64,000 bases of DNA, taken from contig JBAXUE010000002.1 of NCBI GenBank assembly GCA_037129835.1, positions 66,334-130,333 on the forward strand, given 5' to 3'. Numbering within the stretch: position 1 is the stretch's first letter; the number at the start of each line of letters is the position of its first letter. The notes beneath the pieces were generated by a model that did not search any database, was not told where the DNA came from, and saw nothing but the letters and a program-made list of their open reading frames with translations. The DNA comes from a bacterium. Its GTDB lineage: Bacteria; Patescibacteriota; CPR2; UBA1875; CAIMLA01. Both the position numbers and the translations under genes were made by a program. This document shows, piece after piece, positions 1 to 64,000 of this stretch.

Positions 1-953
1 GTAGCATTGTAATTCTTCTTTTGGTTTTTGTACCGGGACTTAAGTTTTCTCATAATGGTGCCTCGCGATGGATTAATATTTTTGGGATTCAGTTTCAGCC
101 TTCAGAACTGATGAAAATTAGTATGATTATATTTTTAGCGAGCTGGCTCGAAAAAAGAAAAAATGAAATCGGAGATTTTCAAAAAGTGGTAGTACCATTT
201 GCCGGTATCGTTATTTTAGTACTCGGCCTGATATTAATCGAACCAGATATGGGAACAGCTACGGTTCTTGCGCTTACAGCAGGGGTAATGTTTTTTGTAG
301 CTGGGTCCAAAATGTCACATGTTTTCGCAGCAGTGGGTACCGCTATCGGAGGAGTAATTGTTTTAATAGCTGCCGCTCCCTATAGAATGGCCAGGTTTAC
401 TATCTTCTTAAACCCTACAGCAGATAAGTCTGGTAGTGGTTATCAAATTTCGCAAGCGCTGGTGGCAATTGGAAGTGGCGGTTTGTTTGGGCTTGGGTTC
501 GGCAGAAGTCGACAAAAATTCAATTATTTACCCGAGGCAGCTACAGATTCGATTTTTGCTGTTATCGCTGAAGAGCTTGGACTAATCATTTCCTGCGCCA
601 TCGTCTTTGTTTTTTTGCTTTTTGGCCTTCGTGGTTATAAAATATCTAGGGGAGCACCTGATATGTTTTCCAGGTTGGTAGCTACGGGGATAACTACTTG
701 GATTATTTCTCAGGCATTTATTAATATTTTAGCGATATTAAGCCTAATGCCCCTTACTGGGGTGCCTTTGCCATTTTTTAGTTATGGCGGCACATCATTA
801 ATGATGATTTTGGCTAGTTGTGGAATATTATTAAATATATCAAAATCTGCAAATCAAGGAGGAAGCGATGAGAATAATAGTATCGGGCGGTGGAACTGGC
901 GGACATATTTCCCCAGTTTTAGCAGTAATAGGCGAATTACAAAAAAAAGATAG
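1..953 (+). CDS. ftsW: SEDS-family peptidoglycan polymerase FtsW/RodA (5' end outside window)
   Basis: Frame is open from base 3 (the listed start at 21 is only TTG). Polytopic membrane protein with SEDS hallmarks: RWINIFGIQFQPSELMKI, EPDMGTA, SGGLFGLGFG, LPEAATDSIFAVIAEELG, PLPFFSYGGTS. Followed by murG and ftsQ as in dcw clusters. Confidence 0.9.
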   Translation, partial: SIVILLLVFVPGLKFSHNGASRWINIFGIQFQPSELMKISMIIFLASWLEKRKNEIGDFQKVVVPFAGIVILVLGLILIEPDMGTATVLALTAGVMFFVAGSKMSHVFAAVGTAIGGVIVLIAAAPYRMARFTIFLNPTADKSGSGYQISQALVAIGSGGLFGLGFGRSRQKFNYLPEAATDSIFAVIAEELGLIISCAIVFVFLLFGLRGYKISRGAPDMFSRLVATGITTWIISQAFINILAILSLMPLTGVPLPFFSYGGTSLMMILASCGILLNISKSANQGGSDENNSIGRWNWRTYFPSFSSNRRITKKR

Positions 954-2058
954 TTCAGTTGAAGTTTTATATATTGGTTCTTCGGAGGGGCTAGAGAGCA
1001 AGATTATCCCTCAAACTGGAATTAAATTTGTCGAAATTCATTCAGGTAAATTTCGTCGATATCACAAAAATAAAATATTAAATATTATTGATCCCACTAC
1101 TATTTATAAGAATTTTGTAGATCTTATCAAATTCAGTAGAGGTTACTTCGAGGCTAAAGAAATTATTTCAGAATATGATCCAGATGTTGTTTTTTGCAAA
1201 GGGGGATACGTTAGTTTCCCAGTCGGACTGGCGGCTTCTTCATTGAAATACCCTCTCGTTATCCATGAATCTGACAGTATTATGGGTATGGCAAATAAGG
1301 CGCTAGCTAAAAGGGCAGACAAGGTTTGCGTTTCATATCCGCTCAAAAACTTCACTGATGTTCCAAAAGATAAACTTGTTTATTCTGGTAATCCAGTCAG
1401 AGGAGATATTTTCGAGGGAGATAGAGGTAAGGCTGTAGAGGAATTTAGCCTTGTAAGGACGCTTCCGACACTTTTAATAATTGGGGGTAGCCAAGGTTCT
1501 CTGGTTATTAATCAAGTCGTTTCTGAGGCGCTTAGGAGTTTATTGAAAAGATATCAAATTATTCACGTATCGGGGGAAAGAGATTACGATTGGCTGAGTT
1601 TTCAAGCCGGCAAGCTACCAGAGGATGTAAAGGCGAACTATCATTTATATAATTTTCTTTCTGGAAGTCTCAAGCACGCATACAAAGTATCTGATTTGGT
1701 TATTTCTCGGGCGGGTAATAACGTGATTTCCGAACTTGCAGTACTTGGTAAGCCAACTATCTTAATTCCACTTCAGTCCTCTGCTAATGACCATCAGGTT
1801 TCAAATGCAAAGATTCTTTCTAGAATGGGTGCTGCTATGTTGGTCAAGCAGGACAGCCTAACAGCCCAATCGCTTGAGCGGAAAATAAATTATTTATTTG
1901 ATAATAAGGAAGAGCTAGATGGACTTGCTAGGAAAATTTCGGAATTATCAGCACCCGAAGCTTCTAAAATAGTAGCAGATATTATTAACGAAGAAGGAAA
2001 TAAGTTTATTCAAGAAACAAGCTATGAAGAAAATGAAAATAAGTCAGAGGAGAAATAA
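868..2058 (+). CDS. murG: UDP-GlcNAc:lipid I N-acetylglucosaminyltransferase MurG
   Basis: N-terminal MRIIVSGGGTGGHISPVLAV glycine loop, IIGGSQGS, and ISRAGNNVISELAVLGKPTILIP C-domain motif. GT28 architecture and dcw context. Acidic C-terminal tail. Confidence 0.93.
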   Translation: MRIIVSGGGTGGHISPVLAVIGELQKKDSSVEVLYIGSSEGLESKIIPQTGIKFVEIHSGKFRRYHKNKILNIIDPTTIYKNFVDLIKFSRGYFEAKEIISEYDPDVVFCKGGYVSFPVGLAASSLKYPLVIHESDSIMGMANKALAKRADKVCVSYPLKNFTDVPKDKLVYSGNPVRGDIFEGDRGKAVEEFSLVRTLPTLLIIGGSQGSLVINQVVSEALRSLLKRYQIIHVSGERDYDWLSFQAGKLPEDVKANYHLYNFLSGSLKHAYKVSDLVISRAGNNVISELAVLGKPTILIPLQSSANDHQVSNAKILSRMGAAMLVKQDSLTAQSLERKINYLFDNKEELDGLARKISELSAPEASKIVADIINEEGNKFIQETSYEENENKSEEK

Positions 2059-2845
2059 TTCACGAAATATTCGAAGGGCTGTTCGTCAACCTTCTCTATA
2101 TTCAAGGACAGAAGAGCCAGCTCCTAAGCCATTCTCTTTCCGTTGGATAATTATCTTCGTTATTTTGTTGTTAATAACTGGGATTATATTTTTAGTATTT
2201 ATTTCTGACGTATTTAGGGTTAATAATGTGGTTTTTTCTCCTACGAAATACATTAGTAGGGAAGAGTTGGAAAAAACTAAGAATAATAATCAGACACTTT
2301 TTGATAATAATATTATTTCTTTTGGCTTTTTTGGTCTGGCGGGAAAGCTTGAGAAAGTGACTGGAGTTTCTAAAATTTCTGTTATTAGAAAAAGCAACCA
2401 TGACATCTATGTAAATATAAAGGAAGAATATCCTCTCTTGGTTTGGCAGACGATGAATAAAAAATATTTGGTCAATAACGATGGAATTATCTGGGCTAAT
2501 TTTGAAGATAAATATGCCAGTGTCCCGATTATAATTGATACCAAGAATGTACCCGTAGAACTGAACTCAAAGGTAATTCCGGGTACCTTTATCTCTTTTA
2601 TTACTGAACTACAGAATAATTTTCCAAAGAAAACCGCTAATACAATTATAAAAATGGAAGTTTTGGATATAATCAGCGATCTTAGGGTCACTACCAAAGC
2701 TGGCTGGTGCGTTTATTTTGATACATCGAGAACTGCCGGTAACCAGATCATAAGCTTGGGCAGAGTTCTAACCGAAGTCGCTGCTAAAAAGCAACCACTT
2801 GAATATGTCGATCTTCGGGTCAGAGACAGAATATTTTATAAGTAG
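2024..2845 (+). CDS. ftsQ: FtsQ/DivIB-like cell-division protein
   Basis: Basic N-terminus, single TM (WIIIFVILLLITGIIFLVFI), POTRA-like segment (FRVNNVVFSPTKYISREEL) and a beta-rich C-domain. Position directly after murG. Start could be 2024 or 2033. Confidence 0.7.
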   Translation: MKKMKISQRRNNSRNIRRAVRQPSLYSRTEEPAPKPFSFRWIIIFVILLLITGIIFLVFISDVFRVNNVVFSPTKYISREELEKTKNNNQTLFDNNIISFGFFGLAGKLEKVTGVSKISVIRKSNHDIYVNIKEEYPLLVWQTMNKKYLVNNDGIIWANFEDKYASVPIIIDTKNVPVELNSKVIPGTFISFITELQNNFPKKTANTIIKMEVLDIISDLRVTTKAGWCVYFDTSRTAGNQIISLGRVLTEVAAKKQPLEYVDLRVRDRIFYK

Positions 2846-2890
2846 GTTCGATGCTCGCTTCGGGGGAGAGGACCACAATATTTGTATAAT

Positions 2891-2912
2891 AATTTATTAA
2901 TATTAATAAATT
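2891..2912. repeat. perfect 22-nt AT-only palindrome AATTTATTAATATTAATAAATT
   Basis: The sequence equals its own reverse complement. It lies 46 nt after the ftsQ stop. Confidence 0.9.
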
Positions 2913-2955
2913 AACTTCTAGGTATAAACGTATAAATGCCATAATGTTAATTTAA

Positions 2956-2993
2956 CTAATTATTTGATAATAATACAATTATCAAATAATTAG
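2956..2993. repeat. perfect 16-bp inverted repeat (CTAATTATTTGATAAT / ATTATCAAATAATTAG) with 6-nt spacer
   Basis: Read directly from the sequence. The arms are exact reverse complements. Confidence 0.9.
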
Positions 2994-2999
2994 TATTTT

Positions 3000-3027
3000 A
3001 CAGTTCAAATAATATATTATGTTAAAC
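3000..3027. other. candidate dif (XerC/XerD) recombination site
   Basis: ACAGTTCAAAT-AATATA-TTATGTTAAAC. The right arm matches the E. coli dif XerD arm TTATGTTAAAT at 10/11, with an AT-rich 6-nt centre. It lies in the only convergent strand-switch gap of the window. The left arm is a weak match. Confidence 0.35.
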
Positions 3028-3456
3028 TATACATTTAACAATTTACTTGCAAAGAAAACTCCAGCCACATACTGCAGAGCTATTACAGATACAGAATAAC
3101 TTTCTCCAATATTTAGGCTTTGCAAAGATATAAACGATGTATTTTTATCGTTTTCTATGACCACTTACACCCCCAAGTCGATATAATCAAATAGTCGTCC
3201 AAGATATATTGTGCGACACAATGCTTCAAGCAGTTCTGGTAGGTAAGGGTGAGGCTATGGTAGTCATCTAAGTATTTAATTAGGTCGACCCATACCGTTT
3301 AGACTTAGGGCGCAGAGAAAAAAGGGGGAACTTCTTTTACTTTATAATGTAACAATTCTATTGTATTTTGATTAAGTAATTGAGTATTTTAAAAATAATC
3401 CCCCCAAAAAAAATTGGATATAATTTGTAATCATAAACGATAACTTAATATATTAA

Positions 3457-6453
3457 TTAAAACCGGATTTCTTCGCCTGGCTTTATCTCTTTAGTACTAC
3501 TGATGATTATTTTTTCATGTGGAAGTATCGTGGTTATGTCTTTAAAGTCACTAGGAGCTATCTCTCGTTGCTTTTTGTCGCTATGAGTACTGTTTGTATG
3601 TATTGTACTCGGTTTCGCCACTGTGACGATGATTTCTTTTATCTCAGTCTTTGTCTCCAATTTTGGTTTTTCAATGGGGGAATCCAGCTTCTTGGGTTCT
3701 ATATTTTTTGTATTTTCGGTAATTGCCTGTTTTAACTTATCTGCCAGCTGAGTGTTATCGTTTTTTACTTCACTCTTTCCCCTATTTAAATTTGAATTAG
3801 AACGAGAATTTGTGTTCTTTTCTTTATTGTTACTATTAAATTTGTTTTTACTTCTCTCATTATTGTCGTTATGATCATTACTACTATTATTGGAAATATT
3901 GGTATTACCGCTAGCGCTAGGTTTTTCTTTATCTGGTTGCGGAGTAACCATTTCTTTGTTAGCAGGTGGAATGTAATTAGGATTTGTAATAGGTCTATCG
4001 CCTTCGTTGGCATTCACGCCAGCGATTACCGAATCGATATTGTACCATTTCCGAATATCGTCTTCTACTTTCTTTTTTGGAGTACCGTATTTTTTTCGCG
4101 AAATAGCAATTACTATGCTCGTTAGATCTTCCGTTGGCTCTGCAGAGGGAATACTTTTTGCTGAGAATGGTGAGCTATTTACTCCATTTACTGGCATATT
4201 AAGGTATAAATGCCGATTGTCTAGATTGATAAGGTCATTCTGTGAAAATATAGGCTCAAATTCTTTTTCTAGAAAGCTAGCATCTGTTGCGCCCACCCTA
4301 AATGATATCAGAGTACCTACGTTGCCAAATACCGCGTCTCTAACCTCTTCCTCCATCTGTGCAACGTATTGGTTGGCCACAGCTAGGGAAAGATGGTATT
4401 TTCGGGCTTCAGAAAGAATGGTTCCAAAGGATTCTGTGGCAAAATTTTGAAACTCATCAACGTAAAGATAGAAGTCTTTCCTCTCTGATTCAGGAATAAA
4501 CGCTCTTTGCATGGCAGCGAGCTGGATTTTTGTGATTATTAATGAGCCAAGAAGTTCTGAGTTTATCTCCCCTATTTTGCCCGTTGATAGATCTACTAGT
4601 AATATTTTTCCCGTATCCATTATTTCTGAAAAGTTAACAGTGCTTTTTGGTTGACCAACAATATTGCGAATAGTTTCTGAAGCTGTAAATTGGCCAACTT
4701 TATTAAGAATAGGCGCTACAGTCTCAGTAGCCATTTTATCATTATAGGTAGAAAACTCTTTGAGCCAGAACATCTGTACTACTGGGTCAGTTACTTGGCT
4801 AACTACATTTTTGCGATAATTTTTATCGGTTAGCATTCTGACAATACCTAGCATAGTAGAGCCCTCAACTTCTGCTAGCGCTAGTACCGTGTGATTTAAG
4901 ACATATTCTAGCCTTGGCCCCCAGGAGAACCCAAACATTCTCTTCAGTACTGATATAAAGCCCTTTGCAGTCTCTTCACGCATTCCAGGGGGGCTTTCCA
5001 GGGGATTAAAACCTAGGGGAAACTCTTTATCAGAGGGGTTAAGATAAATAACATCATCTAGGCGCTCTTTGGGGATAAATTTAAGAATATTATCTATAGC
5101 CTCTCCATGAGGATCAATAAAGGCTACACCCTCCCCTCTTTGGATATCTTGTATCGCTAAACCTTCAAGAAGCCTAGACTTTCCTACTCCAGTTTTCCCG
5201 ATTATGTACATATGTCTTCGTCTATCATCTCTTTTGATCCCGAACAGTTTATCGCTATTTCGGAAAGTTGTAATCGCAAGGGGTGAAATGTCTTTATCGT
5301 TAATGTTTTCATCAGTAATGAAGGGCAAGCTTGATGGTGGTTCGCCTTTTTTCGAAGATGTCCATACGATATTGGGCGTTTCTACCGAAACATGTGGCAA
5401 GTGATATAAACTTGCAAGTTCTTCAATATTAAGATCATAGCCCTTGTCATTAAATAGTCTTGCCCGATAAGCGTTTAAGAATTCTTCACTTGTAAATAAA
5501 CCCTTCCCAGTAAAGCCATTTAAGTTTGTTGTATTAAATTGTTTAAAAGCACCAACAACGGCTTGAATTTTATCGGTAGCCTTTTCTCTGGACTTAGAAA
5601 GATATACAACCCTTATCATGACGCGATACCCGAGTTTGGCGCTCTTGTCTTCAATGGCTGTTAACTCAGTTTCTTCTGCATGAGAAAGTTTAGGCGCCTC
5701 AGGCTTAGCATCTTTTTTAGCTTCTACGGGTGCAACATTGAGCGCATTGAATATAAAATCTAGAGGGAGGGTGCCGGAGTTGGGTTTTATGGTTTTTTTA
5801 GACGCGATATATGAAAGAGCTTTTTTCCTCCAGTCGTCATTTTCTGGTTTTGCGAGTATTTGAATCCAAATTTGTTCATTTGGCTCATTGGTCATAGAAA
5901 GCATGCCCGTAATTCCTGCCAGCGGGTCAACATCAAAGTTCAAAAAAGTTTTTATTGGGTAAATATCATCTTTTGTAAGAAGTAATTCTGTTCCCGCAAT
6001 AGCATCTGGATTTTTATCACCGTCTACATCGGTTGTTTTTGAGTAGTCATTAACCACTGATATTTCCGCAGTCGGATATTGAGCATAGACTTGACCTTCT
6101 ACAAATTCTTTAATCTTCTTGGGCACCCAGATGAAAAATTCTATAGAATTTAACGTAGAGACGATTTCAAGGCTGAAATGTTCTTGTACGGTGGTTCCCT
6201 TTTTTTGTTCGCTTTTTGAATGAAGAATACCGTGTAGGGCTGCGAACATCATTTCTGCTGCCACAGGGCCTTTCTCATTATTTTTAGGTATTTTTATTGA
6301 TAAGACAGTATGTTCAATTTCGTTTACGTATGAAGCTTTTTTAAAATTTTTCCATGAAAAAAATAGAACTAGTGGTACTATAAACCACCAAGTCCAAACT
6401 ACAACACTCCACATTCCTCCAAGTATCGCTAAGCTAAGTTCCTGCAAAAACAT
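3457..6453 (-). CDS. membrane-anchored TraD/VirD4/HerA-FtsK-like P-loop ATPase with low-complexity C-terminal tail
   Basis: N-terminal TM (WSVVVWTWWFIVPLVLFFSW), Walker A IIGKTGVGKSRLLE, Walker B FYLYVDEFQNF. The last ~190 aa are N/S/K-rich low complexity. Its start overlaps the upstream stop by 1 nt (TAATG). Confidence 0.75.
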   Translation of the reverse strand: MFLQELSLAILGGMWSVVVWTWWFIVPLVLFFSWKNFKKASYVNEIEHTVLSIKIPKNNEKGPVAAEMMFAALHGILHSKSEQKKGTTVQEHFSLEIVSTLNSIEFFIWVPKKIKEFVEGQVYAQYPTAEISVVNDYSKTTDVDGDKNPDAIAGTELLLTKDDIYPIKTFLNFDVDPLAGITGMLSMTNEPNEQIWIQILAKPENDDWRKKALSYIASKKTIKPNSGTLPLDFIFNALNVAPVEAKKDAKPEAPKLSHAEETELTAIEDKSAKLGYRVMIRVVYLSKSREKATDKIQAVVGAFKQFNTTNLNGFTGKGLFTSEEFLNAYRARLFNDKGYDLNIEELASLYHLPHVSVETPNIVWTSSKKGEPPSSLPFITDENINDKDISPLAITTFRNSDKLFGIKRDDRRRHMYIIGKTGVGKSRLLEGLAIQDIQRGEGVAFIDPHGEAIDNILKFIPKERLDDVIYLNPSDKEFPLGFNPLESPPGMREETAKGFISVLKRMFGFSWGPRLEYVLNHTVLALAEVEGSTMLGIVRMLTDKNYRKNVVSQVTDPVVQMFWLKEFSTYNDKMATETVAPILNKVGQFTASETIRNIVGQPKSTVNFSEIMDTGKILLVDLSTGKIGEINSELLGSLIITKIQLAAMQRAFIPESERKDFYLYVDEFQNFATESFGTILSEARKYHLSLAVANQYVAQMEEEVRDAVFGNVGTLISFRVGATDASFLEKEFEPIFSQNDLINLDNRHLYLNMPVNGVNSSPFSAKSIPSAEPTEDLTSIVIAISRKKYGTPKKKVEDDIRKWYNIDSVIAGVNANEGDRPITNPNYIPPANKEMVTPQPDKEKPSASGNTNISNNSSNDHNDNNERSKNKFNSNNKEKNTNSRSNSNLNRGKSEVKNDNTQLADKLKQAITENTKNIEPKKLDSPIEKPKLETKTEIKEIIVTVAKPSTIHTNSTHSDKKQREIAPSDFKDITTILPHEKIIISSTKEIKPGEEIRF

Positions 6454-7553
6454 TATTCCCTCCCGTTAGAAATGGTATAAGTAGCCCGAGATATTCGCCT
6501 AAATCGATCTCTTTGGAGATTGAGTAATATCGTCGTTTCTTTTACAACCCTTCGTTTCAATACCTCTATTATAATATCGTCTTTATGCATAGGTTCGCCA
6601 GATGTAATTAATATTTCTGCTATTACATCCTCTACCACGCCAGAAGTATAACCCCACTCCTTGAGCGCATAGATACCTCGACCGATTAAAATAAATCTGT
6701 CATCACGTATAAGTTCATTGTGTACGGCTTGTCTGGTAACGGTTTTTTTCTTAGTTCCAACATCTTGAATCTTTTTTGATATTTCAGAATAATGAAGAGG
6801 TTTTTTGTGTTTCTTTAAGATGTAATATGTTTTATCCTTAATACTTTTAGGATTAATTTCACGCCATTTGGTAAGGCCGAAGTGTCCTGCTTCGGTTTTG
6901 ATGATTTCCTTAGCGGTCGATAATATCGCGATAATATTTTTAGTATCTGTATTTGCTTCAGGGATAGTCATTTTTATTTCTCGTATAAGCTTTACTTCTT
7001 CTATGGGATTTTGTTCTTTTTCGAGGATACTAATAGCTGCAGCACTAATCGTTTTAATTAAGGGTATTGTAATTGGTTCGACAAAATACGATTTTTTAAA
7101 GTTATCAGCGTCAGAGAGCGTTGAGATGTTGTTACTGCAAGAGATCAAAAAACTTAGTTGATATCGTTGTTTTGTAGTAACCACAGCGGTGAAAATATCC
7201 TTTTCTAGGTCGCCAGAAACGATGATGCCACCGTTATTGATTATAATATCTTTAATGATTATATATATTTCTTGAGCTCGCATGTCGGTTTTGCCGAAGT
7301 CGCGAAGCTTACCAATGGCGTTCTTCTCTATTTGTCGTACGCGTTCCCTAGTAATGCCTAGACTCTTACCTATTTCTTCGAGAGTTTTTGGTTTTAGGCC
7401 ATCAACACCAAAGCGTTCGCTCAACACTTGTCTTTCGCGATCTTTTTTTATTTTTGCAGAATTCAAAAAAAAATTAACCTCGTCTGTTGCATTAAATTTT
7501 GCAACCGAAGGTATCTCTACTGTATTCGTGTTTTTTTCTTGTTTTCTAGGCAT
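6453..7553 (-). CDS. sigma-70 region-4 HTH plus HARE-HTH domain protein
   Basis: [28 protein letters not shown] is a sigma-70 region 4.2 HTH. The C-terminal [12 protein letters not shown]...[17 protein letters not shown] resembles the HARE-HTH of RNAP delta-like proteins. Confidence 0.65.
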
Positions 7554-7613
7554 AATTCGTAATACGATTATAGCATAAAATAGCCTGTTGTGTCAACTTA
7601 TTTGCCTATAGCG

Positions 7614-8462
7614 TTATTTTATGAATATATCTATTAAAGTGCCCGCAACGGTGCTGATAACCACCAGAATCAGGGCTATTTGTGCGAGATTTTTCCACTT
7701 AATGCCTCTAGCTGCTAGAACGACGAAGACCTCTCCACCAGCGGCAGAAAGTCCAGCTACTACGGCGCCAAAGGTAATGATTTTTTCAATATATAGAGTC
7801 GCTATCGCTATAGAGGTGCCACAACCTGGTATCAACCCCACTAATGACGCAAGGAAAGGCTGTAGCCATAAAATATTCGCAAAAAAGTCGTTTAAAAAAG
7901 TCATTGTATAGGTGTCTTGAATATAATTAAAAATAGCAAGCGTGATAAATACAATAAAGACCACTCGGATAGCATGTTTGATGGCATGTATGATCTCGCC
8001 TTTCAGGCCATCATGGTGCGGATGTTGTGCGCAACAAAACTCTATTTCTTTTTCAATTTTGGTTCTGCGTATCTTAAATCCAGGGAAGAAGTCTACTAGG
8101 TAGCCAGCCGTTATGGCTATAATTAGCTTAGCCAGTAAAATCGGTATAAACTTTTCTATCCCAAGCGGTATAAATACATATATCGCTTCGTCAGAGATAG
8201 CAATAATCGCGGCTACCAAGGTTCCTAGGGTCGCTATCCCTTCCGTAAACAATATCGCTATTACAACAGCTACATTACATCCGGGAAGCATTCCGAAAAG
8301 TGCAGCGAACAGAGGCATCATTTTCTTGGATTTTTCGAGTTTATGTTCAACCTTATGTCCGTATCGATGATTAAAATAATCAACAATCACAAAGATAGGC
8401 AGGATTATTACTCCTACTCTTAGCGCAGTTTTTGCTGCTTCTATTATTGGTTCCCAATTCAT
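7614..8462 (-). CDS. polytopic membrane protein, putative metal-ion permease (ArsP_2 / '10TM heavy-metal exporter'-like)
   Basis: About 8-10 TM segments, duplicated (M/G)LPGCN / LIPGCGTS motifs, and a His/Cys-rich loop CCAQHPHHDG. Confidence 0.55.
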   Translation of the reverse strand: MNWEPIIEAAKTALRVGVIILPIFVIVDYFNHRYGHKVEHKLEKSKKMMPLFAALFGMLPGCNVAVVIAILFTEGIATLGTLVAAIIAISDEAIYVFIPLGIEKFIPILLAKLIIAITAGYLVDFFPGFKIRRTKIEKEIEFCCAQHPHHDGLKGEIIHAIKHAIRVVFIVFITLAIFNYIQDTYTMTFLNDFFANILWLQPFLASLVGLIPGCGTSIAIATLYIEKIITFGAVVAGLSAAGGEVFVVLAARGIKWKNLAQIALILVVISTVAGTLIDIFIK

Positions 8463-8477
8463 TAGGTTATTTTACCA

Positions 8478-9287
8478 CTATTTAAACAATCTTTTATAAT
8501 TTAGCCAGCTAGAAAGTTCGCTTTCATTTTGAATGTATCCACGATATTCTATATTTTCTCCGAGATGTATGCCTAGGTGCAGGTGTTTTCTCTCCCCCCC
8601 ACTATTAGTACTGTAGGCTGGTGCCAAATTTGCTATTAAACTTTTTTTGTTTAAAATGTCGTTAACTTTTAGGTTTGATGAAGCAATATCAAGATGACCG
8701 TAAAGCACGGTTACTACTTGTTCTCCCACGTTGCAATCTTGGATAACAGCTCCTCCATATCCTTCTATTGGTCCGATTAGACGTATTTTTCCGTTACATA
8801 TTGCGGTTATTGGCACCGCGATATCTGCCTCATTAGATAGCGTTTCAAAATCAATGCCGGTATGAAATCCTATAAAATTCTCGGGCTGTATTGGTGATTC
8901 AGTAGGCGTGACATAGATTCCAAAAGGTTTTTTTGTTATTCTGGATAAAGAATTTGAGATGGGTTCGCCTAATGTCCCTATATTCGATGTCGTCGTCGGT
9001 ATTGGTGTAGGCGTTGGCGTTAACATCGGCGTCACACTAGGAGAAGATTTTGCATTAATGCTTCGTTGTAAATATACCCTACCTTTTACGACGCATTTTC
9101 GTGGATTGCTCATCTGAACTGGGATGCCAGCCTTTATACAACTTTCATAACTATTTATTTGGCTTAAGGTAAATTGTTTATATGCGTATACTAGAACAAT
9201 AAATATAATAAAAATTATTAATAATAAAAAATAATATATTCGCTTATTGTGTATCTTAATTCGTAAAAATTTACGTTTCCTATACAT
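8478..9287 (-). CDS. membrane-anchored M23 (LytM-type) peptidoglycan endopeptidase
   Basis: N-terminal TM, a Pro/Thr linker (TPMLTPTPTPIPTTT), and M23 metal ligands GFHTGIDFE and KHLHLGIH. Confidence 0.85.
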   Translation of the reverse strand: MYRKRKFLRIKIHNKRIYYFLLLIIFIIFIVLVYAYKQFTLSQINSYESCIKAGIPVQMSNPRKCVVKGRVYLQRSINAKSSPSVTPMLTPTPTPIPTTTSNIGTLGEPISNSLSRITKKPFGIYVTPTESPIQPENFIGFHTGIDFETLSNEADIAVPITAICNGKIRLIGPIEGYGGAVIQDCNVGEQVVTVLYGHLDIASSNLKVNDILNKKSLIANLAPAYSTNSGGERKHLHLGIHLGENIEYRGYIQNESELSSWLNYKRLFK

Positions 9288-10584
9288 CTTGCTTTCTTTC
9301 TTCTAGCCTTTTTTTGATCTCTAACTCTGCACCATTTGAGCTCGGTTGATAATATTTCTTGTGCTTTAATTCTGGTGGTAAATATTCTTGTTCAACGAAG
9401 TGTCCAGGATAATCATGAGGGTACTTATACCCCTTCCCTTTTCCTTGACTTTTATCAAAACCTGTTGGTGCATTTACGATATGTTTAGGCACACCGCTGA
9501 ATTTTTCTTCTCGAACATCACGAAGTGCATTATCGATAGCAAGATATGAGGCATTCGACTTTGGTGCACTGGCGAGATATATAACACATTGTGCGAGATT
9601 GATTCTTGCTTCTGGAAGGCCGATTTTTGTAACTGCATCGAAGGTGGTATTCGCAAGCACTAGTGCCATCGGTGCTGCATTGCCGATATCTTCAGAGGCA
9701 AAGACCAACATTCTGCGAGCAATAAACTTAGGATCTTCACCGCCCTCTATCATTCTTGCTAGCCAGTAGATTGCTGCGTCAGGGTCACTACCACGCATTG
9801 ATTTGATAAAAGCCGAGATAATATCGTAGTGCTCGGCGCCCTGTTTGTAACTACTGATGAATCTTTTACTAATTGCTTGTTGTAAAATATCTTGAGTAAT
9901 TTTGTTATTCAATAATTTGGAATTTGACGCGATTTCTAATGAGTTTAGGGCCACTCTTGCATCACCGCTAGAATATTCAGCCAGAGTCTCGAGTGCTTTC
10001 TTGTCTATCTTGATTCCCCTGTCCCCAAGACCGTTTGTTTTATCCTTTAGTGCAGCCTTAATAATGTTTATTATATCTATTTCTTCAAGTGGTTTTAGTT
10101 CGAATAGTTTCGACCGAGACATGATGGCAGAGTTGATTTCAAAACCTGGATTCTCGGTCGTCGCGCCTATCAAAATAATAGTACCGTTCTCAATATGAGG
10201 AAGAAAACCGTCTTGTTGAGATTTGTTAAAACGATGTATTTCGTCAACGAAAAGAACAGTTTTTTTGTCATAAAGCTCTCTGTTTTCTTTTGCTTCTTTG
10301 ACTACTCTACGGAGATCGGCTACACCGCTAGTAACTGCGCTAAATTCTTCGAAATTGCTCTTTGTTTGGTTTGCGATAATCCGTGCGAGAGTAGTTTTGC
10401 CAGTTCCCGGTGGCCCCCATAGGATTATCGAAGAGAGAGTATCATTTTCGATAATTTGTCGTAGAAGTTTCCCTTCACCGACGATGTCCTCCTGACCAAA
10501 AAAGAGATTAAAATCAGTGGGCCTCATTCTGTCAGCAAGAGGTTTGTGAGAATTATTTTTATTAAAGATATTTGGTATTTCCAT
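9280..10584 (-). CDS. rarA: replication-associated recombination protein A (AAA+ ATPase)
   Basis: ILWGPPGTGKTTLAR, VLFVDEIHRFNK, LIGATTENP, and MgsA C-domain RGSDPDAAIYWLARM / SEDIGNA. Confidence 0.93.
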   Translation of the reverse strand: MEIPNIFNKNNSHKPLADRMRPTDFNLFFGQEDIVGEGKLLRQIIENDTLSSIILWGPPGTGKTTLARIIANQTKSNFEEFSAVTSGVADLRRVVKEAKENRELYDKKTVLFVDEIHRFNKSQQDGFLPHIENGTIILIGATTENPGFEINSAIMSRSKLFELKPLEEIDIINIIKAALKDKTNGLGDRGIKIDKKALETLAEYSSGDARVALNSLEIASNSKLLNNKITQDILQQAISKRFISSYKQGAEHYDIISAFIKSMRGSDPDAAIYWLARMIEGGEDPKFIARRMLVFASEDIGNAAPMALVLANTTFDAVTKIGLPEARINLAQCVIYLASAPKSNASYLAIDNALRDVREEKFSGVPKHIVNAPTGFDKSQGKGKGYKYPHDYPGHFVEQEYLPPELKHKKYYQPSSNGAELEIKKRLEERKQDV

Positions 10585-10627
10585 AGTCTTATTCTAAGCT
10601 TAGAGTAAGCATAATTCAAGTGTACGT

Positions 10628-12157
10628 CTAGACTGTCTGTATGCCATCATGTGTTATCTCAAGTACCTTACTTGGTTTTATGGCTTCAAGAAACTCTCTG
10701 TCGTGAGTAATTACTATGTACGTTCCAGAGTATTTGTTGATAGCGGACTGAAGCTCTTCTGCGGCAGCAATATCCAAATGATTGGTTGGTTCATCAAAGA
10801 GCAGGACATTGGCTCCTTTCCACGACAAGCTAGCAAGTATCAATCTCTGTCTTTCTCCTGGGCTCATCTTTTCAGCAACTATATTATTCTTTTCATCTAG
10901 GTTAAATCTAGCGAGAACTTGTCGTAGTTTTCCTTCGGTTAAGCTTGATTTATCTGCCTCTAGTCCAGTCATGATCTTGAAATTATCTAGTAAGCTTTTA
11001 TCTGGTGCTGGAATCGATTGATCCTGGTCAATAAGGCCAAAGTGGACACTGGGACCGATGGATATATCTCCCGAAGTGGGCTTCAGTTCTTTGAGTAATA
11101 TTTTTAATAATGTAGTTTTACCTACACCATTAGCTCCCACTATCGCTATTCTATCCCCACGATTTACCTCTAGAGTCAGGGGTCCTATCTTTCGTTCTTT
11201 GCTTAGGTTTATTTCGACTTTATCTAGCTTTGCAATCGAGTCACCCAGATATTCGTGGTTATCAAACAGGAAATTTAAGTCCAACTCCTTTTGAGGCTTC
11301 GACTTATCGTCCATTCTACCGATTCGATTTCTTAAAACTTCAGTTTGACGCCCTAGTTTTCTGGTAGCAGATTCTTTCTCCCTATTGAAAGCGAGCTTAT
11401 CGTTATCCTTTTTGTTTTTTGAATTATTCGATTTTGTCGCATTTCTTTGCATTTCCCGATAAGCTTTTTCTGCTCGTTTTTTGTCTTCTAAGTAGTTCTC
11501 ATAATCAGATTTGATTTTTTCTTTTTCTAGATGTTTTTCGTTGAGGTAATCATCATAGCTCATATTGTATGTCGCCAGTCCAGTCGCGTTAGCGCTAAGT
11601 TCCAGTACTTTTGTGCTCAATTTACGGATAAAGGTTCGATCATGAGAAACAAAAATCACAGCCTTTTTGTTATTTAGTAAATACTCTTCTAAAAGTATCA
11701 GGCCTTCTTTATCGAGGTTATTTGTAGGCTCGTCGAGTAAGAGAATGTCACTACCCGCAAGCATAATAGTAGCCAGAAGAAGCTTCGTTTTTTCTCCCCC
11801 AGAAAGTGTGCCAACCTCTCTATCTAGAGATATCTCTCTAATTCCGGTCGAATCAAATACCTTTAATCTTTGAAACTCTTCGATATCCCCTATTCTTAGC
11901 TTTAGATATTCAAGAACGCTGCCCTTATAATTTGCCGGTATTTCCTGGGGGAAATAGCAGATACTTTGTTCTTTATCTTTCACTATTTCTCCCGAGTTTG
12001 CTTCTAATTCACCGGCAATTATCCGCAAGAGAGTACTTTTACCGACCCCGTTTTCACCTATTAGGGCGACCTTTTCACCCAAATCCAAAGTAAGAGAAAT
12101 ATTATTTAGTATTTCTCGACCTGCTATATTATAGTAAATATTATTTATTTTAATCAT
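10628..12157 (-). CDS. ABC-F family ATPase (two NBDs, no TM domain)
   Basis: Two Walker A sites (GENGVGKST, GANGVGKTT), two signatures (LSGGEKT, MSPGERQ), two Walker B sites (LLLDEPTN, LLFDEPTN), and a charged inter-domain linker. Confidence 0.9.
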   Translation of the reverse strand: MIKINNIYYNIAGREILNNISLTLDLGEKVALIGENGVGKSTLLRIIAGELEANSGEIVKDKEQSICYFPQEIPANYKGSVLEYLKLRIGDIEEFQRLKVFDSTGIREISLDREVGTLSGGEKTKLLLATIMLAGSDILLLDEPTNNLDKEGLILLEEYLLNNKKAVIFVSHDRTFIRKLSTKVLELSANATGLATYNMSYDDYLNEKHLEKEKIKSDYENYLEDKKRAEKAYREMQRNATKSNNSKNKKDNDKLAFNREKESATRKLGRQTEVLRNRIGRMDDKSKPQKELDLNFLFDNHEYLGDSIAKLDKVEINLSKERKIGPLTLEVNRGDRIAIVGANGVGKTTLLKILLKELKPTSGDISIGPSVHFGLIDQDQSIPAPDKSLLDNFKIMTGLEADKSSLTEGKLRQVLARFNLDEKNNIVAEKMSPGERQRLILASLSWKGANVLLFDEPTNHLDIAAAEELQSAINKYSGTYIVITHDREFLEAIKPSKVLEITHDGIQTV

Positions 12158-12193
12158 TTTGTGGCCTTATTCTAGGCCAAACACGGCTTATAT

Positions 12194-13444
12194 TCAAGTA
12201 GGTATCAGGGTGTTTTCTCGAAGCAACTTATCTAGTTCCCTTGCTTCATCGCTGACCTTTAAGGACATTTCATTATATCCTAGCAAGCTTAAGCCATCGA
12301 GTTCACGAATACGAGAGAGCGCGACATATCCAAGTCCATATGTAAATGCTCGGCTGAGGTCTATTTCGGCATAATCAAGAGTCATTCCTTGGCTTTTGTG
12401 TATTGTTATCGCCCATGCAAGCCGTAGCGGAATTTGTTCGATCCAGCCATCGAAGTCGATTTCTTCTATTCCCCAACGGATCGGCATCGCGATTATTTTG
12501 TTGCCCTTAAATGTTTCTACTATTGGATTGTTGGTTTCTAAATCGAAACCGATTATTGTACCCGTGGTGCCATTTACGTATCCTTTGGCAAGATTATTAA
12601 ATACGAACATTACAACGGCGCCGATCTTTAGCTTTAGTTTCTCGGGTGCGAGACAACCTTTTTTCATTTGGCCGACGATAAAGTCATCACCGCTCGACGA
12701 CATCAGATAGACTCTTTCGGCTTCATCTATCACTGCTAATCTCTGGAGATTATAGTCATCGACATTAGAATTGTGGGTAAAAAGCTTGGTGGGTATTATT
12801 CCTTCATCGAAGCCACAGTTTATTCTAGAGCTTAGTAGCTCGCAGGATTCTTCTGTCACTCTAGATTCTCTGATCTCGTTTAGAAGCCTATAAAGGTCGT
12901 TATTGTCGCTCTGTCTGTATTGTTTCTCGAGATAACATATCTGGAGGTCCATCTGTTGCCAGGCAGTGGATTTATTAACAAAATCACCACTAGATTTACC
13001 TTTCGCAACCGGAGGCAATTGGAAAAAATCTCCACAAAGCACTACTTGCAAGCCACCAAATGGCCCTAGATCCGTTCTTACTCTACGGCAAATCTCATCT
13101 ATCATGTCTAGTTGATGGGCGTGTAGCATCGATACTTCGTCTATTATCAGAACTTTTGCTTCTTGGATTCTTTTTACTGTAGATTTGTTACGACTAAAAA
13201 GCTTTTTGATATCTGCGCTAGTTATATTGTCCTTGATCCCTATCCCCGACCAAGAGTGGATGGTCACCCCGTTTAGATGTGTCGCAGCAATGCCAGTAGA
13301 GGCGGTAATGCCAACAGCAATATCGTTTTTATTTAAATACTGAATAAACTGGTTTAGTAGAAATGTTTTTCCAGTTCCTGCTTGGCCAGTTATCAGAGCA
13401 TTTTTGCCGCTTACTAATATTTCAAAAGCTTCTTCTTGGGTCAT
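12194..13444 (-). CDS. Pif1/RecD-like SF1B DNA helicase
   Basis: GQAGTGKTF, LIIDEVSM, LCGDFFQLPPV, and AITIHKSQGMT. Confidence 0.85.
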   Translation of the reverse strand: MTQEEAFEILVSGKNALITGQAGTGKTFLLNQFIQYLNKNDIAVGITASTGIAATHLNGVTIHSWSGIGIKDNITSADIKKLFSRNKSTVKRIQEAKVLIIDEVSMLHAHQLDMIDEICRRVRTDLGPFGGLQVVLCGDFFQLPPVAKGKSSGDFVNKSTAWQQMDLQICYLEKQYRQSDNNDLYRLLNEIRESRVTEESCELLSSRINCGFDEGIIPTKLFTHNSNVDDYNLQRLAVIDEAERVYLMSSSGDDFIVGQMKKGCLAPEKLKLKIGAVVMFVFNNLAKGYVNGTTGTIIGFDLETNNPIVETFKGNKIIAMPIRWGIEEIDFDGWIEQIPLRLAWAITIHKSQGMTLDYAEIDLSRAFTYGLGYVALSRIRELDGLSLLGYNEMSLKVSDEARELDKLLRENTLIPT

Positions 13445-13552
13445 TTATGTATTATCCCGTTTATTGGGAATATATTCCAGTAGACAGTCCATATATTTTG
13501 AGTACGAGTGTGTTTTTATAGATGAAGGGTTAAGGTTATTGAAAATTATGAC

Positions 13553-14188
13553 CTAAATATTTTTTAATGTCTTGACCGCCCTGTTTGTTTGTTCAATAAA
13601 ATCACCTTTGTATTCTATGATACGGAGGTTATATTTGTTTGTTTCTTTTGTAATTTTATCAGAATATTGGCTGAGCATATTGGCAATTTTGGGATAAATT
13701 TTGTTATTTTTTGATTTATTTTTCACCCAGCATGACTCACTTTGATCTAGTAGTATATTATTGATAAAATCTTCAGATTTTTGTTTCGTCACTATTACTG
13801 CCTTTATCTTTTTTTCGCCGTACTGGTCTATCATCTCTTTTATAAATTTCGGCGCCAGGTGATATCCTTCTATTATGATATTGTGTCCGTCTCCCAGGGT
13901 ATACGCTATTAGCCCCCCGATTGCAGGTTGTGTAATTGCTCCTTGAGCGGTGTAGGCACGGATAATGTCTGTTGCAGAGTTATTGTTATACATTTCTTCA
14001 TTTGATGATGTATTCTCTCTAATTGTATCGATGGGAAATAGCCTCGCAATATCAGCTTTATCAATATAAGGCTTTACCATACCCTCGATAGTGTCTGTGG
14101 AGACCCACGGGATGCCAGTATCTATGGACAGTTTATTTGCGACCGTTGTTTTCCCACATCTTGGCGGCCCGCCTATAAGATATATCAT
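13553..14188 (-). CDS. P-loop NTPase/kinase-like protein
   Basis: N-terminal MIYLIGGPPRCGKTT Walker A, small alpha/beta size. Substrate unknown. Confidence 0.55.
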   Translation of the reverse strand: MIYLIGGPPRCGKTTVANKLSIDTGIPWVSTDTIEGMVKPYIDKADIARLFPIDTIRENTSSNEEMYNNNSATDIIRAYTAQGAITQPAIGGLIAYTLGDGHNIIIEGYHLAPKFIKEMIDQYGEKKIKAVIVTKQKSEDFINNILLDQSESCWVKNKSKNNKIYPKIANMLSQYSDKITKETNKYNLRIIEYKGDFIEQTNRAVKTLKNI

Positions 14189-14220
14189 ATATTACCTCAA
14201 AATTATTTTGTTCTTTAAGC

Positions 14221-15708
14221 TCATTGAATTTTTCCGAGAAATTCCCATATCTTGACCATCGCTAGTGTGTCGAGTCCACAGTAGTCCCAGAGGTCTTTTA
14301 GAATTTTCTCTTTTTCGTCTGGATTATTACCATCGAGGACCGCTCCCATCCACAGTCTTTGGGCAGCCAGTCCTTCGGATATTTCTAGGTCTTTGTGTGA
14401 AAGCTCGGGAATAAGTACAGGTAGAACGTGTTTTATTGAAGCACTACCGCCAAATCTAGCGTCCACGTAGTCAAACTCTATAAATGGAGTGATTAGATCG
14501 ATGATTCTCTCATTCAGATTATGATAAAAGGTATGAAACTCGGGCAACATCTCTCCCATATCCCGATTACATCCCTTTTCGAAATCTTCCCACCAGACTA
14601 GTACACTGCCTTTTTTGCCAATATTTTCTGCAAGAGATTGTGATAGTGGTAATACTGGATTGCTATTGTCCTTGTGTAGATATTCGAGATGTCTTACTTC
14701 TGCCCCAGGGCTATCTATAATATGTAGTGAATATTGGAAAGGCACTTGTTGAAACGGTTTATGACCGTCAAAATACGGTATCACACTGCTCATAGTCTCA
14801 TAGTCAAGAAAATATATAGGATACTCTATTGTTGCCAAGAATTGTTTAATATTTTCTTTATTAATAAGCGCTTTATTCTGTTTTAGGGCCTTTATTTGCC
14901 ATCCTTGTTTATCAGAGAGACCAGCGAAATCTTCTGGAACCTCGGCAATCTTCGTGTAACCAGCTTTTTCTAGCTTTCCTATCAGGGTCGCGCTAGGATT
15001 ATAGATATCATAGATACTGCCATCACCGCTTTTTATCCCTGCTAGTAGTTTGTATATTTCTATCCAGTCAGAAGTAGCCGAAAGACCACAGTGTGCAGGT
15101 GAAATATCTGGCATTTTATCTAGCTTGGCAGTTCTAAGAGCTTCTGCGATATTTTCTCTGGCCGCAGGTATTCGTTTTTTTACGGCATCGGTAATATCTG
15201 TGACCGTAGTAATGTCCTCGGGTTTTATTTCTCCTTGTCGAACGAAGTCTTTGTTCACATGAGCTACCATAATGTTGCGTACATGGTATCCCGAGTCCTC
15301 GATCACTATTGTCTGAAATGCCAGATCATGTTCGTGATATACTCGTGGTCCCGTGGAAGATTTGATTTCATATAGATCAATCATATTCTCGTCAACAAAC
15401 TGGATTACGTCAAAAATACAGGTTAGCTCCCCTGCTTCGAAACGACCTTGGAATATAGTTTTAGCGCCAGATTCGATTACCAGTTTTGTTCTACCCGGTA
15501 GAGATAGATACTCTTTGTAGCCGTCCCAGTTTAGCTTCACACCATCTGGAAAAAGCTTCTCGGCGTAGGTTTCAAAACGAAAACCCGCTGCGAATATCGC
15601 TTGAGTAGCCGCGTCGTATGGCGGCAGTTTCTTGGGCTCATTCTTTTTGAGCCAAAGCCAAGCAGGGTGTTTTAAATATAATAAATAATCAGATTTGGAT
15701 AATTGCAT
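14221..15708 (-). CDS. DUF2779-like protein (Cas4/PD-(D/E)XK-type N-domain plus RNase-H-like C-domain)
   Basis: Opening LSKSDYLLYLKHPAWLWLKK and the DLYEIKSS / YFLDYET segments match my recollection of DUF2779. Confidence 0.6.
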   Translation of the reverse strand: MQLSKSDYLLYLKHPAWLWLKKNEPKKLPPYDAATQAIFAAGFRFETYAEKLFPDGVKLNWDGYKEYLSLPGRTKLVIESGAKTIFQGRFEAGELTCIFDVIQFVDENMIDLYEIKSSTGPRVYHEHDLAFQTIVIEDSGYHVRNIMVAHVNKDFVRQGEIKPEDITTVTDITDAVKKRIPAARENIAEALRTAKLDKMPDISPAHCGLSATSDWIEIYKLLAGIKSGDGSIYDIYNPSATLIGKLEKAGYTKIAEVPEDFAGLSDKQGWQIKALKQNKALINKENIKQFLATIEYPIYFLDYETMSSVIPYFDGHKPFQQVPFQYSLHIIDSPGAEVRHLEYLHKDNSNPVLPLSQSLAENIGKKGSVLVWWEDFEKGCNRDMGEMLPEFHTFYHNLNERIIDLITPFIEFDYVDARFGGSASIKHVLPVLIPELSHKDLEISEGLAAQRLWMGAVLDGNNPDEKEKILKDLWDYCGLDTLAMVKIWEFLGKIQ

Positions 15709-15718
15709 ACTCGCCTAT

Positions 15719-15997
15719 CTAGTTGGTAAAGCCAACGTGCTTGGTATTTTCTTCTGCTTGCTCTATCTTAACTCCAAAACCGCTTTCATACTGTTCTATA
15801 TTGGTTTTGAGTGCCTCGTAGAGCCTTTTGGTGTGTCCTGGTGACATTATTATCCTTGAGAGCAACATTCCTTGGTTCTGGAAGATATTAATGAAATCTA
15901 GGGTAAATTCTTCTCTAGTATGTCCGATCATCGCGACATTGGCATAGTTTCCCTTCAGGGTGGCGTCATCGGCTTTTATTTGTACTTGTTGTTCCAT
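15719..15997 (-). CDS. DUF3467-like small protein
   Basis: YANVAMIGHTREEFTLDFINIF resembles the DUF3467 core. SD-bearing 92-aa ORF. Confidence 0.55.
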   Translation of the reverse strand: MEQQVQIKADDATLKGNYANVAMIGHTREEFTLDFINIFQNQGMLLSRIIMSPGHTKRLYEALKTNIEQYESGFGVKIEQAEENTKHVGFTN

Positions 15998-16018
15998 AGT
16001 GTCTCCTTTTCTCTCTTC

Positions 16019-16102
16019 GTCATTCTGAACCGAGTGAAGAATCTAGGATTGTATCTGGATTCCTGCTTACCGCAGGCAAGCTTCTTTCCGACTCAGGATG
16101 AC
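16019..16102. repeat. GTCATYC hairpin-repeat element (two modules in inverted orientation)
   Basis: GTCATTCTGAACCGAGTGAAGAATC at 16019, plus at 16057-16102 the reverse complement of the 46-nt module found at 19816-19861 (43/46 identical). Confidence 0.85.
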
Positions 16103-16122
16103 GATTTGGGGGTGTTAAATTA

Positions 16123-18852
16123 TTATTTTGATACTAATTTCTCTGCTACTAGTTGGGTTATTCTCTTTGGAGGTTTATTTCTAGCTTTAAATGTTTCTTG
16201 AACCAAAAGATAGAATAAAGCGATAAATATTGCTATTGCCCAGGCAGAGAAGTTAAGCGGTGCCATGCCAGCGAATTTCTGGAGAAAAGGAACGTAAATT
16301 AATAAATTTACAAACATAAAAGACACGGCCAGTCCTATCCAGACTCTTTGTGAACCAAGTAGTTTCCATACTGGTTTTCTGGCTGACCGTATAGAAAAAG
16401 CGTTGGCATATTGGCACAGGGCCATGGTGGCATAAGTGACAGTAGTGGCCGCAATATATGTTTCGTTATTCGGAAAAGCACTCCCCCAACGCCAACCATT
16501 TAGATATCCATATATGCAAAATCCCGCCACCGAAAAAACACCCAGCATTATACCACTCCTTACGATGTAGTAGATAGTATCTGTACCAAAGAGGATATCC
16601 TTTTTGTCTCTTGGCGGTTTTGACATCACATCATCCTCTTCTATATCGCCTGCAAGTGCGAGAGCCGGAAAAGCCTCTGCGCAGAGGTCGATTAATAGTA
16701 TTTGGATAACAAAAATCGGAGGCAAGCCGATAACTAGCCCAAAAACAACAGCAGTGAACTCCGCCATATTTGCAGTAAAGACATATTTTGTTGCTTTTTT
16801 GATATTGTCATAGACGATTCTGCCCTCTTTTACCGCCCAAACAATAGAAGAAAAACTGTCGTTCAGCGAAACCATTTCTGCAGCTTCTTTGGTAACATCT
16901 GTTCCTGTCAGCCCCATCGCTACGCCAATATCCGAGGTCTTTAGAGCCGGAGCGTCATTGACGCCATCGCCTGTGACCGAGACGATATTTCCATGTGCTT
17001 GTAGTACTTTCACTAGCCGCAGCTTGTGGATTGGGTCTACCCGAGAGAATATTACATCTCCAGTTTCGATAATCTGATATAGTTCATCGTCTTTCAATTG
17101 ATTTAGTTCATTACCGTCGATGACGCGCGGATCTATGTTCAGCTTGATTCTCTTACCTACGGCTGCTGCTGTCAGGCCATAGTCGCCAGTCGCCATTATT
17201 ATCTTTATTCCAGCTTCTTTAGCGATTCTGACAGTTTCTGCTACATCTTCTCTTGGTGGATCGATAATACCAAGAAGTCCTAAGAAAATCAGGTCAGAAT
17301 CGATTGTACTGCCATCCATAGGCTTATAGGCAGAGGCTATTACTCTCAGCGCATCCTTGGAATATTCGTCATTTGTTTTTTCGATATCTTTTCTATCAGC
17401 TGTAGTTAGTTCGACTGCTTTGCCACCCTTAAGTATTTTTGTACATTTTTGTAAGATAACCGCAGGCGCCCCTTTGACGTATACCGTCTTTTCACCTTTG
17501 TAGTCGACTGCCTTGGCCATGAATTTTCGTTCTGAAGTAAAGGGTATTTCCTCTACACTTTTCGCTTCCCTCTGCATCGTATAAGTATCTAGTCCTGCCT
17601 TTTCTGCTGCCACAAGCAGAGCGATCTCGGTTGAGTCACCGATATAATCTGGTTTGTGATGATTTTTTGTATCGACTTCGGCATTATTGGAAATAGTTAC
17701 AGCTTGAAACAATATATTAGTTTCATCCAGACAGCTTCTGTTGCACAGTTTTCCTTCACGGGTGATTTCCCCGTCGAGACTATATCCCACGCCCTTTATA
17801 TGATAATTTTCGTTATTAAAGTAAATCTCTTTTACGGTCATCTGGTTCTTGGTTAGGGTGCCTGTTTTGTCAGTAATGATGTAGTTTGCCTCACCTAGGG
17901 TTTCCACTGCCGAAAGTCTGCGGATAGCAGCCTTTCTTCTGGTCATTTTTTGGATGCCGATCGCAAGTGCGATAGACACCGTGGCTGGTAAACCCTCAGG
18001 GACAAGAGAAGATGCTACTCCGATGGCAAAACGAAAAGATTCTAGTGCGTCAAAGTGACCCTTTGCTACTGTATCGACTACGAGCAGGATGAGAACGACC
18101 CAGAAGGTTGCTTTGGCTACAGTCTTGGCAATCCGGTCTATCTCTATTTGTAGCGGTGATTTTGATACCTTTTGGGTCGAGGTTATTTTGGCAATTTTAC
18201 CAAAGCTAGTTTCCATTCCGGTGGATACCACCACACCGATACCGTTACCAGAGATTACGTCAGTTCCCATAAATACAGAGCCTGTTACATCGACTACGTT
18301 TCTCTCGTTCTCCTCTGTTACCATCGCTACTTTGGATTGTGTTTCAGATTCTCCTGTAAGTGCTGCATCATTCGTTTCTAACTCATTTGCAGATATTAGC
18401 CGGATGTCTGCTGGTATCTTCATTCCCTCGGAAAGAACAATAATGTCACCGGGTACGATATCCATGGCGTCGATAGTCTGGCGGTCATTGTCTCTGATAA
18501 CGGTTGCAGACTGAGCGACAAATTTCTTAAGAGCGTCTATCGCTTTATCAGCTTTGTATTCTTGGAAAAAACCAATAGTGCTATTGGCAATCACAACTAA
18601 AAAGATGACAATTGCATCTTTAGGTGCTCCTAGAATATATGCGAGACCGGCGGCCGTCAGAAGAACTATCGCTAGAAGGTCAGTGAATTGGACAAGAAAT
18701 TTGACTATATATGGAGTTCGTTTTTGCTGTACTAGCTTATTGTGGCCGTATTTATTGAGACGCGTTGTAACTTCTGCGCTCGAAAGACCTTTGTCAGTCG
18801 TCTTTAGAGTATCTAATACTTTAGTAATATCGTCATAGAGCAATGAATTCAT
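16123..18852 (-). CDS. P2-type cation-transporting P-type ATPase (Ca2+/SERCA-PMCA-like)
   Basis: TGES, PEGLPA, DKTGTLT, TGDGVNDAPAL, and 10-TM topology. Confidence 0.9.
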   Translation of the reverse strand: MNSLLYDDITKVLDTLKTTDKGLSSAEVTTRLNKYGHNKLVQQKRTPYIVKFLVQFTDLLAIVLLTAAGLAYILGAPKDAIVIFLVVIANSTIGFFQEYKADKAIDALKKFVAQSATVIRDNDRQTIDAMDIVPGDIIVLSEGMKIPADIRLISANELETNDAALTGESETQSKVAMVTEENERNVVDVTGSVFMGTDVISGNGIGVVVSTGMETSFGKIAKITSTQKVSKSPLQIEIDRIAKTVAKATFWVVLILLVVDTVAKGHFDALESFRFAIGVASSLVPEGLPATVSIALAIGIQKMTRRKAAIRRLSAVETLGEANYIITDKTGTLTKNQMTVKEIYFNNENYHIKGVGYSLDGEITREGKLCNRSCLDETNILFQAVTISNNAEVDTKNHHKPDYIGDSTEIALLVAAEKAGLDTYTMQREAKSVEEIPFTSERKFMAKAVDYKGEKTVYVKGAPAVILQKCTKILKGGKAVELTTADRKDIEKTNDEYSKDALRVIASAYKPMDGSTIDSDLIFLGLLGIIDPPREDVAETVRIAKEAGIKIIMATGDYGLTAAAVGKRIKLNIDPRVIDGNELNQLKDDELYQIIETGDVIFSRVDPIHKLRLVKVLQAHGNIVSVTGDGVNDAPALKTSDIGVAMGLTGTDVTKEAAEMVSLNDSFSSIVWAVKEGRIVYDNIKKATKYVFTANMAEFTAVVFGLVIGLPPIFVIQILLIDLCAEAFPALALAGDIEEDDVMSKPPRDKKDILFGTDTIYYIVRSGIMLGVFSVAGFCIYGYLNGWRWGSAFPNNETYIAATTVTYATMALCQYANAFSIRSARKPVWKLLGSQRVWIGLAVSFMFVNLLIYVPFLQKFAGMAPLNFSAWAIAIFIALFYLLVQETFKARNKPPKRITQLVAEKLVSK

Positions 18853-18967
18853 AAATATATTTTATGCTATATATAGATAATAATGAAGAGAAATAAATAC
18901 AAATGGAGAAGGTCCGCGCCGGGAAGACGCTTTATATAGCTACCTTCTCGTTGCGGACCTCTTGGAC

Positions 18968-19342
18968 CTAGTCTTCGACCTCATCGATCCCGAGCATCGC
19001 TCTCGCGACTTCGATATCGGGTGCCAGGTCGAAGTTGTTGGTGTACTTCACCAACTTCTTAGAGACCTTCTCGTCCTCGGGGACTACGATCACAAACGGA
19101 ATGTGATCATTCATCAGGTACCGACCAAAGCTGTAGATACGGCCGATAGCCGCGCTACAAAGCTTGGTGACCATTGCGAGGTCGAGAATGACTCCGGCCT
19201 TGCGGGCCTTTATCAGAGTCTTGTCGAACTCGAGTCGGAGAACCGGCTCGACACTGTCGTCGAGATTTCCTCCGAGCTTCAGGATCACGGCCTTGTGGCC
19301 GTTACCTGCTTCGAACTTTTCGATACTGTGTACACAATGCAT
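18968..19342 (-). CDS. STAS-domain protein (anti-sigma-antagonist fold), in G+C-rich islet
   Basis: 124 aa with the pattern VILKLGGNLD...EPVLRLEFDKTLIKARKAGVILDLAMVTKLCSAAIG typical of SpoIIAA/STAS. G+C clearly above its neighbours. Confidence 0.6.
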   Translation of the reverse strand: MHCVHSIEKFEAGNGHKAVILKLGGNLDDSVEPVLRLEFDKTLIKARKAGVILDLAMVTKLCSAAIGRIYSFGRYLMNDHIPFVIVVPEDEKVSKKLVKYTNNFDLAPDIEVARAMLGIDEVED

Positions 19343-19351
19343 ATATCCCCC

Positions 19352-19666
19352 TCAGTCGGTTTCTAGTATTGCCGGGTTTTCGGAAAAGAACCATGAACCC
19401 CACAGCTCTCTCTTGACACCTACTTGCAGCGAATGTACCCACATTCCCCCTATGGGGATTTCGAAAGAGGGAAAGAAATCGAGTTCGATCTCTCCCTGCC
19501 AAACCACTTTCTCACGGTCAACGATATCGTAGATGACAAGTGAGTCACCGGTCTGGAGCAAGTGCAGGCCATCATAGCCGCCTTGCCTTCCTTCTTCTTC
19601 GAAGGCCCAGAAACCTCCTTCGGTTCCGGTCTCGAAGTAGAAATGTAACGTACCCACAAGTTTCAT
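19352..19666 (-). CDS. hypothetical protein (104 aa), in G+C-rich islet
   Basis: ATG at 19666 is preceded by GGGAGGTGA. The longer listed ORF (to 19768) lacks an SD. There is a 9-nt gap to the STAS gene. Confidence 0.55.
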   Translation of the reverse strand: MKLVGTLHFYFETGTEGGFWAFEEEGRQGGYDGLHLLQTGDSLVIYDIVDREKVVWQGEIELDFFPSFEIPIGGMWVHSLQVGVKRELWGSWFFSENPAILETD

Positions 19667-19759
19667 GTGGCTCACCTCCCAAACGATGTTATCGTGATTG
19701 AGACAAAGAGGATTATACAACATAATGAGTGTTCTGTAAAGATAAACATATACTCCCCA

Positions 19760-19861
19760 GTCATCCATGGCCCGCTTTCGTCATCCTTGCGAACGCGAGG
19801 GTCTCTTTTGGCAACGTCATCCTGAGTCGAAACGAAGCTTGCCTGCGGTAAGCAGGGATCC
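19760..19861 (+). repeat. three tandem GTCATCC modules
   Basis: GTCATCC starts at 19760, 19780 and 19816. The last module contains the hairpin CCTGCGGTAAGCAGG. Confidence 0.85.
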
Positions 19862-20234
19862 ATGTCCACTCTCCTTATCGTTCGAATTCTAATGAGAACT
19901 ACAGATACAGGTTATATGTAGTTTTCATAGGATCTACGTAATCCAACCATCAGTTCGAAAAGAAAGAGAGTAAAGTAACGAAGTTATAATAAATAACTTC
20001 CGGTATCGGCTTGTTGTTATTTATTATATTTGAGCTACTGCAACGAATGATACTTTAAAGAATCTGTTAGGTTGGGCTTTTTGCACCACTTTTATTAAAA
20101 AAGTGGCATATATTATAATATAACGTTTAAAAGATATTCGCTAAAGTCGTAATTGCTCGACCTCGAAGATAGTCGAGTACACGGTACCAAGGCGATTTTT
20201 CATTGGGATTAACGCTTAAATATACCGCCCCTTT

Positions 20235-20330
20235 GTCATCCCTGGTCGCACTTGTCCTCCAGTAGCTTGTTAGCGAAGTAGGAACCCCAGTCTGCCCGAG
20301 CCGTACGCTCGTGTCGGCCAGGGGGATCTC
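20235..20330 (+). repeat. GTCATCCCTGG...CCAGGGGGATCTC module with ~55-nt insert
   Basis: Same ends as the short modules at 21275 and 34750-34779. The internal AGTAGC..GCGAAG..AAC resembles 21328-21343. Confidence 0.75.
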
Positions 20331-20331
20331 T

Positions 20332-20619
20332 CTAGTTCCCTTTTATAAATTCCAAAAGTTTCCTTTTAGTTTCCTCTGGGTCATTCGTATATATAAAGAT
20401 ATACTGTCTCGTCGTATTCCCACGGACGACGCATTTAAACCCACTATCGATGTCGAGAAGCTTGATGTTGCGTATTCCCCTGCCGATAACCTTGATTTCA
20501 CCGAGAGAAATCTTACTCACTTCTGGATATTTGGATGCAGCATCGACAAAATCCTCCGCAGCATCGATGATGGTGGTGTGACTGCCGGCATATTTGCTGC
20601 CAGAGCGGTGCGGACTCAT
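20332..20619 (-). CDS. hypothetical protein (95 aa)
   Basis: Its start overlaps the upstream peptidase stop by 4 nt (ATGA). No family assigned with confidence. Confidence 0.55.
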   Translation of the reverse strand: MSPHRSGSKYAGSHTTIIDAAEDFVDAASKYPEVSKISLGEIKVIGRGIRNIKLLDIDSGFKCVVRGNTTRQYIFIYTNDPEETKRKLLEFIKGN

Positions 20620-21254
20620 TTCTTATTCTCTCTGGCCTTCTCCCACCGTATTTCTAGCTCTTGTTTTACTTCAGTCTCGAAATCCAAAATTGATATGCCG
20701 TATACTTTATTAAAATCCTTTGCAAAGCCCTTTTCTGTCATATCTGGGCCCATATATTTGATCATTTCTAGTAGCTTATCTTTACCGTAGTCTCGGACTA
20801 ACTTGTTTACCATCAGGATTCCCCAGCGATATGTTTGCTGATCACAGCTAGAATAATGCTTTGCACAGACATTTTCGTCAGTTTCTACTGGGAGATATGT
20901 TTTCTGTCCCGCCATGTGTTCGGCTAGTCCCTCGACAAACCAAATAGGCTCCCCGTTGTATCTTCCGACGATATGATCAAAGTACCAGTGGCTCATCTCG
21001 TGGTGGACTACTTTCCAAAAATCCCCCTTTTTATGCGGGGTGATGTCTTCCAAAACACTTTCGTCGATAAAGGCCAGTCCCCTGCTATGCGTAGTCGCCC
21101 TGACCCAGTCCTCTGTTTTCCTACCTGTGAATTCGTCCATCTCAGCCCTAGTAAATAGAAACTTTATCGGCGGATCAGGGACTTTATCAGCATCGGTGAG
21201 CTCGAAGAACTCTCGACACAGTTTTTGTATTTCTTTTATCTTCTTTGTATTCAT
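20616..21254 (-). CDS. Peptidase_MA-like HExxH zinc-metallopeptidase-fold protein
   Basis: VVHHEMSHWYF followed about 20 aa later by WFVEGLAEH (gluzincin-type third ligand). No signal peptide. Paralog of 56359..56931. Confidence 0.65.
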   Translation of the reverse strand: MNTKKIKEIQKLCREFFELTDADKVPDPPIKFLFTRAEMDEFTGRKTEDWVRATTHSRGLAFIDESVLEDITPHKKGDFWKVVHHEMSHWYFDHIVGRYNGEPIWFVEGLAEHMAGQKTYLPVETDENVCAKHYSSCDQQTYRWGILMVNKLVRDYGKDKLLEMIKYMGPDMTEKGFAKDFNKVYGISILDFETEVKQELEIRWEKARENKK

Positions 21255-21274
21255 AATTACTTTTCCTCTCCTGT

Positions 21275-21343
21275 GTCATCCCTGGCCACAAACCAGGGAT
21301 CTCCTGCTTATTGTTCGAAGATCGGCAGTAGCCGAAGCGAGAA
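21275..21343 (+). repeat. GTCATCCCTGGCCACAAACCAGGGATCTC hairpin module plus tail
   Basis: 6-bp stem CCCTGG/CCAGGG. Near-identical copy in reverse orientation at 34750-34779. Confidence 0.85.
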
Positions 21344-21369
21344 CTAAAAAATAGCCTCTTGGTACTAGT

Positions 21370-22356
21370 TTATACCTCGCTAATTACGTCAAAGCCCTTG
21401 AAACTACCAGTTATGGCAAGGCCAATTATTTTGCCGTTTGTTAGGTGTTTTTCTCGCATTTTTCCAGCGATTTCATTAATAGTTGCGCCAGAACCGACGG
21501 CATCATCTATTATCAAGATATTTTTGTATTTACTGTTATCTTCTACCACGAATGTTTTTCTAGCATTTTCTATACGGTCCTCAAGTTTATTGAGAGTTTT
21601 CTGGGGTACTATCACTTGAGTTTTTATCTTTACGATACCTATCGTTCGAATGTGCAGATTTAGCTCTTTCTCCAGCTCTTTCATAAACTGAAGTTCACGT
21701 TTCACGGTAGGCTGAACAAAAGCCACCCCGTCTACATTCTTGTCATGTATCAGCTTCATAATCTGCGGTTTGATACTATCCACCAGATCATCGATGAGCT
21801 CCCTATTTTGGCTTTGTTTAGAATATAGTAGTAGTTGACCCAGGCGAGTTTTACCAAATCTTTCGATACTATAAAAATCGAGATAATATAGGTTGTCTAC
21901 ATTCACTTGTTCGAAACTAGTTCGAAGCTTGTCTATGCCAGATATCAAACCATTTTTTGTGTATTTCAGATACTTTTCGAGTGTTTTGATATACTCCACA
22001 GCTGTTTTTGTGATGTCTAGATGGTTTTTCTGAGTCCAGTATGCGAAACCCTCCCATCCAGTTTTCATTTCGCCAGCAGGCGTAATAATGAGGTAGTTTT
22101 TGTCTATAGTATTGATTATTTTTCTATCAACATTAAGACCGTCTAGGGTTTTGCCAGCCTCACCAGACTCACTTAGTGAATAATACACCTTGGGAGGCGT
22201 GCCACTCTTTACTAGGGCACCATTTTCTATCAGATTCTTGAGCTGTTTGTGAATAGCCTGTTCTGATATATCAAACTCAACAACCAATTCCTTGGGAGTT
22301 GCTTGTTTGTGTTCTGAGATGTATCTGATTATATTTTTTGAGGTATCTGTTTTCAT
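21370..22356 (-). CDS. winged-HTH plus ComF/GntX-like phosphoribosyltransferase-domain protein
   Basis: N-terminal IIRYISEHKQATPKELVVEFDISEQAIHKQLKNLIENGAL (wHTH). C-terminal PRTase signature NILIIDDAVGSGATINEI, preceded by ComF-like FVQPT...Q..L....R..N spacing. Confidence 0.65.
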   Translation of the reverse strand: MKTDTSKNIIRYISEHKQATPKELVVEFDISEQAIHKQLKNLIENGALVKSGTPPKVYYSLSESGEAGKTLDGLNVDRKIINTIDKNYLIITPAGEMKTGWEGFAYWTQKNHLDITKTAVEYIKTLEKYLKYTKNGLISGIDKLRTSFEQVNVDNLYYLDFYSIERFGKTRLGQLLLYSKQSQNRELIDDLVDSIKPQIMKLIHDKNVDGVAFVQPTVKRELQFMKELEKELNLHIRTIGIVKIKTQVIVPQKTLNKLEDRIENARKTFVVEDNSKYKNILIIDDAVGSGATINEIAGKMREKHLTNGKIIGLAITGSFKGFDVISEV

Positions 22357-22431
22357 AGTAAGATTATATATGGTTTATGGTTTAGTGTCAACTATAAACT
22401 ATAAACTATTAATCAAATAATATTTCTGGTC

Positions 22432-22617
22432 TTATCGTATTACCCCTTCTCTTTTCTCGGCTTCTTCAAGGATTTCGTTGATTCCTCCATCAGATACGAG
22501 GAATTTGAAGGGCTGTATCAGCCTCTCGCCTTTTTTGGTGATGACTGTAGCAGTTTCATTCTTCATATTTACCTTTACTACTGTGACTTGGTTCTCAAAA
22601 TAATCAAATACTGTCAT
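22432..22617 (-). CDS. hypothetical protein (61 aa)
   Basis: ORF 8 nt downstream of the DUF2130 gene on the same strand. No recognisable motif. Confidence 0.4.
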   Translation of the reverse strand: MTVFDYFENQVTVVKVNMKNETATVITKKGERLIQPFKFLVSDGGINEILEEAEKREGVIR

Positions 22618-22625
22618 AATGCCCC

Positions 22626-24428
22626 TTACTTCTTATCGAGTATTTTTACATTTTTTTTAGCATAGTCAGCAGAGAGCATTTTGATCCCCGTATCTTTAAA
22701 AGAAACTCGAATTTCATCATCAGATATTCCCTCTACTTCGCCTATTCCGAAATCAGGATGACTGATAAGATCCCCAACTTCCAAGAAAGTTTCCGACTCT
22801 TCATCGATGTGTTCTACCACAGGTTCTTCGTCTGACCTATCTTCTACTCCTTTAGTATTTCCACTAAATATCGCTCGAAGTATTTTTTCTTCTGACGACT
22901 GAATAGCTTTTTCCTCTTCTACAGAAACAACTGTTTTTTCTACTTCTGTAACAGGTTTCTGGAAGTCATCTCCACCAGGAAGCTCTAGTGCCTTTATCTC
23001 AGGTAGGGCTATGTGACCACCAATATCACCATACATTCCTACAGTATTTGTGAGTACTCTGCTAAGCTGCTTTTCTCTCTCACACCATATCTTTTCGAAA
23101 GCGTTTCGCTCTTTGCGTATACCACTTTCCATAGCTCCAAAAGCCTCTACTATGGCCTCTACCCTTTGTTTAAACTCATTGCCCGTAAGGTATGTATATA
23201 GGTAGTCCATCTTGTCGTTCTTGTTGACTGCCAAGGCCTTCTCTCTATAGACATCCACCAGGCCTTTTCTCAGCACTGTAGCGAGTGCAATAGCATATTT
23301 TAACTCACATACCCAAATCTTTTCTATTTGTACGAATCCATGAGCATCTCCAGGCATAGCTGCTGTTACTATCACTCCGATATCTGCCTTTATAGCCCTC
23401 ATATCTTCTTTTAACTTATCTACCCAACCTGCACTCCAAGACTTGGTTTGCTTGGATTCCCAAGCTATTTTGCCACACAGAGCACCGGCTTTGTTTTGTA
23501 CTAGCTGTACCACATCAGCACCGTTTACACCCTTTGGTACTGGCGCGATAGCGTCAAAAGGAAAAGCGTCGGTTAGCACTTGTTCTAGCTCGAGCTCCTG
23601 AACTTCGCCTTGGGTTTGCATGGAGCCTTGCTCCAGCTTCCTAGCTAGATCGTCCTTTGCCCTGCTGACATTCGATAGCTTCATCTCTAGCTCAGCAATC
23701 TTTTTGTGCTGTTGCTCTTCGGCCTTTCTACCCGCTTCTTCTTGAATCTTCTGACGCTCCTCGTCTAGCTGTCTCATCTTCTCTAGCTCAAAGCTCTGCT
23801 TGTCTTCCTCTAGGGTAATCTTTTGCTTTCGAAGTTCCAGCTCTTTTTCCTGAGCTTTACGGAGCTTCTCGTCCTTTTCATTCATTTGCTCTTGGAAACT
23901 ACGTTTCTCTAGCTCCAGCTCTTTTTGAGTTTCGTCGGCTAGCTCTTTTTTGAGCTCTAGGCGATAGGCCTCAGTCTTCTCGGCGTATTTCTTCTCGACT
24001 TCGAGCTCTATCTTGATTTTTTCCTCTTCTAGCCTAGTCTTTTCTTTTCTGAGCTCTATTTCACTCTCTTGAGCTTTTTCGAGCTTTTCATTTTTTTCCA
24101 AAATTAACTGCTCAAAATTATGTTTTTCTAGCTCTAGCTCTTTTTTTGCCTCTATTGATAATTCTTTTTTGAGTTCTAGCCGATAATTTTCTATCTTTTC
24201 GGCATACTTTATCTCAGCCTCTAGTTCTATCTTGGTTTTCTCTTTTTCTATCTCAGATTCTCTGGTGGCCAGAAGCCTATTAGTCTGCTCTAGCTCATCT
24301 TTTAGCTTTTGCTGTTCACTACTTAGCTCTTTGCGAACCTTTAGTTCCATCTGCTCTTTTAGGATGTCGTCGATGTCTATATCCCAACCGCATTTTGGGC
24401 ACTTAATGTTTTGTTCTGAATCTGTCAT
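22626..24428 (-). CDS. DUF2130-like coiled-coil protein with internal 73-aa tandem duplication and C-terminal Tudor/CarD-like tail
   Basis: N-terminal zinc-ribbon IKCPKCGWDIDID, long E/K coiled coil, conserved C-half (GADVVQLV..., IGVIVTAAMP). The tail VGDLISHPDFGIGEVEGISDDEIRVSF resembles small beta-barrel DNA/RNAP-binding domains. Confidence 0.65.
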   Translation of the reverse strand: MTDSEQNIKCPKCGWDIDIDDILKEQMELKVRKELSSEQQKLKDELEQTNRLLATRESEIEKEKTKIELEAEIKYAEKIENYRLELKKELSIEAKKELELEKHNFEQLILEKNEKLEKAQESEIELRKEKTRLEEEKIKIELEVEKKYAEKTEAYRLELKKELADETQKELELEKRSFQEQMNEKDEKLRKAQEKELELRKQKITLEEDKQSFELEKMRQLDEERQKIQEEAGRKAEEQQHKKIAELEMKLSNVSRAKDDLARKLEQGSMQTQGEVQELELEQVLTDAFPFDAIAPVPKGVNGADVVQLVQNKAGALCGKIAWESKQTKSWSAGWVDKLKEDMRAIKADIGVIVTAAMPGDAHGFVQIEKIWVCELKYAIALATVLRKGLVDVYREKALAVNKNDKMDYLYTYLTGNEFKQRVEAIVEAFGAMESGIRKERNAFEKIWCEREKQLSRVLTNTVGMYGDIGGHIALPEIKALELPGGDDFQKPVTEVEKTVVSVEEEKAIQSSEEKILRAIFSGNTKGVEDRSDEEPVVEHIDEESETFLEVGDLISHPDFGIGEVEGISDDEIRVSFKDTGIKMLSADYAKKNVKILDKK

Positions 24429-24514
24429 CTTATCTCCTTATTCTTTTTAGCATTTATTAATAGCTCCTGCATTATACACCCCAATAATGCCAAAAGTGCC
24501 CATTTACGAAAAAA

Positions 24515-24757
24515 TTAATCAAAAAGTATAAAAGGATTCATCTCCGCCGGTGTTTTCCAGCGTATTTTATACTTCTTCCTAAGTATTTCTTTTTTCTTAT
24601 GCCAAAAGGTATGGCAATATCCCAAATCACCTTCTTTGATTGGCGAATCTTTCAACGCATCCGTGACTTCATTATTGATTTTTGCGAAAATATCACGATA
24701 CCTCGGGTCTCGCTCTATTGGATCGTTAGCTATGTCGTCATCGTACATATTAATCAT
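24515..24757 (-). CDS. hypothetical protein (80 aa)
   Basis: Intact ORF in the co-directional string. LGYCHTFWHKKKEILRKKYKIRWKTPAEMNP looks like a conserved core. Family unknown. Confidence 0.5.
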   Translation of the reverse strand: MINMYDDDIANDPIERDPRYRDIFAKINNEVTDALKDSPIKEGDLGYCHTFWHKKKEILRKKYKIRWKTPAEMNPFILFD

Positions 24758-24768
24758 CTTTGTTCTTC

Positions 24769-25110
24769 TTATTCCGGAGCTTGAATTGGCTTCGCTTCTC
24801 GTCTTTTCTTTATGTAGCTAACTAGGTTAATTATATCTACAACGAATGACCCAAGCAAAATCACTACGAAAAAGAATAGACCAAGTGCATAAGAGATGGC
24901 ATCACCCCAGGCCTGGTTTGGTAATGTGCGTATATAGGTTCCGAATAGAAAAAATCCGACGGCTACTACGACGCTAGTTATCTTTAGACCTATTGATAGA
25001 TCTCCGAGTTTTTTCCCGGTCTTGATATAGATAATGATCGAAGGTGCGACCATAGCCGCGATAGCAAGCAAGAGTATGAATAGCCCAGTAATTAGACCCA
25101 TAAGCACCAC
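24769..25110 (-). CDS. small integral membrane protein (3 predicted TM)
   Basis: Three hydrophobic stretches. Gap of 11 nt to the next gene. Confidence 0.55.
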   Translation of the reverse strand: MVLMGLITGLFILLLAIAAMVAPSIIIYIKTGKKLGDLSIGLKITSVVVAVGFFLFGTYIRTLPNQAWGDAISYALGLFFFVVILLGSFVVDIINLVSYIKKRREAKPIQAPE

Positions 25111-25146
25111 CCTCCAGACGCGATACGTAACGATTTTGTTATGATA

Positions 25147-26121
25147 TTACTTTTGTACATGTTCCTCTCCTTTTGCATGAATTATATTTTCCATATTATC
25201 ATACAGATAAACAAAATATTTTTCTATTTCATTCATTTTATTTGGTAACATATTTTTTGTAAGAGCTGCCGATTCTGCAAAAAACTCTTCGAAATATTCT
25301 GCATATTCAAGAATAAAGTCGTCAGTGAACTCTCCCTTAATTATACATTCATCATAGAGTGGTTTGATCGCCTTTACTCTGGTCTTTAGATATGGGGTAA
25401 AGGGATTATCTATTAGATATCCCATCCCTGGTGGGTTGTAATACATATTGCCTTCGTCATCTTTGATAAAGAAGAACTGTCCGAATTCGGTATTTGCTAG
25501 TATTCCTCGTTCTAGTTGAGCGCCAGTCCCGTTTTCTGTAGCGTAAAGATTTTTAAAATAAAAATGTCCGATTTCATGTGCAAGTAGATATTCGAGTAGC
25601 GCCTCTTCTTTGTTATCTGCTTCTTTTACTACATCTGGCATCTCGTATGGATAGTCATAGGTATCAAATAGCTTTATATCGCCAAAGTGCTCGCTTTCTC
25701 TGTCGGAAATGGCATGTGCCCGTACCCTCAACCACTCATCACCCTCAGGTAGCTCGTTGTTTGCTTTGGCTTTTTCGTATTCTTCCCTGTTATAAAGCTT
25801 CTTTTCATTCTCTATTCCTGGGGTGTAGACATACATTATTACATTATCATAGATTATTTTTGATATACCGACTTTTTTAAAATCCTCTAATTCGTAATTT
25901 CTCGCGATGAACTCCAAGGCGCTCTCTCCTAGATTCTTGTTTTCTTCAAATCCTTCGAAACCGAGATATGCTCGAAAATCATCTAGCTTCTCCTTTGATA
26001 TTTCATCATGAGTTTCCGTATAGACACTACTAGTAGGCGCACTTTCTTTAAGTTTTGTTCTTTCCCACAGCTTACTAGCCTCACGCTCAGCAGGTCCTAT
26101 TGGTAATGGTATATGTTCCAC
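25147..26121 (-). CDS. hypothetical HExxH protein (324 aa)
   Basis: YLLAHEIGHFYF motif. Acidic, with no signal peptide or TM. Confidence 0.55.
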   Translation of the reverse strand: MEHIPLPIGPAEREASKLWERTKLKESAPTSSVYTETHDEISKEKLDDFRAYLGFEGFEENKNLGESALEFIARNYELEDFKKVGISKIIYDNVIMYVYTPGIENEKKLYNREEYEKAKANNELPEGDEWLRVRAHAISDRESEHFGDIKLFDTYDYPYEMPDVVKEADNKEEALLEYLLAHEIGHFYFKNLYATENGTGAQLERGILANTEFGQFFFIKDDEGNMYYNPPGMGYLIDNPFTPYLKTRVKAIKPLYDECIIKGEFTDDFILEYAEYFEEFFAESAALTKNMLPNKMNEIEKYFVYLYDNMENIIHAKGEEHVQK

Positions 26122-26140
26122 TATTATCCTTTCTTTGTAT

Positions 26141-26812
26141 TTATTTCTCTTTCGTCACCAAGAACGGAAAAACTCTGTTCATTTCATCGTTCCGAAGGAT
26201 AAATGCCGCCTCGAGGAAAGTATACAGTAAATCTTTTGTATTTTTCAGTACATCAGCACTACAAAAGACGACGAAATCAGCTTCGTTTATCTCTGAGGGC
26301 GATTGGATGTGGATCTTGTTTCTCAAGTTCTTGAGCTGTTTCAAATCATTTCGATAAAAGGCAAATGACAGCCCGAATGTCTGCTCCTGCGCAGACTTAT
26401 AGAGTAAGCTCTTAAAATCATGGATATCGTCATAGCTGGCACCTGTTTCTTTGTGCTGGATATACAGAATAGACTCTATTATTAGTGCCGATATCAGAAC
26501 AAATGTCTTCACATTCTGCCCATAGAGAGAGCTGGTGAGATATAGCTGCTTGGTGCATTCGTCTAGATAGTGAAGATATTGGAGATTATAGGCGATGTTA
26601 CTAAAAGCAGCATACTTTGGGTCATCATCAGAAAATTCGTAATCTATCAGCCGTGGGAATATAGTACTGCGATAGAAATCTATTGAGTTTGGCAGAAACT
26701 TGTTCGAACCCTCCTCTTTGGAACAAACCCGACACAAGATATTAGGCTTGTCTGGATTGTACAAGTCCTGCTTTACAAAGCCTGAATTGCTGTGTTGTTC
26801 TGTTTTAGTCAT
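26141..26812 (-). CDS. hypothetical alpha-helical protein (223 aa)
   Basis: Intact ORF flanking the DUF262-HNH genes. Contains LKNLRNKIHIQ (see rejected HEPN idea). Confidence 0.5.
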   Translation of the reverse strand: MTKTEQHSNSGFVKQDLYNPDKPNILCRVCSKEEGSNKFLPNSIDFYRSTIFPRLIDYEFSDDDPKYAAFSNIAYNLQYLHYLDECTKQLYLTSSLYGQNVKTFVLISALIIESILYIQHKETGASYDDIHDFKSLLYKSAQEQTFGLSFAFYRNDLKQLKNLRNKIHIQSPSEINEADFVVFCSADVLKNTKDLLYTFLEAAFILRNDEMNRVFPFLVTKEK

Positions 26813-26873
26813 TTTTCCCTTTTATAAAAGAATACATTGTTCTATCTTACTTTGTAAAAAATTATTAACTAAA

Positions 26874-28229
26874 CTAGTCTCTGCCACCCCTTTGTCTATT
26901 ACAATATCGGTGGACTAATCTGGCGTTTGATAGCTTGGTTTCTCCACCTCGCCAGTAAAACTCAATATGATCAACCTCAGAATCGTCTAAAACACGTATT
27001 TTTTGACCACATATTTTACAGGTTGAATCAGTGTCAAAAAGTTGCTTTTTCTCGTCGTGTGAATAGTTTCTTGTCTGTGACTTGGAATAATCTACGATTT
27101 TCCTCAAAGATTCTAGCCATTTCTCAAATCTGTATTGCACATTTTCTGGCTTATCTGTTGATGACTTCAAGGAATCTTCAAATTTCTTGACAGCTGTCAT
27201 TAAGTGTAAAAGTTCTTCGCGAATAGAATCAAGGTGAGGGATAATTTCGTTTTTTTGATACATCGTGAAACCCCACATTACGATGTCAAATAAGCCTTTG
27301 TTTATTTTTGTATTTTCCCACTTTCCGTTTGAGTCAGATTCTTCGCCTACAACAAACCTACGAAAAGCATTGTCACCAAATACTGAGCGAGTTAGGTCAA
27401 CAGATTTTTTAAAAACCTCACGAAGTTCTTTTGCTTTTTCTTCATTTAGATTTTGGTTATTATGCATTTCTTGATTTAGAAACTGTCTCATGGGTGCTTT
27501 GTATTTTAAGTATGAGTTATTATAAAAAGCGAAAAATCGTAATAAAAGCTCTCTATCAATCATTCTTATGGACATAGCTGGTGATTTTAATAATGTTTGA
27601 TATTCTTTATTTTCGGCAAGCTCGATTAGTAAGTCGTTATATTTTCCACGGTAAATACAGTTTCTGAGTTCCTGGTCGTTCAGCTTCACTGCGCCAGTAT
27701 TTAGTCTTTCGAAAACCTCAAATCTAACATTGATATCAGAATCCTTTTTGATTCTGATAAATGGTATAAGATAAGAATCAACTTTTCGCTGTGTTATTTT
27801 GTCTAGTTCCTTAAATGATTTCCTGTTTAGTCCTGTCAAAACCTTTAATCCCGAAAGGGCAAATTTTTCGTGCTTGTCTTGAAAGTACCCGTCCTTAAAA
27901 GAAAAGATAGAAATTAGTCTTTGTTGCCCGTCTATTACTGATTGGGTACCGTCATCTTCTTCGGCAGTGTATATTACTGGTATCGGGACTCCCAAGAGAA
28001 TAGATTCTATCAGTCTACTAGCTTTGCTTTTATCCCAGACATATCCTCTTTGAAAGTATGGTCTTACATCAAGTTCCCCTGCCTTGTAATCAGAATATAA
28101 GTCTTTTATGGCTCTACTGGGGTTGTCAAAGGTAATTCTTCTTTCATCCTCAGGTATATCAAAAACCAGTGGTTCGTTGTCATTATTGTCTTCTTCAAGA
28201 ATAACGTCATTATTATCTATTACCGTCAT
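26874..28229 (-). CDS. DUF262 (ParB-like NTPase) plus C-terminal HNH nuclease, GmrSD-like
   Basis: RPYFQRGYVW...VIDGQQRLISI (DUF262 DGQQR motif). C-terminus CKICGQ...VDHIEFYWRGGETKLSNARLVHRYCN (HNH). Confidence 0.8.
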   Translation of the reverse strand: MTVIDNNDVILEEDNNDNEPLVFDIPEDERRITFDNPSRAIKDLYSDYKAGELDVRPYFQRGYVWDKSKASRLIESILLGVPIPVIYTAEEDDGTQSVIDGQQRLISIFSFKDGYFQDKHEKFALSGLKVLTGLNRKSFKELDKITQRKVDSYLIPFIRIKKDSDINVRFEVFERLNTGAVKLNDQELRNCIYRGKYNDLLIELAENKEYQTLLKSPAMSIRMIDRELLLRFFAFYNNSYLKYKAPMRQFLNQEMHNNQNLNEEKAKELREVFKKSVDLTRSVFGDNAFRRFVVGEESDSNGKWENTKINKGLFDIVMWGFTMYQKNEIIPHLDSIREELLHLMTAVKKFEDSLKSSTDKPENVQYRFEKWLESLRKIVDYSKSQTRNYSHDEKKQLFDTDSTCKICGQKIRVLDDSEVDHIEFYWRGGETKLSNARLVHRYCNRQRGGRD

Positions 28230-28285
28230 AATTCTCCTTTACTTTGATCTATCGTTTTTGCTTATCAAGTTTTTTCATTGGTTCG

Positions 28286-29449
28286 CTATTTATTTCCCTT
28301 GGCACGGTTATGTGTTTTACAAAGCATCTCACAGTTATTGATATCTGTGGCGCCACCTTTACTCCATGCTGTAACATGGTCAGCATCCATTTCGGTAAGA
28401 CTCCAGATTTTTGTCTTGTTGGCGTCGTGACCGATTACGCAATTCGGACAATTTGAAATGCCTTTAGATTTAGCGGTCGTAGTTTGTGACGAATATACCG
28501 CTTTTTTAGTTGCCTCATCAAAAACACGAACTTCAAGTAGTTTCTTTTCATTAGACCCACCTAGAATATATTCAAATATTCCCTTTCGATTTTTTATGTA
28601 TGGGTCTCCATAAAGCTTTTGTACGGCCAATGACACTTTTGCAGGATCATAGGCTTTTGTATGAAATTTTTTATAAAGTCGACCCCAATCCAGGCCTCGC
28701 ATTTCACTTTCAACATCTATAAATACACCAGAAACCCATTCTATTACGCTTTTAAAATATGCTTTTAACTCAGTGATATTGTTATCAAAGCGGTGACGAC
28801 TCATATATTCGCCGTTATTACCACAACTAATCCAGTCTAAGGCTCTCTCTAGAAATTCCTGTCTGTTGGCACTGCCAGTTACATAAGCACTCCATTTTTG
28901 AATGTTGGCATTTTGACTATTACTGAATTCCTCTTTACCAAGTGTGACAAATGGACCAGAATAAACCGCATTTAATAGTTCTTGATTATTTAGCGGTACA
29001 CCGGCAATGTTTATGGTTTTGAACCACTCTTTTATTTCACTTTCTTCGCCCTCGCATTCGTATATAAGAAGCTCAGCGTTCATGATTTTAGCCTGCTTAT
29101 CTGAAGCAATTCCACTGAAGTATTGTTCCATGCCGTTTTCGTCTTTTATGGCAAATTTGTTATAAACGAATCGTCCGATACTAGTGATACGTTGTTGTCC
29201 GTCCAATACTTCTAAGTTGTCAGTGCTCACTTTGTTAAAATATATTAAGCCCAGCGGATAGTCTTTGAGTAATGAGTCAATGACCGCGACGTCTTTTTTA
29301 CCATCAGCATAGATGTAGTTACGTTGATACTCTGGCTGAATAGTGAGCTTGCCAGAGAGTCCGAACAAACCCTTGCCTTCATGCTGGTTATACACAAATC
29401 CTTCACATATATTTCTTACGGTTATGTTAGTTACTAAAGTAGTTTTCAT
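28286..29449 (-). CDS. DUF262 (ParB-like NTPase) plus C-terminal HNH nuclease
   Basis: [11 protein letters not shown]...[12 protein letters not shown]-terminus CPNC...[26 protein letters not shown]. Its start overlaps the methyltransferase stop by 4 nt. Confidence 0.8.
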
Positions 29450-30648
29450 GCTATACCTTTCTTGTGTTTGATTAAAATCCTAGCGAATGGAACCACAACA
29501 GTTTCATCTTTTATCATATATAAATCACCGTTCACCGTTCCTCTTTTTTGCACTTCTTTCCGATACTTTTTATGCTCAGGTTTATACGGTTTGACTCCGA
29601 TGGATAAGCCCAGGTTTGCTATTCCCAAACCAATAATATCAAATTGTTCAGGAGAATATTTGTCAAGGAAACTAATTGGCACGCCCATAATACCCTTAAA
29701 GTCTCCAGGAATATGTTTAACGAAAGGAACTTCTATTGCATTAAAATTATCATAATTATCAAAAGATCTTTTAGTGCCAAATTTTATAACGTCTGACAAT
29801 TTCATTAATGGTAAGAATTCGTGAAGCCTTCCGTGGTCAAGATTAGTAAACCAGCGAACACCTTGGACTCTCGTGATGTAAACTTTCTTACCATTTTCAT
29901 CCGTCCGTATTTCGCGTACTTGCTCTAGATTGGCAATATCTTCTGGTATTTCATAAAACATTGCTCCACCATTCACTTTATGATTATTGCCAAGCCAAAT
30001 CTTGTTATCCTTAATTAATGGAAAGACTTCTTTATAAGTAATAGCGTTCATACTACCAATTATTAAGAACTTTTTTTTGTACTCAATAAGTTGTTTTAAG
30101 TACTCGCGGAACAAACTGAAAGGCGGGTTAGTTACCACTATATCAGCCTGCTTTAGTAGCTCAACACACTCGTTGCTCCGAAAATCTCCGGCTGCGTATT
30201 TATCATCGCCAAGTAAAAGCGAATAAGCATTATTGTCATGTTCTAAAAGCCATTTCACATCATTAAGGTTGGTTATGCCATCTTTATTAAGGTCTGAAAC
30301 CTCATTGATCTCAATTTTAAATGCTTTTTTATTTTTTCGATTAGAAAGTGTCTTATTTTTACCCATTTCTTCGAAACCCGGTATTTGTATCTGTGTTTGT
30401 ACAATCGGCGAACCAACGTAGCTTGTCGTTATCAACTTTTTTAAGCCAAATTCCTTAAATTTATTTGCAAAATACTTGAAGAAATTACTTTCAAATGGGT
30501 CATCGCAGTTGCAATAGACTATCTTGCCGCGAAAAACATCAGGATCGTAATCAATGTAGGCTTGGATTTCCTTCTGAATATCTTGATATTGAGTATAAAA
30601 CTCGTCGTTTTTAGTCTTTTTTGCGTTATGTAAATTTTTTTGTGCCAT
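29446..30648 (-). CDS. EcoRI-methylase-family N6-adenine DNA methyltransferase
   Basis: N-terminus [25 protein letters not shown] is typical of that family. Catalytic motif [11 protein letters not shown]. Confidence 0.8.
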
Positions 30649-30660
30649 TTAAAACCTTAT

Positions 30661-31128
30661 TTATTTTTCAAAGCAAATTGGATTAAATATCTTTTCAGGA
30701 AAATCGTTATCTCCAATTTTATATTTTAATTCACCGTTTGTTCCATGTACTGAATATTTTTCTCGATTGCGCTTTGACACAGAAATTGATTTGACTCCGG
30801 ACTGGCTAGGCCTTAACAACCTCTCAATTTCGTCATAGTTTAAGCAACAAACTCCTGCATCGTAACATACAAGTAGGACAAAAACCTTCTCAAACTTTGA
30901 TTTTAGCTCTAATAGTTTTTCGAGATGATTCTCCGAAAATGTAAAGCTCCAGGGGATTAACCGACTCTCAGTATATTTAACATATAAGCCACTTTCTCTG
31001 AGCTGAGAGAGAATCTTAAAACTAGAATTGTCATCATCAACATAATCACTAACACCAAGACATCTTTGGTCTTGAATTATTTTTAGTAAAGCTGCCCCGT
31101 AATATAGTTGATATTTAAAATTTGCCAT
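30661..31128 (-). CDS. hypothetical protein (155 aa) between the Z1 and methyltransferase genes
   Basis: Gaps of 6 nt and 12 nt to its neighbours. Has D/E...K-containing beta-strand segments (YVKYTES, VFVLLVCYD), but no secure nuclease motif. Confidence 0.55.
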   Translation of the reverse strand: MANFKYQLYYGAALLKIIQDQRCLGVSDYVDDDNSSFKILSQLRESGLYVKYTESRLIPWSFTFSENHLEKLLELKSKFEKVFVLLVCYDAGVCCLNYDEIERLLRPSQSGVKSISVSKRNREKYSVHGTNGELKYKIGDNDFPEKIFNPICFEK

Positions 31129-31134
31129 AATAAT

Positions 31135-33018
31135 TTATCTTAGCCTATAGTTTGCCTTTTTAAGGCTATCTTTAAAATAGTAAACAAATCTACACTTTCC
31201 TGCCTCGTTTCTGATCAACATAATATGGTGCTTTGCATTGGGAAAAGCGACCATTTCTGTACCACCAAAAACACCCCTACTTCTGTATAAAAAGTCCTTA
31301 TATTCAAGGTCATCTGTTTTTGAAACCATTCTTATTGGATGGAATGCTATGTCCTTGTCTGCAGTCATTCCACTGTATACAATAAAATTAATTAGAAATA
31401 GAGGCACCACACTGCCACCGTAAAGCCGGTTAACTTCTTTTAGCTTTTGGATATTACTTATTCCTTTTTTACTAATAATATCTGAAAAAATGCTAGCGTA
31501 ATCAAACATAGGAAAATACATTTCGTTTTTGTCAGTTAATATATTCTTCTTGTCGATACTAGAACTAGAGGCGGGCTTAACTCTTTGGCTTGAAATCCAA
31601 ACTGGTGCTGCACCCTCGTCATTGCTTTTTAATGATTTTAAAGATAAATCATGAAAAATAAAACAACGGTGCCAGTCCTCGAAAAGTGATTTTGGTATTG
31701 AGAGTTCAAAGAAGTCTTTGTATTTGCCTCTACTGCCGAACATTCTAGCTCTTTGGATATAAGTGTCTTGTTGAATCCTGTGTTTAGCAGTTCGTGTGAA
31801 GAACATGCCCAAAAGATTCTTTATTGTTAAGCCCCGGGAAATTATATTTCCACCAATTATTATTGTAAAAAGAGCTGGTGCATTAGTTGGGTCTTCTTCC
31901 ATTTTATTATTTGAGTTAATAACATAAACTTTTTTCTTATTAACATAATCTTTGACAAATGTTGTCACTTCTTTTGCTGCTATATCACCAAATCTTTCTT
32001 CTGCAATACTGTGTATTATTCCAAGGTAACGTTCCCATTTGGGACCCTTATTTGTATCTGCCAGTGCGTCAAAAAAATTATCTACAATTTTTTTATCTCT
32101 TTCGTGTTCACTTTTAATGCCACTTGTATGAATAATAAAAGCAAAATTAACATCATCATTATTCGCATTTTGTTCTACGAGCTTTTCCTTGTACTCGGGA
32201 TTTATATTTAAATAAGAAGCATTAACTAAAAAGCTTGCTAAAGCTTCATGTAAATATGATGGGTCATCTCCATTCTCAGGAAGTATATTCACCATGTATT
32301 CAACTTCGGTTATTTTTTCTAGATTAATTGGAAAAAAAAAGTCTTTGCCTACATAATTTTTATGAGAATCAAAAAATACCCATTCTTCAGATAAATTATC
32401 AAAAGTATTGTTAAGATCTAGTCGTGCTGGAGTGGCTGTTACCCCAACGTAGGTGCCGTCTCTTCGAAGTAATTTGCCGATTTCGTTATTAATTGCCGTT
32501 ACTTCATCTTTATTTATTTTAGAATTTGGGCTGGCATAATCAGCCTCGTCATCAATTATTATTAAACCACTTCTATTTCTTAGTTTTTCGTTTAAATTTG
32601 TTAAATTGCGGATATTTTTCTTTGAAAAAATTATAACCTGCCCATCATTTAAGTCTTCTTCAAGAAAAGCCCTGCTAGACATGGTATCTGGTGTAGGGTC
32701 GATACCTGAACTAGTAAATCTTTCGAGATTTTGAAGTTCAAGCTTTTTATTGTCATTCATGAGAATAACAATAGTGTTGTTGCCAATATCAAGTAATTTT
32801 GCTGTAAGCGATATCATCATTTCGGTTTTGCCACTTTGTGGCTCACCGTAAATCACAAATGATGTTATACCCTTTTGAATTTTTTCTACTGAATCTGAAA
32901 CAGCGTTTTCAATTTGAAAAGTATCAATACCCTTTTTATCTCTAAGGAAATTAATTCTTTTCTCATATCGGCTGTTTCTTCTATTTTCTGAGTCTCTATA
33001 ATCATCTGGATTAAACAT
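31135..33018 (-). CDS. Z1-domain protein with SF2-helicase-like ATPase core
   Basis: GEPQSGKTE (Walker A), IIIDDEADYAS (DEAD-like), VGVTATPARL, GGNIISRGLTIKNLLGMFFTR, DTYIQRARMFGSRGKY. SD GGAGAG before the ATG. Confidence 0.8.
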   Translation of the reverse strand: MFNPDDYRDSENRRNSRYEKRINFLRDKKGIDTFQIENAVSDSVEKIQKGITSFVIYGEPQSGKTEMMISLTAKLLDIGNNTIVILMNDNKKLELQNLERFTSSGIDPTPDTMSSRAFLEEDLNDGQVIIFSKKNIRNLTNLNEKLRNRSGLIIIDDEADYASPNSKINKDEVTAINNEIGKLLRRDGTYVGVTATPARLDLNNTFDNLSEEWVFFDSHKNYVGKDFFFPINLEKITEVEYMVNILPENGDDPSYLHEALASFLVNASYLNINPEYKEKLVEQNANNDDVNFAFIIHTSGIKSEHERDKKIVDNFFDALADTNKGPKWERYLGIIHSIAEERFGDIAAKEVTTFVKDYVNKKKVYVINSNNKMEEDPTNAPALFTIIIGGNIISRGLTIKNLLGMFFTRTAKHRIQQDTYIQRARMFGSRGKYKDFFELSIPKSLFEDWHRCFIFHDLSLKSLKSNDEGAAPVWISSQRVKPASSSSIDKKNILTDKNEMYFPMFDYASIFSDIISKKGISNIQKLKEVNRLYGGSVVPLFLINFIVYSGMTADKDIAFHPIRMVSKTDDLEYKDFLYRSRGVFGGTEMVAFPNAKHHIMLIRNEAGKCRFVYYFKDSLKKANYRLR

Positions 33019-33044
33019 AGCTCTCCAAATTTAATATATATTAT

Positions 33045-33073
33045 ATTCTACTCTCCTTTTGTGCTTATCGCAA
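33045..33073 (-). promoter_or_regulatory. putative sigma-70 promoter of the Z1 operon
   Basis: On the - strand: TTGCGA-17 nt-TAGAAT, about 27 nt upstream of the Z1 ATG. The -35 overlaps the small palindrome TGCTT..AAGCA. Confidence 0.4.
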
Positions 33074-33109
33074 GCATAAATTCGGTTTGACGGCTCTAGG
33101 CATCGGATA

Positions 33110-33137
33110 TTGACAACTAAAATACGCGGAGTATAAT
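33110..33137 (+). promoter_or_regulatory. consensus sigma-70 promoter (TTGACA-16 nt-TATAAT) facing away from the Z1 operon
   Basis: Exact -35 (33110-33115) and exact -10 (33132-33137) hexamers on the + strand in a non-coding gap. Confidence 0.6.
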
Positions 33138-33142
33138 TATTC

Positions 33143-33243
33143 ATGAAGAGAGCAGTAATGCCTATGTAACGCCGAGTGGAGGCACCTCGATAGAGGGCCC
33201 GTGAAGCGAGGAGCACGAGTATATAGGTCACCTCTTCTTTTTT
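33143..33243 (+). ncRNA. candidate ~100-nt small RNA (unknown class) between DUF3800 and Z1 genes
   Basis: Starts just downstream of the consensus promoter. Closing stem GAAGAG (33145-50)/CTCTTC (33232-37) is followed by T6. Inner 8-bp hairpin GCACCTCG (33182-89)/CGAGGAGC (33207-14). G+C-richer than its surroundings. The only ORF here (33031..33231 -) lacks an SD. Confidence 0.45.
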
Positions 33244-33877
33244 ATAGCTTATTTTCTAAATATATTAAATTAACTTTTTTACCTAGTTTAGTCAGAGTTT
33301 TTTTATTTCCATACAGGTGACTATGAATAATTCCACATATCTGATCTGCTATTTGTAGATTTGCTTCTTCTGACGTGCCAAAATCAATACGAAAGTCCGA
33401 CTCTGGGTACTCTAGTTTTAGTTCGGTCTCGATAGTTCTTGATAAACCTTCTTTATTAATTAATTTTGTTTTAAAACTATCTAAAGTCACTATAGTCACC
33501 TTTTCACGTTTAAATGTTTTGCTAGATTCAAGCAAAACCTTCTTTACAAGGTTGATGTACAACCTGTCATAGACAAGCTTACTTTTGTAATAATATTTCT
33601 GAGACAGCAGATTCTTGCTCTGAGAAGCAGCGAATACTGTAATCTCAGGTGCTGGACACTCAGGACTAAAGATATATGGCAATATATACAAGTCTGATAA
33701 AGCATTTGAGCTCTTTATTTCACCTTTCGGATAACTGGCAGGTAGTGCCTTCCTCTTAACCTTCTTATACCATTTCGCCGTCTCACCCGGATTTGCAGTG
33801 CTAAAACCGGCCACAGCCATAAACTGATTTTTTGTGCCCTTTTCTAAGTTAAAAGTTTCGTCGATATAGATAAACAT
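33242..33877 (-). CDS. DUF3800-like protein
   Basis: N-terminus MFIYIDETFNL (the IYIDE acidic motif typical of DUF3800). 211 aa. Confidence 0.65.
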   Translation of the reverse strand: MFIYIDETFNLEKGTKNQFMAVAGFSTANPGETAKWYKKVKRKALPASYPKGEIKSSNALSDLYILPYIFSPECPAPEITVFAASQSKNLLSQKYYYKSKLVYDRLYINLVKKVLLESSKTFKREKVTIVTLDSFKTKLINKEGLSRTIETELKLEYPESDFRIDFGTSEEANLQIADQICGIIHSHLYGNKKTLTKLGKKVNLIYLENKL

Positions 33878-33941
33878 ACTTATATTTTACCCTTGCCATA
33901 GGATAAAACTAGTAGACAAGTTGAAACAGCACGCTAGCCTA

Positions 33942-34661
33942 CTATTTCAAATCACGTAATTCCTCTATCACTCCGACTTTATTAAGAATGGGTATCATTT
34001 CGGAGCTACCTTCATAATTACTATAGTAGAAAGTTCCACCGATTTCGTACCATCTTTTAAATGGTTTCCCTTTCTCTGGAGTGAACAAAAAATGTGTCCA
34101 AAGTCTGTAGTCTAGCATGTCGATGTGATTTGTCTCGACATGTAGAAATGAGTGCGGCTTCAACACGCCTAGTGAGTTCTCTGCTATCCCCATCGGTGCT
34201 GGCGGGTCATCATCTTGAGGTATATTACCCCCTACAATATCCTCGACACTGGTATAGTGATTACTTGAATCATTTATAATATAGGCGTCATAGAAGCCAG
34301 ACTCTTTTTCGTCAAAGACGATTGCAATGTAGAGTCCCTTGTTATGTTTTCTGATTTTGTCCCACTCTTTCTGTTCTTCTATCTCTGGACATATCATCTT
34401 GGCACTGCATTTAGGGCATGGATGACTAGCTGGCCAGATGTGATACTTTTCGTCATGACAATATGGGCATAGATTCACTAGAGACTGAAAGTATTTCTCT
34501 GGATCCCACGGCACATCCCAAGCCTTGGTAGTGACTTCTACTAATATCTTTCTTCTATCACAGACACAAGTCCGCGTTTCCTGATCGGCACAGCGGCCAA
34601 AACCAGCAATAGTCTTTTTTTGATAATTACACTTTGTGCATTTGTATAACTTGTGTGTCAT
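33942..34661 (-). CDS. hypothetical multi-zinc-ribbon protein (239 aa)
   Basis: Start moved to the ATG at 34661, because the listed 5' extension translates hairpin repeats. Cys pairs: CTKC, CVCD, CPYC, CPKC. Confidence 0.55.
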   Translation of the reverse strand: MTHKLYKCTKCNYQKKTIAGFGRCADQETRTCVCDRRKILVEVTTKAWDVPWDPEKYFQSLVNLCPYCHDEKYHIWPASHPCPKCSAKMICPEIEEQKEWDKIRKHNKGLYIAIVFDEKESGFYDAYIINDSSNHYTSVEDIVGGNIPQDDDPPAPMGIAENSLGVLKPHSFLHVETNHIDMLDYRLWTHFLFTPEKGKPFKRWYEIGGTFYYSNYEGSSEMIPILNKVGVIEELRDLK

Positions 34662-34702
34662 ATTTGCAATATACGCTCGTTTTGTGCCTGGGGCAAGACC
34701 CA

Positions 34703-34779
34703 GGAGGTCATCCTTACGAAAGTAAGGATGACCTCCGGAGGGTAAGAAAGAGATCCCTGGGTTTGTGACCAGGGATGAC
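34703..34779. repeat. two GTCATCC hairpin modules
   Basis: GGAGGTCATCCTTACGAAAGTAAGGATGACCTCC (14-bp stem) and GAGATCCCTGGGTTTGTGACCAGGGATGAC (reverse copy of the 21275 module). Confidence 0.9.
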
Positions 34780-34976
34780 AACGGGTGTTCCCACGAAAAA
34801 TAACTCAGTCCGCAGACCGACACTTTGAGAAATATGTATGCTGTAGCTCGGCTACTAAAAGTATTTTTAAAAGAGAGTTGTTATTTTTCTTGAACTTAAC
34901 TCCATTTTCTTTCAAGAGAAAATGGATAATAAATAATTAATAAATTTTTAGTTAGAATAAATTGGTATATTGCGAA

Positions 34977-35546
34977 TTAATGTCCGCCGTAGACAGTGAA
35001 GCCTTTTTGTTTTAGCTCTTCGGCGAGCTTTATCTCGGCCTTTTTTGCTTCTTCTCTATTTTCTATCTTTCCTATCTTGCCGTAGAGGTCTGGGCGGAGC
35101 TTTGGATTGTCTGCCTTTCGGACCTTTACTGATGAGTTCAGCCCTGCCATGTGTTGCTCCAGTCGTATTTCTGGATCATAGATACTTTGCCCGATATATA
35201 TTTTCTTCTCGTTGTTATCTAGTTCGATAGCATATACTTGCCAAAAATCATTCTGGACCATGGGTCCAGCGATAACCATATATTTTTTTGCTTCGAGAGC
35301 GACGATAACCGCTTTTGCGGCCTCTATCGCCTCTTCGGCAGTATCATACTCTGGTAATTCTTTTGTCCATTTGGTCAGATTAGCGGGGTGACGTTCTTTG
35401 CGAACGCTAGTCACAAACTTTTCAAAGGCTTGCTGGTGATTGCTCGTGCCATATCCGACAAATACTTTTTTCTTACCTTGGTCTATTTCAAATACGTTTA
35501 CTATGTATTTATTATCTTCCATTTTTTTGGTCTCCTGTAGCGTCAT
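34977..35546 (-). CDS. GIY-YIG-like domain protein
   Basis: The C-half WQVYAIELDNNEKKIYIGQSIYDPEIRLEQH fits GIY-YIG spacing. The N-half has no assignment. Confidence 0.5.
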   Translation of the reverse strand: MTLQETKKMEDNKYIVNVFEIDQGKKKVFVGYGTSNHQQAFEKFVTSVRKERHPANLTKWTKELPEYDTAEEAIEAAKAVIVALEAKKYMVIAGPMVQNDFWQVYAIELDNNEKKIYIGQSIYDPEIRLEQHMAGLNSSVKVRKADNPKLRPDLYGKIGKIENREEAKKAEIKLAEELKQKGFTVYGGH

Positions 35547-35577
35547 TTTACTCCTATTTTGTGCTTAGAGCAAGGGA

Positions 35578-36651
35578 TTATTTATCCCAAACGCAGCTAC
35601 TCCCAAAGTGTCCGTGCTTTGCGGTTTCTAGATACATTGGCTTTTTTAGTTTTAGAAAACTGATGATTCCCCGAGGGGTCAAGTCGTACTCGTTCGATCC
35701 CAGTAGGTTTACCTCGGTTCTGTTATCAATAATAGCGATGGCCATCACCGGCTCTGCGACACCGATACTATAAGCAAGCTTCACGAGCACTTCATGGGCA
35801 TTTTCTTTGCGGAGATAGTCTACGGCGATACGGCGCGCCATATAGGCAGCGCTTCTGTCTACCTTCGTGGCGTCTTTGCCACTAAAACAGCCACCTCCTA
35901 TGGGAATCTGAGGACCGTAATTGTCTACTGCTAGCTTGCGACCGGTGAGACCAGTGTCGGCGGTAAAGCCTCCTACTACAAATTCCCCTGTCGGGTTAAT
36001 GTGAATATGTTTTGGTTCAAGTGTTTCCGCTAATATTCTCAGGGGTGTAAAGTCTGCGCCTTCAAGATGCTGGGCACTGATGACTACTGTGTCTACTTTA
36101 CCATTTTCACCCAACGTTACTTGACTTTTCGCATCTGGACCGAAACCTTTCGGTAAATTCTTCATCAGTTGTCTGGCTAAATATAGCTCCTGCGGGATCA
36201 TTTCTTCGTTTTCATCGCAGGCATATCCGACCATGATTCCTTGGTCCCCCGCCCCACCAGTATCTACTCCTTGGGCGATTTCTGGGCTTTGATGAACGAT
36301 ATTTATGTGTATCTCGAGTTCGTCAGAATATCCGATTTCTGAATAAATATTTTGTACAATATTTTTGACGTCTACTTTTGCACATGATGTCACTTCTCCG
36401 GTGATATATATGTGCCCATGACCTCCCATCGTCTCTATCGCTACCCTACTTTCTGGGTCTTGTCTTAGATATTCGTCTAGTAATCCGTCGGATATTTGGT
36501 CGCAGACTTTATCGGGGTGTCCAGGGCTGACGCACTCGGCTGTCCGTATCCCCTTCTTGCTATAATATTCTACTTTTTCTTTTCGCGAGTTTATCGCCGT
36601 CATCGCTTCTTTCACTACTTCCTCCTTTGTCTTACCATGGGTATCGATCAT
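35578..36651 (-). CDS. metK: S-adenosylmethionine synthetase
   Basis: GHPDKVCDQISD, GAGDQGIMVGYA, GGGCFSGKDATKVDRSAAY. Confidence 0.95.
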   Translation of the reverse strand: MIDTHGKTKEEVVKEAMTAINSRKEKVEYYSKKGIRTAECVSPGHPDKVCDQISDGLLDEYLRQDPESRVAIETMGGHGHIYITGEVTSCAKVDVKNIVQNIYSEIGYSDELEIHINIVHQSPEIAQGVDTGGAGDQGIMVGYACDENEEMIPQELYLARQLMKNLPKGFGPDAKSQVTLGENGKVDTVVISAQHLEGADFTPLRILAETLEPKHIHINPTGEFVVGGFTADTGLTGRKLAVDNYGPQIPIGGGCFSGKDATKVDRSAAYMARRIAVDYLRKENAHEVLVKLAYSIGVAEPVMAIAIIDNRTEVNLLGSNEYDLTPRGIISFLKLKKPMYLETAKHGHFGSSCVWDK

Positions 36652-36668
36652 AAATAATAGTTCTTTTG

Positions 36669-36818
36669 TTATTTCTTCCTTCTTTCTTTTTCACATCTAT
36701 CAATATAATTAATAGTTACTTCTGCAATTGTTTCTGGTGTTTCATTTAGCACATCAGTCAGGTATCCTATCCCGAATCGAATTTCTTGTTTTTCTTTTTC
36801 TGTTAGATACATAAACAT
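36669..36818 (-). CDS. possible small leader ORF (49 aa) upstream of metK
   Basis: ATG at 36818 (MFMYLTEKEK...), 17 nt before the metK start. Weak SD and no homology recognised. Confidence 0.3.
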   Translation of the reverse strand: MFMYLTEKEKQEIRFGIGYLTDVLNETPETIAEVTINYIDRCEKERRKK

Positions 36819-37174
36819 CCCTTTCTTTTCTTTCTTTTCTTTTGAAAAATCATTAGGTAGCCTCAGCTGCCCGACTATCAACGATTGCCAGAAATTGCGT
36901 TAAACGAATTTCTTAATGAGTTGAAGGAGTCGATTTTCCTGAACCTGGCGCCACCTGCTTTCAAGAGGAGGTGGCAATTAATAAAATTAATCTGCCGTAA
37001 TCTATAACTATTTAACTACTTATTTTGATACCTTTGTCTTTCGTCACAAAGGTATCGCCAAAAGACTCTTTTCATGCGGACTCACTGCGGTTCACCGCAA
37101 TGTCTGATAATATTTTGTTTTCAGAAACATCGTTGTCATTGAATCAACTTTCATCAAGTTAGTTATTTACCAAT

Positions 37175-37350
37175 CAAAAAATCTTTCCATTTGGAAAGAT
37201 AAGTTCGACCTTTGAGTTTTCACTCCTTATCGTTCCGCATTTGCGGCTAGCATTGGCACCCATTTGGTGTGGGTTGCCGGCAGGTACCGCCGTCGCGACG
37301 CTATGTCGGTCAGGCATCGGGCTAGTTCCCTATCTGCACTCTTGATATAT
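37175..37350 (-). promoter_or_regulatory. SAM-I (S-box) riboswitch with intrinsic terminator
   Basis: The - strand reads TATCAAGAG..AGATAGGGAACTAGCCCGATG..GCCGGCAACCC..GGTGCCAATGCTAGCCG..AACGATAAGGAG, matching S-box conserved blocks. Terminator ATCTTTCC-AAAT-GGAAAGAT+T6 at 37200-37175. Extended -10 TGATATAAT at 37373-37365. metK lies downstream. Confidence 0.85.
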
Positions 37351-37370
37351 TTGATTGTAGATATATTATA

Positions 37371-37940
37371 TCACATCTTTGATTTTCTCGTTTCGGTAAG
37401 TAGCCTTTCATATTCGTCTATTATATTGCTATCTAGTTTTGTTTTCAGCACTCTTAGTATTTCTTCGTGATACCAGAGTCTTTCTTCTGGAGTGGAGTTA
37501 AAGTTTTTTCCAGCTTCTTCGCCTACTAATTTCTTGTCGTCTAATAGGTTTCTCATATTATGAATTTTGTCTGCGGCACACACCATCAGAGACTCTACTC
37601 TGTCGTTTTCCAGATTCTCAATATAGGCATCTTTTCTGACTTTCCATGGCAGTTTCTCTTTGCCATCTGATTTCTTTTCAGTAACGCCCATAACTATCTC
37701 ACAGACATCTGGTCCAAAATCTCTGGTAAGCTCCTCCGGAGTGTATTCTGAGTCTTCTATCGTATCGTGAAGTAGCCCGGCTACTATGGTATTTTCGTCA
37801 TCGGTGTAGTTTGACAAGATAATAGCGACAGCAAAAGGATGAATGATATATGGAATGGCTACGTCTGATTTTCTTAGTTGATCTCGGTGGCAGACTGCTG
37901 CTACCTTTAGGGCTTTTTCGATCTTTGGTGTATATTTCAT
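37371..37940 (-). CDS. HD-domain (p)ppGpp hydrolase-like protein (small alarmone hydrolase type)
   Basis: AAVCHRDQLRK..IPYIIHPFAVAIIL...GLLHDTIEDS is typical of the SpoT/RelA HD hydrolase domain. 189 aa, stand-alone. Confidence 0.8.
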   Translation of the reverse strand: MKYTPKIEKALKVAAVCHRDQLRKSDVAIPYIIHPFAVAIILSNYTDDENTIVAGLLHDTIEDSEYTPEELTRDFGPDVCEIVMGVTEKKSDGKEKLPWKVRKDAYIENLENDRVESLMVCAADKIHNMRNLLDDKKLVGEEAGKNFNSTPEERLWYHEEILRVLKTKLDSNIIDEYERLLTETRKSKM

Positions 37941-38093
37941 ACAACCTCCATTTCTTTGTTAATGCATTTATAAACAAAAAGCGGTCAATAAACAAGGTAC
38001 AATCCTTGTAATAACCGCAATGGACGCTCCTCGGAGCCGCTGACCTATTACATGTTTATTATATCATTATGGGTTGAAAAATCAACTTTAGGA

Positions 38094-39956
38094 TTAGCAC
38101 CCGCCTCCACCGCCACCGCCGCCACCACCACCAGCTCCACCAGAACCAGACATCGAAGAGCTAGCGACAGATGATGAAACAGAAGACATGGCCGATGAAA
38201 AAGAGTCGGCATTGAAGTTATTAAAAGAGCCGACATACCAAACGGGTGCATATGTATTGAAGTATTCCTTGCCATAGATATCTTCCATTTTCTTTGCCCA
38301 TTCTTTGGTAATGCCAAATACGATTGCATAGGGCAGTAGCTTTTCAAATATCCCCTCTTTTTCATAGAATCTTTGGCGATATTTTTCGGCAATATTCATA
38401 TAATATCTCAGTCCTTCTATTCTCCATCTAGCTTCTGCTCCCTTGGGCGTTACTTTGTCCATCAGAATCCCAAAGATAATGAGTATAGCCGCCGAGATAC
38501 CAAATGATGCGGTAACAAAAAAATTGGAACTTGCGATAATATAGGCAAGAAAAGCAAAGAAGCCACCTATGCTTAAAATAATTATTTGATTTTTACTACC
38601 GCTAGTATCTAAATATCCAGCTGAAACCAACTCTGCTTTTATTAGTTTTTCTACCATCGTATACGTGGTTGTGAATTTATTTTTTAAAGCCGATAGTTTC
38701 CTAGTTGTTTGAAGACCCATATCTACTTCGTTTTTGGGGTCATAGTCTCCTGGAGTTATTTTTGGCTTGCCCGAGAATATTAGTCCAATTTTGCCGATAA
38801 CATTTACCGGATCCATAAAAACACCTCGAATAAGTATCCTTTGATGCTCTTTGAGTTTACTAAAGTCCCGATTGAGTAGGGTGAATTGAAAATCCTTTCC
38901 GAGTCCTAGAAAGCTACCCTTGATTTCCTCGATTTTTAGATATTTGTTTGTTGCTAGATATACAAGTTCAGCAGCGATAAATTTATCTTTACCACCACCA
39001 CCTTGTAAGTAGCTGATCTCCCCAGGAGATAATTCGTCTGGTGGGTCGTATTCGGCAACTATCGCGGCTTTCTTCTTTGGGTCGCGGCCGTATTTATACC
39101 AAAACCAAAATACAAACGGGAAGAGGAACAAAGGGATTATTAACCAAAAAACATCAAAAGGAACGATATCGAAGAGTCCGAGCTTGGCGGCCGTGAATGT
39201 GTTTTTGGGTAGTTTTGCATCAATCGTAATCCCATCCCCTTTTCGCATAAGTTCTGTCCGCGTAAGTGATAAGGTGTTGTCGGTGTTCCAAGAAGCCGTA
39301 GAGCTAATGTTATTAGTGCCCCCTTGACTACCGTAGTATATCTTGTAATCTATCTGGTTTTCGGTAACGTTATCAGGGAATCTAATCGTCGCGACAACTT
39401 GGTCTATCTCCATGTCCCAGCTGTTGCCAGTAATATTCCAATTAAATCTGTCATAGTCAGAATTGGAATAGTCTATACCGTTTTTGACATGATAAGTTAC
39501 CATATATTCATTCACCCCCGATACATTTACTAGGTCATCCGCGATTCTCAAAGTGATGAGGCCACTTAAAGAATCAATAGTAGTTGTATAGTATCGGTTT
39601 TTTCCGGAAAAGTCAGTAACAGAAGAAATAACTATTGGCGTAAAGATAATATTACCCTGATCGCTTAGATAGCGAGTAGGTAAAACTCTAAAGATACCGT
39701 GTTTGTCATATACATCGCCAATATCTGCGGTAATTTTCTCCGTAATGTCTAATGATGAGTCCTGATTTACTATAATATTGGTCTCAAAATTCTGTACGTA
39801 CCACTCGGTGATGTTGGTGCGGCGAGGTGGTATCGATAACTCATTAAAGGTTAAATTGTCTGTGTTTAAGCTATCAGCTGTGAAACTATTTAGGGTCTGA
39901 GCTGATACGGTGATTGGAAACAATAATAAAGTTAAGAATATAAAAATTTTCTTCAT
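38094..39956 (-). CDS. DUF2207-like membrane protein with poly-glycine C-terminus
   Basis: Signal/TM at the N-terminus, large extracytoplasmic domain, TM cluster, and tail SGSGGAGGGGGGGGGGGC as commonly seen in DUF2207. Confidence 0.7.
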   Translation of the reverse strand: MKKIFIFLTLLLFPITVSAQTLNSFTADSLNTDNLTFNELSIPPRRTNITEWYVQNFETNIIVNQDSSLDITEKITADIGDVYDKHGIFRVLPTRYLSDQGNIIFTPIVISSVTDFSGKNRYYTTTIDSLSGLITLRIADDLVNVSGVNEYMVTYHVKNGIDYSNSDYDRFNWNITGNSWDMEIDQVVATIRFPDNVTENQIDYKIYYGSQGGTNNISSTASWNTDNTLSLTRTELMRKGDGITIDAKLPKNTFTAAKLGLFDIVPFDVFWLIIPLFLFPFVFWFWYKYGRDPKKKAAIVAEYDPPDELSPGEISYLQGGGGKDKFIAAELVYLATNKYLKIEEIKGSFLGLGKDFQFTLLNRDFSKLKEHQRILIRGVFMDPVNVIGKIGLIFSGKPKITPGDYDPKNEVDMGLQTTRKLSALKNKFTTTYTMVEKLIKAELVSAGYLDTSGSKNQIIILSIGGFFAFLAYIIASSNFFVTASFGISAAILIIFGILMDKVTPKGAEARWRIEGLRYYMNIAEKYRQRFYEKEGIFEKLLPYAIVFGITKEWAKKMEDIYGKEYFNTYAPVWYVGSFNNFNADSFSSAMSSVSSSVASSSMSGSGGAGGGGGGGGGGGC

Positions 39957-40063
39957 AAATATATCTTACACTTTATTGAAATTATTTAATACTAAAGTAT
40001 AAAATCTTAATTAAAATAATCTTTACAGTAATTCAGAAAGCGTTAAAAACTAAGCTTATGAGA

Positions 40064-43000
40064 TTATTCTTCTTTGCTTTCGATTTCCGCAGCTGCCTTG
40101 ATGGCTATCATGGTTTTCCAGAGATCTTGTAATGTGCTTAAGCCCTCGGTATGGCTAAGTGCGGCCTGACTCGGTTTGCTTATTTCGACGAAACCGGCTT
40201 TACCGATAATCTCAGGGACAAAACCTTGTGAGTCATCATTAATCGGTTTCTCATAGTCAGTCCACGGGTCTACAAAGGCTACTTCCATGTGTTTTTCGGT
40301 CGGCATTATCTCAACAAATTTTGTATGATCTTCACCGACACCATCCTTGGTTTTACCAAAAAATCGTAATGTTACTCCACCGAGAGATTCCTGTCTTCTG
40401 TTTAAAAAGTTGTAAAGACACTCGAGAGATCGGGGTGCTCTTCTAGTAGATTCATCCATAAATAAAGCTCTTCCTCCAAGCATTGAAATCATTTTGAGGA
40501 ATGTGAGATACTCATCGATCCCCTCTGGCTCATCTTTACTGGCGTTAGAAAGACTAGAAGGAATTTTCGTGCCATATATTGGTATTATAAGCTCATCGTC
40601 ATATCCAATAGCTTCTTTTGCCTCTGTAATTAATGTTTCGTCTAAGGCGCCAGTTTGTTCATACTCTTCAAAGGCGGCTTCAATCCGATCTTTATTTGCT
40701 CGTACAAAATTGCGAATATCATCGGTACGAAGCTCTTGGAGTATTTTTCTTTCTTTAGCAAACTGTTCTGGTAAGTATTCGGCTGCTACATCGGCAGGAC
40801 CAGTCCTCTCATTGGCAAGCAAAAAAACAGGGCTTTCTGGATTTTCTCTTTGATATAACAGAGCCGTATTCCAAGTAGTGACTGATGACTCAATATTATG
40901 TTCCATAGTTTCTATCAATTGCTCTGGAGTAAAATTTGATTTTCTACGATTTCTACCTTTTTTGTCTTCTAGTGAACCAAGCTGTTCGTAAAAAATATCT
41001 CCAGTAGTATAGGCTGAACCCTTTTCTATAATTTTTTGTGCGATATATTTTGCCATTTCTACCAGTGGTATTGCATTAGGATGTTCTCTTTTTATCTTCA
41101 CAAATTCTCTTAGAAACTCAACAGGCATCTTAAAATTCTTTGGCTTAATATTTAGATCGCTGACAATCTCATCGTAGATCTTTCTGATGTGTATATAATC
41201 GGAGGAAAAACGGTCAATCTGTGCTGCATCTTGGGAAAAAGGAACAAAACCTTCCTTGAAACCATCCAAAGAGGCTTCTAGCTTACTCTGTATCTGCTCT
41301 ACAGTATCATCTAGGGTTACTTGGTCTTCTGTCAGCCACCTAAGTGCCCGTGAAATTATTTGAAATCTATCGGCGTCAGAATAATTTTCTAGTTCCCTTG
41401 TTAGTATTTGTAGTTTTATTGGGTTATCAAACTGTTTATAACAGGAAATGTCCAGTAGTATCTGTGTGGCTTCTTTTCCCTCTGCAAACAAAGATGCTGT
41501 CAACTGTCCCAACTCAGAATTTTTTGTTTCCTCTAGGTCAGATATTCTTTCGTCGGAAATATTCGTAATGTTATCCACAAAAGTCATAAAAGAATCAAGT
41601 AATAGTTCTCGATTTTCTTTTTTGATACTACCGCTTTCTATAGTGTCTTGGTAAACGTCTATAAAATACCAGAAATTATCAAGACCGGTTTTGTCGATCA
41701 CTTTACTAAAAAATTCTATATCATCATCTCCGCTAAATAATTCGGGATTCGACACAAGATATTCGCAAAGCCTTGTATAATTTATTGCTTCAGTGTGATC
41801 TGTGGCAGACCCCAATATTTTATTTATAAAATCCTTGAAACCAGGCTTTTCGGCAAGAATAAAGACATTCGGCAAAGCCTCTTCGGATAAATATAGGTCA
41901 TAAAATAATTCATTATTTGCCCTTAAGTCTGTTATGTATGCGACATATTCGCTAGCTGCAGTCACCTGCTCTTTTGTAACTCCATGTACCTGTCCATATA
42001 ATTCGAACCCAGACTCGGAAATTTTGTCAGAAAGGAAAAGAGCATCCAATAACATTTTTGCAGTATTTTTGCTTTTCCCAAGCCTTTCGTAATTGTTCAA
42101 CAATACAAGGATAGCAGTCCTAACATATTCTAAATCTCCTTTATAGGTAAATTCTTGGAAGATTTCCACTAAAGAAGCTATAACTCTTGGGTTGGTAGCG
42201 GTTTGAAGTGCTTGGTCGAGCTCGTTTAGATGATCAGCTTTTGCTTGCTCTACATTCTCACTACCATCTTTATCTTTTTCTGGAAAATCTTCCATAATCC
42301 CAATGATAAAAAATCGCTCTTCTTCAGTTCCATTGTTGGCAAAATATAGTGCAGTTTGCCTTAAAAGGCGGCGAAATTCACGGTCATTGTCAAAATTACT
42401 TTTTTCTCCACTGTCTTGATACCAAAGTTGCAGGGTATTCGGATTGGCCTTGATGAAAAGTATAAAATCCAGAAGCTCTTTGGGGAGCTCTATTAGGTTT
42501 CTCAAGTCATCAGATGAAAGTGACTCTAGATATCCGGGTAACTGATCAATATATGGCCAACCTCCAGAATAACCTACCTCTCTAAAGGCATTTAGGACAT
42601 TAATCTTTACGGCCTCGGGATCTTTAAAAGAAAGAAGCATAGAGCTACATCTCACCGAAAGGTCTGAATGGTCGTTTATTACTGTCATTTCATCGATAAT
42701 TGATCTTTTTATTTTAGTACGGATTATATCGACTAGGGTTTCTCCAAAAATATCTGACAAACCAGGGGCTTCTATTAAGAATTTGATTAAATCACGTTTT
42801 TGATTAAGAAAATCACCATCAATTTCAGTTATTAATCGTTTTAGCATTGTGGTATCTGCAATTGAGTCTTTTTGAGGGTTGCTTTCGACTTGTCGTATGC
42901 GTTTTCTTATCAATTCGGCTAGATCATTGTATTTATCGAATTCTGTAAAAATAGTAACGGCATCTGCAATATTATTTCTACTAATATTCATTGATTTCCT

Positions 43001-43846
43001 GATCTCAGAGGCTAAATCATGGCCACCGATCTCCCTAATTTTTTCTTCAGTCTCTGAAAAGTCACCGTCTTGGTAAAATTCTAAAAGGGGTACTCTCGCT
43101 TTTTCTAAGTTTTCATCAGAAAGTGCTTTTATTTGTTTGACCAGATAGTCGCGATAAGGCCAGACAATCAATTCTTTTTCTGCTTCTTCTCGTGTCTTCC
43201 GAGCTTCTTGAACAAAGTATTCATAGAAGGAAAGACCCATCTTCTTTTGTAATTCTACCCCTGGATCTAACTCATCTTTTTCGGTTAGGATGCTATTTAC
43301 GGCTTGTTTCATCTCGTCGATCTCTTCCCAACCGACAGACATAGATGGTTCTGCGATACTAATGATTGAACTTATAGTTAGCGCGCCATTAAAATTATAA
43401 TATTCTGGTTGTACGGGGCTAGTAATATTTGAAGATTCTTTAAGTCTTGGGAGGTTATTTTGTAAAACCTTGATTCTAACGTTATTTTCTCTGATGGAAA
43501 TGCTCAGCTGGACAATTTCTGTGATGATTGTTTCTAGTTCTTGATTTGTATTATCTTTAGATAATATCTCTCTCAATTGAGACATTAATGTGAATAATTT
43601 TTCATCAAACCTGCCGTTCATTTCCACCCAAATTTTAAGAGACTTGCATAGTTCTTCATACTCCGTCACATCAATTTGTTCTTTCGACTCTAGTTCCATC
43701 TTATAGTCTACGATAGAGGGCAAAAGCGGTTTTGTAATGTCAATATATAGACGAGAAAGTAGTTCGTTCTTGTCAATGCGTTTTTCTAATCTTTGATAAG
43801 GCGTTTCCGGGAACTCTGTATTCTCATGTTCTATTTCTTGGCTCAT
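40064..43846 (-). CDS. very large acidic hypothetical protein (1260 aa), no recognisable domain
   Basis: Uninterrupted ORF, helical and acidic, with no TM, signal peptide or P-loop. Confidence 0.7.
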   Translation of the reverse strand: MSQEIEHENTEFPETPYQRLEKRIDKNELLSRLYIDITKPLLPSIVDYKMELESKEQIDVTEYEELCKSLKIWVEMNGRFDEKLFTLMSQLREILSKDNTNQELETIITEIVQLSISIRENNVRIKVLQNNLPRLKESSNITSPVQPEYYNFNGALTISSIISIAEPSMSVGWEEIDEMKQAVNSILTEKDELDPGVELQKKMGLSFYEYFVQEARKTREEAEKELIVWPYRDYLVKQIKALSDENLEKARVPLLEFYQDGDFSETEEKIREIGGHDLASEIRKSMNISRNNIADAVTIFTEFDKYNDLAELIRKRIRQVESNPQKDSIADTTMLKRLITEIDGDFLNQKRDLIKFLIEAPGLSDIFGETLVDIIRTKIKRSIIDEMTVINDHSDLSVRCSSMLLSFKDPEAVKINVLNAFREVGYSGGWPYIDQLPGYLESLSSDDLRNLIELPKELLDFILFIKANPNTLQLWYQDSGEKSNFDNDREFRRLLRQTALYFANNGTEEERFFIIGIMEDFPEKDKDGSENVEQAKADHLNELDQALQTATNPRVIASLVEIFQEFTYKGDLEYVRTAILVLLNNYERLGKSKNTAKMLLDALFLSDKISESGFELYGQVHGVTKEQVTAASEYVAYITDLRANNELFYDLYLSEEALPNVFILAEKPGFKDFINKILGSATDHTEAINYTRLCEYLVSNPELFSGDDDIEFFSKVIDKTGLDNFWYFIDVYQDTIESGSIKKENRELLLDSFMTFVDNITNISDERISDLEETKNSELGQLTASLFAEGKEATQILLDISCYKQFDNPIKLQILTRELENYSDADRFQIISRALRWLTEDQVTLDDTVEQIQSKLEASLDGFKEGFVPFSQDAAQIDRFSSDYIHIRKIYDEIVSDLNIKPKNFKMPVEFLREFVKIKREHPNAIPLVEMAKYIAQKIIEKGSAYTTGDIFYEQLGSLEDKKGRNRRKSNFTPEQLIETMEHNIESSVTTWNTALLYQRENPESPVFLLANERTGPADVAAEYLPEQFAKERKILQELRTDDIRNFVRANKDRIEAAFEEYEQTGALDETLITEAKEAIGYDDELIIPIYGTKIPSSLSNASKDEPEGIDEYLTFLKMISMLGGRALFMDESTRRAPRSLECLYNFLNRRQESLGGVTLRFFGKTKDGVGEDHTKFVEIMPTEKHMEVAFVDPWTDYEKPINDDSQGFVPEIIGKAGFVEISKPSQAALSHTEGLSTLQDLWKTMIAIKAAAEIESKEE

Positions 43847-43945
43847 AAAGTAATATTAATATTATTTAAGCTTTATTACAAGAAACTATTATCATTGAGA
43901 TTCTTATTTCCTAGATATATGACATGGGTCTATTTTGTATATATG

Positions 43946-44752
43946 TTATAAAACTTTTAATTCTTTCGCACGCTTTATTTGAGAAATATCTTCTGGTATT
44001 TTCCCAGCTAGAGAGTTTCCTTTAAATGATTGAATAATCCTAACTTCTTCAATATCAATATCGACTCGACTGGTAGAGGCTAATACCAGTCCTGGTTCTC
44101 TGATTGTGCCTTTTGACGGACCACCCGTGATAAAGCATTTTCTAGCATCCATAATGATGAGATCTGGTGTATAGATAGTATTCATCTCAGCGACTTTCTC
44201 GGATACTTTGCCGAGATGTAGACTGATTCTCTCTGTTGGCTTCATAAAGCCAATAATAATCTTCAGTGCACCGGTAAAGTCAGCGATAAAGTGGGTTTTG
44301 CAGCAGGGCAAGAGAATAATCTTGTCTACTTCATCCATGATCTTTGGCACTGATACTTTCTTTAGATATTTTCCTTCTGGGATTTGTTTTGTCACCCACT
44401 GATGGTCATCAAAAATGTATATATCCGGTGGTGTCTTGGATTTCTGCAGGTCATAGACACATGCCTTGCACAATGTCTTTTCTGTTGATATAGAGTGATT
44501 ACTGATAGTAAAAGTTGAGCTCTCGCCCACTATCACCCTTTTGGCTCCAGCTGCGAAGACGAGCTCGACAGTAGCTGCCAAGAAGTCTGGTGCTGTCGAT
44601 GCCGGTGATTCATCCGCGGTATTGTAGTTGGGCTTTATTAGTACAGTCTCACCTTTTTTAACGAAATTATCAAAACCACCAATTTCATCAACTGCTTTTT
44701 GAATTGATGGCTTAATATCTTTTTCTGCTTTTACCTTGGCTATATGCATCAT
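43946..44752 (-). CDS. DUF362-like protein
   Basis: GETVLIKPNYNTAD and RVIVGESS match the DUF362 N-terminal pattern. Confidence 0.6.
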   Translation of the reverse strand: MMHIAKVKAEKDIKPSIQKAVDEIGGFDNFVKKGETVLIKPNYNTADESPASTAPDFLAATVELVFAAGAKRVIVGESSTFTISNHSISTEKTLCKACVYDLQKSKTPPDIYIFDDHQWVTKQIPEGKYLKKVSVPKIMDEVDKIILLPCCKTHFIADFTGALKIIIGFMKPTERISLHLGKVSEKVAEMNTIYTPDLIIMDARKCFITGGPSKGTIREPGLVLASTSRVDIDIEEVRIIQSFKGNSLAGKIPEDISQIKRAKELKVL

Positions 44753-44765
44753 AATTTTTTTATCC

Positions 44766-46043
44766 TTATCTGATTATGTCTTCCATCCCATGTTTTAAAA
44801 GTAATCTAATGAACTCCCCAGAGGTAAATATCTTTGCGAAGTTTGGTCCACTAGCGGTAAGGTCCGCACCTTCTTTTTCTGAGAGCAGCTTAAGTAGCGC
44901 TTCGGCTTCTTCTGGGTCAACGATATTTTCTACTGAGTGTGAGCTTTTCCCTCCGATTTGAATAGCTGATTTTCTTCTTTGTTTTCTTGTTTCTGACATG
45001 TAATAATCAGTCATAAATTTATCATAGTCTGGGTCCATCATAGATACCTCTCGATAGATTCCTTCATTGGTTAACTCAGTCATTTCTTCATTTATCTCAT
45101 ATCCGGTCATCATGACAGTGTCGCCTTCACTATTATCTATCCTGATTCTCCCACCCAAAATCTTAACAGCATATCCGTCTTTTAGTGTTCCGTCTGGTTT
45201 TAGTAGCCTTTCTTTGTAAAAGTTTTCAACTCTAGTCTTGAACTCGGCATTCTGCTTATAATGATTGTTATTTTTGATAAAACTGTTTATCAGCTGTCTT
45301 TCGAAATTAGCTATTATCACTTTTGCTAGTCTATCTTTTTCTTCTGGGTCGGTTACTAACTCTGGCTTTGACTCTAGGTGAATATATTCATGAGACAGTG
45401 TATGTGATACATCAAGTAGCTTCATTTGTCGTATTTGCTCTGGTGTATGAATAGCTGTGATCTCTGGGCTCTCAAACTGATATGAAAATTCCTGCATATT
45501 CTTTTTTACGTCTGCATAAGTCATATATGCCTTACCGTCCTCGACGAAGCTAGTAGTGGCAAATACATAATCTTTTCCTGGTTCTAGGTACATGGTGAAT
45601 TCAAATTCGTCCTTAAGAATCTTTTGTAGATCTTTTGTTTCAGTAGAACGACTGTCAGATTCTTTCTTTTCTATTACTTCGCCGTCCACTATTTCGAATA
45701 AATCGGCTGAGAAATCTGCTGCGATATCTGGGACAATTTTTTCCATTGCTTGTTTTACAGATATAGATGCTTCAGCTATCAATGATTGCATAACAGGGAT
45801 AATCTCTGCCTTTTCTTTCTCAATATCTCGGGTCATCTCATTAGCTTCATTTATTTGATCAATACTGTCTTGAGACCCCTTGGGGTCGTTCTCACGGTGT
45901 TTTGTAAAAAATCCCTCTGCTCTTGAGTAATCTTCTGTGCTAGGCAATGTAACATTGCGATCACTCGCTATTGCTTCTGCAATTTTCTTTACTACGAGTC
46001 CTTCTTTGTAGGCTTCGTCGTTGCTAAGTCTTTCTGGTGTCAT
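44766..46043 (-). CDS. hypothetical HExxH protein (425 aa)
   Basis: HTLSHEYIHLE motif. Acidic N-half, no signal peptide. 13-nt gap to the DUF362 gene. Confidence 0.55.
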   Translation of the reverse strand: MTPERLSNDEAYKEGLVVKKIAEAIASDRNVTLPSTEDYSRAEGFFTKHRENDPKGSQDSIDQINEANEMTRDIEKEKAEIIPVMQSLIAEASISVKQAMEKIVPDIAADFSADLFEIVDGEVIEKKESDSRSTETKDLQKILKDEFEFTMYLEPGKDYVFATTSFVEDGKAYMTYADVKKNMQEFSYQFESPEITAIHTPEQIRQMKLLDVSHTLSHEYIHLESKPELVTDPEEKDRLAKVIIANFERQLINSFIKNNNHYKQNAEFKTRVENFYKERLLKPDGTLKDGYAVKILGGRIRIDNSEGDTVMMTGYEINEEMTELTNEGIYREVSMMDPDYDKFMTDYYMSETRKQRRKSAIQIGGKSSHSVENIVDPEEAEALLKLLSEKEGADLTASGPNFAKIFTSGEFIRLLLKHGMEDIIR

Positions 46044-46168
46044 ATTATTCTTCCCTTATTATCAAATATTACCTCAGTTAGTTGTTGTAAACAACCTTAG
46101 TTTACAAAAGTTCGGAGCCCAAGATCGGGCCCCATTAGGGTGCCGTCCATGGGCTCATATTGTTCTAC

Positions 46169-46492
46169 TTACTTCTTCTCGAAGGCTGGTGGTTTTACCC
46201 ACACACCTCTTTTGCGAAGTAGCTTATAGAAACCTTTTAGGATATCTTGGTATTCCGACTCTACAGTCGAAATGTTGAGCTGTTGCCAAGCCTCCTTTAG
46301 TTCTCGATACGAGATGTTGCTCGCTAGTGACTTCCACTGGTCTTGAGCCCCAAAGTAGAAGATATAGCTACTAGGGCCGCATCGCTTTCCGGTGATGTGT
46401 ATCACTATTTCTCGACGACGATTCGACTTGCATAAATAGACTTTGACACAGTTGTGTCGAAAGCATCTGCCGATAAAGCCAAGCTTACTCAC
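46169..46492 (-). CDS. hypothetical protein (107 aa), in G+C-rich islet
   Basis: GTG at 46492 is preceded by GAGGAGGA plus 6 nt. Followed by hairpin GGGCCC/GGGCTC plus a U-rich tract. Confidence 0.5.
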   Translation of the reverse strand: MSKLGFIGRCFRHNCVKVYLCKSNRRREIVIHITGKRCGPSSYIFYFGAQDQWKSLASNISYRELKEAWQQLNISTVESEYQDILKGFYKLLRKRGVWVKPPAFEKK

Positions 46493-46533
46493 GATGGGTC
46501 CTCCTCTCACTAGGGGCAGATTGTGCGACTACT

Positions 46534-46650
46534 CTAGCTGCGGTGCTTCTTCTTCCCTTTTCTTGGGTGAGCAGCAGTTACGGCCTTGCCACAACCTCTG
46601 GCGCAACATTTCCTGCAACGCCGCAGATCCTTTTCGTTACAGATTCGCAT
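46534..46650 (-). CDS. candidate 38-aa Cys/Arg/Lys-rich peptide MRICNEKDLRRCRKCCARGCGKAVTAAHPRKGKKKHRS
   Basis: ATG at 46650 is preceded by GGGGGGAG plus 5 nt. Putative promoter TTGCTC-17-TATTAT upstream. 41 nt upstream of the 107-aa ORF. Confidence 0.4.
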   Translation of the reverse strand: MRICNEKDLRRCRKCCARGCGKAVTAAHPRKGKKKHRS

Positions 46651-46863
46651 GCTCGCTCCCCCCGATAGTAATGGATACCAGACTAGGTGATAATATACTA
46701 AAATATTTGTCAGAGCAAGGTAAATCTGCTCAAAATTAATTAATAATTGTAAATATATTTTGTAATATGCGGCCATTTTCTTTGCATAAAGCCACAAAGG
46801 TTCTCTCAGCTTTTGCTCAGATTTGATGTATACAATATAGATGTCATTTAAACAAGGAAGGAG

Positions 46864-47142
46864 ATGAATGACAAAACCTGGCGAGTAGTGATCGCCGCTA
46901 TCAAGACTTGGCGCCACTGGAGGACACGAATTTCACAAAGAGTTGGTGCTAGTGTGTCGCAAAAGTCGGATAGCAAATACAGTTCAGGGCTAGAAGTACA
47001 TATTCTCAGCTCGGGCAGGGTCACGAAAACCACCACAACTAAATATATATTTTTCATTCCACTCAAAATAATAGAGGCCATCCCCCGGCCTCTATTATTA
47101 TTAATATCAATAATGCAAAAAGCCATCGTTTGGGAACGATAG
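46864..47142 (+). CDS. doubtful ORF (92 aa) in G+C-rich islet
   Basis: AAGGAAGGAG lies right before the ATG, with TTGCTC-17-TATAGA upstream. However, the ORF runs through a strong hairpin (47073-47093) and its C-half is low quality. Confidence 0.25.
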   Translation: MNDKTWRVVIAAIKTWRHWRTRISQRVGASVSQKSDSKYSSGLEVHILSSGRVTKTTTTKYIFFIPLKIIEAIPRPLLLLISIMQKAIVWER

Positions 47143-47269
47143 CTTCCATAGGCATTCCTCTCTGTTGTTGGAATAATAGATGGTTTGCTGTTTGGTCGAA
47201 GTCCTCTGCGATATTACTCGCTCTCTCACCTACTGGTGAGACCCATGGGCTCCATTGTTGCGGTGTTGA

Positions 47270-47500
47270 CTAGCTTGGGAATTTGATTCGCTTGCCAATT
47301 TTTTCGGCTCTTACTGCCTTAAGGAATTCTTCGGGTTCTATCCCAAAGTGCTCCGAGAGCCAGTTTTGAACCTCACAGAGGGCGTAGTTGCGTTCCCACA
47401 ACGTATCTCCTCTAAAGGACTGTGAAGCCAAAGCGATAACCTCCGCTCTGCTAAAACTGTCATAACCGTCTTTGTTGGTACTGTTACTCCCTTTCTTCAT
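47270..47500 (-). CDS. hypothetical protein (76 aa), in G+C-rich islet
   Basis: ATG at 47500 is preceded by GGAGA plus 5 nt. No family recognised. Confidence 0.5.
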   Translation of the reverse strand: MKKGSNSTNKDGYDSFSRAEVIALASQSFRGDTLWERNYALCEVQNWLSEHFGIEPEEFLKAVRAEKIGKRIKFPS

Positions 47501-47631
47501 GATTGTCTCCAATCGCTAAACGCTGGTTTGATCCAACGCTGTCGTCTTATGAACGACAAGAACTGATAGGACTTAACACAAACGATATTATAGTCATTTA
47601 ACGGGGTTTTGTCAATAAGCATCAATAATAA

Positions 47632-47664
47632 AGCCGAGGTGATCTTTCCCCCTCGGTTTTATTT
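47632..47664 (-). terminator. intrinsic terminator of the ABC operon (bidirectional shape)
   Basis: CCGAGG...CCTCGG stem flanked by an A-run and a T-run, starting about 10 nt after the ATPase stop. Confidence 0.7.
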
Positions 47665-47672
47665 AATGGTAA

Positions 47673-48554
47673 TTATTTTGCTACTTTGCCGTCGACTATC
47701 GTGATCGTACGAGTGCAGAGTTTGGCCACTTCTGGATTATGGGTAACAATTATAAATGTCTGCCCGTGCTGATTGAGTCGAACTATAAGATCCATTATTT
47801 CTTTGGTCATTTTGATATCTAGTTCTCCTGTAAGCTCATCACCAAATATAATTGCTGGTTTATTTACTAGAGAGCGAGCTATTGCTACTCTCTGCCGTTG
47901 ACCGCCCGAAAGTTCGTTTGGAGTGTGAGTAAGTCTATCTCCAAGCCCCACAAGCCTTAACGATTTTTCTGCAAGTGCCCTTCGTTCGTTTCTCGGAGTT
48001 TTTCCATAACGGAGTGGTAGCATCACATTTTCTATGGCTGTCAGCGTTGGAATCAGATTGAAAGATTGAAAGACAAAGCCGAGCTCGCTAGATCGGACTT
48101 CTGGTAGTTTGTTTTGACTAATTCCAGTAACATTGACGCCTCGTAGAAATATCTGCCCAGTCGTTGGCTCGTCTAGAAGGCCTAGCATATTTAAAAGAGT
48201 TGATTTCCCAGAACCAGATGGTCCCATAATAGCAACCATCTCCCCCTTTTTAATATCTATGTCCACGCCATTTAGGGCATGGACAACAACCCCTTTTTCA
48301 TTTTTGCCTTCTTTTATTTTTTTACCCGTTAGAAAATGATAAGTTTCGACGTATTTTTCTTTATCAAATAAATCTTGTGCTTTTTCTAGTCTTATCTCAA
48401 TTTCAGAAATTTTTTCAGTATTATTCTTTGAAACTGCTTTTTCATAAGCATGATGAAGTTTGTGGATTGCTTCCTGGGCCTTTATTGCCACCTTCTTATT
48501 CCCCATAATGTAAACCTTGCGAAGGTTATTAAGCTTTAGAATAGTATCGGCCAT
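47673..48554 (-). CDS. ABC transporter ATP-binding protein (MacB/LolD type) with ~65-aa N-terminal insertion
   Basis: GPSGSGKST, LSGGQRQR, IIFGDELTGELD. A helical insert lies between the first beta-strand (ILKLNNLRKVY) and VHALNGVDIDI. Confidence 0.88.
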   Translation of the reverse strand: MADTILKLNNLRKVYIMGNKKVAIKAQEAIHKLHHAYEKAVSKNNTEKISEIEIRLEKAQDLFDKEKYVETYHFLTGKKIKEGKNEKGVVVHALNGVDIDIKKGEMVAIMGPSGSGKSTLLNMLGLLDEPTTGQIFLRGVNVTGISQNKLPEVRSSELGFVFQSFNLIPTLTAIENVMLPLRYGKTPRNERRALAEKSLRLVGLGDRLTHTPNELSGGQRQRVAIARSLVNKPAIIFGDELTGELDIKMTKEIMDLIVRLNQHGQTFIIVTHNPEVAKLCTRTITIVDGKVAK

Positions 48555-48556
48555 GA

Positions 48557-49711
48557 TTATTCCTCCCTCAGTGATTTAACAATACTGATTTTCACCGCAT
48601 AGTAAGCGGGGTAAATACCCGCAATTACGCCGATGGCGAGCGAGAATATCATTGAACCGATAAGTAACCTAGGAGTGAGTAAAAATATCTTGTCCCCAGT
48701 CTGCTCCATATAATAGTTCACTAAATATACAATAACAGCTCCAAGGGCTATCCCGATGGCGCCACCAAAAAATCCGATAACGCCAGCTTCTGTAAGATAT
48801 TCGAGTAATATATTGCGGTTTTTTGCCCCTAGAGCTTTCTTTATCCCTATTTCCTTAGTTCTTTCTGAAATTGACATCGTCATGGTATTGACTATTGATA
48901 GCGTGCCAACAAGAAGTGAGATGATACAAATTCCGTAAATAATTGAGTTAAAAGTTTGCATTGTAGATGCTATTTGGTCTTGAAATTGTTTCGGTCCAAG
49001 AGTATCAACGCCTTTGACCTCTTTCTTTATTTTTTCTGATAATTTATTTGGGTCTACACCTTTTTTAGGATAGGCAATAAAGCCATAAACCAGATCGTCT
49101 GGTTTCGTAGTATTTCTAAGTAATTCGGGTAATTCATTGTACATTATTTCTCTACCATCATGTAAAGAGACGGATATTTGAGTATCAGGTAGAGTGAAAG
49201 TTTTTTCGGCAATGCCAACAACTTCAAAATTTTTACCTCTAATTTTGATATTTTCTCCCACCTTGGCTTTTAGTTTTTTTACTAGGTCTGCGCCGACCAA
49301 TGCCTTGTTACGGTCTGAAGCAGTAATAGCTCGCCCACTAGTAAGTCTAATTTTAAAGCTTTCGTAATCGTTGGATTTTTCGTCAATGCTAATAATGTTT
49401 GCTAGTGGTCCAAGACTAGCAGTGATGTTATCACTAAGTAGTGAATAAGTTTCGGCCGCTACATATGCGACGCCATCGACTTTTTCTATTTCTTTTTTCT
49501 TATCAATCTTTAATGGGCTACTATATGTACTTATTTTGGCAGATATTTCTACTTTGTCCTTATAATATTCTGCCCCTCCATCTACAAGCAAACTCAGTTT
49601 CTCGGCGATAGCTCCCATAACCACAAGGGCCAGGATACCGATGGCGATACCAAAAACCGTCAGTAGTGTTCTGGTTTTTCGTCTCCACATATTTTTTAAG
49701 ATTTCAAACAT
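48557..49711 (-). CDS. ABC transporter permease, MacB/FtsX-like
   Basis: N-terminal TM, periplasmic MacB_PCD-like domain, and a C-terminal FtsX 3-TM bundle (ERTKEIGIKKALGA). Confidence 0.85.
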   Translation of the reverse strand: MFEILKNMWRRKTRTLLTVFGIAIGILALVVMGAIAEKLSLLVDGGAEYYKDKVEISAKISTYSSPLKIDKKKEIEKVDGVAYVAAETYSLLSDNITASLGPLANIISIDEKSNDYESFKIRLTSGRAITASDRNKALVGADLVKKLKAKVGENIKIRGKNFEVVGIAEKTFTLPDTQISVSLHDGREIMYNELPELLRNTTKPDDLVYGFIAYPKKGVDPNKLSEKIKKEVKGVDTLGPKQFQDQIASTMQTFNSIIYGICIISLLVGTLSIVNTMTMSISERTKEIGIKKALGAKNRNILLEYLTEAGVIGFFGGAIGIALGAVIVYLVNYYMEQTGDKIFLLTPRLLIGSMIFSLAIGVIAGIYPAYYAVKISIVKSLREE

Positions 49712-49762
49712 TTAATTCCTTATGATTATGAAAATATTTTAACATAATTATGAATGATAAAT

Positions 49763-49816
49763 AATAAAAAGAAAAGGCCCGCACTAGGGTAGGTGTGAAC
49801 CTTCTCTTTGCGGGCC
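49763..49816 (-). terminator. intrinsic terminator closing G+C-rich islet 3
   Basis: 8-bp stem GGCCCGCA/TGCGGGCC followed on the - strand by TTTTCTTTTTATT. Lies 13 nt after the stop at 49829. Confidence 0.7.
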
Positions 49817-49828
49817 GTTGTGTCTTGT

Positions 49829-50191
49829 TTAGAACAGGGAGGGCTGGTCTTTCCCAGCAGCATCAGACGTATCTGATACTTGCAGTTTGTCGATAGGTCC
49901 CTTTGGAAACCTCTCGACAAACTCCTCGAGATTACTGTCTTGCACCAACCAGCTCTGTTCTATCTTGCGATTGAACTTCCTACTCAGTGCATTGCTGATG
50001 ATGTGTGAGAAGTTCACAGTAGTAGTGAACTCCCGGGGACGAGCGTGCCACGCGTCGTGTTGCTTCTGCGTGACATAGATACCGACACTCAAGCCGGCGA
50101 CCTTGAATACCCCGATGTAGGGGCAATTGGGTCTGGTGACCTTCATTTTTGTTACATCTGTAGTGCTAGTGCGTTTGGCCAAGCCAAACAC
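49829..50191 (-). CDS. hypothetical protein (up to 120 aa), in G+C-rich islet
   Basis: GTG at 50191 abuts the upstream TGA (possible coupling). An alternative ATG is at 50146. No family recognised. Confidence 0.45.
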   Translation of the reverse strand: MFGLAKRTSTTDVTKMKVTRPNCPYIGVFKVAGLSVGIYVTQKQHDAWHARPREFTTTVNFSHIISNALSRKFNRKIEQSWLVQDSNLEEFVERFPKGPIDKLQVSDTSDAAGKDQPSLF

Positions 50192-50196
50192 CCCCT

Positions 50197-50550
50197 TCAG
50201 TTTAGTGAGATGTACAGGTCGGTTCTTGCTCTTTCAGGTTCGTGCCGGGCTGCCATAAAGAGTAAAACAATCGCTCTTCTGCTGGCCAAAACCAGTGTTT
50301 CAGGATCTTTGGTTGTTGGGCCGAAGCAACCGCTTTCGATGTACTCGATCTGATCGCCGATAATCTCAGCAATCGTGATCATGTCATCGGGCACTTGATA
50401 ATGTGCCGCGAAGTTTAGTACCGCCTCTCTTTGGACAGAAGCCGTTAACAGTACAGTAATACTGAGTTCAGGCTCGAGACCTAGATCTTCACAGCGTTGA
50501 ACTAGCATGTCTTGGACTGCCCCAAGTATTAGTGTGCTTAAAGCCGCCAT
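50197..50550 (-). CDS. hypothetical protein (117 aa), in G+C-rich islet
   Basis: ATG at 50550 is preceded by GAGGGGA plus 6 nt. The listed 5' extension lacks an SD. Confidence 0.5.
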   Translation of the reverse strand: MAALSTLILGAVQDMLVQRCEDLGLEPELSITVLLTASVQREAVLNFAAHYQVPDDMITIAEIIGDQIEYIESGCFGPTTKDPETLVLASRRAIVLLFMAARHEPERARTDLYISLN

Positions 50551-50640
50551 TGACAATCCCCTCGTTTCTAGACGAATTGTGTAGGTACAATGTAAATTAC
50601 TATACCACTTTATGGTATATTTGTAAAGCATGATTTACGC

Positions 50641-50670
50641 AAAAAACAGCCCTAAGTCGGGGCTGTTTGT
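50641..50670 (-). terminator. intrinsic (bidirectional-shaped) terminator
   Basis: AAAAAACAGCCC-TAAGTC-GGGGCTGTTTGT. On the - strand the stem is followed by TTTTTTG. Confidence 0.7.
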
Positions 50671-50842
50671 AATAAATTGCAGGTTGAGCCGCACTGTAGG
50701 GTAACAGTAGTGCGCGGCTTTGCCCATAGGCGAATCCTCTCTCATGAAGGGTTGTGGTATCTTACTTGAGTTATTGAGATTGACCTAATCCCAGAATCAA
50801 ACTGTTTCCAGTTACCCTTGATTCTGAGTGCAGAGTTTTGGG

Positions 50843-51118
50843 TTATCTTTTTTGGAAGAAGACTTTGCGACCAAGGTCCTGTGGTTTACAAACGGCCCAG
50901 AAAAGACTAAGTCCCATCTCGGATAAACCAAGAAGGTCATCTAGTAATTCTGGGTTATTCCATCGAACCTCTTTGCCGGCATACTTCTTGAGTAGTTCGT
51001 CGACGTCCCTGATATTTTGGTCTCTTTCGATTTCACGCCGTTGTTCTTCAAGGTCTACTAAGACCTCAATGTGATACCCATTACGCTGCAGAGCTTGTAA
51101 AAGAGCTAATTGAGTCAT
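50843..51118 (-). CDS. hypothetical protein (91 aa), in G+C-rich islet
   Basis: ATG at 51118 is preceded by AAGGGAG plus 5 nt. No family recognised. Confidence 0.5.
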   Translation of the reverse strand: MTQLALLQALQRNGYHIEVLVDLEEQRREIERDQNIRDVDELLKKYAGKEVRWNNPELLDDLLGLSEMGLSLFWAVCKPQDLGRKVFFQKR

Positions 51119-51268
51119 AAAGACTCCCTTCGTTTGACAGCACTTCGCAATATTGCGGAGTAACTGCATCATCACGTTGCCGCGACTCATGTGCGGTATT
51201 ATACTCTTTTTTACCTATATGTCAAGATAATTTACTGTTACAAGTTTTTGTTATAGGAATAGGTTGCT

Positions 51269-53377
51269 TTAGTTGAATTTAACTTCTGCGACCTTTGAGA
51301 TATCGCTAAGTTTATGACCCTGAATCATCGAATCCGAAATTGTGTACAAAATGTCACCAATATATAAAATTCTAGATATTGTACTGTTGGCTGCATAGTC
51401 GTAAGAATAATTATTTTTTGAGTTTTCGTTAGTTGTTTTGTGTGTGATGCGATCGCGGAACTGGAATCCTTTTTCTAAGTCCACTTTGTAAACATAGGCT
51501 CCTTGGAAAGTATCCGTACCATATGTATTTGCCTCTGCCCCAGTACTCGCCTTTTGTTCTGGTGTTAGCTCGGCAAGAGATATTGGTAACGATAATAGGC
51601 TTTTTGCTTTATCAAACAGAAACGCCTTTGGGTCTGTAAGGACTGGTGAATCAGTCCCTCGGTCACCTATTACCGTCTTGAACATTTCTTTTGGATTGGT
51701 AACATCTGTAACATCAAATATAGCCATCTTTACGCCCTGGTACCAAGCGAAGTCCAAATTTCTGCTTTCGATCGCTTCGGTGGAGGCGTCGATAGCTTCT
51801 TTTCCGATGCCGATAATGTGGTTTTCGTCATATGGATGTAAATAGTCAGAGTATCCCGGTATCTTTAGGTATCCAAGAACAGCGGGTTTCTCGGGATCCT
51901 TAAGGTCAATAACATAAAAAGGATCTACTTTTTTGAAAGTGACAAGGTACCCTCTATCTCCCATAAATCTGGCGGAATATATCTCTTCTCCTGGCGCAAG
52001 ATCTTCTAGGGCGCCAACTTGTTTCATGTCACCATTAAAAACATAAATATTATTTGTCGATTTATTGACTGTATCAGTAATACTTCCCTTGGTAGCGGCT
52101 ACTCTAAAAAATCCATTGCTCTCGTCCATAGAATATTGATTAAGCGCACTACCCTCTATCGAAGCCGAACTAAGATATTCAGAATTGTTACCTACTAGTT
52201 TAAATTTGTGGAACTGTGTTTTTGAGACAGTGTTCCTGGTATAGTTTGTATAAATTGGTTGTTCAAGACTGGCAAGATACAGGTTTTGGCTGGATGCATA
52301 TACAATGTCTGAATTTCCGATAATTGTCCGTCTATTGATTTCCTTGGTTTCGTCTTTGATCGATAGACTCACAACACTTACAAAGGTGTTATTGGTCTTA
52401 TCTTCTATATTATTAACGTTTTTGAAATATTCCACATCGGCACAGCCACAAGTGGGTTTATAAACTGCTTTGGCAGAACCTTGAACATCAGAATATTTAG
52501 GAAGTAGAGATAGGGCATCTGTTTGGGGTGTAATGACATTATAATTTGGATATGTATTAAGAACTAAGTGAACATTGTCACCAATCATTCTGCCAGCACT
52601 ATAATTACCTTCATACTCAACACTTCTAGTGAGTTTTGGGTTTGTCTTATTGCTAGTATCCCAGATTTTGATAAAAGTATAGGTGGTAGAGGGATTATAG
52701 GGTTTTGTAAACCTTTCGATAATACTATTATTTGTAGAGGTCTCTTTTGTAACTGTTTTATTGCCGATGGCTAATAACCTATTTTTCGCGATAAATAATT
52801 GACTAACATTTCCATAATCGCTACCCGTATATTCTTCAGGCATTATAGAGGAAGGGCTAGCATCGGTATTGTTACTTTCTACTACCTTGATTGTTTTTAC
52901 AAGTTTGGCATCTTCGGCGGGATAAGCTTTAACGATGTCAATGTTACCTTGCCTGACAGTATAGATATATTCACCATCATTCTTAACAGTATCAGCTTCG
53001 TCAACTCCCTCAACTTGCACATTCGTTTTAGAATAATCACTACTACCTCCTGTAGTATCTGCGGTAGTGGCTTCACCGGCCTCTATACTCATGCCAAGCG
53101 GGGCATTAACGCCTATGTTTTTTGTTTGTACATCTCTTGCGAGCATTTTAGTAATATCTCCGCAGGATTTTGCAGTTCCAATGTACGTATTATTAACTTT
53201 GATAGCGCTTTTCGATGTATTTCTTACGCGATAATACCAGCCCAAGGCGATAATTGAAAATAAGAATATAATTGCTATAGATCCAAAGAAAATTTTCATA
53301 AAGACAGGGCTTTTGTAAAAATTATTTTTTATAGAGTCCTTTTTTGTTATATCCATATCATCTCCTTTAATATACAT
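51269..53377 (-). CDS. secreted/anchored beta-propeller-domain protein (Beta_propel family-like)
   Basis: N-terminal TM. Segment SARFMGDRGYLVTFKKVDPFYVIDLKDPEKPAVLGYLKIPGYSDYLHPYDENHIIGIGK is characteristic of that family. Confidence 0.75.
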   Translation of the reverse strand: MYIKGDDMDITKKDSIKNNFYKSPVFMKIFFGSIAIIFLFSIIALGWYYRVRNTSKSAIKVNNTYIGTAKSCGDITKMLARDVQTKNIGVNAPLGMSIEAGEATTADTTGGSSDYSKTNVQVEGVDEADTVKNDGEYIYTVRQGNIDIVKAYPAEDAKLVKTIKVVESNNTDASPSSIMPEEYTGSDYGNVSQLFIAKNRLLAIGNKTVTKETSTNNSIIERFTKPYNPSTTYTFIKIWDTSNKTNPKLTRSVEYEGNYSAGRMIGDNVHLVLNTYPNYNVITPQTDALSLLPKYSDVQGSAKAVYKPTCGCADVEYFKNVNNIEDKTNNTFVSVVSLSIKDETKEINRRTIIGNSDIVYASSQNLYLASLEQPIYTNYTRNTVSKTQFHKFKLVGNNSEYLSSASIEGSALNQYSMDESNGFFRVAATKGSITDTVNKSTNNIYVFNGDMKQVGALEDLAPGEEIYSARFMGDRGYLVTFKKVDPFYVIDLKDPEKPAVLGYLKIPGYSDYLHPYDENHIIGIGKEAIDASTEAIESRNLDFAWYQGVKMAIFDVTDVTNPKEMFKTVIGDRGTDSPVLTDPKAFLFDKAKSLLSLPISLAELTPEQKASTGAEANTYGTDTFQGAYVYKVDLEKGFQFRDRITHKTTNENSKNNYSYDYAANSTISRILYIGDILYTISDSMIQGHKLSDISKVAEVKFN

Positions 53378-53397
53378 TATTATTAATACTTTACACT

Positions 53398-53871
53398 TTA
53401 CAATTTCTTTTGAAAAGTAACATCTGTTTCCGTAAGGCCCATTTTGGTATAAAAGTTTCTGCCAAAACTATTATTGTAAGACGCAGTAATAGTCATTAGA
53501 TTTGAATCTTGCGCTATGGCCCATTTTTCAATCATCGTATACAACTGTTCACCGATACCCATTCTGCGGTATTCTTTTTTGATGAAGGTGTTTTCAACTT
53601 CTGCTAATTTTAGGTCCTTTCGCATATGGTCGGGAGTTTCTGTCAAATGTGCAATCATGTACCCAATAATCTTTTCGTCAGTTTCAACTACAAGAACTAG
53701 CGAGTCGCTTATGTTTATTCTTTTTTCGAAATAGTCTCTACCCCACTGAGAATCTGGCCAGGCAACATCCAATGTATCGTCAAAAACATAATCGTGTTCA
53801 AATAGCGCGGTATTTAAGTTTACGATAGTATCGATATCTTTTGTTGTAGCTTTTCTTATATTGGTATTCAT
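53398..53871 (-). CDS. GNAT-family N-acetyltransferase
   Basis: 157 aa. Acetyl-CoA motif A region KEYRRMGIGEQLYTMIEKWA. Confidence 0.85.
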   Translation of the reverse strand: MNTNIRKATTKDIDTIVNLNTALFEHDYVFDDTLDVAWPDSQWGRDYFEKRINISDSLVLVVETDEKIIGYMIAHLTETPDHMRKDLKLAEVENTFIKKEYRRMGIGEQLYTMIEKWAIAQDSNLMTITASYNNSFGRNFYTKMGLTETDVTFQKKL

Positions 53872-54007
53872 ATAAAAATCCGTTAGTAGACCATTTTATA
53901 GGTTATTCTAACCTAACTTCGAGATAATGCAAAATTACGTTTTTTTTGTATAATTAATAAGCTCAAAATATTATCTATCCGAGAGCACAAATAAATATAT
54001 TATAGTA

Positions 54008-54109
54008 TTATTTCTCGGCTTGAACTGAAGAAGTAATTTGAATACCTTTAGGCTTTTTTGCCTGCTTTGGTTTCTTGGTATTCTTTTGTGAATTTTTTCC
54101 TTTAGCCAT
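54008..54109 (-). CDS. candidate 33-aa basic peptide MAKGKNSQKNTKKPKQAKKPKGIQITSSVQAEK
   Basis: Not in the ORF track (under 60 aa). AAGGAGG plus 4 nt before the ATG, 18 nt after the topA stop. Confidence 0.4.
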   Translation of the reverse strand: MAKGKNSQKNTKKPKQAKKPKGIQITSSVQAEK

Positions 54110-54126
54110 TTTTCCTCCTTGTAGCA

Positions 54127-56289
54127 TTATACATTTTTATGTGGATTATGATTAGGACAATCTTTGCTAGAACAACGCTCTGGGATAGTTTTGGTCCCTT
54201 CCATCATCAGAGAGCCGCATTCTTTACATATATTACCTGTCGGTTTCGCTTTAATAGCGTATTTGCATTTTGGATAATTGTTACAAGAATAGAATATTCC
54301 GAAACGACCTTTTCTTTCAGCCATTTCACCTTTTTTGCAGACTGGGCACTTTACGCCAGTACCATTATCGATTACAGCCGTTTCGTCTTTTCTGATATAT
54401 TTGCATTTCGGATAATTTGAACAAGAAATGAATTTGCCGTATTTTCCCTCACGTTCAATAAGATCTCCGCCACATTCGGGGCAGGGTTCACCGATTGGTT
54501 TCGGCCCTTCCATCTCTTCGCCTTCCATAGTAAGTGCACCCTGGCATTCTGGATACTTGGAGCAACTAAGAAATTTACCGTTCTTCCCAAGCTTTATTAT
54601 CATACTACTTTTGCATTTTGGGCATTTGAATTTTGGATCCGCAGGTTCTGGTTTTACTGGTTCTTTGAGCTCTGTTTTTACTTTTTTGATAAATGGACCA
54701 TAAAATTCTGACAGTATTTGGACATACTTGGCTTTTCCGTTAGCTATAAGGTCAAGTTCATCTTCCATTTCAGCAGTAAAGGTGTCGCTGATGTATTCGG
54801 CAAAATATTTTTCAAGAAAGGTACTAACAACATCGCCGGTATCTGTAGGAATGAGTGTTCGACCCTCTTTTGTAACATAGCCACGATCTTCTAGTGTTTT
54901 CATAATGGAAGCATAAGTACTAGGTCTGCCGATACCTCTTTTCTCTAATTCCTTAATCAGGCCAGCTTCCGTGTATCTGGTTGGAGGTTCGGTCTGTTTG
55001 GCAGTAGTAACAAAATCTATCAGTGTTAGCTCGTCACCGATATTAACTTTTGGTAGGTTGACTTCTTCGCCTGCCACTGCCGGATCAGCTGAAAGCCAGC
55101 CGGCGAATAGTTGATGACTACCATTGGCTGTAAATAAAGGAAATTTGTTGTCATCGTAATACTTGGCAGTTATCTTGCTTCGAAGAAGTTTGGCATCAGC
55201 CATCTGACTTGCCACTGTTCTGCCCCATATCAGCTTGTAGAGTTTCTTTTGTTCGTCATTGTGACCAGCATTGTCATGTTCAAAATTTGTGGGACGGATT
55301 GCCTCATGAGCTTCCTGGGCATTTTTACTCGTAGTTTTGTATTTATGAGGGGATAAATATTCTTTGCCGTACTTACTCGTCACCACTTGGTTTATTTGTT
55401 CTAGCGCTGTCTCTGAAAGATTAGTACTATCGGTACGCATATAACTGATTAAACCTGCTTCATATAGTTTCTGTGCTACTCCCATGGTTCGTGATGGCGA
55501 GAATCCTAGTCTAGTGCTCGCTGTCTGCTGTAGTGTAGATGTAGTAAATGGTGGTTTTGGTGCTCTTTTTGCTTCTGTACTTGTGACATTGGCAACTATC
55601 CATTGTCCATTTTTGGCAACGGTTTCTATTTCGGTTAATCGTTCTATATTTTTTGGCTCTTCGGTACAGGTAAGCGAAAGATTATCTTTGCCCAGAGTCT
55701 TTGTTTCGGCAACTAGTGTCCAAAAATCTTCACTGACAAAAGCTCGTCTTTCTCTTTCTCTTTCCATAATAATTCTAAGTGCAGGAGATTGTACTCGGCC
55801 TGCAGATAGACCATATCGAACCTTTTTCCAGATGACTCCAGAAAGGTCATAGCCAACAAGACGGTCTAGGACACGCCTAGCCTGTTGTGCATCTACTAAG
55901 TCAATATTTATCTTGCGTGGATTATTGGCGGCATGTTCAACTGCGCTTTTGGTGATTTCATGAAATTCAATCCTGTCATAATCGCTTTCTTTTAGCTTCA
56001 ACGCTTGGGCCAAGTGCCACGAAATTGCTTCACCTTCACGATCAGGATCAGTCGCCAGTAGTACTTGGTCGGCTTTCACTGCTACCGCTCGTAGATCACT
56101 GATAATTTTTTTACCACGGGGAGTAATAATGTATTTTGGTTTAAACCCGTGTTCGATATCTACGGCGTCTTTATTGCTTTTTGGTAGATCTCGCACATGT
56201 CCAAAAGAAGCCATTACTTTGTGGCCTGGACCTAAATATTTTTCTATTGTCTTCCCTTTTGCGGGAGACTCTACAATTACAAGTTTCAT
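54127..56289 (-). CDS. topA: DNA topoisomerase I
   Basis: TOPRIM MKLVIVESPAKGKTIEKYLG, DPDREGE, active-site region GLISYMRTDS, and four C-terminal CxxC zinc ribbons. Confidence 0.95.
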   Translation of the reverse strand: MKLVIVESPAKGKTIEKYLGPGHKVMASFGHVRDLPKSNKDAVDIEHGFKPKYIITPRGKKIISDLRAVAVKADQVLLATDPDREGEAISWHLAQALKLKESDYDRIEFHEITKSAVEHAANNPRKINIDLVDAQQARRVLDRLVGYDLSGVIWKKVRYGLSAGRVQSPALRIIMERERERRAFVSEDFWTLVAETKTLGKDNLSLTCTEEPKNIERLTEIETVAKNGQWIVANVTSTEAKRAPKPPFTTSTLQQTASTRLGFSPSRTMGVAQKLYEAGLISYMRTDSTNLSETALEQINQVVTSKYGKEYLSPHKYKTTSKNAQEAHEAIRPTNFEHDNAGHNDEQKKLYKLIWGRTVASQMADAKLLRSKITAKYYDDNKFPLFTANGSHQLFAGWLSADPAVAGEEVNLPKVNIGDELTLIDFVTTAKQTEPPTRYTEAGLIKELEKRGIGRPSTYASIMKTLEDRGYVTKEGRTLIPTDTGDVVSTFLEKYFAEYISDTFTAEMEDELDLIANGKAKYVQILSEFYGPFIKKVKTELKEPVKPEPADPKFKCPKCKSSMIIKLGKNGKFLSCSKYPECQGALTMEGEEMEGPKPIGEPCPECGGDLIEREGKYGKFISCSNYPKCKYIRKDETAVIDNGTGVKCPVCKKGEMAERKGRFGIFYSCNNYPKCKYAIKAKPTGNICKECGSLMMEGTKTIPERCSSKDCPNHNPHKNV

Positions 56290-56358
56290 AACTAAGTGTT
56301 AATGTTATTTTAATTAGTGCTATGTGTCAATCTTTTCCATTCATGGCTGCCGGTAAAG

Positions 56359-56931
56359 CTATTCTTTGTTTAGCCATGGAAACATTTTGACGAGCTCTAT
56401 GTTTCTTTCGTCATTTTTTTCTAACGAGGCAAGGTTAAATAGTTTTTCTTTGCCAAATTCGGACATGATCAAATTGACCATAGTTATACCCACTTGATAT
56501 TTATCACCGTTTTGGGTGTAGCTAAGTTTATTCAGTAACTGTATATTTATATCTTCTTGGGTCCAAGTACTACTTTGGCCAGCAACGTATCCGCAGACAC
56601 CTTCTATTAACCATCCTGGCGTATGCTTATTGCTGACAGGGCGTAAATATTTATGAACCAGTTCGTGTTTTAAAACTTTCTGAAATCTGATGTGACCTGG
56701 ATCCTTTTGCGGGGGCATTCCATTTGGACCAATAATGTAAATATGGTTTTGGGGAGAAAAGCCAACGAGGTAGTCTGGGGCTGGGATATCATCATTTCTG
56801 TTTTTGTCATAAAAAGTAATAATATCTTTTTGACTATCAAACAAAACAACGTCTATATCTTTTAGTGGTTTGGTGCCGAAAAAGTCTGCCACTTCCTGAT
56901 TGTACCTTTGGGCTAGATCGTTTGTATCCAT
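56359..56931 (-). CDS. Peptidase_MA-like HExxH protein (paralog of 20616..21254)
   Basis: VLKHELVHKYL followed by GWLIEGVCGYVAGQ. Same layout as the 20616 protein. No signal peptide. Confidence 0.6.
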   Translation of the reverse strand: MDTNDLAQRYNQEVADFFGTKPLKDIDVVLFDSQKDIITFYDKNRNDDIPAPDYLVGFSPQNHIYIIGPNGMPPQKDPGHIRFQKVLKHELVHKYLRPVSNKHTPGWLIEGVCGYVAGQSSTWTQEDINIQLLNKLSYTQNGDKYQVGITMVNLIMSEFGKEKLFNLASLEKNDERNIELVKMFPWLNKE

Positions 56932-56949
56932 ATTATCTCCTTAAATATT

Positions 56950-58038
56950 TTAATTGATTCTATATACCATACCACCAATATGCTTAATTTTGCCAGATAT
57001 TTCCATAATGGTTATAGCAGAGCTTATTTCACTTTGGGAGAGCCCGGCTTTTTTTGAAATCTCGTCAATGTGTTTTGGTTCTAGTCTTAGCACTTCGATA
57101 ATTGTTTTTTCTGTTTTATTGCTACCAACTGCTTGGCGCATCTCGGAAACTACTTCAGGGCAAGAAAACCCAAATTCATCATAGACGTCTTGAACACTGG
57201 TAAGGACATGAGCTCCAGATTTGATCAGGTTGTTTGTTCCAATACTGGCTAAACTAAATATATTTCCAGGAACGGCAAAAACTTCTCTGTTCTGGTTCAG
57301 TGCCGAAAGCGCAGTGATGAGGCTTCCAGAGCTCTCTGCTGCTTCGGTAACGATGAGACCCTGAGATATACCGCTAATGATTCGGTTTCTGGCTGGGAAG
57401 TTTTGTTTTAATGGAGGAGTGTCGAATGGATATTCAGAGATTATTGCTCCGTTACCGATGATTTCGCGAGATAATCTAAAGTTGCTGCTCGGATAGATCT
57501 GATTCAGGCCGCAGCCGATAACCGCAATAGTCTGCCCACCGCCAGATAGGGCTCCTTTGTGAGCGGCAGTATCGATGCCAATTGCTAGCCCACTAACGAC
57601 TGTCACACCTCCCATGGCAAGTTCGCTGGTAATCTTTTCTGTGACGCGGAGGCCATAGTCAGAGGGTCTTCTACTGCCTACTACGCCGATACATAACTGA
57701 TTTAGCTTGGCTGTGCCCTTTTTGTATAGAATAAATGGAGGATCGTAAATCTGTTTCAACAGTTCGGGGTAGTCATTTTCAAAAATAAAGACAGGCTCTA
57801 TATTATTTTGTTTAAGTTCGTGGAGAACGTTTTCTGGTTTGTAGTTCTCTTTTGAGAATATGAATTCTTTGAGACATCGCTTGCTTAGTTTGAGAGCTCT
57901 TAGCTTGCTATCGGGTAGCTCGAACAAATTATTTATGGGAGCGTCTAAGGCGAAAACCTCAAGAAACAGAGAGGCAGTGAATCGAGCATTTCTACCTAGT
58001 GTAAGCCAATATATGTAGTCTTCAATATTCTTTTCCAC
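56950..58038 (-). CDS. dprA: DNA-processing protein DprA
   Basis: GVVGSRRPSDYG and SGLAIGIDTAAHKGAL, plus a C-terminal wHTH. Start set to GTG at 58038 (GGAGGGG upstream). The listed start at 58095 is TTG and overlaps a + strand promoter. Confidence 0.88.
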   Translation of the reverse strand: MEKNIEDYIYWLTLGRNARFTASLFLEVFALDAPINNLFELPDSKLRALKLSKRCLKEFIFSKENYKPENVLHELKQNNIEPVFIFENDYPELLKQIYDPPFILYKKGTAKLNQLCIGVVGSRRPSDYGLRVTEKITSELAMGGVTVVSGLAIGIDTAAHKGALSGGGQTIAVIGCGLNQIYPSSNFRLSREIIGNGAIISEYPFDTPPLKQNFPARNRIISGISQGLIVTEAAESSGSLITALSALNQNREVFAVPGNIFSLASIGTNNLIKSGAHVLTSVQDVYDEFGFSCPEVVSEMRQAVGSNKTEKTIIEVLRLEPKHIDEISKKAGLSQSEISSAITIMEISGKIKHIGGMVYRIN

Positions 58039-58056
58039 AACCCCTCCAAAAAACAC

Positions 58057-58085
58057 TTGACAAAAGTAGCCAACAGTGCTAGAAT
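58057..58085 (+). promoter_or_regulatory. near-consensus sigma-70 promoter TTGACA-17 nt-TAGAAT
   Basis: Read directly. It points into the 58.09-58.34 kb non-coding gap. Confidence 0.55.
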
Positions 58086-58091
58086 AAATAG

Positions 58092-58341
58092 TCAACCTAA
58101 ATCAGGATGACATTTGACAATAAGTTTCTCTAGGTAAACGCCAGTTATGGCGAGTGTCCTATCAATGAGTAAGGCCTTAAACACCCTCCTTTAAGCTTAC
58201 TTGTTGGTAGGGTTCTCCCCGTAACCGCCAGCCAATATTTTGGGCTAGGTAAAGTCTTCGGATCGAGTTACACTAACGGGAGAACTTTGAAACAAAAGTA
58301 AGGGAGTCGTATTTATACGGCTCCCTTACTTTATTATATTT
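58092..58341 (+). ncRNA. candidate ~250-nt ncRNA of unknown class
   Basis: Bounded by the promoter above and a 17-bp-stem terminator (AAGTAAGGGAGTCGTAT/ATACGGCTCCCTTACTT plus a T-rich tail). Internal hairpins: CGCCA-GTTA-TGGCG, AGTAAG..CTTAAA-CACCCTCC-TTTAAG-CTTACT, and a UUCG loop at 58254-58261. No credible ORF. G+C-richer than its flanks. Confidence 0.4.
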
Positions 58342-58375
58342 AAGTGTTTATGACTAGTGGACAAGGAAAAATTAA

Positions 58376-59344
58376 CTATTCTTTAACTATTTTCACAACA
58401 TTAATTTTCGGGGTTACTTTTACCACTACAGGTTGCTTTATTTTTGGTAGGCTCACATCACTTCCCTCTCGCACTTCAGCTGTGGCAAAGATGTTATTAG
58501 ATTCTTTCGGTAATACTCTCTCTCGGATAAACGCCAGTCTTTCTGGGTCTAAAGAGTCAGGATCTACAATTGCTGCTACCATACTGTCACAAAAATCTTC
58601 AGCAGCAGAATGGATTGCATATTCGCTGATACACCTTGATGGATCTTTGGGTTTAAAATACAAAGTAAGGCCACCAGGTGTTGTTATGCCTTCTGGGACG
58701 TGTTCCCAGCCAAAATCTTTCTGCCATTTATCTAGTTGTTTAGAGGCCAAACTGTGAGAAAGCTCATGAATTAATGTCCCTTCAAAGTTTGATGTAGCCG
58801 ATATTCGGTGTTGTTTGTCTTCTAACGCAGGAGGATAAAGCTTAATTGCACCTTCGCCTGTTTCTGCGTAACCATTTAGTGGCTCATTAGTGTATTTATT
58901 AATCTCGTTTTTGTCATCAATTAGAATATATTTAACGGTATTAAGAGCTTCGCCACCTAAGATATTAGAGAATTTCTCTAATATGGATTTTAGCTGAAAT
59001 ATTCTCTTGTCTTCTATTTTTTGACTAAAACTGTATAATTCAAGGCTGTACTCACCTACTTTAATCGATACTTGTTGTTCTGGTATGCCTTTTTCTCTCC
59101 ACTTATCCTGTAACCACCAATTATTACTAATAATTTCTTCTTTTGCTTTTTCTTCAATATTTTCTTGAGAAACTGTAATATCTGCCACTCGATCACTACC
59201 ATCTTCTAGAAATTCAAATTTAATGTCGTTTATTTTTTCATACTCTCGATCTTTCGGTAATTGGAATTCAGAAGCCTTGATATTAGAAATAATTTTGTGA
59301 CTTTCTTTTTTCATTTCTTGAAAATCTACTAGTTGTTTTTCCAT
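58376..59344 (-). CDS. hypothetical HExxH protein (322 aa)
   Basis: GTLIHELSHSLA motif. Acidic N-half, no signal peptide. Confidence 0.55.
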   Translation of the reverse strand: MEKQLVDFQEMKKESHKIISNIKASEFQLPKDREYEKINDIKFEFLEDGSDRVADITVSQENIEEKAKEEIISNNWWLQDKWREKGIPEQQVSIKVGEYSLELYSFSQKIEDKRIFQLKSILEKFSNILGGEALNTVKYILIDDKNEINKYTNEPLNGYAETGEGAIKLYPPALEDKQHRISATSNFEGTLIHELSHSLASKQLDKWQKDFGWEHVPEGITTPGGLTLYFKPKDPSRCISEYAIHSAAEDFCDSMVAAIVDPDSLDPERLAFIRERVLPKESNNIFATAEVREGSDVSLPKIKQPVVVKVTPKINVVKIVKE

Positions 59345-59383
59345 ATAAACCCTTAATCTTTTACTATTGCTGGATACTGTTAT

Positions 59384-59938
59384 TTAAATACTAATATGCT
59401 CTATGCCTTCTGCGAGGGCTTTTTCTATTTCTGACACTGTTTTTGTGACAACTTCTTGTGCAAGGGCCTCTTCATCTTTAGTAAATTTCTGTAACACAAA
59501 AGCTTCTGTGGGTATATTATCACATTCTTTTGTTTTGATTCCCATTCGAAACCTGGCAAATTCATCAGTGCCGATACACTCTATGATAGATTTAACACCT
59601 TTGTGTCCCGCAGAGCTACCACCTTGTCTGACTCTGACTACACCAAGCTCGAGATCGATATCGTCATAAGCGACCCAGAGATGTTCAGTATTAATATTAA
59701 AATAACTCATTACAGATTGTATAGCTTCTCCAGATAGGTTCATAAAAGTCTGAGGTTTAAGAAGTTTGATCTTTTCGCCACTTACTATTATTTCGCAGAT
59801 CTCAGCCTTGAACTTTTTCTCAAGCTTAAAATCACCGTCATATTTATCTGCTAGGTTATCAACCGTAGCGAAGCCGAAATTATGGCGTGTGCCGATATAT
59901 TCTTTTCCCGGATTACCAAGTCCAACGATTAGTTTCAT
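59384..59938 (-). CDS. pth: peptidyl-tRNA hydrolase
   Basis: MKLIVGLGNPGKEYIGTRHNFGF, GGSSAGHKGVKS. Confidence 0.95.
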   Translation of the reverse strand: MKLIVGLGNPGKEYIGTRHNFGFATVDNLADKYDGDFKLEKKFKAEICEIIVSGEKIKLLKPQTFMNLSGEAIQSVMSYFNINTEHLWVAYDDIDLELGVVRVRQGGSSAGHKGVKSIIECIGTDEFARFRMGIKTKECDNIPTEAFVLQKFTKDEEALAQEVVTKTVSEIEKALAEGIEHISI

Positions 59939-59957
59939 GGTTTATGTACTTTCCCCC

Positions 59958-60012
59958 GTCATGCTGAATTTATTTCAGTATCCCGAGATCCTGAATCGAG
60001 TTCAGGAAGACG
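59958..60012 (+). repeat. GTCATGCTGAA / CCTGAATCGAGTTCAGG hairpin-repeat module
   Basis: Related to the 16019 module (GTCATTCTGAACCGAG). Two short hairpins, lying between der and pth. Confidence 0.7.
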
Positions 60013-60036
60013 CAAAGAGGTGTGCGACGAGTGTAG

Positions 60037-61437
60037 TTATTTTTTCTTTTTACTTTTCTTATTATACTCAGCATTTTTCTTTTTGAAAACCAGTCTTATG
60101 GCCGTACCTGAGAAATCCCAGTGGTCGCGAATTCGATTTTCGAGATATCTTTTGTAAGAAAAGTGAATATGTTCTGGGTGACTTGAGAAGAAAATAAATG
60201 TCGGTGGATTGATATCGGCTTGAGTGATGTAGTTGATTTTGGGTAATACATTCTTCTTTGCTGGTGGTGATTTTTTCAAGATGTCCGCACCTATAAGTAG
60301 GTTTAGCTCGGATGTTGGGATTCGGCGGGCACGTGCTTCTGTTACTTCGAAGACTACATCGGGGATTTTCTCGATATTTTTACTTGTTTTTGCTGAAACG
60401 AATACAACTGGAGCAAAAGGTAGGAATGAAATCTTGTTATGAAGATAGGCAAGATAGTTTTGCATGTCGGTTTCGTCTTTATCAATTGCGTCCCATTTGT
60501 TAACAACTATTACAACACCTTTTGCTTGATCGGCGGCGAATCCTGCGATGTGTAGGTCTTGTGATGTAAGTCCTTCTGTTGGATCTATAAGTATTAGCAC
60601 GATATCAGCGTCTTCAACGGCACGGAATGAACGAAGGACTGAGTATTTCTCTATTTTACCTTCTTCATATTTGGTTCCTAGATCTCCAACTTTACCTCTT
60701 CTTCGGATTCCAGCAGTATCGATAAAGTTTATTTTTCCTCTTTCGTCTTCGAAACTCGAAATAGTAAAGTCTCTGGTGGTGCCAGCAATATCAGAGATAA
60801 TTGCTAGCTTTTTGCCGATGAGAGCATTGAAAAGGCTTGATTTGCCGACGTTCGGACGACCCGCAATAGCGACGTTTATTCCTTCTTCGTTGTCTATGAC
60901 CACTTTTCTTTGTGGTTCGATATCTTTTAGATTTGTGACAATACCGTCCATAAGATCGCCCATATTGCGGCCTGTGAGCGCAGATATCGGTGTTATTTCA
61001 CTTGCGCCAAGGCGGTGAAGCTCTGATAAATTTGAAAGATATTTTTCACTATCATATTTGTTGGCAGCAACAATAAACGGTTTTTTTGCTTTTTGTACCA
61101 TTCTAATGGCATTGTCATCGTCTTTAGTCGGTCCGACAGAGGCATCAACGATAAATACTATTAGATCTGCTTCATCGAGTGCTACTAATACCTGTTCTTT
61201 GACATCTTCATCGAGAACTGTGTAAGCAGTTCCTTCTGATTCTATTCCTGCGGTATCAACTAATATAAATTCGGTACTATTCCAGGTTGTCCTTGCATAT
61301 AGACGGTCTCTAGTCGTTCCAGCCCAGTCGGCAGTAACTGCTTGTTGTTTTCCTAAGATACGATTAAAAAGAGTCGATTTTCCGACATTCGGTCTGCCCA
61401 CAATGGCAATAACTGGGATATTAGCATTTTCTGACAT
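60037..61437 (-). CDS. der: ribosome-biogenesis GTPase Der (EngA)
   Basis: Two G domains, each with GRPNVGKS(T/S), DTAG and NKxD, a KH-like C-domain and a Lys-rich tail. Confidence 0.95.
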   Translation of the reverse strand: MSENANIPVIAIVGRPNVGKSTLFNRILGKQQAVTADWAGTTRDRLYARTTWNSTEFILVDTAGIESEGTAYTVLDEDVKEQVLVALDEADLIVFIVDASVGPTKDDDNAIRMVQKAKKPFIVAANKYDSEKYLSNLSELHRLGASEITPISALTGRNMGDLMDGIVTNLKDIEPQRKVVIDNEEGINVAIAGRPNVGKSSLFNALIGKKLAIISDIAGTTRDFTISSFEDERGKINFIDTAGIRRRGKVGDLGTKYEEGKIEKYSVLRSFRAVEDADIVLILIDPTEGLTSQDLHIAGFAADQAKGVVIVVNKWDAIDKDETDMQNYLAYLHNKISFLPFAPVVFVSAKTSKNIEKIPDVVFEVTEARARRIPTSELNLLIGADILKKSPPAKKNVLPKINYITQADINPPTFIFFSSHPEHIHFSYKRYLENRIRDHWDFSGTAIRLVFKKKNAEYNKKSKKKK

Positions 61438-61468
61438 ATTTTCTCTTTGGTTTACTTAACGATGTATT

Positions 61469-62368
61469 TTACCACACAAAGTGGGTAAAAATCCATGAGT
61501 TTATGTTATAAGATTCAGAAAATCTACTCGCTGAGCCGATCACTGCCGTCAGAACCTCGTGGCCATCTTGCTTTTCTAGGGATATTAGGCACTCTCCTGC
61601 CCCAAAAGTATAACCGGTTTTGACACCGAAATATTTCTTTCCATCGAGCAAGATATTTGTATTCGTGAGATAGATCGGTCTTCCGGCCGTGGTGTAGACC
61701 ACCTTTTGTGTTGTCGCCACTGTTTCTGCGAAGAAATTATTTCTGAGTAATATTCGGCTTAGCTCTAACATGTCTTTGGCGCTAGAATAGTTGCCTGCAT
61801 CGTCCCAACCTACAGGATTGGCAAAATGAGTATTTGATAGGTTTAGGCTCTCTGCTGCTAGATTCATTTTTGTCACAAAACCATCAACGCTCCCAGCATC
61901 TAGAGTCGCTAGCGAGGTAGCGGCGTCAGAGCCAGAATTCAACAGCATTCCAGTAAGTAGATCGCGCTTAGATATTTCCTCGCCTTTACTTATGCCCATC
62001 AGGGCGTCGCCAGCTTGAGTGATGTAATCTGGGATTGTAACTTTCTCGTCTAGGTTTGGGCTGTCTTTTAGGACTACATATGCCGTCATTAGCTTCGTTA
62101 GGCTGGCAATCTGAAGCTTTTCGTCTTTGTTGCTCTCGTTTAGAGCTGTGTTGCTGCCAAGATCAATACTATAAACTGATTTCGCCAAATTTTGGTATTC
62201 TGCATCAACGCTAGATAAAGTAGGACCGCTTACAATCTCCGGCAATTTTGTAACTACAGTTTCTTTTTGAGGGGATGGCTTCAAAAAATTATCAAGATAA
62301 GCCCTTGGTCCGTCGAAAATATGCCAACCGGGTGTCAGTAATAGTAGTATTAAGGCTATTTCACGCAT
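61469..62368 (-). CDS. serine-type D-Ala-D-Ala carboxypeptidase (peptidase S11-like)
   Basis: SxxK (IASLTKLM), SGSDAA region, and KTG (FGVKTGYT). N-terminal signal/anchor. Confidence 0.85.
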   Translation of the reverse strand: MREIALILLLLTPGWHIFDGPRAYLDNFLKPSPQKETVVTKLPEIVSGPTLSSVDAEYQNLAKSVYSIDLGSNTALNESNKDEKLQIASLTKLMTAYVVLKDSPNLDEKVTIPDYITQAGDALMGISKGEEISKRDLLTGMLLNSGSDAATSLATLDAGSVDGFVTKMNLAAESLNLSNTHFANPVGWDDAGNYSSAKDMLELSRILLRNNFFAETVATTQKVVYTTAGRPIYLTNTNILLDGKKYFGVKTGYTFGAGECLISLEKQDGHEVLTAVIGSASRFSESYNINSWIFTHFVW

Positions 62369-63059
62369 CTAGAAGGCTCCTGAGCTCTTTTTCTGTTAGA
62401 TTGCGATATTCACCCATCTTCAAATTACCTAGTTCTAGTGGGCCTACTTTGGCCCTGTGAAGCTTGGTAATGTTTTTACCAAAGTGCTCAATAGAACGCC
62501 GAATCAGTCTATTTCGGCCCTCGTGGACTCTAACCAGATATTTACCCTGAGAAAGCACTTCTAGGTGATCTGGTTTAAACTCGCCATCTTCTAGGGCAAT
62601 CCCCTTTTTCATCTTCGCTAATTCTACATCAGAGAGCGGTCTATCTACTGAAAAACTATATTCTTTGAGTTTTTGATGGCTCGGATGTGTAATCTTTTGG
62701 GTTAGGTCTCCGTCATTTGTCATAATAATCAGACCCGAGGTGTTTTTGTCTAGTCTACCAACAGGCCAAACGCTGGGACTTCCTGGGACGAGCTCGGTAA
62801 TAAGAAGATCGGCGTGTCTGTCTGAGACCGTAGAAGTATAGCCAACGGGCTTATTTAGCAGATAATACACCTTATTGCTTATCTGCACTTCTTTACCATC
62901 AAGTAATATCTTATCTACTTCAGACACAGAAAAAGCAGGATCGATAATGTTTGTACCGTTTACTGTAACTCTGCCAGACTGAATAATGTCTTCACTTTTT
63001 CTTCTCGAAGAAACCCCGGTAGATGCTAAATATTTAGCTAGCCTCATCGTTTTTCTCAA
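62361..63059 (-). CDS. RsuA/RluB-family pseudouridine synthase
   Basis: N-terminal S4 domain (RLAKYLASTGVSSRRKSEDIIQSGRVTVNG). Catalytic VGRLDKNTSGLIIMTNDG. Confidence 0.9.
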   Translation of the reverse strand: MRKTMRLAKYLASTGVSSRRKSEDIIQSGRVTVNGTNIIDPAFSVSEVDKILLDGKEVQISNKVYYLLNKPVGYTSTVSDRHADLLITELVPGSPSVWPVGRLDKNTSGLIIMTNDGDLTQKITHPSHQKLKEYSFSVDRPLSDVELAKMKKGIALEDGEFKPDHLEVLSQGKYLVRVHEGRNRLIRRSIEHFGKNITKLHRAKVGPLELGNLKMGEYRNLTEKELRSLLDA

Positions 63060-63585
63060 AAAGATTTAATTCTTCCATCTTGGGTAGTGCATTTTCGTTT
63101 TCTAGACCACAATATTGGATAAATTCCATAGTAGTACCGTAAAGTATCGGTTTACCGACACTTTCTTTGCGGCCTATTTCGGCTATAAGCCCTCGAACCA
63201 TTAGATTTCGAACTATCTGGTCGGAGTTTACTCCTCGGATTTCTTCGATTTCGGCTTTTGTCAGGGGCTGTTTGTAGGTAATTATAGCTAGTGTCTCTAG
63301 AGCTGCTTGTGATAAATCGTGTCTGAGCTCTTCGTTGAGTAGTCTGCTTACTTCCTTTGAATTTTCAGGAGCCGAGATAAGGGCAAAATATTCACCTTTA
63401 TTTATGAGGCTTATTCCCCTATTTTTGTAATCAGCTTCAAGCTCTTTTAGCGATTTCTGTATCTCCGAAACTGGGATGCCGATCGCTTCGGCGATTTCTA
63501 GTAGAGAAAGTGGTTTTTCGGCAACAAAAAGTAAGCTTTCTACGATAGATTTGATATTAATATTTTTTGTTTCTATTCCGCTCAT
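63034..63585 (-). CDS. scpB: segregation and condensation protein B
   Basis: IESLLFVAEKPLSLLEIAEAI and two wHTH repeats. Follows scpA. Confidence 0.88.
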   Translation of the reverse strand: MSGIETKNINIKSIVESLLFVAEKPLSLLEIAEAIGIPVSEIQKSLKELEADYKNRGISLINKGEYFALISAPENSKEVSRLLNEELRHDLSQAALETLAIITYKQPLTKAEIEEIRGVNSDQIVRNLMVRGLIAEIGRKESVGKPILYGTTMEFIQYCGLENENALPKMEELNLFEKNDEAS

Positions 63586-63589
63586 AGCT

Positions 63590-64000
63590 TTATTTTAAAC
63601 CCATTATAAGGATATCCGCAAAGGATTCTTTTTGGATGACCCCTATTTCTTTCTGTTTTATCATTTCTAATATTGCCAAAAAGGTCACAATAACCTCGGT
63701 TTTATTCTTTGCACCAGCTAATATTTCTTTGAATCTAATAGTTTTTTTCTTTTTAGTTAGGGAATAAATAATCTTTTTTTTGTCTTCTATGGTAATTTTT
63801 TGCTCAGGTGAATCTGTAATAACTCTTTCCTCTATTTGCTCTGGTAATTTGTTTAGAGTTTCTTGGAAAATCGCGAAAAGCATTTGATGATTAATGTCCT
63901 GTGGAGGTAAAAAGATTATTTCTGACTCTGATTTTGCGCGTCTGGAATAGCCTCTTTGGCCGTCTATAAGGATAGATTCTAAATTTGCTGCCGCTTTTTT
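63590..64000 (-). CDS. scpA: segregation and condensation protein A (5' end outside window)
   Basis: The frame stays open upstream of the listed ATG (63883) to the window edge (..KKAAANLESILIDGQRGYSRRAKSESEIIFLPPQDINHQ-MLFAIF..). The C-terminus VIVTFLAILEMIKQKEI is typical of ScpA. Confidence 0.8.
   Translation of the reverse strand, partial: KKAAANLESILIDGQRGYSRRAKSESEIIFLPPQDINHQMLFAIFQETLNKLPEQIEERVITDSPEQKITIEDKKKIIYSLTKKKKTIRFKEILAGAKNKTEVIVTFLAILEMIKQKEIGVIQKESFADILIMGLK

Follow-up and report, generated by a model that had tools for sequence, protein, structure and literature searches.

One-domain zinc-finger micro-proteins with C(P)XCG motifs have been described in Haloferax volcanii; they are shorter than 70 aa and are often missed by genome annotation (PMC6562870, PMC11241148, PMC10716476). 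Some zinc-finger micro-proteins, for example Brz, are encoded directly upstream of the gene that they act with or on (PMC2253796). Here we describe a 38-codon open reading frame (ORF) in a 64,000-nt stretch of bacterial DNA (the window), whose predicted product resembles these proteins in being very small and probably cytoplasmic, in having a Cys cluster as its sole recognisable feature, and in having been missed by annotation. Members of the class have two C(P)XCG or CxxC knuckles, whereas the peptide has one CxxC (C12-R-K-C15) together with C4, C16, C20, and H28. When the two-knuckle definition (two C(P)XCG or at least two CxxC motifs in fewer than 70 aa) was applied to it, we found a single CxxC, a C16-x3-C20-G, and no CPxCG. 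The peptide also differs from the class in being far more basic, in being bacterial, and in showing no sequence homology to it. The prokaryotic zinc-finger micro-proteins, known mainly from Haloferax, are the closest known kind, and the peptide may work like one of them without being a member. It is an orphan in the broad, known class of Cys-rich micro-proteins, and its novelty is modest.

The ribosomal protein bL36 (RpmJ) is similar in its length of 38 aa, its very basic composition, a CxxC near residues 11-14, and a C-terminal basic tail with a His. However, the bL36 spacing C-x2-C-x12-C-x4-H is absent from the peptide, which has C-x2-C-C-x3-C-x7-H. We rejected this identity: there was no Pfam or NCBIfam match even at E-values up to 10, BLASTP against Escherichia coli RpmJ gave an E-value of 0.19 over 12 residues, and the ORF is not in a ribosomal-protein operon.

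In the most likely reading, the 38-codon ORF is a genuine small gene that is restricted to one lineage. We assign a probability of about 0.45 to the reading that it is a real lineage-restricted micro-protein gene, co-transcribed with a gene for a 107-aa protein, and that its product is plausibly a cytoplasmic metal- or nucleic-acid-binding protein. Translation into a functional peptide, taken by itself, has slightly better than even odds, and a metal- or nucleic-acid-binding role is about half as probable as that.

The 38-codon ORF and its genomic setting

The window is part of a cellular, Patescibacteria-like chromosome, with genes for topoisomerase I, EngA/Der, a P-type ATPase, and restriction-type products, almost all of them on the minus strand. 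Identical DNA (100%) was found on an ENA contig of 372 kb as well as on smaller contigs from Logan and JGI. The products flanking the small ORF are named 'MAG: hypothetical protein WCP14_01985/01990 [bacterium]' at NCBI, and the 425-aa neighbour has its closest relative in a 'Patescibacteria group bacterium'. The ORF lies inside a 1.6-kb gap (46044-47672) between an ABC ATPase gene and the 425-aa gene, which holds orphan ORFs only. The GC content at 46000-46700 was 46-52%, compared with a genome average of ~38%. For comparison we used the sole diverged homologous locus, the 1,872-nt JGI contig Ga0194043_1040798 (L006), which was aligned with the window from 47223 to 45355 and showed 136 differences (~7% nucleotide divergence); contigs L001-L005 are from the same strain as the window, 100% identical, and uninformative. 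The features of the locus, in minus-strand order, are as follows.

48557-49711, minus strand: MacB_PCD/FtsX permease gene, from a domain match
47673-48554, minus strand: ABC ATPase gene (ABC_tran), with its stop 1,022 nt upstream of the peptide ATG
~47655-47625, minus strand: terminator-like hairpin with a T-run, read by eye and not reported by the terminator scan
47615-47587, minus strand: perfect sigma-70 promoter, TTGACA-17-TATAAT (12/12)
47500-47270, minus strand: 76-aa orphan ORF, starting MKKGSNSTNKDGYDSF, with a GGAG Shine-Dalgarno (SD) sequence, called by one pipeline only
47272-47060, minus strand: structured 3' region of the 76-aa ORF, with two hairpin terminators (z -4.5)
47086-47073, minus strand: terminator reported by the scan, between the ABC genes and the small ORF
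46651-46825, minus strand: conserved AT-rich block, putative promoter and 5' leader, with 4 differences per 175 nt to L006
46718-46713 and 46695-46690, minus strand: best promoter reading, TTGCTC and TATTAT with a 17-nt spacer (8/12), inferred by eye
46656-46663, minus strand: SD-like GGGGGGAG, 5 nt before the ATG of the 38-codon ORF
46534-46650, minus strand: 38-codon ORF with TAG stop, encoding MRICNEKDLRRCRKCCARGCGKAVTAAHPRKGKKKHRS (5 Cys, 2 His, net charge +12)
46493-46533, minus strand: 41-nt spacer carrying the SD sequence AGGAGG (46505-46500) of the 107-aa gene, with 1 difference to L006
46169-46492, minus strand: 107-aa orphan gene with a GTG start at 46492 and the SD sequence AGGAGG at 7-nt spacing
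46113-46134, minus strand: terminator-like hairpin, TGGGGCCCGATCTTGGGCTCCG then AACTTTTG, found by scan, with the stem kept and the loop different in L006

Reading the minus strand from the ATG (46650-46648) to the TAG (46536-46534) gave exactly the 38-aa peptide that an earlier note, made from the sequence alone, had proposed. That note had counted six Cys, and the correct number is five (positions 4, 12, 15, 16, and 20). Its description of a highly basic peptide with a poly-basic tail is borne out by 14 Lys/Arg against only two acidic residues, with two His, giving a net charge of +12, and by the tail RKGKKKHRS. The SD sequence that it had claimed is also present: GGGGGGAG contains a GGAG core and two more G's able to wobble-pair with the anti-SD, is identical in L006, and places the ATG at an ideal spacing.

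ORFs of this kind are frequent by chance. The non-genic frames of the 64-kb window held 40 ORFs that start with ATG, run for 38 codons or more, and have an SD core of 4 nt, so that an ORF and an SD sequence alone prove nothing. The small ORF might accordingly be an accident of a non-coding leader, in which case the GC-rich stretch at 46534-46700 would belong to a conserved regulatory or 5' untranslated region ahead of the 107-aa gene, the ORF, the G-run, and the Cys codons would be accidental, and the ratio of four synonymous to two non-synonymous changes described below would be a sampling fluke. We consider this explanation unlikely, though it deserves serious weight. In its favour, no stop interrupts the frame of the small ORF between its ATG and a GTG upstream at 46917 (127 aa in all), and over the 117 nt of the ORF the window has three open frames, which GC-rich DNA would lead one to expect. 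Host codon usage gave the 38-aa frame no support: with a log-odds score of -0.14 per codon it ranked lower than 99.8% of real-gene pieces of equal length, and another of the six frames scored higher. A low score is expected for a Cys/Arg/Lys-rich ORF with a GC3 of 0.55 in a genome with a GC3 of 0.35, and even so it lends the frame no support. The peptide also has no homologues and no gene call. Its composition, on the other hand, is an outlier. The window contains 156 ATG-first ORFs of 30-60 aa, of which none reached its Cys content of 13% (the mean Cys content of window proteins was 0.7%), one reached its charge density, and none reached both.

Homologues of the peptide were sought in several ways. 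Gene callers and annotation pipelines had no record of it, and no exact record was found. The extended 127-aa frame that contains it matched nothing among 5.8 billion predicted proteins at E-values up to 10, and a degenerate pattern of the Cys core had no match in viral contigs and none in the window apart from the peptide itself. Searches of Pfam, PHROGs, NCBIfam, PADLOC, and PDB sequences returned nothing above threshold for the 38-, 107-, and 76-aa products. The best Pfam match of the peptide was to the B-box (E 0.061, 13.9 bits against a cutoff of 27), and it was lost in the L006 variant. An AF2 model of the peptide had a pLDDT of 59, too poor for judging ligand geometry.

Substitution pattern in the diverged strain

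In L006 the small ORF kept its length, ATG, SD sequence, and TAG, with only the 2 nt directly before the ATG differing beside the identical SD. Thus neither of the findings that the earlier note had named as speaking against a gene, a reading frame that is not conserved and a missing translation signal, was seen in this comparison. Six substitutions were found within the ORF, four of them synonymous (R10 CGG>CGA, V24 GTA>GTT, T25 ACT>ACC, and G32 GGG>GGA) and two non-synonymous (A27T and P29L). Codons 1-23, which include the Cys cluster, had a single, synonymous substitution, and the tail KKKHRS was invariant. The generic signs of protein coding, namely a kept frame, start, and stop together with an excess of synonymous change, were found in L006 only. 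The proportions of synonymous (pS) and non-synonymous (pN) change between the window and L006 were as follows.

38-aa ORF, own frame: pS 0.161, pN 0.022, pN/pS 0.14
38-aa ORF, the two other sense frames: pS 0.037 and 0.043, pN 0.039 and 0.059, pN/pS 1.05 and 1.38
107-aa gene: pS 0.214, pN 0.076, pN/pS 0.35
425-aa gene (partial): pS 0.235, pN 0.035, pN/pS 0.15
Upstream 267 nt of the 127-aa frame: pS 0.053, pN 0.033, pN/pS 0.62
77-aa minus-strand ORF, 46848-47081: pS 0.073, pN 0.091, pN/pS 1.25
92-aa plus-strand ORF, 46864-47142: pS 0.093, pN 0.062, pN/pS 0.67

The pN/pS of the small ORF (0.14) resembles that of the flanking 425-aa gene (0.15), whereas the other sense frames are at ~1. In L006, 1 and 2 stops interrupt the two antisense frames that have none in the window, and only the 38-aa frame remains open in both strains. 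A 98-aa antisense ORF (46443-46739, plus strand) was rejected since stops break its frame in L006. The adjacent called ORFs are near-neutral (1.25 and 0.67), which indicates that a low pN/pS is not a property of the whole locus. The calls at 46848-47142 are in conflict with each other (92 aa on the plus strand from ENA/Logan, 78 aa on the minus strand from JGI), and given their near-neutral values in L006 both are probably not genes. The 127-aa extension from the GTG at 46917 was likewise rejected, as its upstream part has neither a coding substitution pattern nor an SD sequence. That part is conserved at the nucleotide level without a coding pattern, which favours the ATG at 46650 as the start.

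For the chance-ORF explanation, this pattern cuts both ways. The flanking 175-nt block is conserved without coding, and the small ORF might simply continue that conservation; moreover, the p value of the coding pattern is only 0.03-0.07. Against it, synonymous sites of the ORF change at a neutral rate (0.16) and non-synonymous sites 7-fold more slowly, while the upstream block is low in both, and no other frame is open in both strains. A Fisher test on the substitutions gave p = 0.02. When six random substitutions were simulated, an intact ORF with at most two amino-acid changes resulted in 1.9-6.5% of trials (transition fractions 0.33-0.83), and in 3.4-3.7% at the locus's own transition fraction. 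Statistical support for the coding pattern is nominal only, with p about 0.02-0.07 from one comparator and six substitutions.

Divergence from L006 was patchy, with no differences over the 154 nt at 47070-47223, 4 per 175 nt at 46651-46825, and ~9-11% elsewhere. Local rate comparisons are therefore unsafe, since recombination could have skewed the rates in places, and the one robust signal is the pattern across codon positions.

The two-gene unit and its expression signals

The earlier note had placed a 107-aa gene after the peptide, and one does begin 41 nt downstream of the small-ORF stop. Its product is the NCBI entry 'MAG: hypothetical protein WCP14_01990 [bacterium]'; the gene was annotated independently by NCBI and JGI and missed by the ENA/Logan callers. 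It is under purifying selection, with a pN/pS of 0.35 in frame and ~1 in the off frames. A search with its product found two protein clusters only, at 100% and 83% identity. An exhaustive HMMER search of 1.84 billion representatives added one match of ~40 residues (E 1e-5), to a 461-aa repetitive protein, which we judged spurious. There were no homologues among GTDB species representatives or in viral contigs, and a scan of JGI metagenomes with the 107-aa protein found only L006, the 83% locus, again. The AF2 model of the protein shows four beta-strands followed by three helices (pLDDT 69, pTM 0.57), and its structural neighbours were weak matches to Pur-alpha/PC4/Whirly-type folds. This resemblance, based on a predicted model, weakly suggests a nucleic-acid binder and serves as a lead only.

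Minus-strand order runs from the structured region through ~240 nt of fast-evolving DNA and the 175-nt block to the 38-aa and 107-aa ORFs. The adjoining sequence at 46830-47069 diverges by ~9% from L006, compared with 4 differences per 175 nt in the AT-rich block. The block at 46651-46825 is conserved in a non-coding pattern and is likely a promoter, an operator, or a long 5' leader. A scan of the minus strand ahead of the small ORF for promoters found no site matching at least 9/12 of the consensus, and the best reading by eye is weak (8/12), so the promoter that the earlier note had called plausible finds little backing. At the other end, the hairpin at 46113-46134 would close a two-gene unit.

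Known RNAs were looked for in the same region. Rfam gave no match at the gathering threshold over the whole window and chance-level matches only at E-values up to 10 on 45900-47800, and ARAGORN reported no tRNA. Within the reach of these tools, the small ORF is not an RNA or the remnant of something known. The 208 nt that span the leader, the ORF, and the spacer folded with a z-score of +0.21, and 115 of 200 shuffled sequences folded as well; conservation of the ORF is thus not explained by a stable RNA structure, a further point against a chance ORF in a conserved leader.

Cys-rich leader ORFs are known in mycobacteria as cysteine-responsive attenuators, a class that combines a run of Cys codons with an alternative terminator or a structure sequestering the SD sequence and with a Cys-metabolism operon downstream. 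The small ORF could similarly be a regulatory upstream ORF or leader peptide whose translation, and not its product, is what matters, either because ribosomes pause at Cys or Arg/Lys codons or because translational coupling makes the SD sequence of the 107-aa gene accessible. We regard this as improbable. The layout suits it: the two ORFs apparently lie on a single transcript, 41 nt apart, and the upstream one has five Cys codons, dispersed except for one CC doublet, and AAG, AAA, and AGA codons in a run. In both the minimum-free-energy (MFE) and the centroid fold, moreover, the 5' leader (~46679-46664) is base-paired with the segment around the SD sequence of the 107-aa gene (~46515-46499). 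But the fold is no more stable than shuffled sequences (z +0.21, 115/200). There is also no terminator or antiterminator between the two ORFs, and the 107-aa gene has no recognisable link to cysteine metabolism. Amino-acid conservation outside the Cys codons (pN 0.022) exceeds what a pure pausing leader would need.

Further upstream, a MacB-type ABC pair is present on the same strand, as the earlier note had reported at a distance of about 1 kb. Its ATPase gene stops 1,022 nt before the peptide ATG. The pair does not share a transcription unit with the peptide: terminators, the 12/12 promoter, and the 76-aa ORF intervene, which makes it a different, upstream unit. The 12/12 promoter at 47587-47615 drives the 76-aa orphan ORF, for which Pfam, PHROGs, NCBIfam, and PADLOC gave no match. 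Past that ORF, the minus strand at 47060-47272 forms several hairpins (MFE -69.1 kcal/mol, z -4.5, none of 200 shuffles folding as well). The part of it that L006 covers, 47070-47223, is 100% identical over 154 nt, against a locus average of ~7% divergence. The region at 47060-47272 could be a structured 3' UTR or a small RNA, and its only Rfam match, to FopS, was at chance level.

Possible role and distribution of the cassette

If the ORF is a gene, we infer from the sequence its translation, metal and nucleic-acid binding by its product, and a partnership with the 107-aa protein, along the following lines. The small ORF would be the first cistron of a two-gene unit made up of the conserved block, an SD sequence and the 38-aa ORF, the 41-nt spacer, a second SD sequence and the 107-aa ORF, and the closing hairpin. 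Its product, lacking an export signal and carrying a net charge of +12, would be a micro-protein of the cytoplasm. The N-terminal Cys cluster (C4, C12-x2-C15, C16, C20, and possibly H28) could chelate a metal ion, and RKGKKKHRS, the polybasic tail, could make contact with nucleic acid or some other polyanion. The peptide may have a partner in the 107-aa protein, which in its predicted topology bears a weak resemblance to single-stranded nucleic-acid binders of the PUR/PC4/Whirly type. The pair was possibly acquired horizontally, as its shift in GC content and patchy distribution would suggest. The reading of the peptide as zinc-ribbon-like or as a nucleic-acid binder, offered in the earlier note, is compatible with the coding pattern, the charge of +12, the absence of a hydrophobic segment, and the one CxxC, although the peptide is not a canonical zinc ribbon, for which two CxxC knuckles are required.

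The same note had offered a second reading, in which the peptide is disulfide-rich and secreted or antimicrobial, with the 107-aa protein as its immunity factor or partner. In full, this would make it an antimicrobial peptide or RiPP precursor that leaves the cell through the MacB-type ABC transporter. Like SCIFF peptides and cationic ABC-exported bacteriocins, the peptide is short and rich in Cys and has an ABC transporter encoded nearby, with the permease and ATPase genes within ~1 kb on the same strand; it is also cationic, and the 425-aa gene directly downstream encodes a conserved HExxH protein. Nevertheless, this reading is unsupported and very improbable. The peptide has no signal peptide, double-glycine leader, cleavage motif, or hydrophobic stretch (GRAVY -1.2, maximum 11-residue hydropathy 0.49), which makes a Sec- or ABC-exported product unlikely. 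NCBIfam, Pfam, and PADLOC gave no match to a bacteriocin, SCIFF, or RiPP model, and no radical-SAM (Radical_SAM), lanthipeptide, or C39-peptidase domain was found in the 10 proteins scanned between 43946 and 51190. The MacB_PCD/FtsX and ABC_tran proteins are without a peptidase domain, and their genes lie upstream, insulated by the hairpin at ~47655-47625 (by eye), the 12/12 promoter, the 76-aa ORF, and the terminator at 47086-47073. Homologues of the 425-aa HExxH protein also occur in other Patescibacteria without the cassette.

Returning to the cytoplasmic micro-protein, an extended version would have the 38-aa and 107-aa products form an undescribed two-component nucleic-acid-binding module, in which a one-knuckle, metal-binding, polycationic Cys/His micro-protein joins a PUR/Whirly-like binder of single-stranded nucleic acid. 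The module would have been acquired in recent times, or have arisen de novo, within the GC-richer island of this ultra-small Patescibacteria genome. We hold this to be a speculative and rather unlikely extension. Were it true, the module might act on host or episymbiont nucleic acids, or be a mobile-element or defence-related factor.

The cassette is known from two closely related strains only, on the basis of sequence matches. The 425-aa gene has three relatives at 37-41% identity, whose upstream spacers of 94-160 nt adjoin unrelated genes, so the cassette is absent there; GTDB representatives contained no relatives of this gene. No DNA similarity to phages or plasmids was found for the whole 1.6-kb island. 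With two strains only, the biological reach of the finding is narrow, and it opens no long-standing question.

A large share of the genes in Candidate Phyla Radiation genomes have no known function, and small ORFs are systematically missed. If real, the 38-codon ORF would be another unannotated micro-protein gene in this radiation. At this locus, the ENA/Logan callers overlooked the 107-aa partner and called neutrally evolving ORFs instead. The pairing of a Cys-rich polycationic peptide with a possible single-stranded nucleic-acid binder would be tractable by synthesis and in-vitro assays despite coming from an uncultivated organism.

Two further features of the neighbourhood were observed. 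A second GC-richer island (45-53%) at 49712-51268, directly upstream of the ABC permease gene, contains three orphan minus-strand ORFs of 120, 144, and 115 aa without family matches and resembles the island of the small ORF. The 425-aa neighbour (44766-46043, minus strand) belongs to no Pfam family and has an invariant HEYxH motif (H218, E219, Y220, and H222). Together with a GYExNEE block, this motif is conserved across four homologues at 37-41% identity, and the protein may represent an undescribed zinc-metalloprotease family of Patescibacteria.

Follow-up and report, generated by a model that had tools for sequence, protein, structure and literature searches.

Small toxins that target DnaN have been described in SocB (PMC9690074), with RipA/RipB as the second case (PMC12795458). 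SocB and RipA are unrelated in sequence (PMC12795458), and the kind is therefore defined by its target and not by homology. SocAB of Caulobacter crescentus and the Rosmer-type RipAB of Streptococcus pneumoniae each place two small accessory genes in one operon, and SocB employs the usual clamp-binding motif (PMC9690074). That motif reads QL[S/D]LF or QxxLF in consensus form, and its first, fourth, and fifth positions are the critical ones (PMC12309361, PMC9690074).

The locus described here, islet 3, is one of three G+C-rich islets that an earlier note had marked in a window of 64,000 nucleotides (the whole stretch of DNA that was analyzed, in whose coordinates all positions are given). Like the toxin pairs, it has two small accessory genes, ORF B and ORF C, in one operon, and ORF C carries a pentapeptide of the clamp-binding kind. 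It differs in that ORF B and ORF C have no sequence or fold similarity to those pairs, that the clamp link here is a putative one, drawn from a five-residue motif, that the alleles of B and C do not co-vary, and that one homologue of ORF C has no partner directly upstream. With clamp-motif proteins (PolC with its C-terminal QLSLF, Pol II, Pol IV, Hda, MutS, and some transposases) ORF C shares the terminal QxxLF on a flexible tail, and its relative on contig L040 has the full consensus QLSLF (PMC12309361, PMC4549789). It differs from them in being a protein of 117 aa whose domain has no fold match and which lacks any polymerase, repair, or transposase domain, and in that the alleles found at this locus have P/Q and S/T at the middle motif positions.

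Phage morons, known from lambdoid phages, are genes of atypical composition that sit singly between resident genes, each equipped with a promoter and a terminator of its own. The units of islet 3 are likewise autonomous promoter-gene-terminator modules with G+C above that of their neighbors, but they lie in a cellular chromosome and not a prophage, and phage relatives were not found among GenBank phages or in IMG/VR. The pneumococcal blp bacteriocin-immunity region is a mosaic of strain-variable small genes next to an ABC transporter in naturally transformable bacteria. Islet 3 resembles it in its conserved linkers and diverged coding cores, in apparent shuffling by recombination, and in an adjacent ABC exporter operon that is present or absent between strains; unlike blp, it has no double-glycine leaders, signal peptides, membrane segments, nearby peptidase-ABC exporter, or two-component regulator. 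The genomes of Saccharibacteria, which are tiny parasitic bacteria, and of their relatives are very small, and a large share of the genes in them is without known function; pointers to the roles of the strain-variable ones are scarce.

Our best explanation is that islet 3 belongs natively to the chromosome of freshwater Saccharibacteria, as an accessory segment that varies between strains. That it holds real, polymorphic, recombining accessory genes we state with high confidence; the explanation as a whole, the clamp link included, we put forward tentatively and with a little more doubt than belief. The locus would be a clear natural case of old alleles swapped via conserved non-coding linkers in an uncultivated lake population. 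If the clamp link is true, small clamp-targeting proteins gain a third lineage, unrelated to the other two, and there is a way into the replication control or conflict systems of an epibiotic bacterium. If it is false, this is an ordinary orphan-gene set, which mainly teaches that islets of deviant composition in such genomes are not necessarily foreign DNA.

Two transcription units in a cellular chromosome

Islet 3 is organized as two self-contained transcription units, both on the minus strand. Unit 1 runs from promoter P_A through ORF A (91 aa) and a 200-nt structured 3' region to terminator T1, and unit 2 from promoter P_B through ORF B (117 aa) and ORF C (117 aa, TTG start) to terminator T2. 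ORF B and ORF C are spaced by 14 nt and form one operon bounded by P_B and T2. P_A (51198..51225, minus strand) consists of TTGACA, 16 nt, and TATAAT, with 12 of 12 consensus matches; P_B (50599..50627, minus strand) consists of TTTACA, 17 nt, and TATAGT plus a TG extension, with 10 of 12 matches, and its spacer contains the inverted repeat ATACCA-taaag-TGGTAT. Both promoters are of the consensus sigma-70 type seen at host genes.

The earlier note had described three minus-strand ORFs with strong Shine-Dalgarno (SD) sequences. The ORFs and their SDs stand, but one start has to be moved. ORF A (50843..51118) encodes an acidic, probably helical protein of 91 aa (pI 5.4) and is preceded by a 5' UTR (51119..51197) with the SD AAGGGAG (51124-51130) and a 20-bp near-palindrome, ACTCCGCAATATTGCGAAGT (51142-51161). 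ORF B (50197..50550; SD GAGGGGA, 50557-50563) encodes an acidic protein of 117 aa (pI 4.45, charge -9) that is predicted to be all-helical; its AlphaFold model has five helices at low confidence (pLDDT 51). ORF C (49829..50182; SD AAGGGGG, 50191-50197) begins with the TTG at 50182, the start that gene callers choose and that every allele retains, and has 117 aa; the GTG at 50191, which would give the 120-aa reading, falls within the SD itself (50197-50191), and the diverged allele on contig L041 has GAG in place of the internal ATG at 50147.

By their between-strain substitution patterns all three ORFs are coding. For ORF A, pN/pS in frame is 0.24/0.405 (dN/dS ~0.5), and the other two frames are at ~1; for ORF B, pS is 0.82 (synonymous sites saturated) against a pN of 0.39, with off-frame ratios above 1; for ORF C, the in-frame dN/dS of 0.22-0.29 compares with 1.0-1.8 in the other frames. 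Off-frame dN/dS controls for the three ORFs together range from about 0.9 to 1.8. On this evidence, ORFs A, B, and C are genuine, fast-evolving protein genes, found in this population only, apart from a few distant relatives of ORF C.

Domain searches of the window ORFs against Pfam, NCBIfam, PHROGs, and PADLOC returned nothing significant, in keeping with the earlier note's observation that the islet has no recognizable domains and no mobility gene. The L041 alleles and the ORF C homologues gave noise only (Pfam for all of them, NCBIfam for L041 ORFs A and B, and PHROGs for P0003 and P0006). PDB sequence profiles gave nothing, nor did IMG/VR scans and tblastn against GenBank phages with all three proteins, or tblastn of ORF B and ORF C against PLSDB plasmids. 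Word-indexed protein searches took ORF A, ORF B, and a profile of ORF C as queries; those with ORF A and ORF B found nothing, a weak negative, given that the same search missed ORF A and ORF B of L041. The earlier note had proposed looking for the same cassettes in other taxa; a scan of JGI metagenomes with ORF B gave the same contigs only, and relatives in other named taxa were found for none of the three proteins, the searches for A and B being non-exhaustive.

ORF C was also taken through an exhaustive HMMER search of 1.84 billion representatives, and its family counts five members. Two giant repeat proteins (P0004 and P0005) were discarded as spurious repeat matches. Invariant in the window protein, P0002, P0003, and L040 are R17, P18, N19, P21, Y22, F26, V28, G30, T38, Q39, Q41, D43, W45, P49, N57, S59, H60, L66, W78, V80, and R91, of which D43 and L66 no longer hold once P0009 is included. 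The protein (pI 9.56 overall) has a basic folded domain at residues 1-92 (pI 9.9) and an acidic disordered tail. Its model (pLDDT 61) has the order strand-strand-strand-helix-helix-strand, with the tail below 50 pLDDT from residue 96, and fold searches with it gave no match. An AP2/integrase-arm-like domain was considered for ORF C and found no support. None of the islet 3 proteins has a membrane segment, signal peptide, or double-glycine leader.

Both terminators proposed in the earlier note are intrinsic (Rho-independent) terminators, that is, a G+C-rich stem-loop and a U-run located 3' of a gene on the same strand. T1 (50641..50670, minus strand) has the stem AACAGCCC/GGGCUGUU (50644-50668) with a 7-nt loop, followed by U6 (to 50641), and folds at -13.3 kcal/mol (z -3.2); L041 retains the stem and differs in loop bases alone. 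T2 (49763..49816, minus strand) has the stem GGCCCGCA/UGCGGGCC (49776-49816) plus an inner stem, then UUUUCUUUUU, with its U-run at 49766-49775; it folds at -21.6 kcal/mol (z -4.6) and is kept in three of three haplotypes.

Between ORF A and T1 lies a structured 3' UTR or intergenic region (50671..50842, minus strand). The imperfect hairpin at 50686-50725, which the earlier note had pointed out, is present (-17.2 kcal/mol, z -2.0), and a further one at 50790-50828, absent from that note, is of similar energy (-17 kcal/mol) with a z of -5.3 and an inner GAAA tetraloop. A 210-nt fold of the region after ORF A reaches -61.2 kcal/mol (z -3.56), better than 200 of 200 shuffles, with four hairpins. 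There is no Rfam match at the gathering score across the whole window, and for the islet, E values up to 5 gave chance-level matches only; a search for tRNA and tmRNA found none.

The chromosomal context is cellular (TopA, DprA, Pth, Der, and MetK). The DprA gene in the window matches PF02481. Next to T2 lies an ABC operon of a MacB/FtsX-type permease and an ATPase, identified by Pfam matches, with its own terminator (47594..49762, minus strand). A genome scan with the permease found its nearest reference genomes at 58-65% aa identity, without synteny and without the islet genes. More than 10 independent assemblies carry the islet 3 sequence, one of them a 372-kb contig, and it is present in several samples and in all haplotypes seen.

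Base composition and origin

The G+C content of 49763-51225 is 46.2%, against a mean of 39.0% for the whole window. Host-only windows of equal length (1463 nt) have a mean of 38.5% with a standard deviation of 2.7% and a maximum of 45.2%, and none of the 5424 attains the islet's value, which confirms the sudden shift that had been noted after the ABC permease gene. The step lies just upstream of the permease start, where G+C rises from ~0.40 (49550-49849) to 0.50-0.51 (49850-50299).

This excess is not of one kind. ORF C has a GC3 of 0.61 (z=5.1, against 0.354 +/- 0.050 in 44 host genes). In ORF A and ORF B, GC3 is near that of the host, with third codon positions only mildly atypical, and GC1 is raised (0.62, z=3.0, and 0.585, z=2.3, respectively); located at first codon positions, their excess reflects amino-acid content. 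The intergenic stretch, at 45.8%, adds to the total. In ORF C and all its known relatives GC3 is 0.58-0.77 despite an allele dS of ~0.45-0.6, and such a lasting high GC3 is difficult to square with long residence under the AT-biased composition of this host.

The dinucleotide signature of islet 3 lies at a delta* of 0.099 from the host, and 8.8% of host segments are equally far or farther. Islet 2 is fully host-like, islet 1 is unlike both of the others, and the distance between islets 2 and 3 is no smaller than that between random host segments. These distances lend nothing to the common donor that had been proposed for the three islets, whose proteins are mutually dissimilar and for which the window contains no paralogues or donor copies. 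Repeated independent capture also fails for two of them, because islets 3 and 2 are contiguous on L041 and hence are not independent captures.

No tRNA, integrase, transposase domain, attC-like site, or flanking repeat was found at islet 3. An integron gene cassette is a promoterless ORF with an attC site, arrayed beside an integrase. We rejected this identification: each unit here has its own promoter and terminator, without repeated attC-like sites and without an integrase.

Diverged alleles in conserved linkers

The alleles of the locus are deeply diverged and sit in nearly identical linkers (94-100%). Our comparison covers three haplotypes, and L041, a single 1.5-kb contig, could in principle be a paralogous copy and not an allele. 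Between the window and L041 the 5' UTR of ORF A is 100% identical (57 of 57 positions, in an otherwise diverged allele), the intergenic region 93.6%, and the B-C junction 100%. Nucleotide identity over coding sequence is 72.8% for ORF A (59% aa), 51.7% for ORF B (two gap-free alleles, 48% aa), 90% for the 5' part of ORF C, and 75-76% for its 3' part. P_B belongs to a diverged block (75% identity with L041).

Two variable patches stand out. Patch 1 (51205..51421, minus strand) covers the 3' end of a beta-propeller gene, the intergenic spacer, and the P_A region, and shows 32-33 differences in 173-196 nt (L007/L038); in these strains the -35 neighborhood and spacer of P_A fall inside it. Patch 2 (49823..50041, minus strand) covers codons 48-117 of ORF C plus 6 nt, and has three about equidistant alleles (~24-25% nt divergence) within identical flanks. 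The same 55 differences occur in L002, L006, and L010, L038 has 56, and L001 has a cluster with matching size and bounds. The borders are sharp: 55 differences per 219 bp, then one across the next 2.1 kb.

The order of segments also varies. Positions 1-1421 of L041 correspond to window 51176-49763, and positions 1458-1518 to window 47593-47533 at 95%; on that contig T2 is directly followed by the promoter and 5' UTR of islet 2, and the ABC operon is absent. As islet 3 abuts islet 2 there, the operon between them is an indel.

In these comparisons, the coding cores are old, deeply diverged alleles, and the linkers and ORF ends are nearly identical between haplotypes. Since diverged cores sit in near-identical linkers and ORF ends, we infer that alleles have been swapped by homologous recombination between co-occurring strains. 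A runs test on the three ORF C alleles shows local runs but is not significant overall (P 0.77). The pattern resembles the trace of long-term balancing or diversifying selection.

A diversity-generating retroelement is recognized by variation that is confined to adenines when compared with a template repeat, and by a reverse transcriptase in the vicinity. It was rejected for patch 2, where substitutions are of all types, mostly synonymous, and the same in independent contigs, with no template copy in the window.

The candidate clamp motif, the B-C pair, and the rival explanations

The last five codons of ORF C (49832..49846, minus strand) encode Q-P-S-L-F, a candidate beta-sliding-clamp-binding motif of the QxxLF type. 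The C-termini are QPSLF in the window, QQTLF in P0002 and P0009, and QLSLF in L040, so that four of four full-length homologues have Q-x-S/T-L-F and agree with the consensus at positions 1, 4, and 5. Q, L, and F are invariant in tails that are otherwise ~15% identical, and the L codon of the motif in L040 has changed synonymously. Such a terminus is expected by chance in 1.1e-4 per protein, and one other was seen among 1349 background ORFs. It is placed at the extreme C-terminus, on the flexible tail. Against clamp binding, the middle positions (P/Q/L and S/T) are off the strict consensus in three of the four members. C-termini of the form S/T-x-hydrophobic may serve other partners, such as PDZ domains and tail-specific proteases, and an acidic tail with a final F is reminiscent of SSB tips. 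That ORF C binds the clamp we regard as possible rather than probable.

In the explanation that we favor, unit 2 would encode an acidic/basic protein pair, with the upstream gene acidic (pI 4.45) and the downstream gene basic (pI 9.56). ORF C would combine a basic folded domain with a flexible acidic tail whose Q-x-S/T-L-F end may dock on the clamp, and ORF B would be its partner or antidote, as in the clamp-targeting pairs SocAB and RipAB. A toxin/antidote pair in the strict sense, argued by analogy, is quite doubtful. No similarity to SocA/B, RipA/B, or any toxin-antitoxin or defense family appeared in Pfam, NCBIfam, PADLOC, PDB sequence, or fold searches. Strain 2 has an identical B beside a C whose C-terminal half is replaced, and strain 3 a 52%-diverged B beside a nearly unchanged N-terminal half of C. 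In favor of a pair, the one homologue that has its own promoter and no partner gene directly upstream, P0003 (L039), is also the one without the motif-bearing tail. A weak hint in the same direction is an ORF fragment that precedes the homologue in L040 and shows a faint alignment to ORF B (hhalign P 0.0095), although BLASTP finds nothing there. We think it improbable, though worth stating, that ORF C founds a new Saccharibacteria family of small clamp-docking proteins and forms with ORF B a replisome-targeting module unrelated to SocAB/RipAB, with ancient alleles under frequency-dependent selection; such a module would act between strains, against phages, or on replication of the epibionts' bacterial host.

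Several other readings of islet 3 must be weighed against this one. It is rather unlikely, in our judgment, that these are ordinary lineage-specific orphan genes without a shared function, with G+C owed to amino-acid content and frequent recombination (GC-biased gene conversion) and a terminal QxxLF that is coincidental or meant for another partner (a protease degron or SSB-like tip). Many such genes exist in the small genomes of this phylum, family, fold, and context give no functional pointer, the G+C excess of ORFs A and B is located at first codon positions, and the locus is clearly a recombination site; yet Q, L, and F persist through tails that have otherwise diverged and through a synonymous change, at a motif probability of ~1e-4 per protein, and purifying selection on ORFs A, B, and C and a strong promoter and terminator for each unit also count against it. 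Deep allelic divergence within identical flanks would be unexpected if the genes were inconsequential. The capture of short foreign cassettes, which the earlier note had suggested and which would have been recent, from a donor of higher G+C (a host bacterium, a phage, or another Patescibacterium) and with composition still unadapted, is unlikely. Part of the case for it holds, namely the composition that no equal-length host window attains, the high GC3 of the ORF C family, which includes two members in other genomic contexts, and the structural variability of a locus where the ABC operon is an indel. Patescibacteria are, moreover, documented to exchange genes frequently (PMC12455944). Set against these are host-like dinucleotides, promoters of the consensus host type, the near-host GC3 of ORFs A and B, and the lack of an integrase, tRNA, or att-like or flanking repeats. 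Homologues were not found in other named taxa, in the phage and viral sets searched with A, B, and C, or in the plasmids searched with B and C, and neither a donor nor a mobility gene was found; islets 2 and 3 form one block on L041, and every haplotype seen carries islet 3.

A locus whose functional product is mainly a structured non-coding RNA between ORF A and T1, perhaps with the 5' UTRs, the ORFs being incidental, is very unlikely, the ORFs being clearly coding. Its attraction lies in the 45.8% G+C, the fold, and the four hairpins of the intergenic region, and in its conservation: 50640-50842, T1 included, is 93.6% identical to L041 between ORFs at 73% (A) and 52% (B), and the changes turn the tetraloop GAAA into GAGA (also GNRA), fall in other loops, or give G-U pairs. 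The conserved blocks, however, cross coding/non-coding borders (the first 20 and last 12 codons of ORF A and the first 47 of ORF C), and recent recombination therefore fits better than RNA constraint. No Rfam family is matched even at E values up to 5, no internal promoter was seen, and three near-identical sequences give no power for covariation. Finally, an artefact, either an assembly chimera or a patch that is the target of a diversity-generating retroelement, might be suspected from the abrupt composition border and from a small gene whose 3' end holds a hypervariable patch. Its probability is close to negligible: a chimera is excluded by both junctions, which are 100% identical across independent ENA, JGI, and Logan assemblies (L003, L004, L005, L008, L009, and L011), including the 372-kb contig, and the patch differences are as described above.

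Under the improbable reading of a new clamp-docking family, the locus could also have a regulatory RNA, supplied by the conserved structured stretch that follows ORF A. A 36-codon ORF inside it is frameshifted in L041. In the 5' UTR of ORF A, a single SNP of strain 2 (51158C>T) turns the near-palindrome into a perfect palindrome.

Integrity, genes and transcription of islet 3

The best reading of islet 3, the G+C-rich minus-strand segment at 49763-51225, is a block of small, lineage-specific genes that varies among strains and recombines, rather than a foreign cassette acquired by capture. The window belongs to a cellular chromosome. Almost every gene lies on the minus strand, and the products include TopA, DprA, Pth, the Der/EngA GTPase, MetK, a P-type ATPase, and ABC transporters; the ABC permease adjoining the islet is 58-65% identical to metagenome-assembled Saccharibacteria/Patescibacteria proteins. 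ENA, JGI, and Logan assemblies also contain the islet sequence, on a contig of 372 kb and on many shorter ones. Six independent assemblies show the same junctions with 100% identity, which rules out the chimeric assembly that the earlier note had allowed for.

The three ORFs with SD sites can be read as that note described them, the start of ORF C excepted. ORF A lies at 50843-51118, ORF B at 50197-50550, and ORF C at 49829-50182. The ORF C frame and its SD are present, but translation starts not at the GTG inside the SD (120 aa) but at a conserved TTG at 50182 (117 aa); an internal ATG, GAG in another allele, is not the start either. We used diverged versions of the locus for a substitution test, namely strain 2 (a second haplotype group: L001, L002, L006, L007, L010, L038) and the third haplotype, the 1.5-kb contig L041. 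In frame, pN/pS was 0.24/0.405 for ORF A and 0.39/0.82 for ORF B (synonymous sites saturated), and dN/dS was 0.22-0.29 for ORF C; off-frame dN/dS was 0.9-1.0, 1.25-1.6, and 1.0-1.8, respectively. Allele length is constant and gap-free for all three. These substitution patterns show that ORFs A, B, and C encode proteins and are subject to purifying selection. ORFs on the plus strand are spurious.

Both claimed terminators are there, each followed by a U-run: T1 (50641-50670, between ORFs A and B) at -13.3 kcal/mol and T2 (49763-49816, closing the islet) at -21.6 kcal/mol. The imperfect hairpin noted at 50686-50725 is also present, and a stronger one (50790-50828; -17 kcal/mol, z -5.3) lies just past the ORF A stop. 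A sigma-70 promoter with 12/12 consensus matches precedes ORF A and one with 10/12 matches and a TG extension precedes ORF B, so islet 3 comprises two transcription units. Ordinary host genes also have perfect promoters, and these are therefore no mark of foreign DNA.

The roughly 200 nt from ORF A to T1 fold well (z -3.56) and may function as a regulatory 3' UTR or yield a 3'-derived RNA; Rfam gave no family match for this region. Between haplotypes a hairpin tetraloop changes from GAAA to GAGA, and the terminator varies in its loop, not its stem. RNA constraint is inseparable from recombination here, because the three sequences are near-identical and their conservation runs into coding sequence. 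In the ORF A 5' UTR, a 20-bp near-palindrome (ACTCCGCAATATTGCGAAGT, 51142-51161), made perfect by the strain 2 change 51158C>T, could be an operator or an RNA hairpin.

Elsewhere in the window, a TrwB/VirD4-type coupling-protein domain of type IV secretion (E 1.2e-5) is present in a 998-aa protein (3457-6453, minus strand). By our own ORF picks, four stretches of 611-719 nt hold no placed gene (19697-20331, 46651-47269, 36652-37370, and 2846-3456), which is unusual given the compactness of the genome; they could leave room for small genes or RNAs. The first lies in islet 1 and the second in islet 2 (other G+C-rich stretches of the window), both at 41-42% G+C, and 46651-47269 does hold automatic gene calls (78 aa on the same strand in contig L001, 92 aa on the opposite strand in contig L008).

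Foreign capture or recombination within the lineage

The abrupt composition shift claimed for the islet is real. Its G+C content is 46.2% against a window mean of 39.0%, the step falls immediately upstream of the ABC permease start, and 0/5424 host-only windows of the same length reach this value (mean 38.5%, sd 2.7, maximum 45.2). The excess has three sources: the GC3 of ORF C (0.61 versus 0.354 ± 0.050 in 44 host genes, z 5.1); the GC1 of ORFs A (0.62) and B (0.585), which reflects amino-acid content; and an intergenic stretch at 45.8% G+C.

The earlier note read this shift as repeated capture of short foreign cassettes, perhaps from a higher-GC host or phage, and that reading stands only in part. 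In its favor, GC3 is 0.58-0.77 throughout the ORF C family, in every context, although dS between alleles is about 0.45-0.6. Against it, the dinucleotide signature and regulatory signals of islet 3 are of host type; neither a donor nor a mobility gene, tRNA, or repeat border turned up for it; and the islets are not independent. Nor did a common donor hold up. Islet 2 is indistinguishable from the host in dinucleotide signature and no closer to islet 3 than random host segments are to one another, and islet 1 differs from both, being the only one of the three to depart from the host. Foreign capture is still a conceivable origin of islet 3, and of ORF C most of all. Transfer between members is common in Patescibacteria (PMC12455944), and the likeliest donor, if any, is a relative of higher G+C.

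The reading as a recombining block draws on the haplotypes. Islet 3 differs from strain 2 only at five isolated bases and in two patches with sharp edges. Patch 1 (51421/51377-51205; 32-33 differences) covers the end of a beta-propeller gene and the ORF A promoter. Patch 2 (50041-49823; 55 differences in 219 bp) covers ORF C codons 48-117; identical differences occur in three independent contigs, two more contigs have a cluster of 55 and 56, and the ABC genes past it show one difference in 2.1 kb. Relative to L041, the islet is a mosaic of conserved and diverged segments, with identities of 100% (ORF A 5' UTR), 72.8% (ORF A), 93.6% (A-B intergenic region), 75% (ORF B promoter), 51.7% (ORF B), 100% (B-C junction), 90% (first 47 codons of ORF C), 76% (its remainder), and 88% (3' UTR with T2, the T2 hairpin itself near-identical). 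Neutral non-coding sites are expected to diverge like synonymous sites, which are 40-82% different between haplotypes. Because the linkers diverge less than this and the conserved blocks cross coding/non-coding borders, the simplest reading is that recombination has recently taken place around coding cores that are old and diverged.

The three ORF C alleles lie at roughly equal distances from one another, and an overall runs test for recombination among them was not significant. One sample, ERZ27299992, holds different islet 3 alleles together with a distant homologue (contig L039). A DprA gene, a putative sign of competence, lies within the window. A diversity-generating retroelement was rejected, as the substitutions are of all types, mostly synonymous, and the same in independent contigs.

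In islet 1, a 124-aa ORF (18968-19342, minus strand) reaches a GC3 of 0.70, the highest in the window, and matches STAS/anti-sigma-factor antagonists weakly and below threshold (TIGR00377; E 1.7e-4; 21 bits, cutoff 53).

Protein relatives and a candidate clamp-binding tail

As claimed, the islet has no recognisable domains or mobility gene: ORFs A, B, and C matched nothing in Pfam, NCBIfam, PHROGs, or PADLOC, nor in PDB sequence profiles, IMG/VR contigs, or GenBank phages, and ORFs B and C nothing among PLSDB plasmids. A 5.8-billion-protein word index returned only the own 98-99% clusters of ORFs A and B. This negative is weak, because the index also missed the L041 alleles (59% identity for ORF A, 48% for ORF B), though L041 is in the gene-position collection; caution is due with word-index negatives for proteins that are short and evolve fast. 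Exhaustive and profile searches for ORF C found two further alleles at the locus, P0002 (80%) and P0009 (76%), and two distant relatives on tiny contigs, P0003 (44%) and P0006/L040 (31-38%). The distant relatives at L040 509-690 and L039 60-325 are found in the same kind of layout, made up of a small gene rich in G+C, a terminator hairpin, a promoter within an AT-rich spacer (TTGACA-17-TATAAT, perfect, in L040; TTTACA/TATAGT, near consensus, in L039), a 5' UTR of some length, and a strong SD. This hints that related genomes contain a broader class of these units.

Membrane segments are absent from all three proteins. ORF B, with a pI of 4.45, is acidic and predicted, at low confidence, to be all-helical. 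ORF C is a basic protein (pI 9.56) whose tail is acidic; the ORF C model (pLDDT 61, moderate) has three strands, two helices, a strand, and a tail below pLDDT 50, and resembles no fold among the solved or viral structures searched.

That tail is the one specific, testable functional lead from islet 3. The last five residues of all four full-length family members follow the pattern Q-x-S/T-L-F: QPSLF in one, QQTLF in two, and QLSLF in the most distant. Conservation is otherwise poor along the tail, and in L040 the codon for the motif L shows a synonymous difference. Clamp-binding motifs of bacteria conform to QL[S/D]LF, more broadly QxxLF, with positions 1, 4, and 5 critical, and are frequently located at the very C-terminus, PolC being an example (PMC12309361, PMC9690074). 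A QxxLF ending is expected by chance in about 1e-4 of proteins and occurred in one other of 1349 background ORFs. From this motif, clamp binding by ORF C is a tentative proposal, somewhat less probable than its absence.

Small clamp-acting toxins exist: SocB employs the usual clamp-binding motif (PMC9690074), and an unrelated second example is RipA/RipB (PMC12795458). ORFs B and C resemble such a module in having an acidic gene upstream of a basic one, their own promoter with an inverted repeat, and an accessory, fast-evolving character; however, no homology to the known systems was found, and their alleles do not co-vary. An upstream B-like gene is hinted at by weak alignment in L040, and P0003, the single relative that has a promoter to itself but no partner gene directly upstream, is also without the tail. 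A toxin/antidote role for ORFs B and C, suggested by this analogy, is unlikely.

The other QxxLF ending belongs to a basic, 136-codon ORF (...SPNQQKLF; contig L013, 9400-9810, plus strand) of Patescibacteria genome UBA7522, 2.2 kb downstream of its ABC pair; judged by eye, it bears no obvious resemblance to ORF C. At residues 3-7 (51098-51112), the N-terminus of ORF A (MTQLALL...) contains Q-L-A-L-L, which resembles the MutS-type QxxLL clamp motif; it is more likely a mere piece of amphipathic helix, and its conservation is uninformative because the stretch is identical in all alleles.

The link to islet 2

About 36 nt beyond T2, L041 continues with the promoter and 5' UTR with which islet 2 begins in the window (1458-1518 of L041 match 47593-47533 at 95% identity). 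The ABC permease/ATPase operon, together with a terminator of its own (49762-47594), therefore reads as an indel in a single small-gene block, and islets 2 and 3 would, from this single 1.5-kb contig, be one block. Sequence at the join is unique, with no repeat able to mislead an assembler.

The MacB/FtsX ABC permease and ATPase operon (47594-49762) is absent here in L041 (1421-1518). Both its borders in the window carry TTTATTATT just past a terminator, which could be a deletion/insertion site or AT-rich chance. Islet 2 itself starts with a 12/12 promoter (47615-47587) followed by a 5' UTR with a hairpin, and this 5' UTR is 95% conserved in L041 (window 47533-47615), the same conserved-linker pattern as in islet 3.

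Follow-up and report, generated by a model that had tools for sequence, protein, structure and literature searches.

A putative structured small RNA with a 16S-tail-like loop, encoded divergently from dprA in a CPR/Patescibacteria-like clade

The gap between dprA and a gene for an HExxH protein in the window (the whole 64,000-nt stretch of DNA analysed) carries what comparative analysis establishes as an independent predicted gene encoding a structured small RNA (sRNA), about 205 nt long to the base of its terminator and about 250 nt including the terminator. The best explanation of its function, held tentatively and with rather less than even confidence, is that it acts in trans through an apical loop resembling the 3' tail of 16S rRNA. 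The RNA would be transcribed on the + strand from an extended -10 promoter and would end at an intrinsic terminator. Working in trans, it would present at the tip of its long arm (P2) the invariant loop CACCCUCC, nearly a copy of the 16S anti-Shine-Dalgarno (anti-SD) tail, which could pair with the ribosome-binding sites (GGAGG type) of certain mRNAs so that 30S binding is blocked, or could alternatively serve as a decoy for a factor recognising the 16S tail; the junction and helix P1 would stabilise the RNA and offer a platform for protein binding. An earlier note on this DNA had proposed an independent gene for a non-coding RNA on the + strand, antisense to the local genes, and conservation, covariation and strand-specific G.U pairs bear this out. 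The features of the locus are as follows (coordinates of the window).

56950..58047, - strand: dprA, the constant divergent neighbour, with a GTG start at 58038
58048..58053, + strand: A-tract CCTCCAAAAAAYGCTTGACA, directly 5' of the -35 box, retained in long-form homologues
58057..58062, + strand: -35 hexamer TTGACA from the promoter scan, identical in 18/18 distinct homologues
58077..58085, + strand: extended -10 element TGcTAGAAT, 17 nt past the -35 box; homologues carry TGn followed by TAGAAT, TACAAT or TAAAAT
58091..58111, + strand: 5' hairpin H0, GUCAACCU-AAAUC-AGGAUGAC, from MFE folds; 84% of cells paired in A3
58112..58121, + strand: single-stranded block AUUUGACAAU, almost invariant in long forms
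58122..58130, + strand: P1 5' strand AAGUUUCUC, partner 58280-58287; 95.8% of cells paired
58131..58143, + strand: variable linker and P1b 5' strand, whose partner is the 'down' segment
58144..58225, + strand: P2, the long arm, an imperfectly paired hairpin of about 40 bp (RNAalifold); 97.8-98.9% of cells paired
58181..58194, + strand: invariant block ACACCCUCCUUUAA, identical in the 15 A3 sequences and containing the apical P2 loop
58227..58250, + strand: P3 hairpin, GCCAGCC / GGCU(A)GGU, loop variable; 100% of cells paired
58254..58263, + strand: P4 hairpin, GUC-UUCG-GAU; 100% of cells paired, 2/3 pairs compensatory
58264..58279, + strand: 'down' segment, comprising GUUAC (58267-58271) and a linker; provides the 3' side of P1b in fold A
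58280..58293, + strand: P1 3' strand GAGAACUU, then UUGAAAC (58287-58293); GGAG in 18/18 homologues
58295..58341, + strand: intrinsic terminator, a 17-bp stem at 58295-58332 (7 G-C) followed by a U-rich tail
58353..58364, no strand assigned: motif ACTAGTGGACAA (consensus TACWAGTRGACAA), 3' of the terminator, conserved in long forms

The near-consensus promoter, TTGACA-17-TAGAAT, was found by the promoter scan exactly where it had been noticed earlier, with the -10 box at 58080-58085 and the TG of the extended element at 58077-58078, and scored 11/12. Promoter-like sites across the region occur at chance level (8 found vs 7.0 +/- 2.7 expected); the hexamers and the 17-nt spacing of this one are retained in all 18 distinct homologues, in which the letters of the spacer differ. 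The predicted promoter is of near-consensus sigma-70 type, strong and constitutive-looking. The A-tract would have an UP-element-like role, and the transcript would start at about 58091, as deduced from the -10 box alone. The gap had been described as free of ORFs and richer in G+C than its flanks, and both descriptions hold: from the dprA start to the stop of the HExxH gene (58376) there is no ORF of at least 40 aa, except an antisense ORF within the HExxH gene, and G+C content is 0.447-0.453 at 58100-58299 vs 0.31-0.39 in the flanks, a rise that is modest but real. A small ORF or leader peptide was rejected as a candidate, there being no start codon at a workable distance past AAAGGAGGG on the - strand and no obvious 3-nt periodicity among the variable positions (judged by eye).

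The hairpin with T-rich tails on both sides, also picked out earlier, is the 17-bp stem of the terminator. It is bidirectional, the stem being followed by UUUUGUUUC on the - strand, and is found at the equivalent position in every homologue, with compensatory change at 10 of 14 stem pairs. A reading of this stem as group II domain V was ruled out, since its sequence is without conservation. Beyond it, the ACTAGTGGACAA motif is conserved in long forms irrespective of the neighbouring gene, and an exact second copy lies at 33908-33919.

Homologous elements are present in 18 distinct metagenomic or MAG sequences, each directly upstream of dprA and on the strand opposite to it; the DprA proteins of these sequences are only 45-66% identical to that of the window. 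The MAGs carrying the RNA include GCA_041738615.1, GCA_028718325.1, GCA_964594415.1 and GCA_023473595.1, and the source samples include ENA ERZ27300174 and JGI 3300009774 and 3300032069. Against the gaps of genomes with DprA 57-66% identical, nhmmer returned E values of 1e-43 to 1e-56. Long forms share 82-89% identity with the window over the RNA core, vs 55-64% for the dprA DNA, and conservation of the RNA exceeds that of the pth and dprA genes next to it. Three members are short forms (L094, L096 and L105), and three others are divergent (L115, L116 and L117). The sole constant neighbour, in every locus in which that flank is present, is dprA; the other side varies, being occupied by pth, the HExxH gene, other ORFs or an inverted pth block. 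The HExxH neighbour is incidental, relatives being without such a gene at the equivalent position. Neither nhmmer nor two covariance models found a match in 80 dprA loci of other lineages (from GTDB species, with a best DprA identity of 48%), blastn found none in phages or plasmids, and a pattern scan found none in viral contigs; the metagenome pattern matches L108 and L114 turned out to be unrelated coding sequence. Judging from these searches, the RNA family is restricted to one CPR/Patescibacteria-like clade of ultra-small bacteria.

The fixed position always directly upstream of, and divergent from, dprA favours an alternative that nevertheless seems unlikely, namely that this convergent or overlapping sRNA gene is a cis regulator of dprA, working by antisense pairing to read-through leader transcripts, by transcriptional interference or by occlusion of promoters in the shared control region. 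In the long forms, the -35 box stands 10 nt from the dprA SD (GGAGGGG at 58041-58047 in the window). The promoter scan found no convincing dprA promoter between the sRNA promoter and dprA, so that a dprA transcript would have to begin inside or beyond the sRNA gene, and the bidirectional terminator is likewise in keeping with a cis role. A conserved dprA promoter within the sRNA gene was a further candidate, for which the promoter scan and a reading of the homologues yielded nothing convincing. Two loci argue against the cis reading: in L107, the RNA is intact (E = 7e-89) although dprA is reduced to a remnant of about 104 aa, from which retention of the RNA appears to be independent of an intact dprA, and in L117 the sRNA promoter and dprA lie about 100 nt apart, with a TATAAT box between them. 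Moreover, a role confined to antisense or interference would require neither covariation that preserves helices within the RNA nor an invariant loop. Shared control DNA is the probable reason for the tight divergent linkage, and strict dprA synteny over deep divergence would fit a cis role as well. Under the preferred trans-acting reading, the RNA perhaps regulates dprA in some members, and dprA would not be its sole purpose.

The consensus fold from RNAalifold is a four-way junction, in which P1 and P1b close the 5' and 3' ends and the P2 arm, P3 and P4 complete the structure; the closed rod-like shape envisaged in the earlier note is not sustained. Covariation, which that note had suggested seeking together with conservation in dprA-upstream gaps, is present alongside it. 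Over the 152-nt core, A5 has standard pairs in 98.6% of its base-pair cells and compensatory changes at 15 of 41 pairs, a result matched by 0/500 shuffles; this alignment takes in the divergent L115-L117 and, having been fitted to the model, gives counts biased in favour of the modelled structure. In A3, which comprises 15 sequences, 97.3% of 1015 cells are paired and 17 pairs show double-sided changes (0/500 shuffles match), vs 34-54% paired in slid controls; the covariation statistics overall rest on 18 related sequences.

These changes are spread over the whole structure. The 5'/3' pairing AAGUUUCUC/GAGAACUU that had been proposed from the window is backed by compensatory changes, G-C being replaced by U-A in L117 (AAUUUCUC/GAGAAAUU) and pairs being exchanged in L116; in the short forms, both P1 strands are gone jointly and H0 is missing as well. 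P1b is seen in the MFE folds of most homologues, and cognate duplexes between the 5' region and the 'down' segment exceed non-cognate ones, the cognate mean being reached in 19/5000 permutations. In A5, P2 has double-sided changes at 10 of 25 pairs, and its inner stem in L117 is largely rewritten with pairing retained. P3 shows compensatory change at 3 of 7 pairs. The internal hairpins remarked on earlier, one with an anti-SD-like loop and one with UUCG, are both part of the conserved fold, as the tip of P2 and as P4, respectively; the P4 loop occurs as UUCG, UUACG, AAAU or UAUAA. The terminal GAAAC is retained in all homologues except L117 (GAAAU). A further hairpin (var:up) was set aside, as its Y/R correlation, visible by eye, was not matched by stronger cognate pairing in the duplex test.

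The RNA also has an alternative pairing, fold B, in which 58212-58225 pairs with 58267-58287 in place of the main fold A. The two are mutually exclusive, and each shows cognate-specific complementarity (0/5000 permutations each). Predicted energies favour fold A in 16 of the 18 sequences, by 0.5-8.4 kcal/mol, and fold B in L092 and L094; fold B also covaries in an alignment of a small sequence set, and neither fold overlaps the terminator. Conformational switching of the RNA is a possibility raised by the models. The near-complete sequence constraint over about 150 nt, the junction and the covarying alternative pairing exceed the needs of a simple seed-loop sRNA and suggest that a protein partner, a ligand or some other role is involved.

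This excess leads to the most serious competing explanation, a doubtful one all the same, which is that the RNA is a housekeeping RNP, ligand-sensing or catalytic RNA of a hypothetical, undescribed class, in which the anti-SD-like loop, the conserved strands of the junction and the two folds would be there for a protein, a small molecule or the ribosome rather than for mRNA targeting. Conservation above that of pth and dprA agrees with such a role, as do the junction strands AACCGCC, AGGUYAAG and GUGUU, conserved among the homologues, the two exclusive pairings of similar energies and the constitutive look of the promoter. The limitation of the family to one clade, with its absence from the 80 dprA loci of other lineages, argues against it, as does the lack of a partner protein gene co-varying in the neighbourhood.

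Known families do not account for the element. The Rfam search suggested in the earlier note gave no match for the whole window at gathering thresholds (Rfam 15) and, at E<=10, only hairpin/miRNA noise for the element, L117 and L115. ARAGORN detected no tRNA or tmRNA, and no universal small RNA was found in the 64-kb window. Neither were there Rfam matches to the named seed-loop families RsaE, csRNA, Yfr1 and LhrC, and no prior description of such an sRNA was found in the full-text literature. By these comparisons, the RNA is a new, previously undescribed family.

A 6S-like RNA, sequestering RNA polymerase holoenzyme by open-promoter mimicry, had been the earlier suggestion and is now very unlikely. 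A size of about 200 nt would suit it, the 5' and 3' ends pair and the gene has its own strong promoter; 6S RNA rearranges on release, of which the alternative pairing is reminiscent. However, with the cut-off relaxed to E<=10, neither RF00013 nor any other 6S clan model matched any of three divergent members (the window element, L117 and L115), the four-way junction of the consensus has no more than 3 unpaired nt on its 5' side, where 6S has its large central template bubble, and the sequence conservation, including that of the apical loop, is unlike that of 6S families.

Least probable of all, and to be entertained only as an outside chance, is a divergent copy of one of the universal RNAs (that of SRP, that of RNase P, or tmRNA), or else a dprA leader or riboswitch on the - strand. 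The former gains a little from the lack of universal small RNAs in the window, which leaves the genome's own copies unaccounted for here, and the latter from the placement of the element directly upstream of dprA. No likeness to SRP, tmRNA or RNase P had been recognised earlier, and the empty Rfam and ARAGORN scans concur: SRP has no Rfam match, and the sole long hairpin ends in the 8-nt CACCCUCC instead of a GNRA-capped helix 8; for RNase P, the conserved blocks are absent, and about 205 nt is too short for the bacterial RNA. As to the leader, G.U pairs make up 17% of paired cells, which a - strand reading breaks, and the same pairs are only 81.7% standard on the opposite strand, which indicates a + strand RNA and not a dprA leader. 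Folding gave z-scores of -3.68 on the + strand (terminator removed) and -1.15 on the - strand, which folds no better than shuffled sequence. A - strand leader or riboswitch was rejected on this G.U content and z-score; promoter and terminator also lie on the + strand, and the next gene past the terminator runs in the convergent direction (the HExxH gene in the window, pth in relatives), which is not the arrangement of a riboswitch or leader. Nor is the gap simply the dprA 5' UTR plus the upstream gene's terminator, a refutation that had been allowed for in the earlier note.

The trans-acting reading centres on the apical loop of P2, 8 nt long (58182-58189) and unpaired in every predicted fold, the block centre CACCCUCCUUUAA being identical in all 18 distinct homologues. 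We take this loop to resemble the 16S 3' tail, or anti-SD (...GAUCACCUCCUUU): the loop plus flank, GACACCCUCCUUU, agrees with the canonical GAUCACCUCCUUU, used here in place of the organism's own 16S, at 10 of 13 positions. The sRNA copy differs in lying in a closed hairpin loop rather than at a free 3' end and in having one C more. In a duplex scan of the loop against 54 predicted start regions (starts guessed), the best results were with a few GGAGGG-type sites, and dprA ranked third, at -16.0 vs a median of -8.2 kcal/mol in this crude scan. GGAGG is carried by only 9 of the 54 predicted genes of the window, again with guessed starts. In L094, L096, L115, L116 and L117, dprA is without an upstream GGAGG, yet the loop is invariant, which speaks for independence of the RNA from dprA. 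A bolder form of the idea, which we consider improbable but worth stating, is a new CPR-specific class of bistable four-way-junction RNA or RNP mimicking the 16S 3' tail, which would compete with ribosomes for SD-led mRNAs or titrate an anti-SD-binding factor.

To our knowledge, almost nothing is known of RNA-based regulation in CPR/Patescibacteria, which have tiny genomes. These bacteria are thought to depend on a DNA-uptake pathway of which dprA is a key gene, and the fixed position beside dprA provides a concrete competence-linked hypothesis. If the proposal is true, a 16S-mimic RNA would give minimal cells a global or competence-linked device for translational control, one without a described counterpart. 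A length of about 200 nt, conservation beyond that of pth and dprA, a consensus promoter, a covarying junction, a 16S-like invariant loop and possible switching suggest an important role. At minimum, the element constitutes a new RNA family presently missed by annotation pipelines.

Among known systems, 6S RNA (RF00013) is similar in length (about 200 nt), in its paired 5' and 3' ends, in an abundant-looking promoter and possibly in having two conformations, whereas the dprA-side RNA has no central bubble, forms a four-way junction instead of a rod and keeps its apical loop invariant in sequence. The raiA motif RNA, which has a multi-stem fold and is associated with raiA and comFC, is likewise medium-sized (about 200 nt), highly conserved and an independent transcription unit, and both RNAs are associated with competence genes (comFC for the raiA motif, dprA here). 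The two differ in their helices and conserved nucleotides, with no Rfam raiA match, and in phylum, the raiA motif belonging to Firmicutes and Actinobacteria and the present RNA to a CPR clade. Small RNAs with C-rich or anti-SD seeds are known from Gram-positive bacteria and cyanobacteria and include RsaE/RoxS, LhrC, the pneumococcal csRNAs, Yfr1 and the C-rich loops of S. aureus RNAIII; csRNAs regulate competence genes too. Two marks of such seed-loop trans-acting sRNAs are found here, namely an independent gene that has a promoter of its own and an intrinsic terminator, and a conserved, indeed invariant, unpaired C-rich motif (CCCUCC) in a hairpin loop, complementary to the SD of GGAGG ribosome-binding sites. 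The dprA-side RNA is two to four times larger than most of them and differs further in bearing a single C-rich loop on an arm of about 40 bp of a four-way junction; its core is almost wholly constrained, and its alternative fold covaries.

Upstream of dprA lies a predicted + strand gene for a structured small RNA (sRNA), set in a block in which der, pth, an HExxH ORF, dprA, a 190-aa ORF and topA are all encoded on the - strand. Its fold, laid out in window coordinates from RNAalifold and hand-checked counts, is listed below with the neighbouring genes. Long forms are homologues with hairpin H0 and helix P1, and short forms are the homologues L094, L096 and L105.

56359-56931, - strand: 190-aa ORF after dprA, with a sub-threshold match to the BSP peptidase family
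56950-58038, - strand: dprA, GTG start
58041-58047: Shine-Dalgarno (SD) sequence of dprA, GGAGGGG
58057-58062, + strand: TTGACA of the sRNA promoter, followed by a 17-nt spacer and TAGAAT (58080-58085) with TG two bases upstream
58091-58111: 5' hairpin H0, long forms only
58112-58121: single-stranded AUUUGACAAU, conserved in long forms
58122-58130 with 58280-58287: closing helix P1
58131-58143: variable linker, pairing with the 'down' segment around 58267-58271 (P1b)
58144-58225: P2, ~40 bp with a few mismatches
58182-58189: P2 tip loop, CACCCUCC
58227-58250: P3
58254-58263: P4
58287-58293: UUGAAAC, the final GAAAC kept in all but the divergent homologue L117
58295-58332, + strand: terminator, a 17-bp hairpin and then a T-rich tail
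58376-59344, - strand: HExxH ORF, 322 aa

Promoter and terminator were found in the same scan, which scored the promoter 11/12. The only ORF of at least 40 aa in the gap (58048-58375) is antisense, beginning at 58344 and extending into the HExxH gene; G+C is 0.45 at 58100-58299 versus 0.31-0.39 in the flanks. The promoter, ORF-free gap, G+C rise and 17-bp hairpin that an earlier note had read from the sequence are all borne out at their positions, and its CACCCUCC loop, UUCG loop and AAGUUUCUC/GAGAACUU pairing are likewise found in the gap. The fold z-score of the sRNA body (58092-58294) is -3.68 on the + strand versus only -1.15 on the - strand. A second TTGACA (58114-58119) lies inside the transcribed 5' region, within AUUUGACAAU, without a -10 partner; all long forms but L113 (UUCGACAA) keep it, and a string resembling it, CUUUGAAACAAAAGU, is found again ahead of the sRNA terminator. 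Both strings could be repeated protein-binding sites.

In ENA, the window DNA matches a 372-kb metagenome contig, ERZ27300174, and the closest DprA relatives bearing any organism label are labelled Patescibacteria. Homologues were collected from contigs encoding DprA of 45-66% identity and from a JGI metagenome scan with the core pattern (13 true matches, two unrelated: L108 and L114). In genomes with DprA of only 57-66% identity, the gap is matched at nhmmer E values of 1e-43 to 1e-56, and profile and covariance models bring the family to 18 distinct sequences. Identity to the window is 82-89% for the RNA core of long forms and 69-73% for that of short forms, versus 55-64% for dprA DNA, 41-66% for the Pth protein at most loci and 46-84% for the TopA protein; the fragment L111 is near-identical to the window (RNA core equal, Pth 90% identical). 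Judged by these comparisons, the sRNA is conserved well beyond its neighbouring genes. Every member has the promoter TTGACA, 17 nt, TGn-TA(G/C/A)AAT, with a freely varying spacer sequence, and ends in a hairpin and U-run whose stem changes are compensatory substitutions.

The fold is supported by covariation. In alignment A3 (15 sequences), 97.3% of 1015 pair cells are standard and 17 pairs changed on both sides; 500 column shuffles never reached this level, and sliding the partners by 1-3 columns gave 34-54%. A5 has 19 sequences, among them the divergent L115-L117; standard pairs fill 98.6% of its cells, compensatory change is seen in 15 of 41 pairs, and on none of five measures was the observed value reached in 500 shuffles. 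These counts lean towards the model's structure, since A5 was fitted to it. L117 has the inner half of P2, P3 and P4 largely rewritten with pairing kept, and its P1 carries a G-C to U-A change (AAUUUCUC/GAGAAAUU); P1 pairs are exchanged in L116, and the short forms have lost both P1 strands together. Examination of homologous dprA-upstream gaps, one of the checks that the earlier note proposed, yielded both conservation and covariation, in 18 related sequences from one clade. G.U pairs account for 17% of paired cells, and the opposite-strand reading of the same pairs is only 81.7% standard, which settles the + strand. That the element is a divergent form of a universal RNA, or a leader on the - strand, is hardly credible.

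The P2 3' base (GGGUUCUCCCUGCAAC, 58210-58225) has two possible partners. In fold A it pairs with the 'up' strand (58144-58157), and in fold B with the 'down' segment and P1 3' strand (GUUAC…GGGAGAAC, 58267-58285), enclosing P3 and P4 in a three-way junction. For folds A/B, 95-99% or 90-95% of cells are paired, with compensatory changes in both, and three homologues directly display the two-partner pattern.

Partner segments in three homologues (mid, P2 3' base; up, P2 5' strand; down, segment ~58264-58279)
L094: mid CUCCAGGUAAC; up GUUGUCUGCAG; down GUUUCUCUGGAG
L096: mid CUCCAGAUAAC; up GUUGUCUGUGG; down GUUACUGGAG
L115: mid CUCCAAACAAC; up GUUGCUUUGAG; down GUUGUUGGAG

Cognate up:mid, mid:down and 5'-region:down duplexes were energetically better than non-cognate combinations, with 0, 0 and 19 of 5000 permutations, respectively, reaching the cognate mean when phylogeny is ignored. 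Under constrained folding, A lies 0.5-8.4 kcal/mol below B in 16 of 18 sequences, and B is lower in L092 and L094. Fold A is regarded as the ground state, and a functional A/B switch is plausible but unproven. The two folds and the near-total sequence constraint would also fit an undescribed RNP or sensor RNA, a rather unlikely alternative.

Wherever flanking sequence is available, the sRNA lies directly upstream of dprA on the opposite strand. On its other side, most relatives have pth and the window has the HExxH ORF, L092 and L093 have different small ORFs and L084 has an inverted pth block, so the HExxH gene is incidental. This ORF, with no Pfam family above threshold, is absent from that position in all relatives and thus resembles an insertion specific to this lineage, placed between pth and the sRNA. 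All that is left of dprA in L107 is a ~104-aa N-terminal remnant abutting topA, yet the sRNA, promoter and terminator are intact. A G+C-rich insert, which has overlapping ORFs on both strands, separates its pth from the sRNA terminator; these features lie at 3715-4193 and 4623-4934 of L107. Two covariance models found no match in 80 dprA loci of other lineages (including Daviesbacteria, Paceibacterota, Saccharibacteria and Berkelbacteria), and phage, plasmid and viral-contig sequences likewise gave none. The family is confined to a single clade, and no known mobile element carries it.

The terminator is bidirectional: its - strand stem is followed by UUUUGUUUC and should also stop HExxH or pth transcription. 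Downstream of it, no sigma-70-like promoter for dprA can be seen. A 12-nt motif, ACTAGTRGACAA (consensus TACWAGTRGACAA), lies at 58353-58364 in the window; it is kept 15-25 nt past the terminator in all long-form homologues regardless of the neighbouring gene. An exact second copy of ACTAGTRGACAA (33908-33919) stands beside GTTGAAAC in a gap of 64 bp ahead of a DUF3800 gene (33242-33877, - strand). Allowing one mismatch gives 3 matches versus 1.2 expected by chance. The motif might serve as a promoter element or as a binding site for a protein. A Z1-domain/SWI2-SNF2 ATPase gene (627 aa) adjoins the DUF3800 gene (together 31135-33877, - strand), and the two together resemble a small defence-type island.

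Conservation is highest at CACCCUCCUUUAA, which is the same in all 18 sequences, and ACACCCUCCUUUAA, which adds two more 5' bases, is identical in all 15 A3 sequences. The CACCCUCC part is unpaired at the P2 tip in every fold, and the loop with its flank, GACACCCUCCUUU, agrees with the canonical 16S 3' tail, GAUCACCUCCUUU, in 10 of 13 positions. A rough duplex scan covered 54 predicted start regions in the window. The strongest loop pairing falls on a few GGAGGG-type sites, dprA ranking third (-16.0 kcal/mol versus a median of -8.2); only nine of the 54 genes carry GGAGG. Even so, the loop is not dedicated to dprA: GGAGG is absent upstream of dprA in L094, L096, L115, L116 and L117, and L107 has lost dprA. 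Strict synteny would suit a cis regulator of dprA, as would the fact that no dprA promoter is visible in the stretch from the sRNA promoter to dprA. That reading appears unlikely. We tentatively favour a trans-acting sRNA whose anti-SD-like loop would contact selected mRNAs or a factor binding the 16S tail, with the junction giving stability and a binding surface.

Known classes were also considered. No Rfam 15 family reached gathering anywhere in the 64-kb window, and a search of the element and of two divergent homologues at E<=10 gave only generic hairpin or miRNA matches with no shared family. ARAGORN found no tRNA or tmRNA in the whole window; some Patescibacteria tRNA genes are reported to escape standard tools owing to group I introns (PMC13011429). 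The 6S-like identity suggested earlier fails in both testable features, lacking a covariance-model match and a central bubble, and is very improbable. SRP RNA is rejected on the apical loop, an 8-nt C-rich loop in place of a GNRA-capped helix 8, RNase P RNA on size and absent conserved blocks, and a leader or riboswitch on the lack of a same-strand gene beyond the terminator. Coding is rejected as well: by eye, no 3-nt periodicity is obvious among the variable positions, and the - strand GGAGG is followed by no usable start codon. No account of such an RNA turned up in full-text literature searches. Unpaired C-rich loops are the seeds of many Gram-positive and cyanobacterial sRNAs that block ribosome-binding sites. 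With this element, a new RNA family joins a broadly known kind, the stand-alone structured bacterial small RNA, and its combination of features is unusual.
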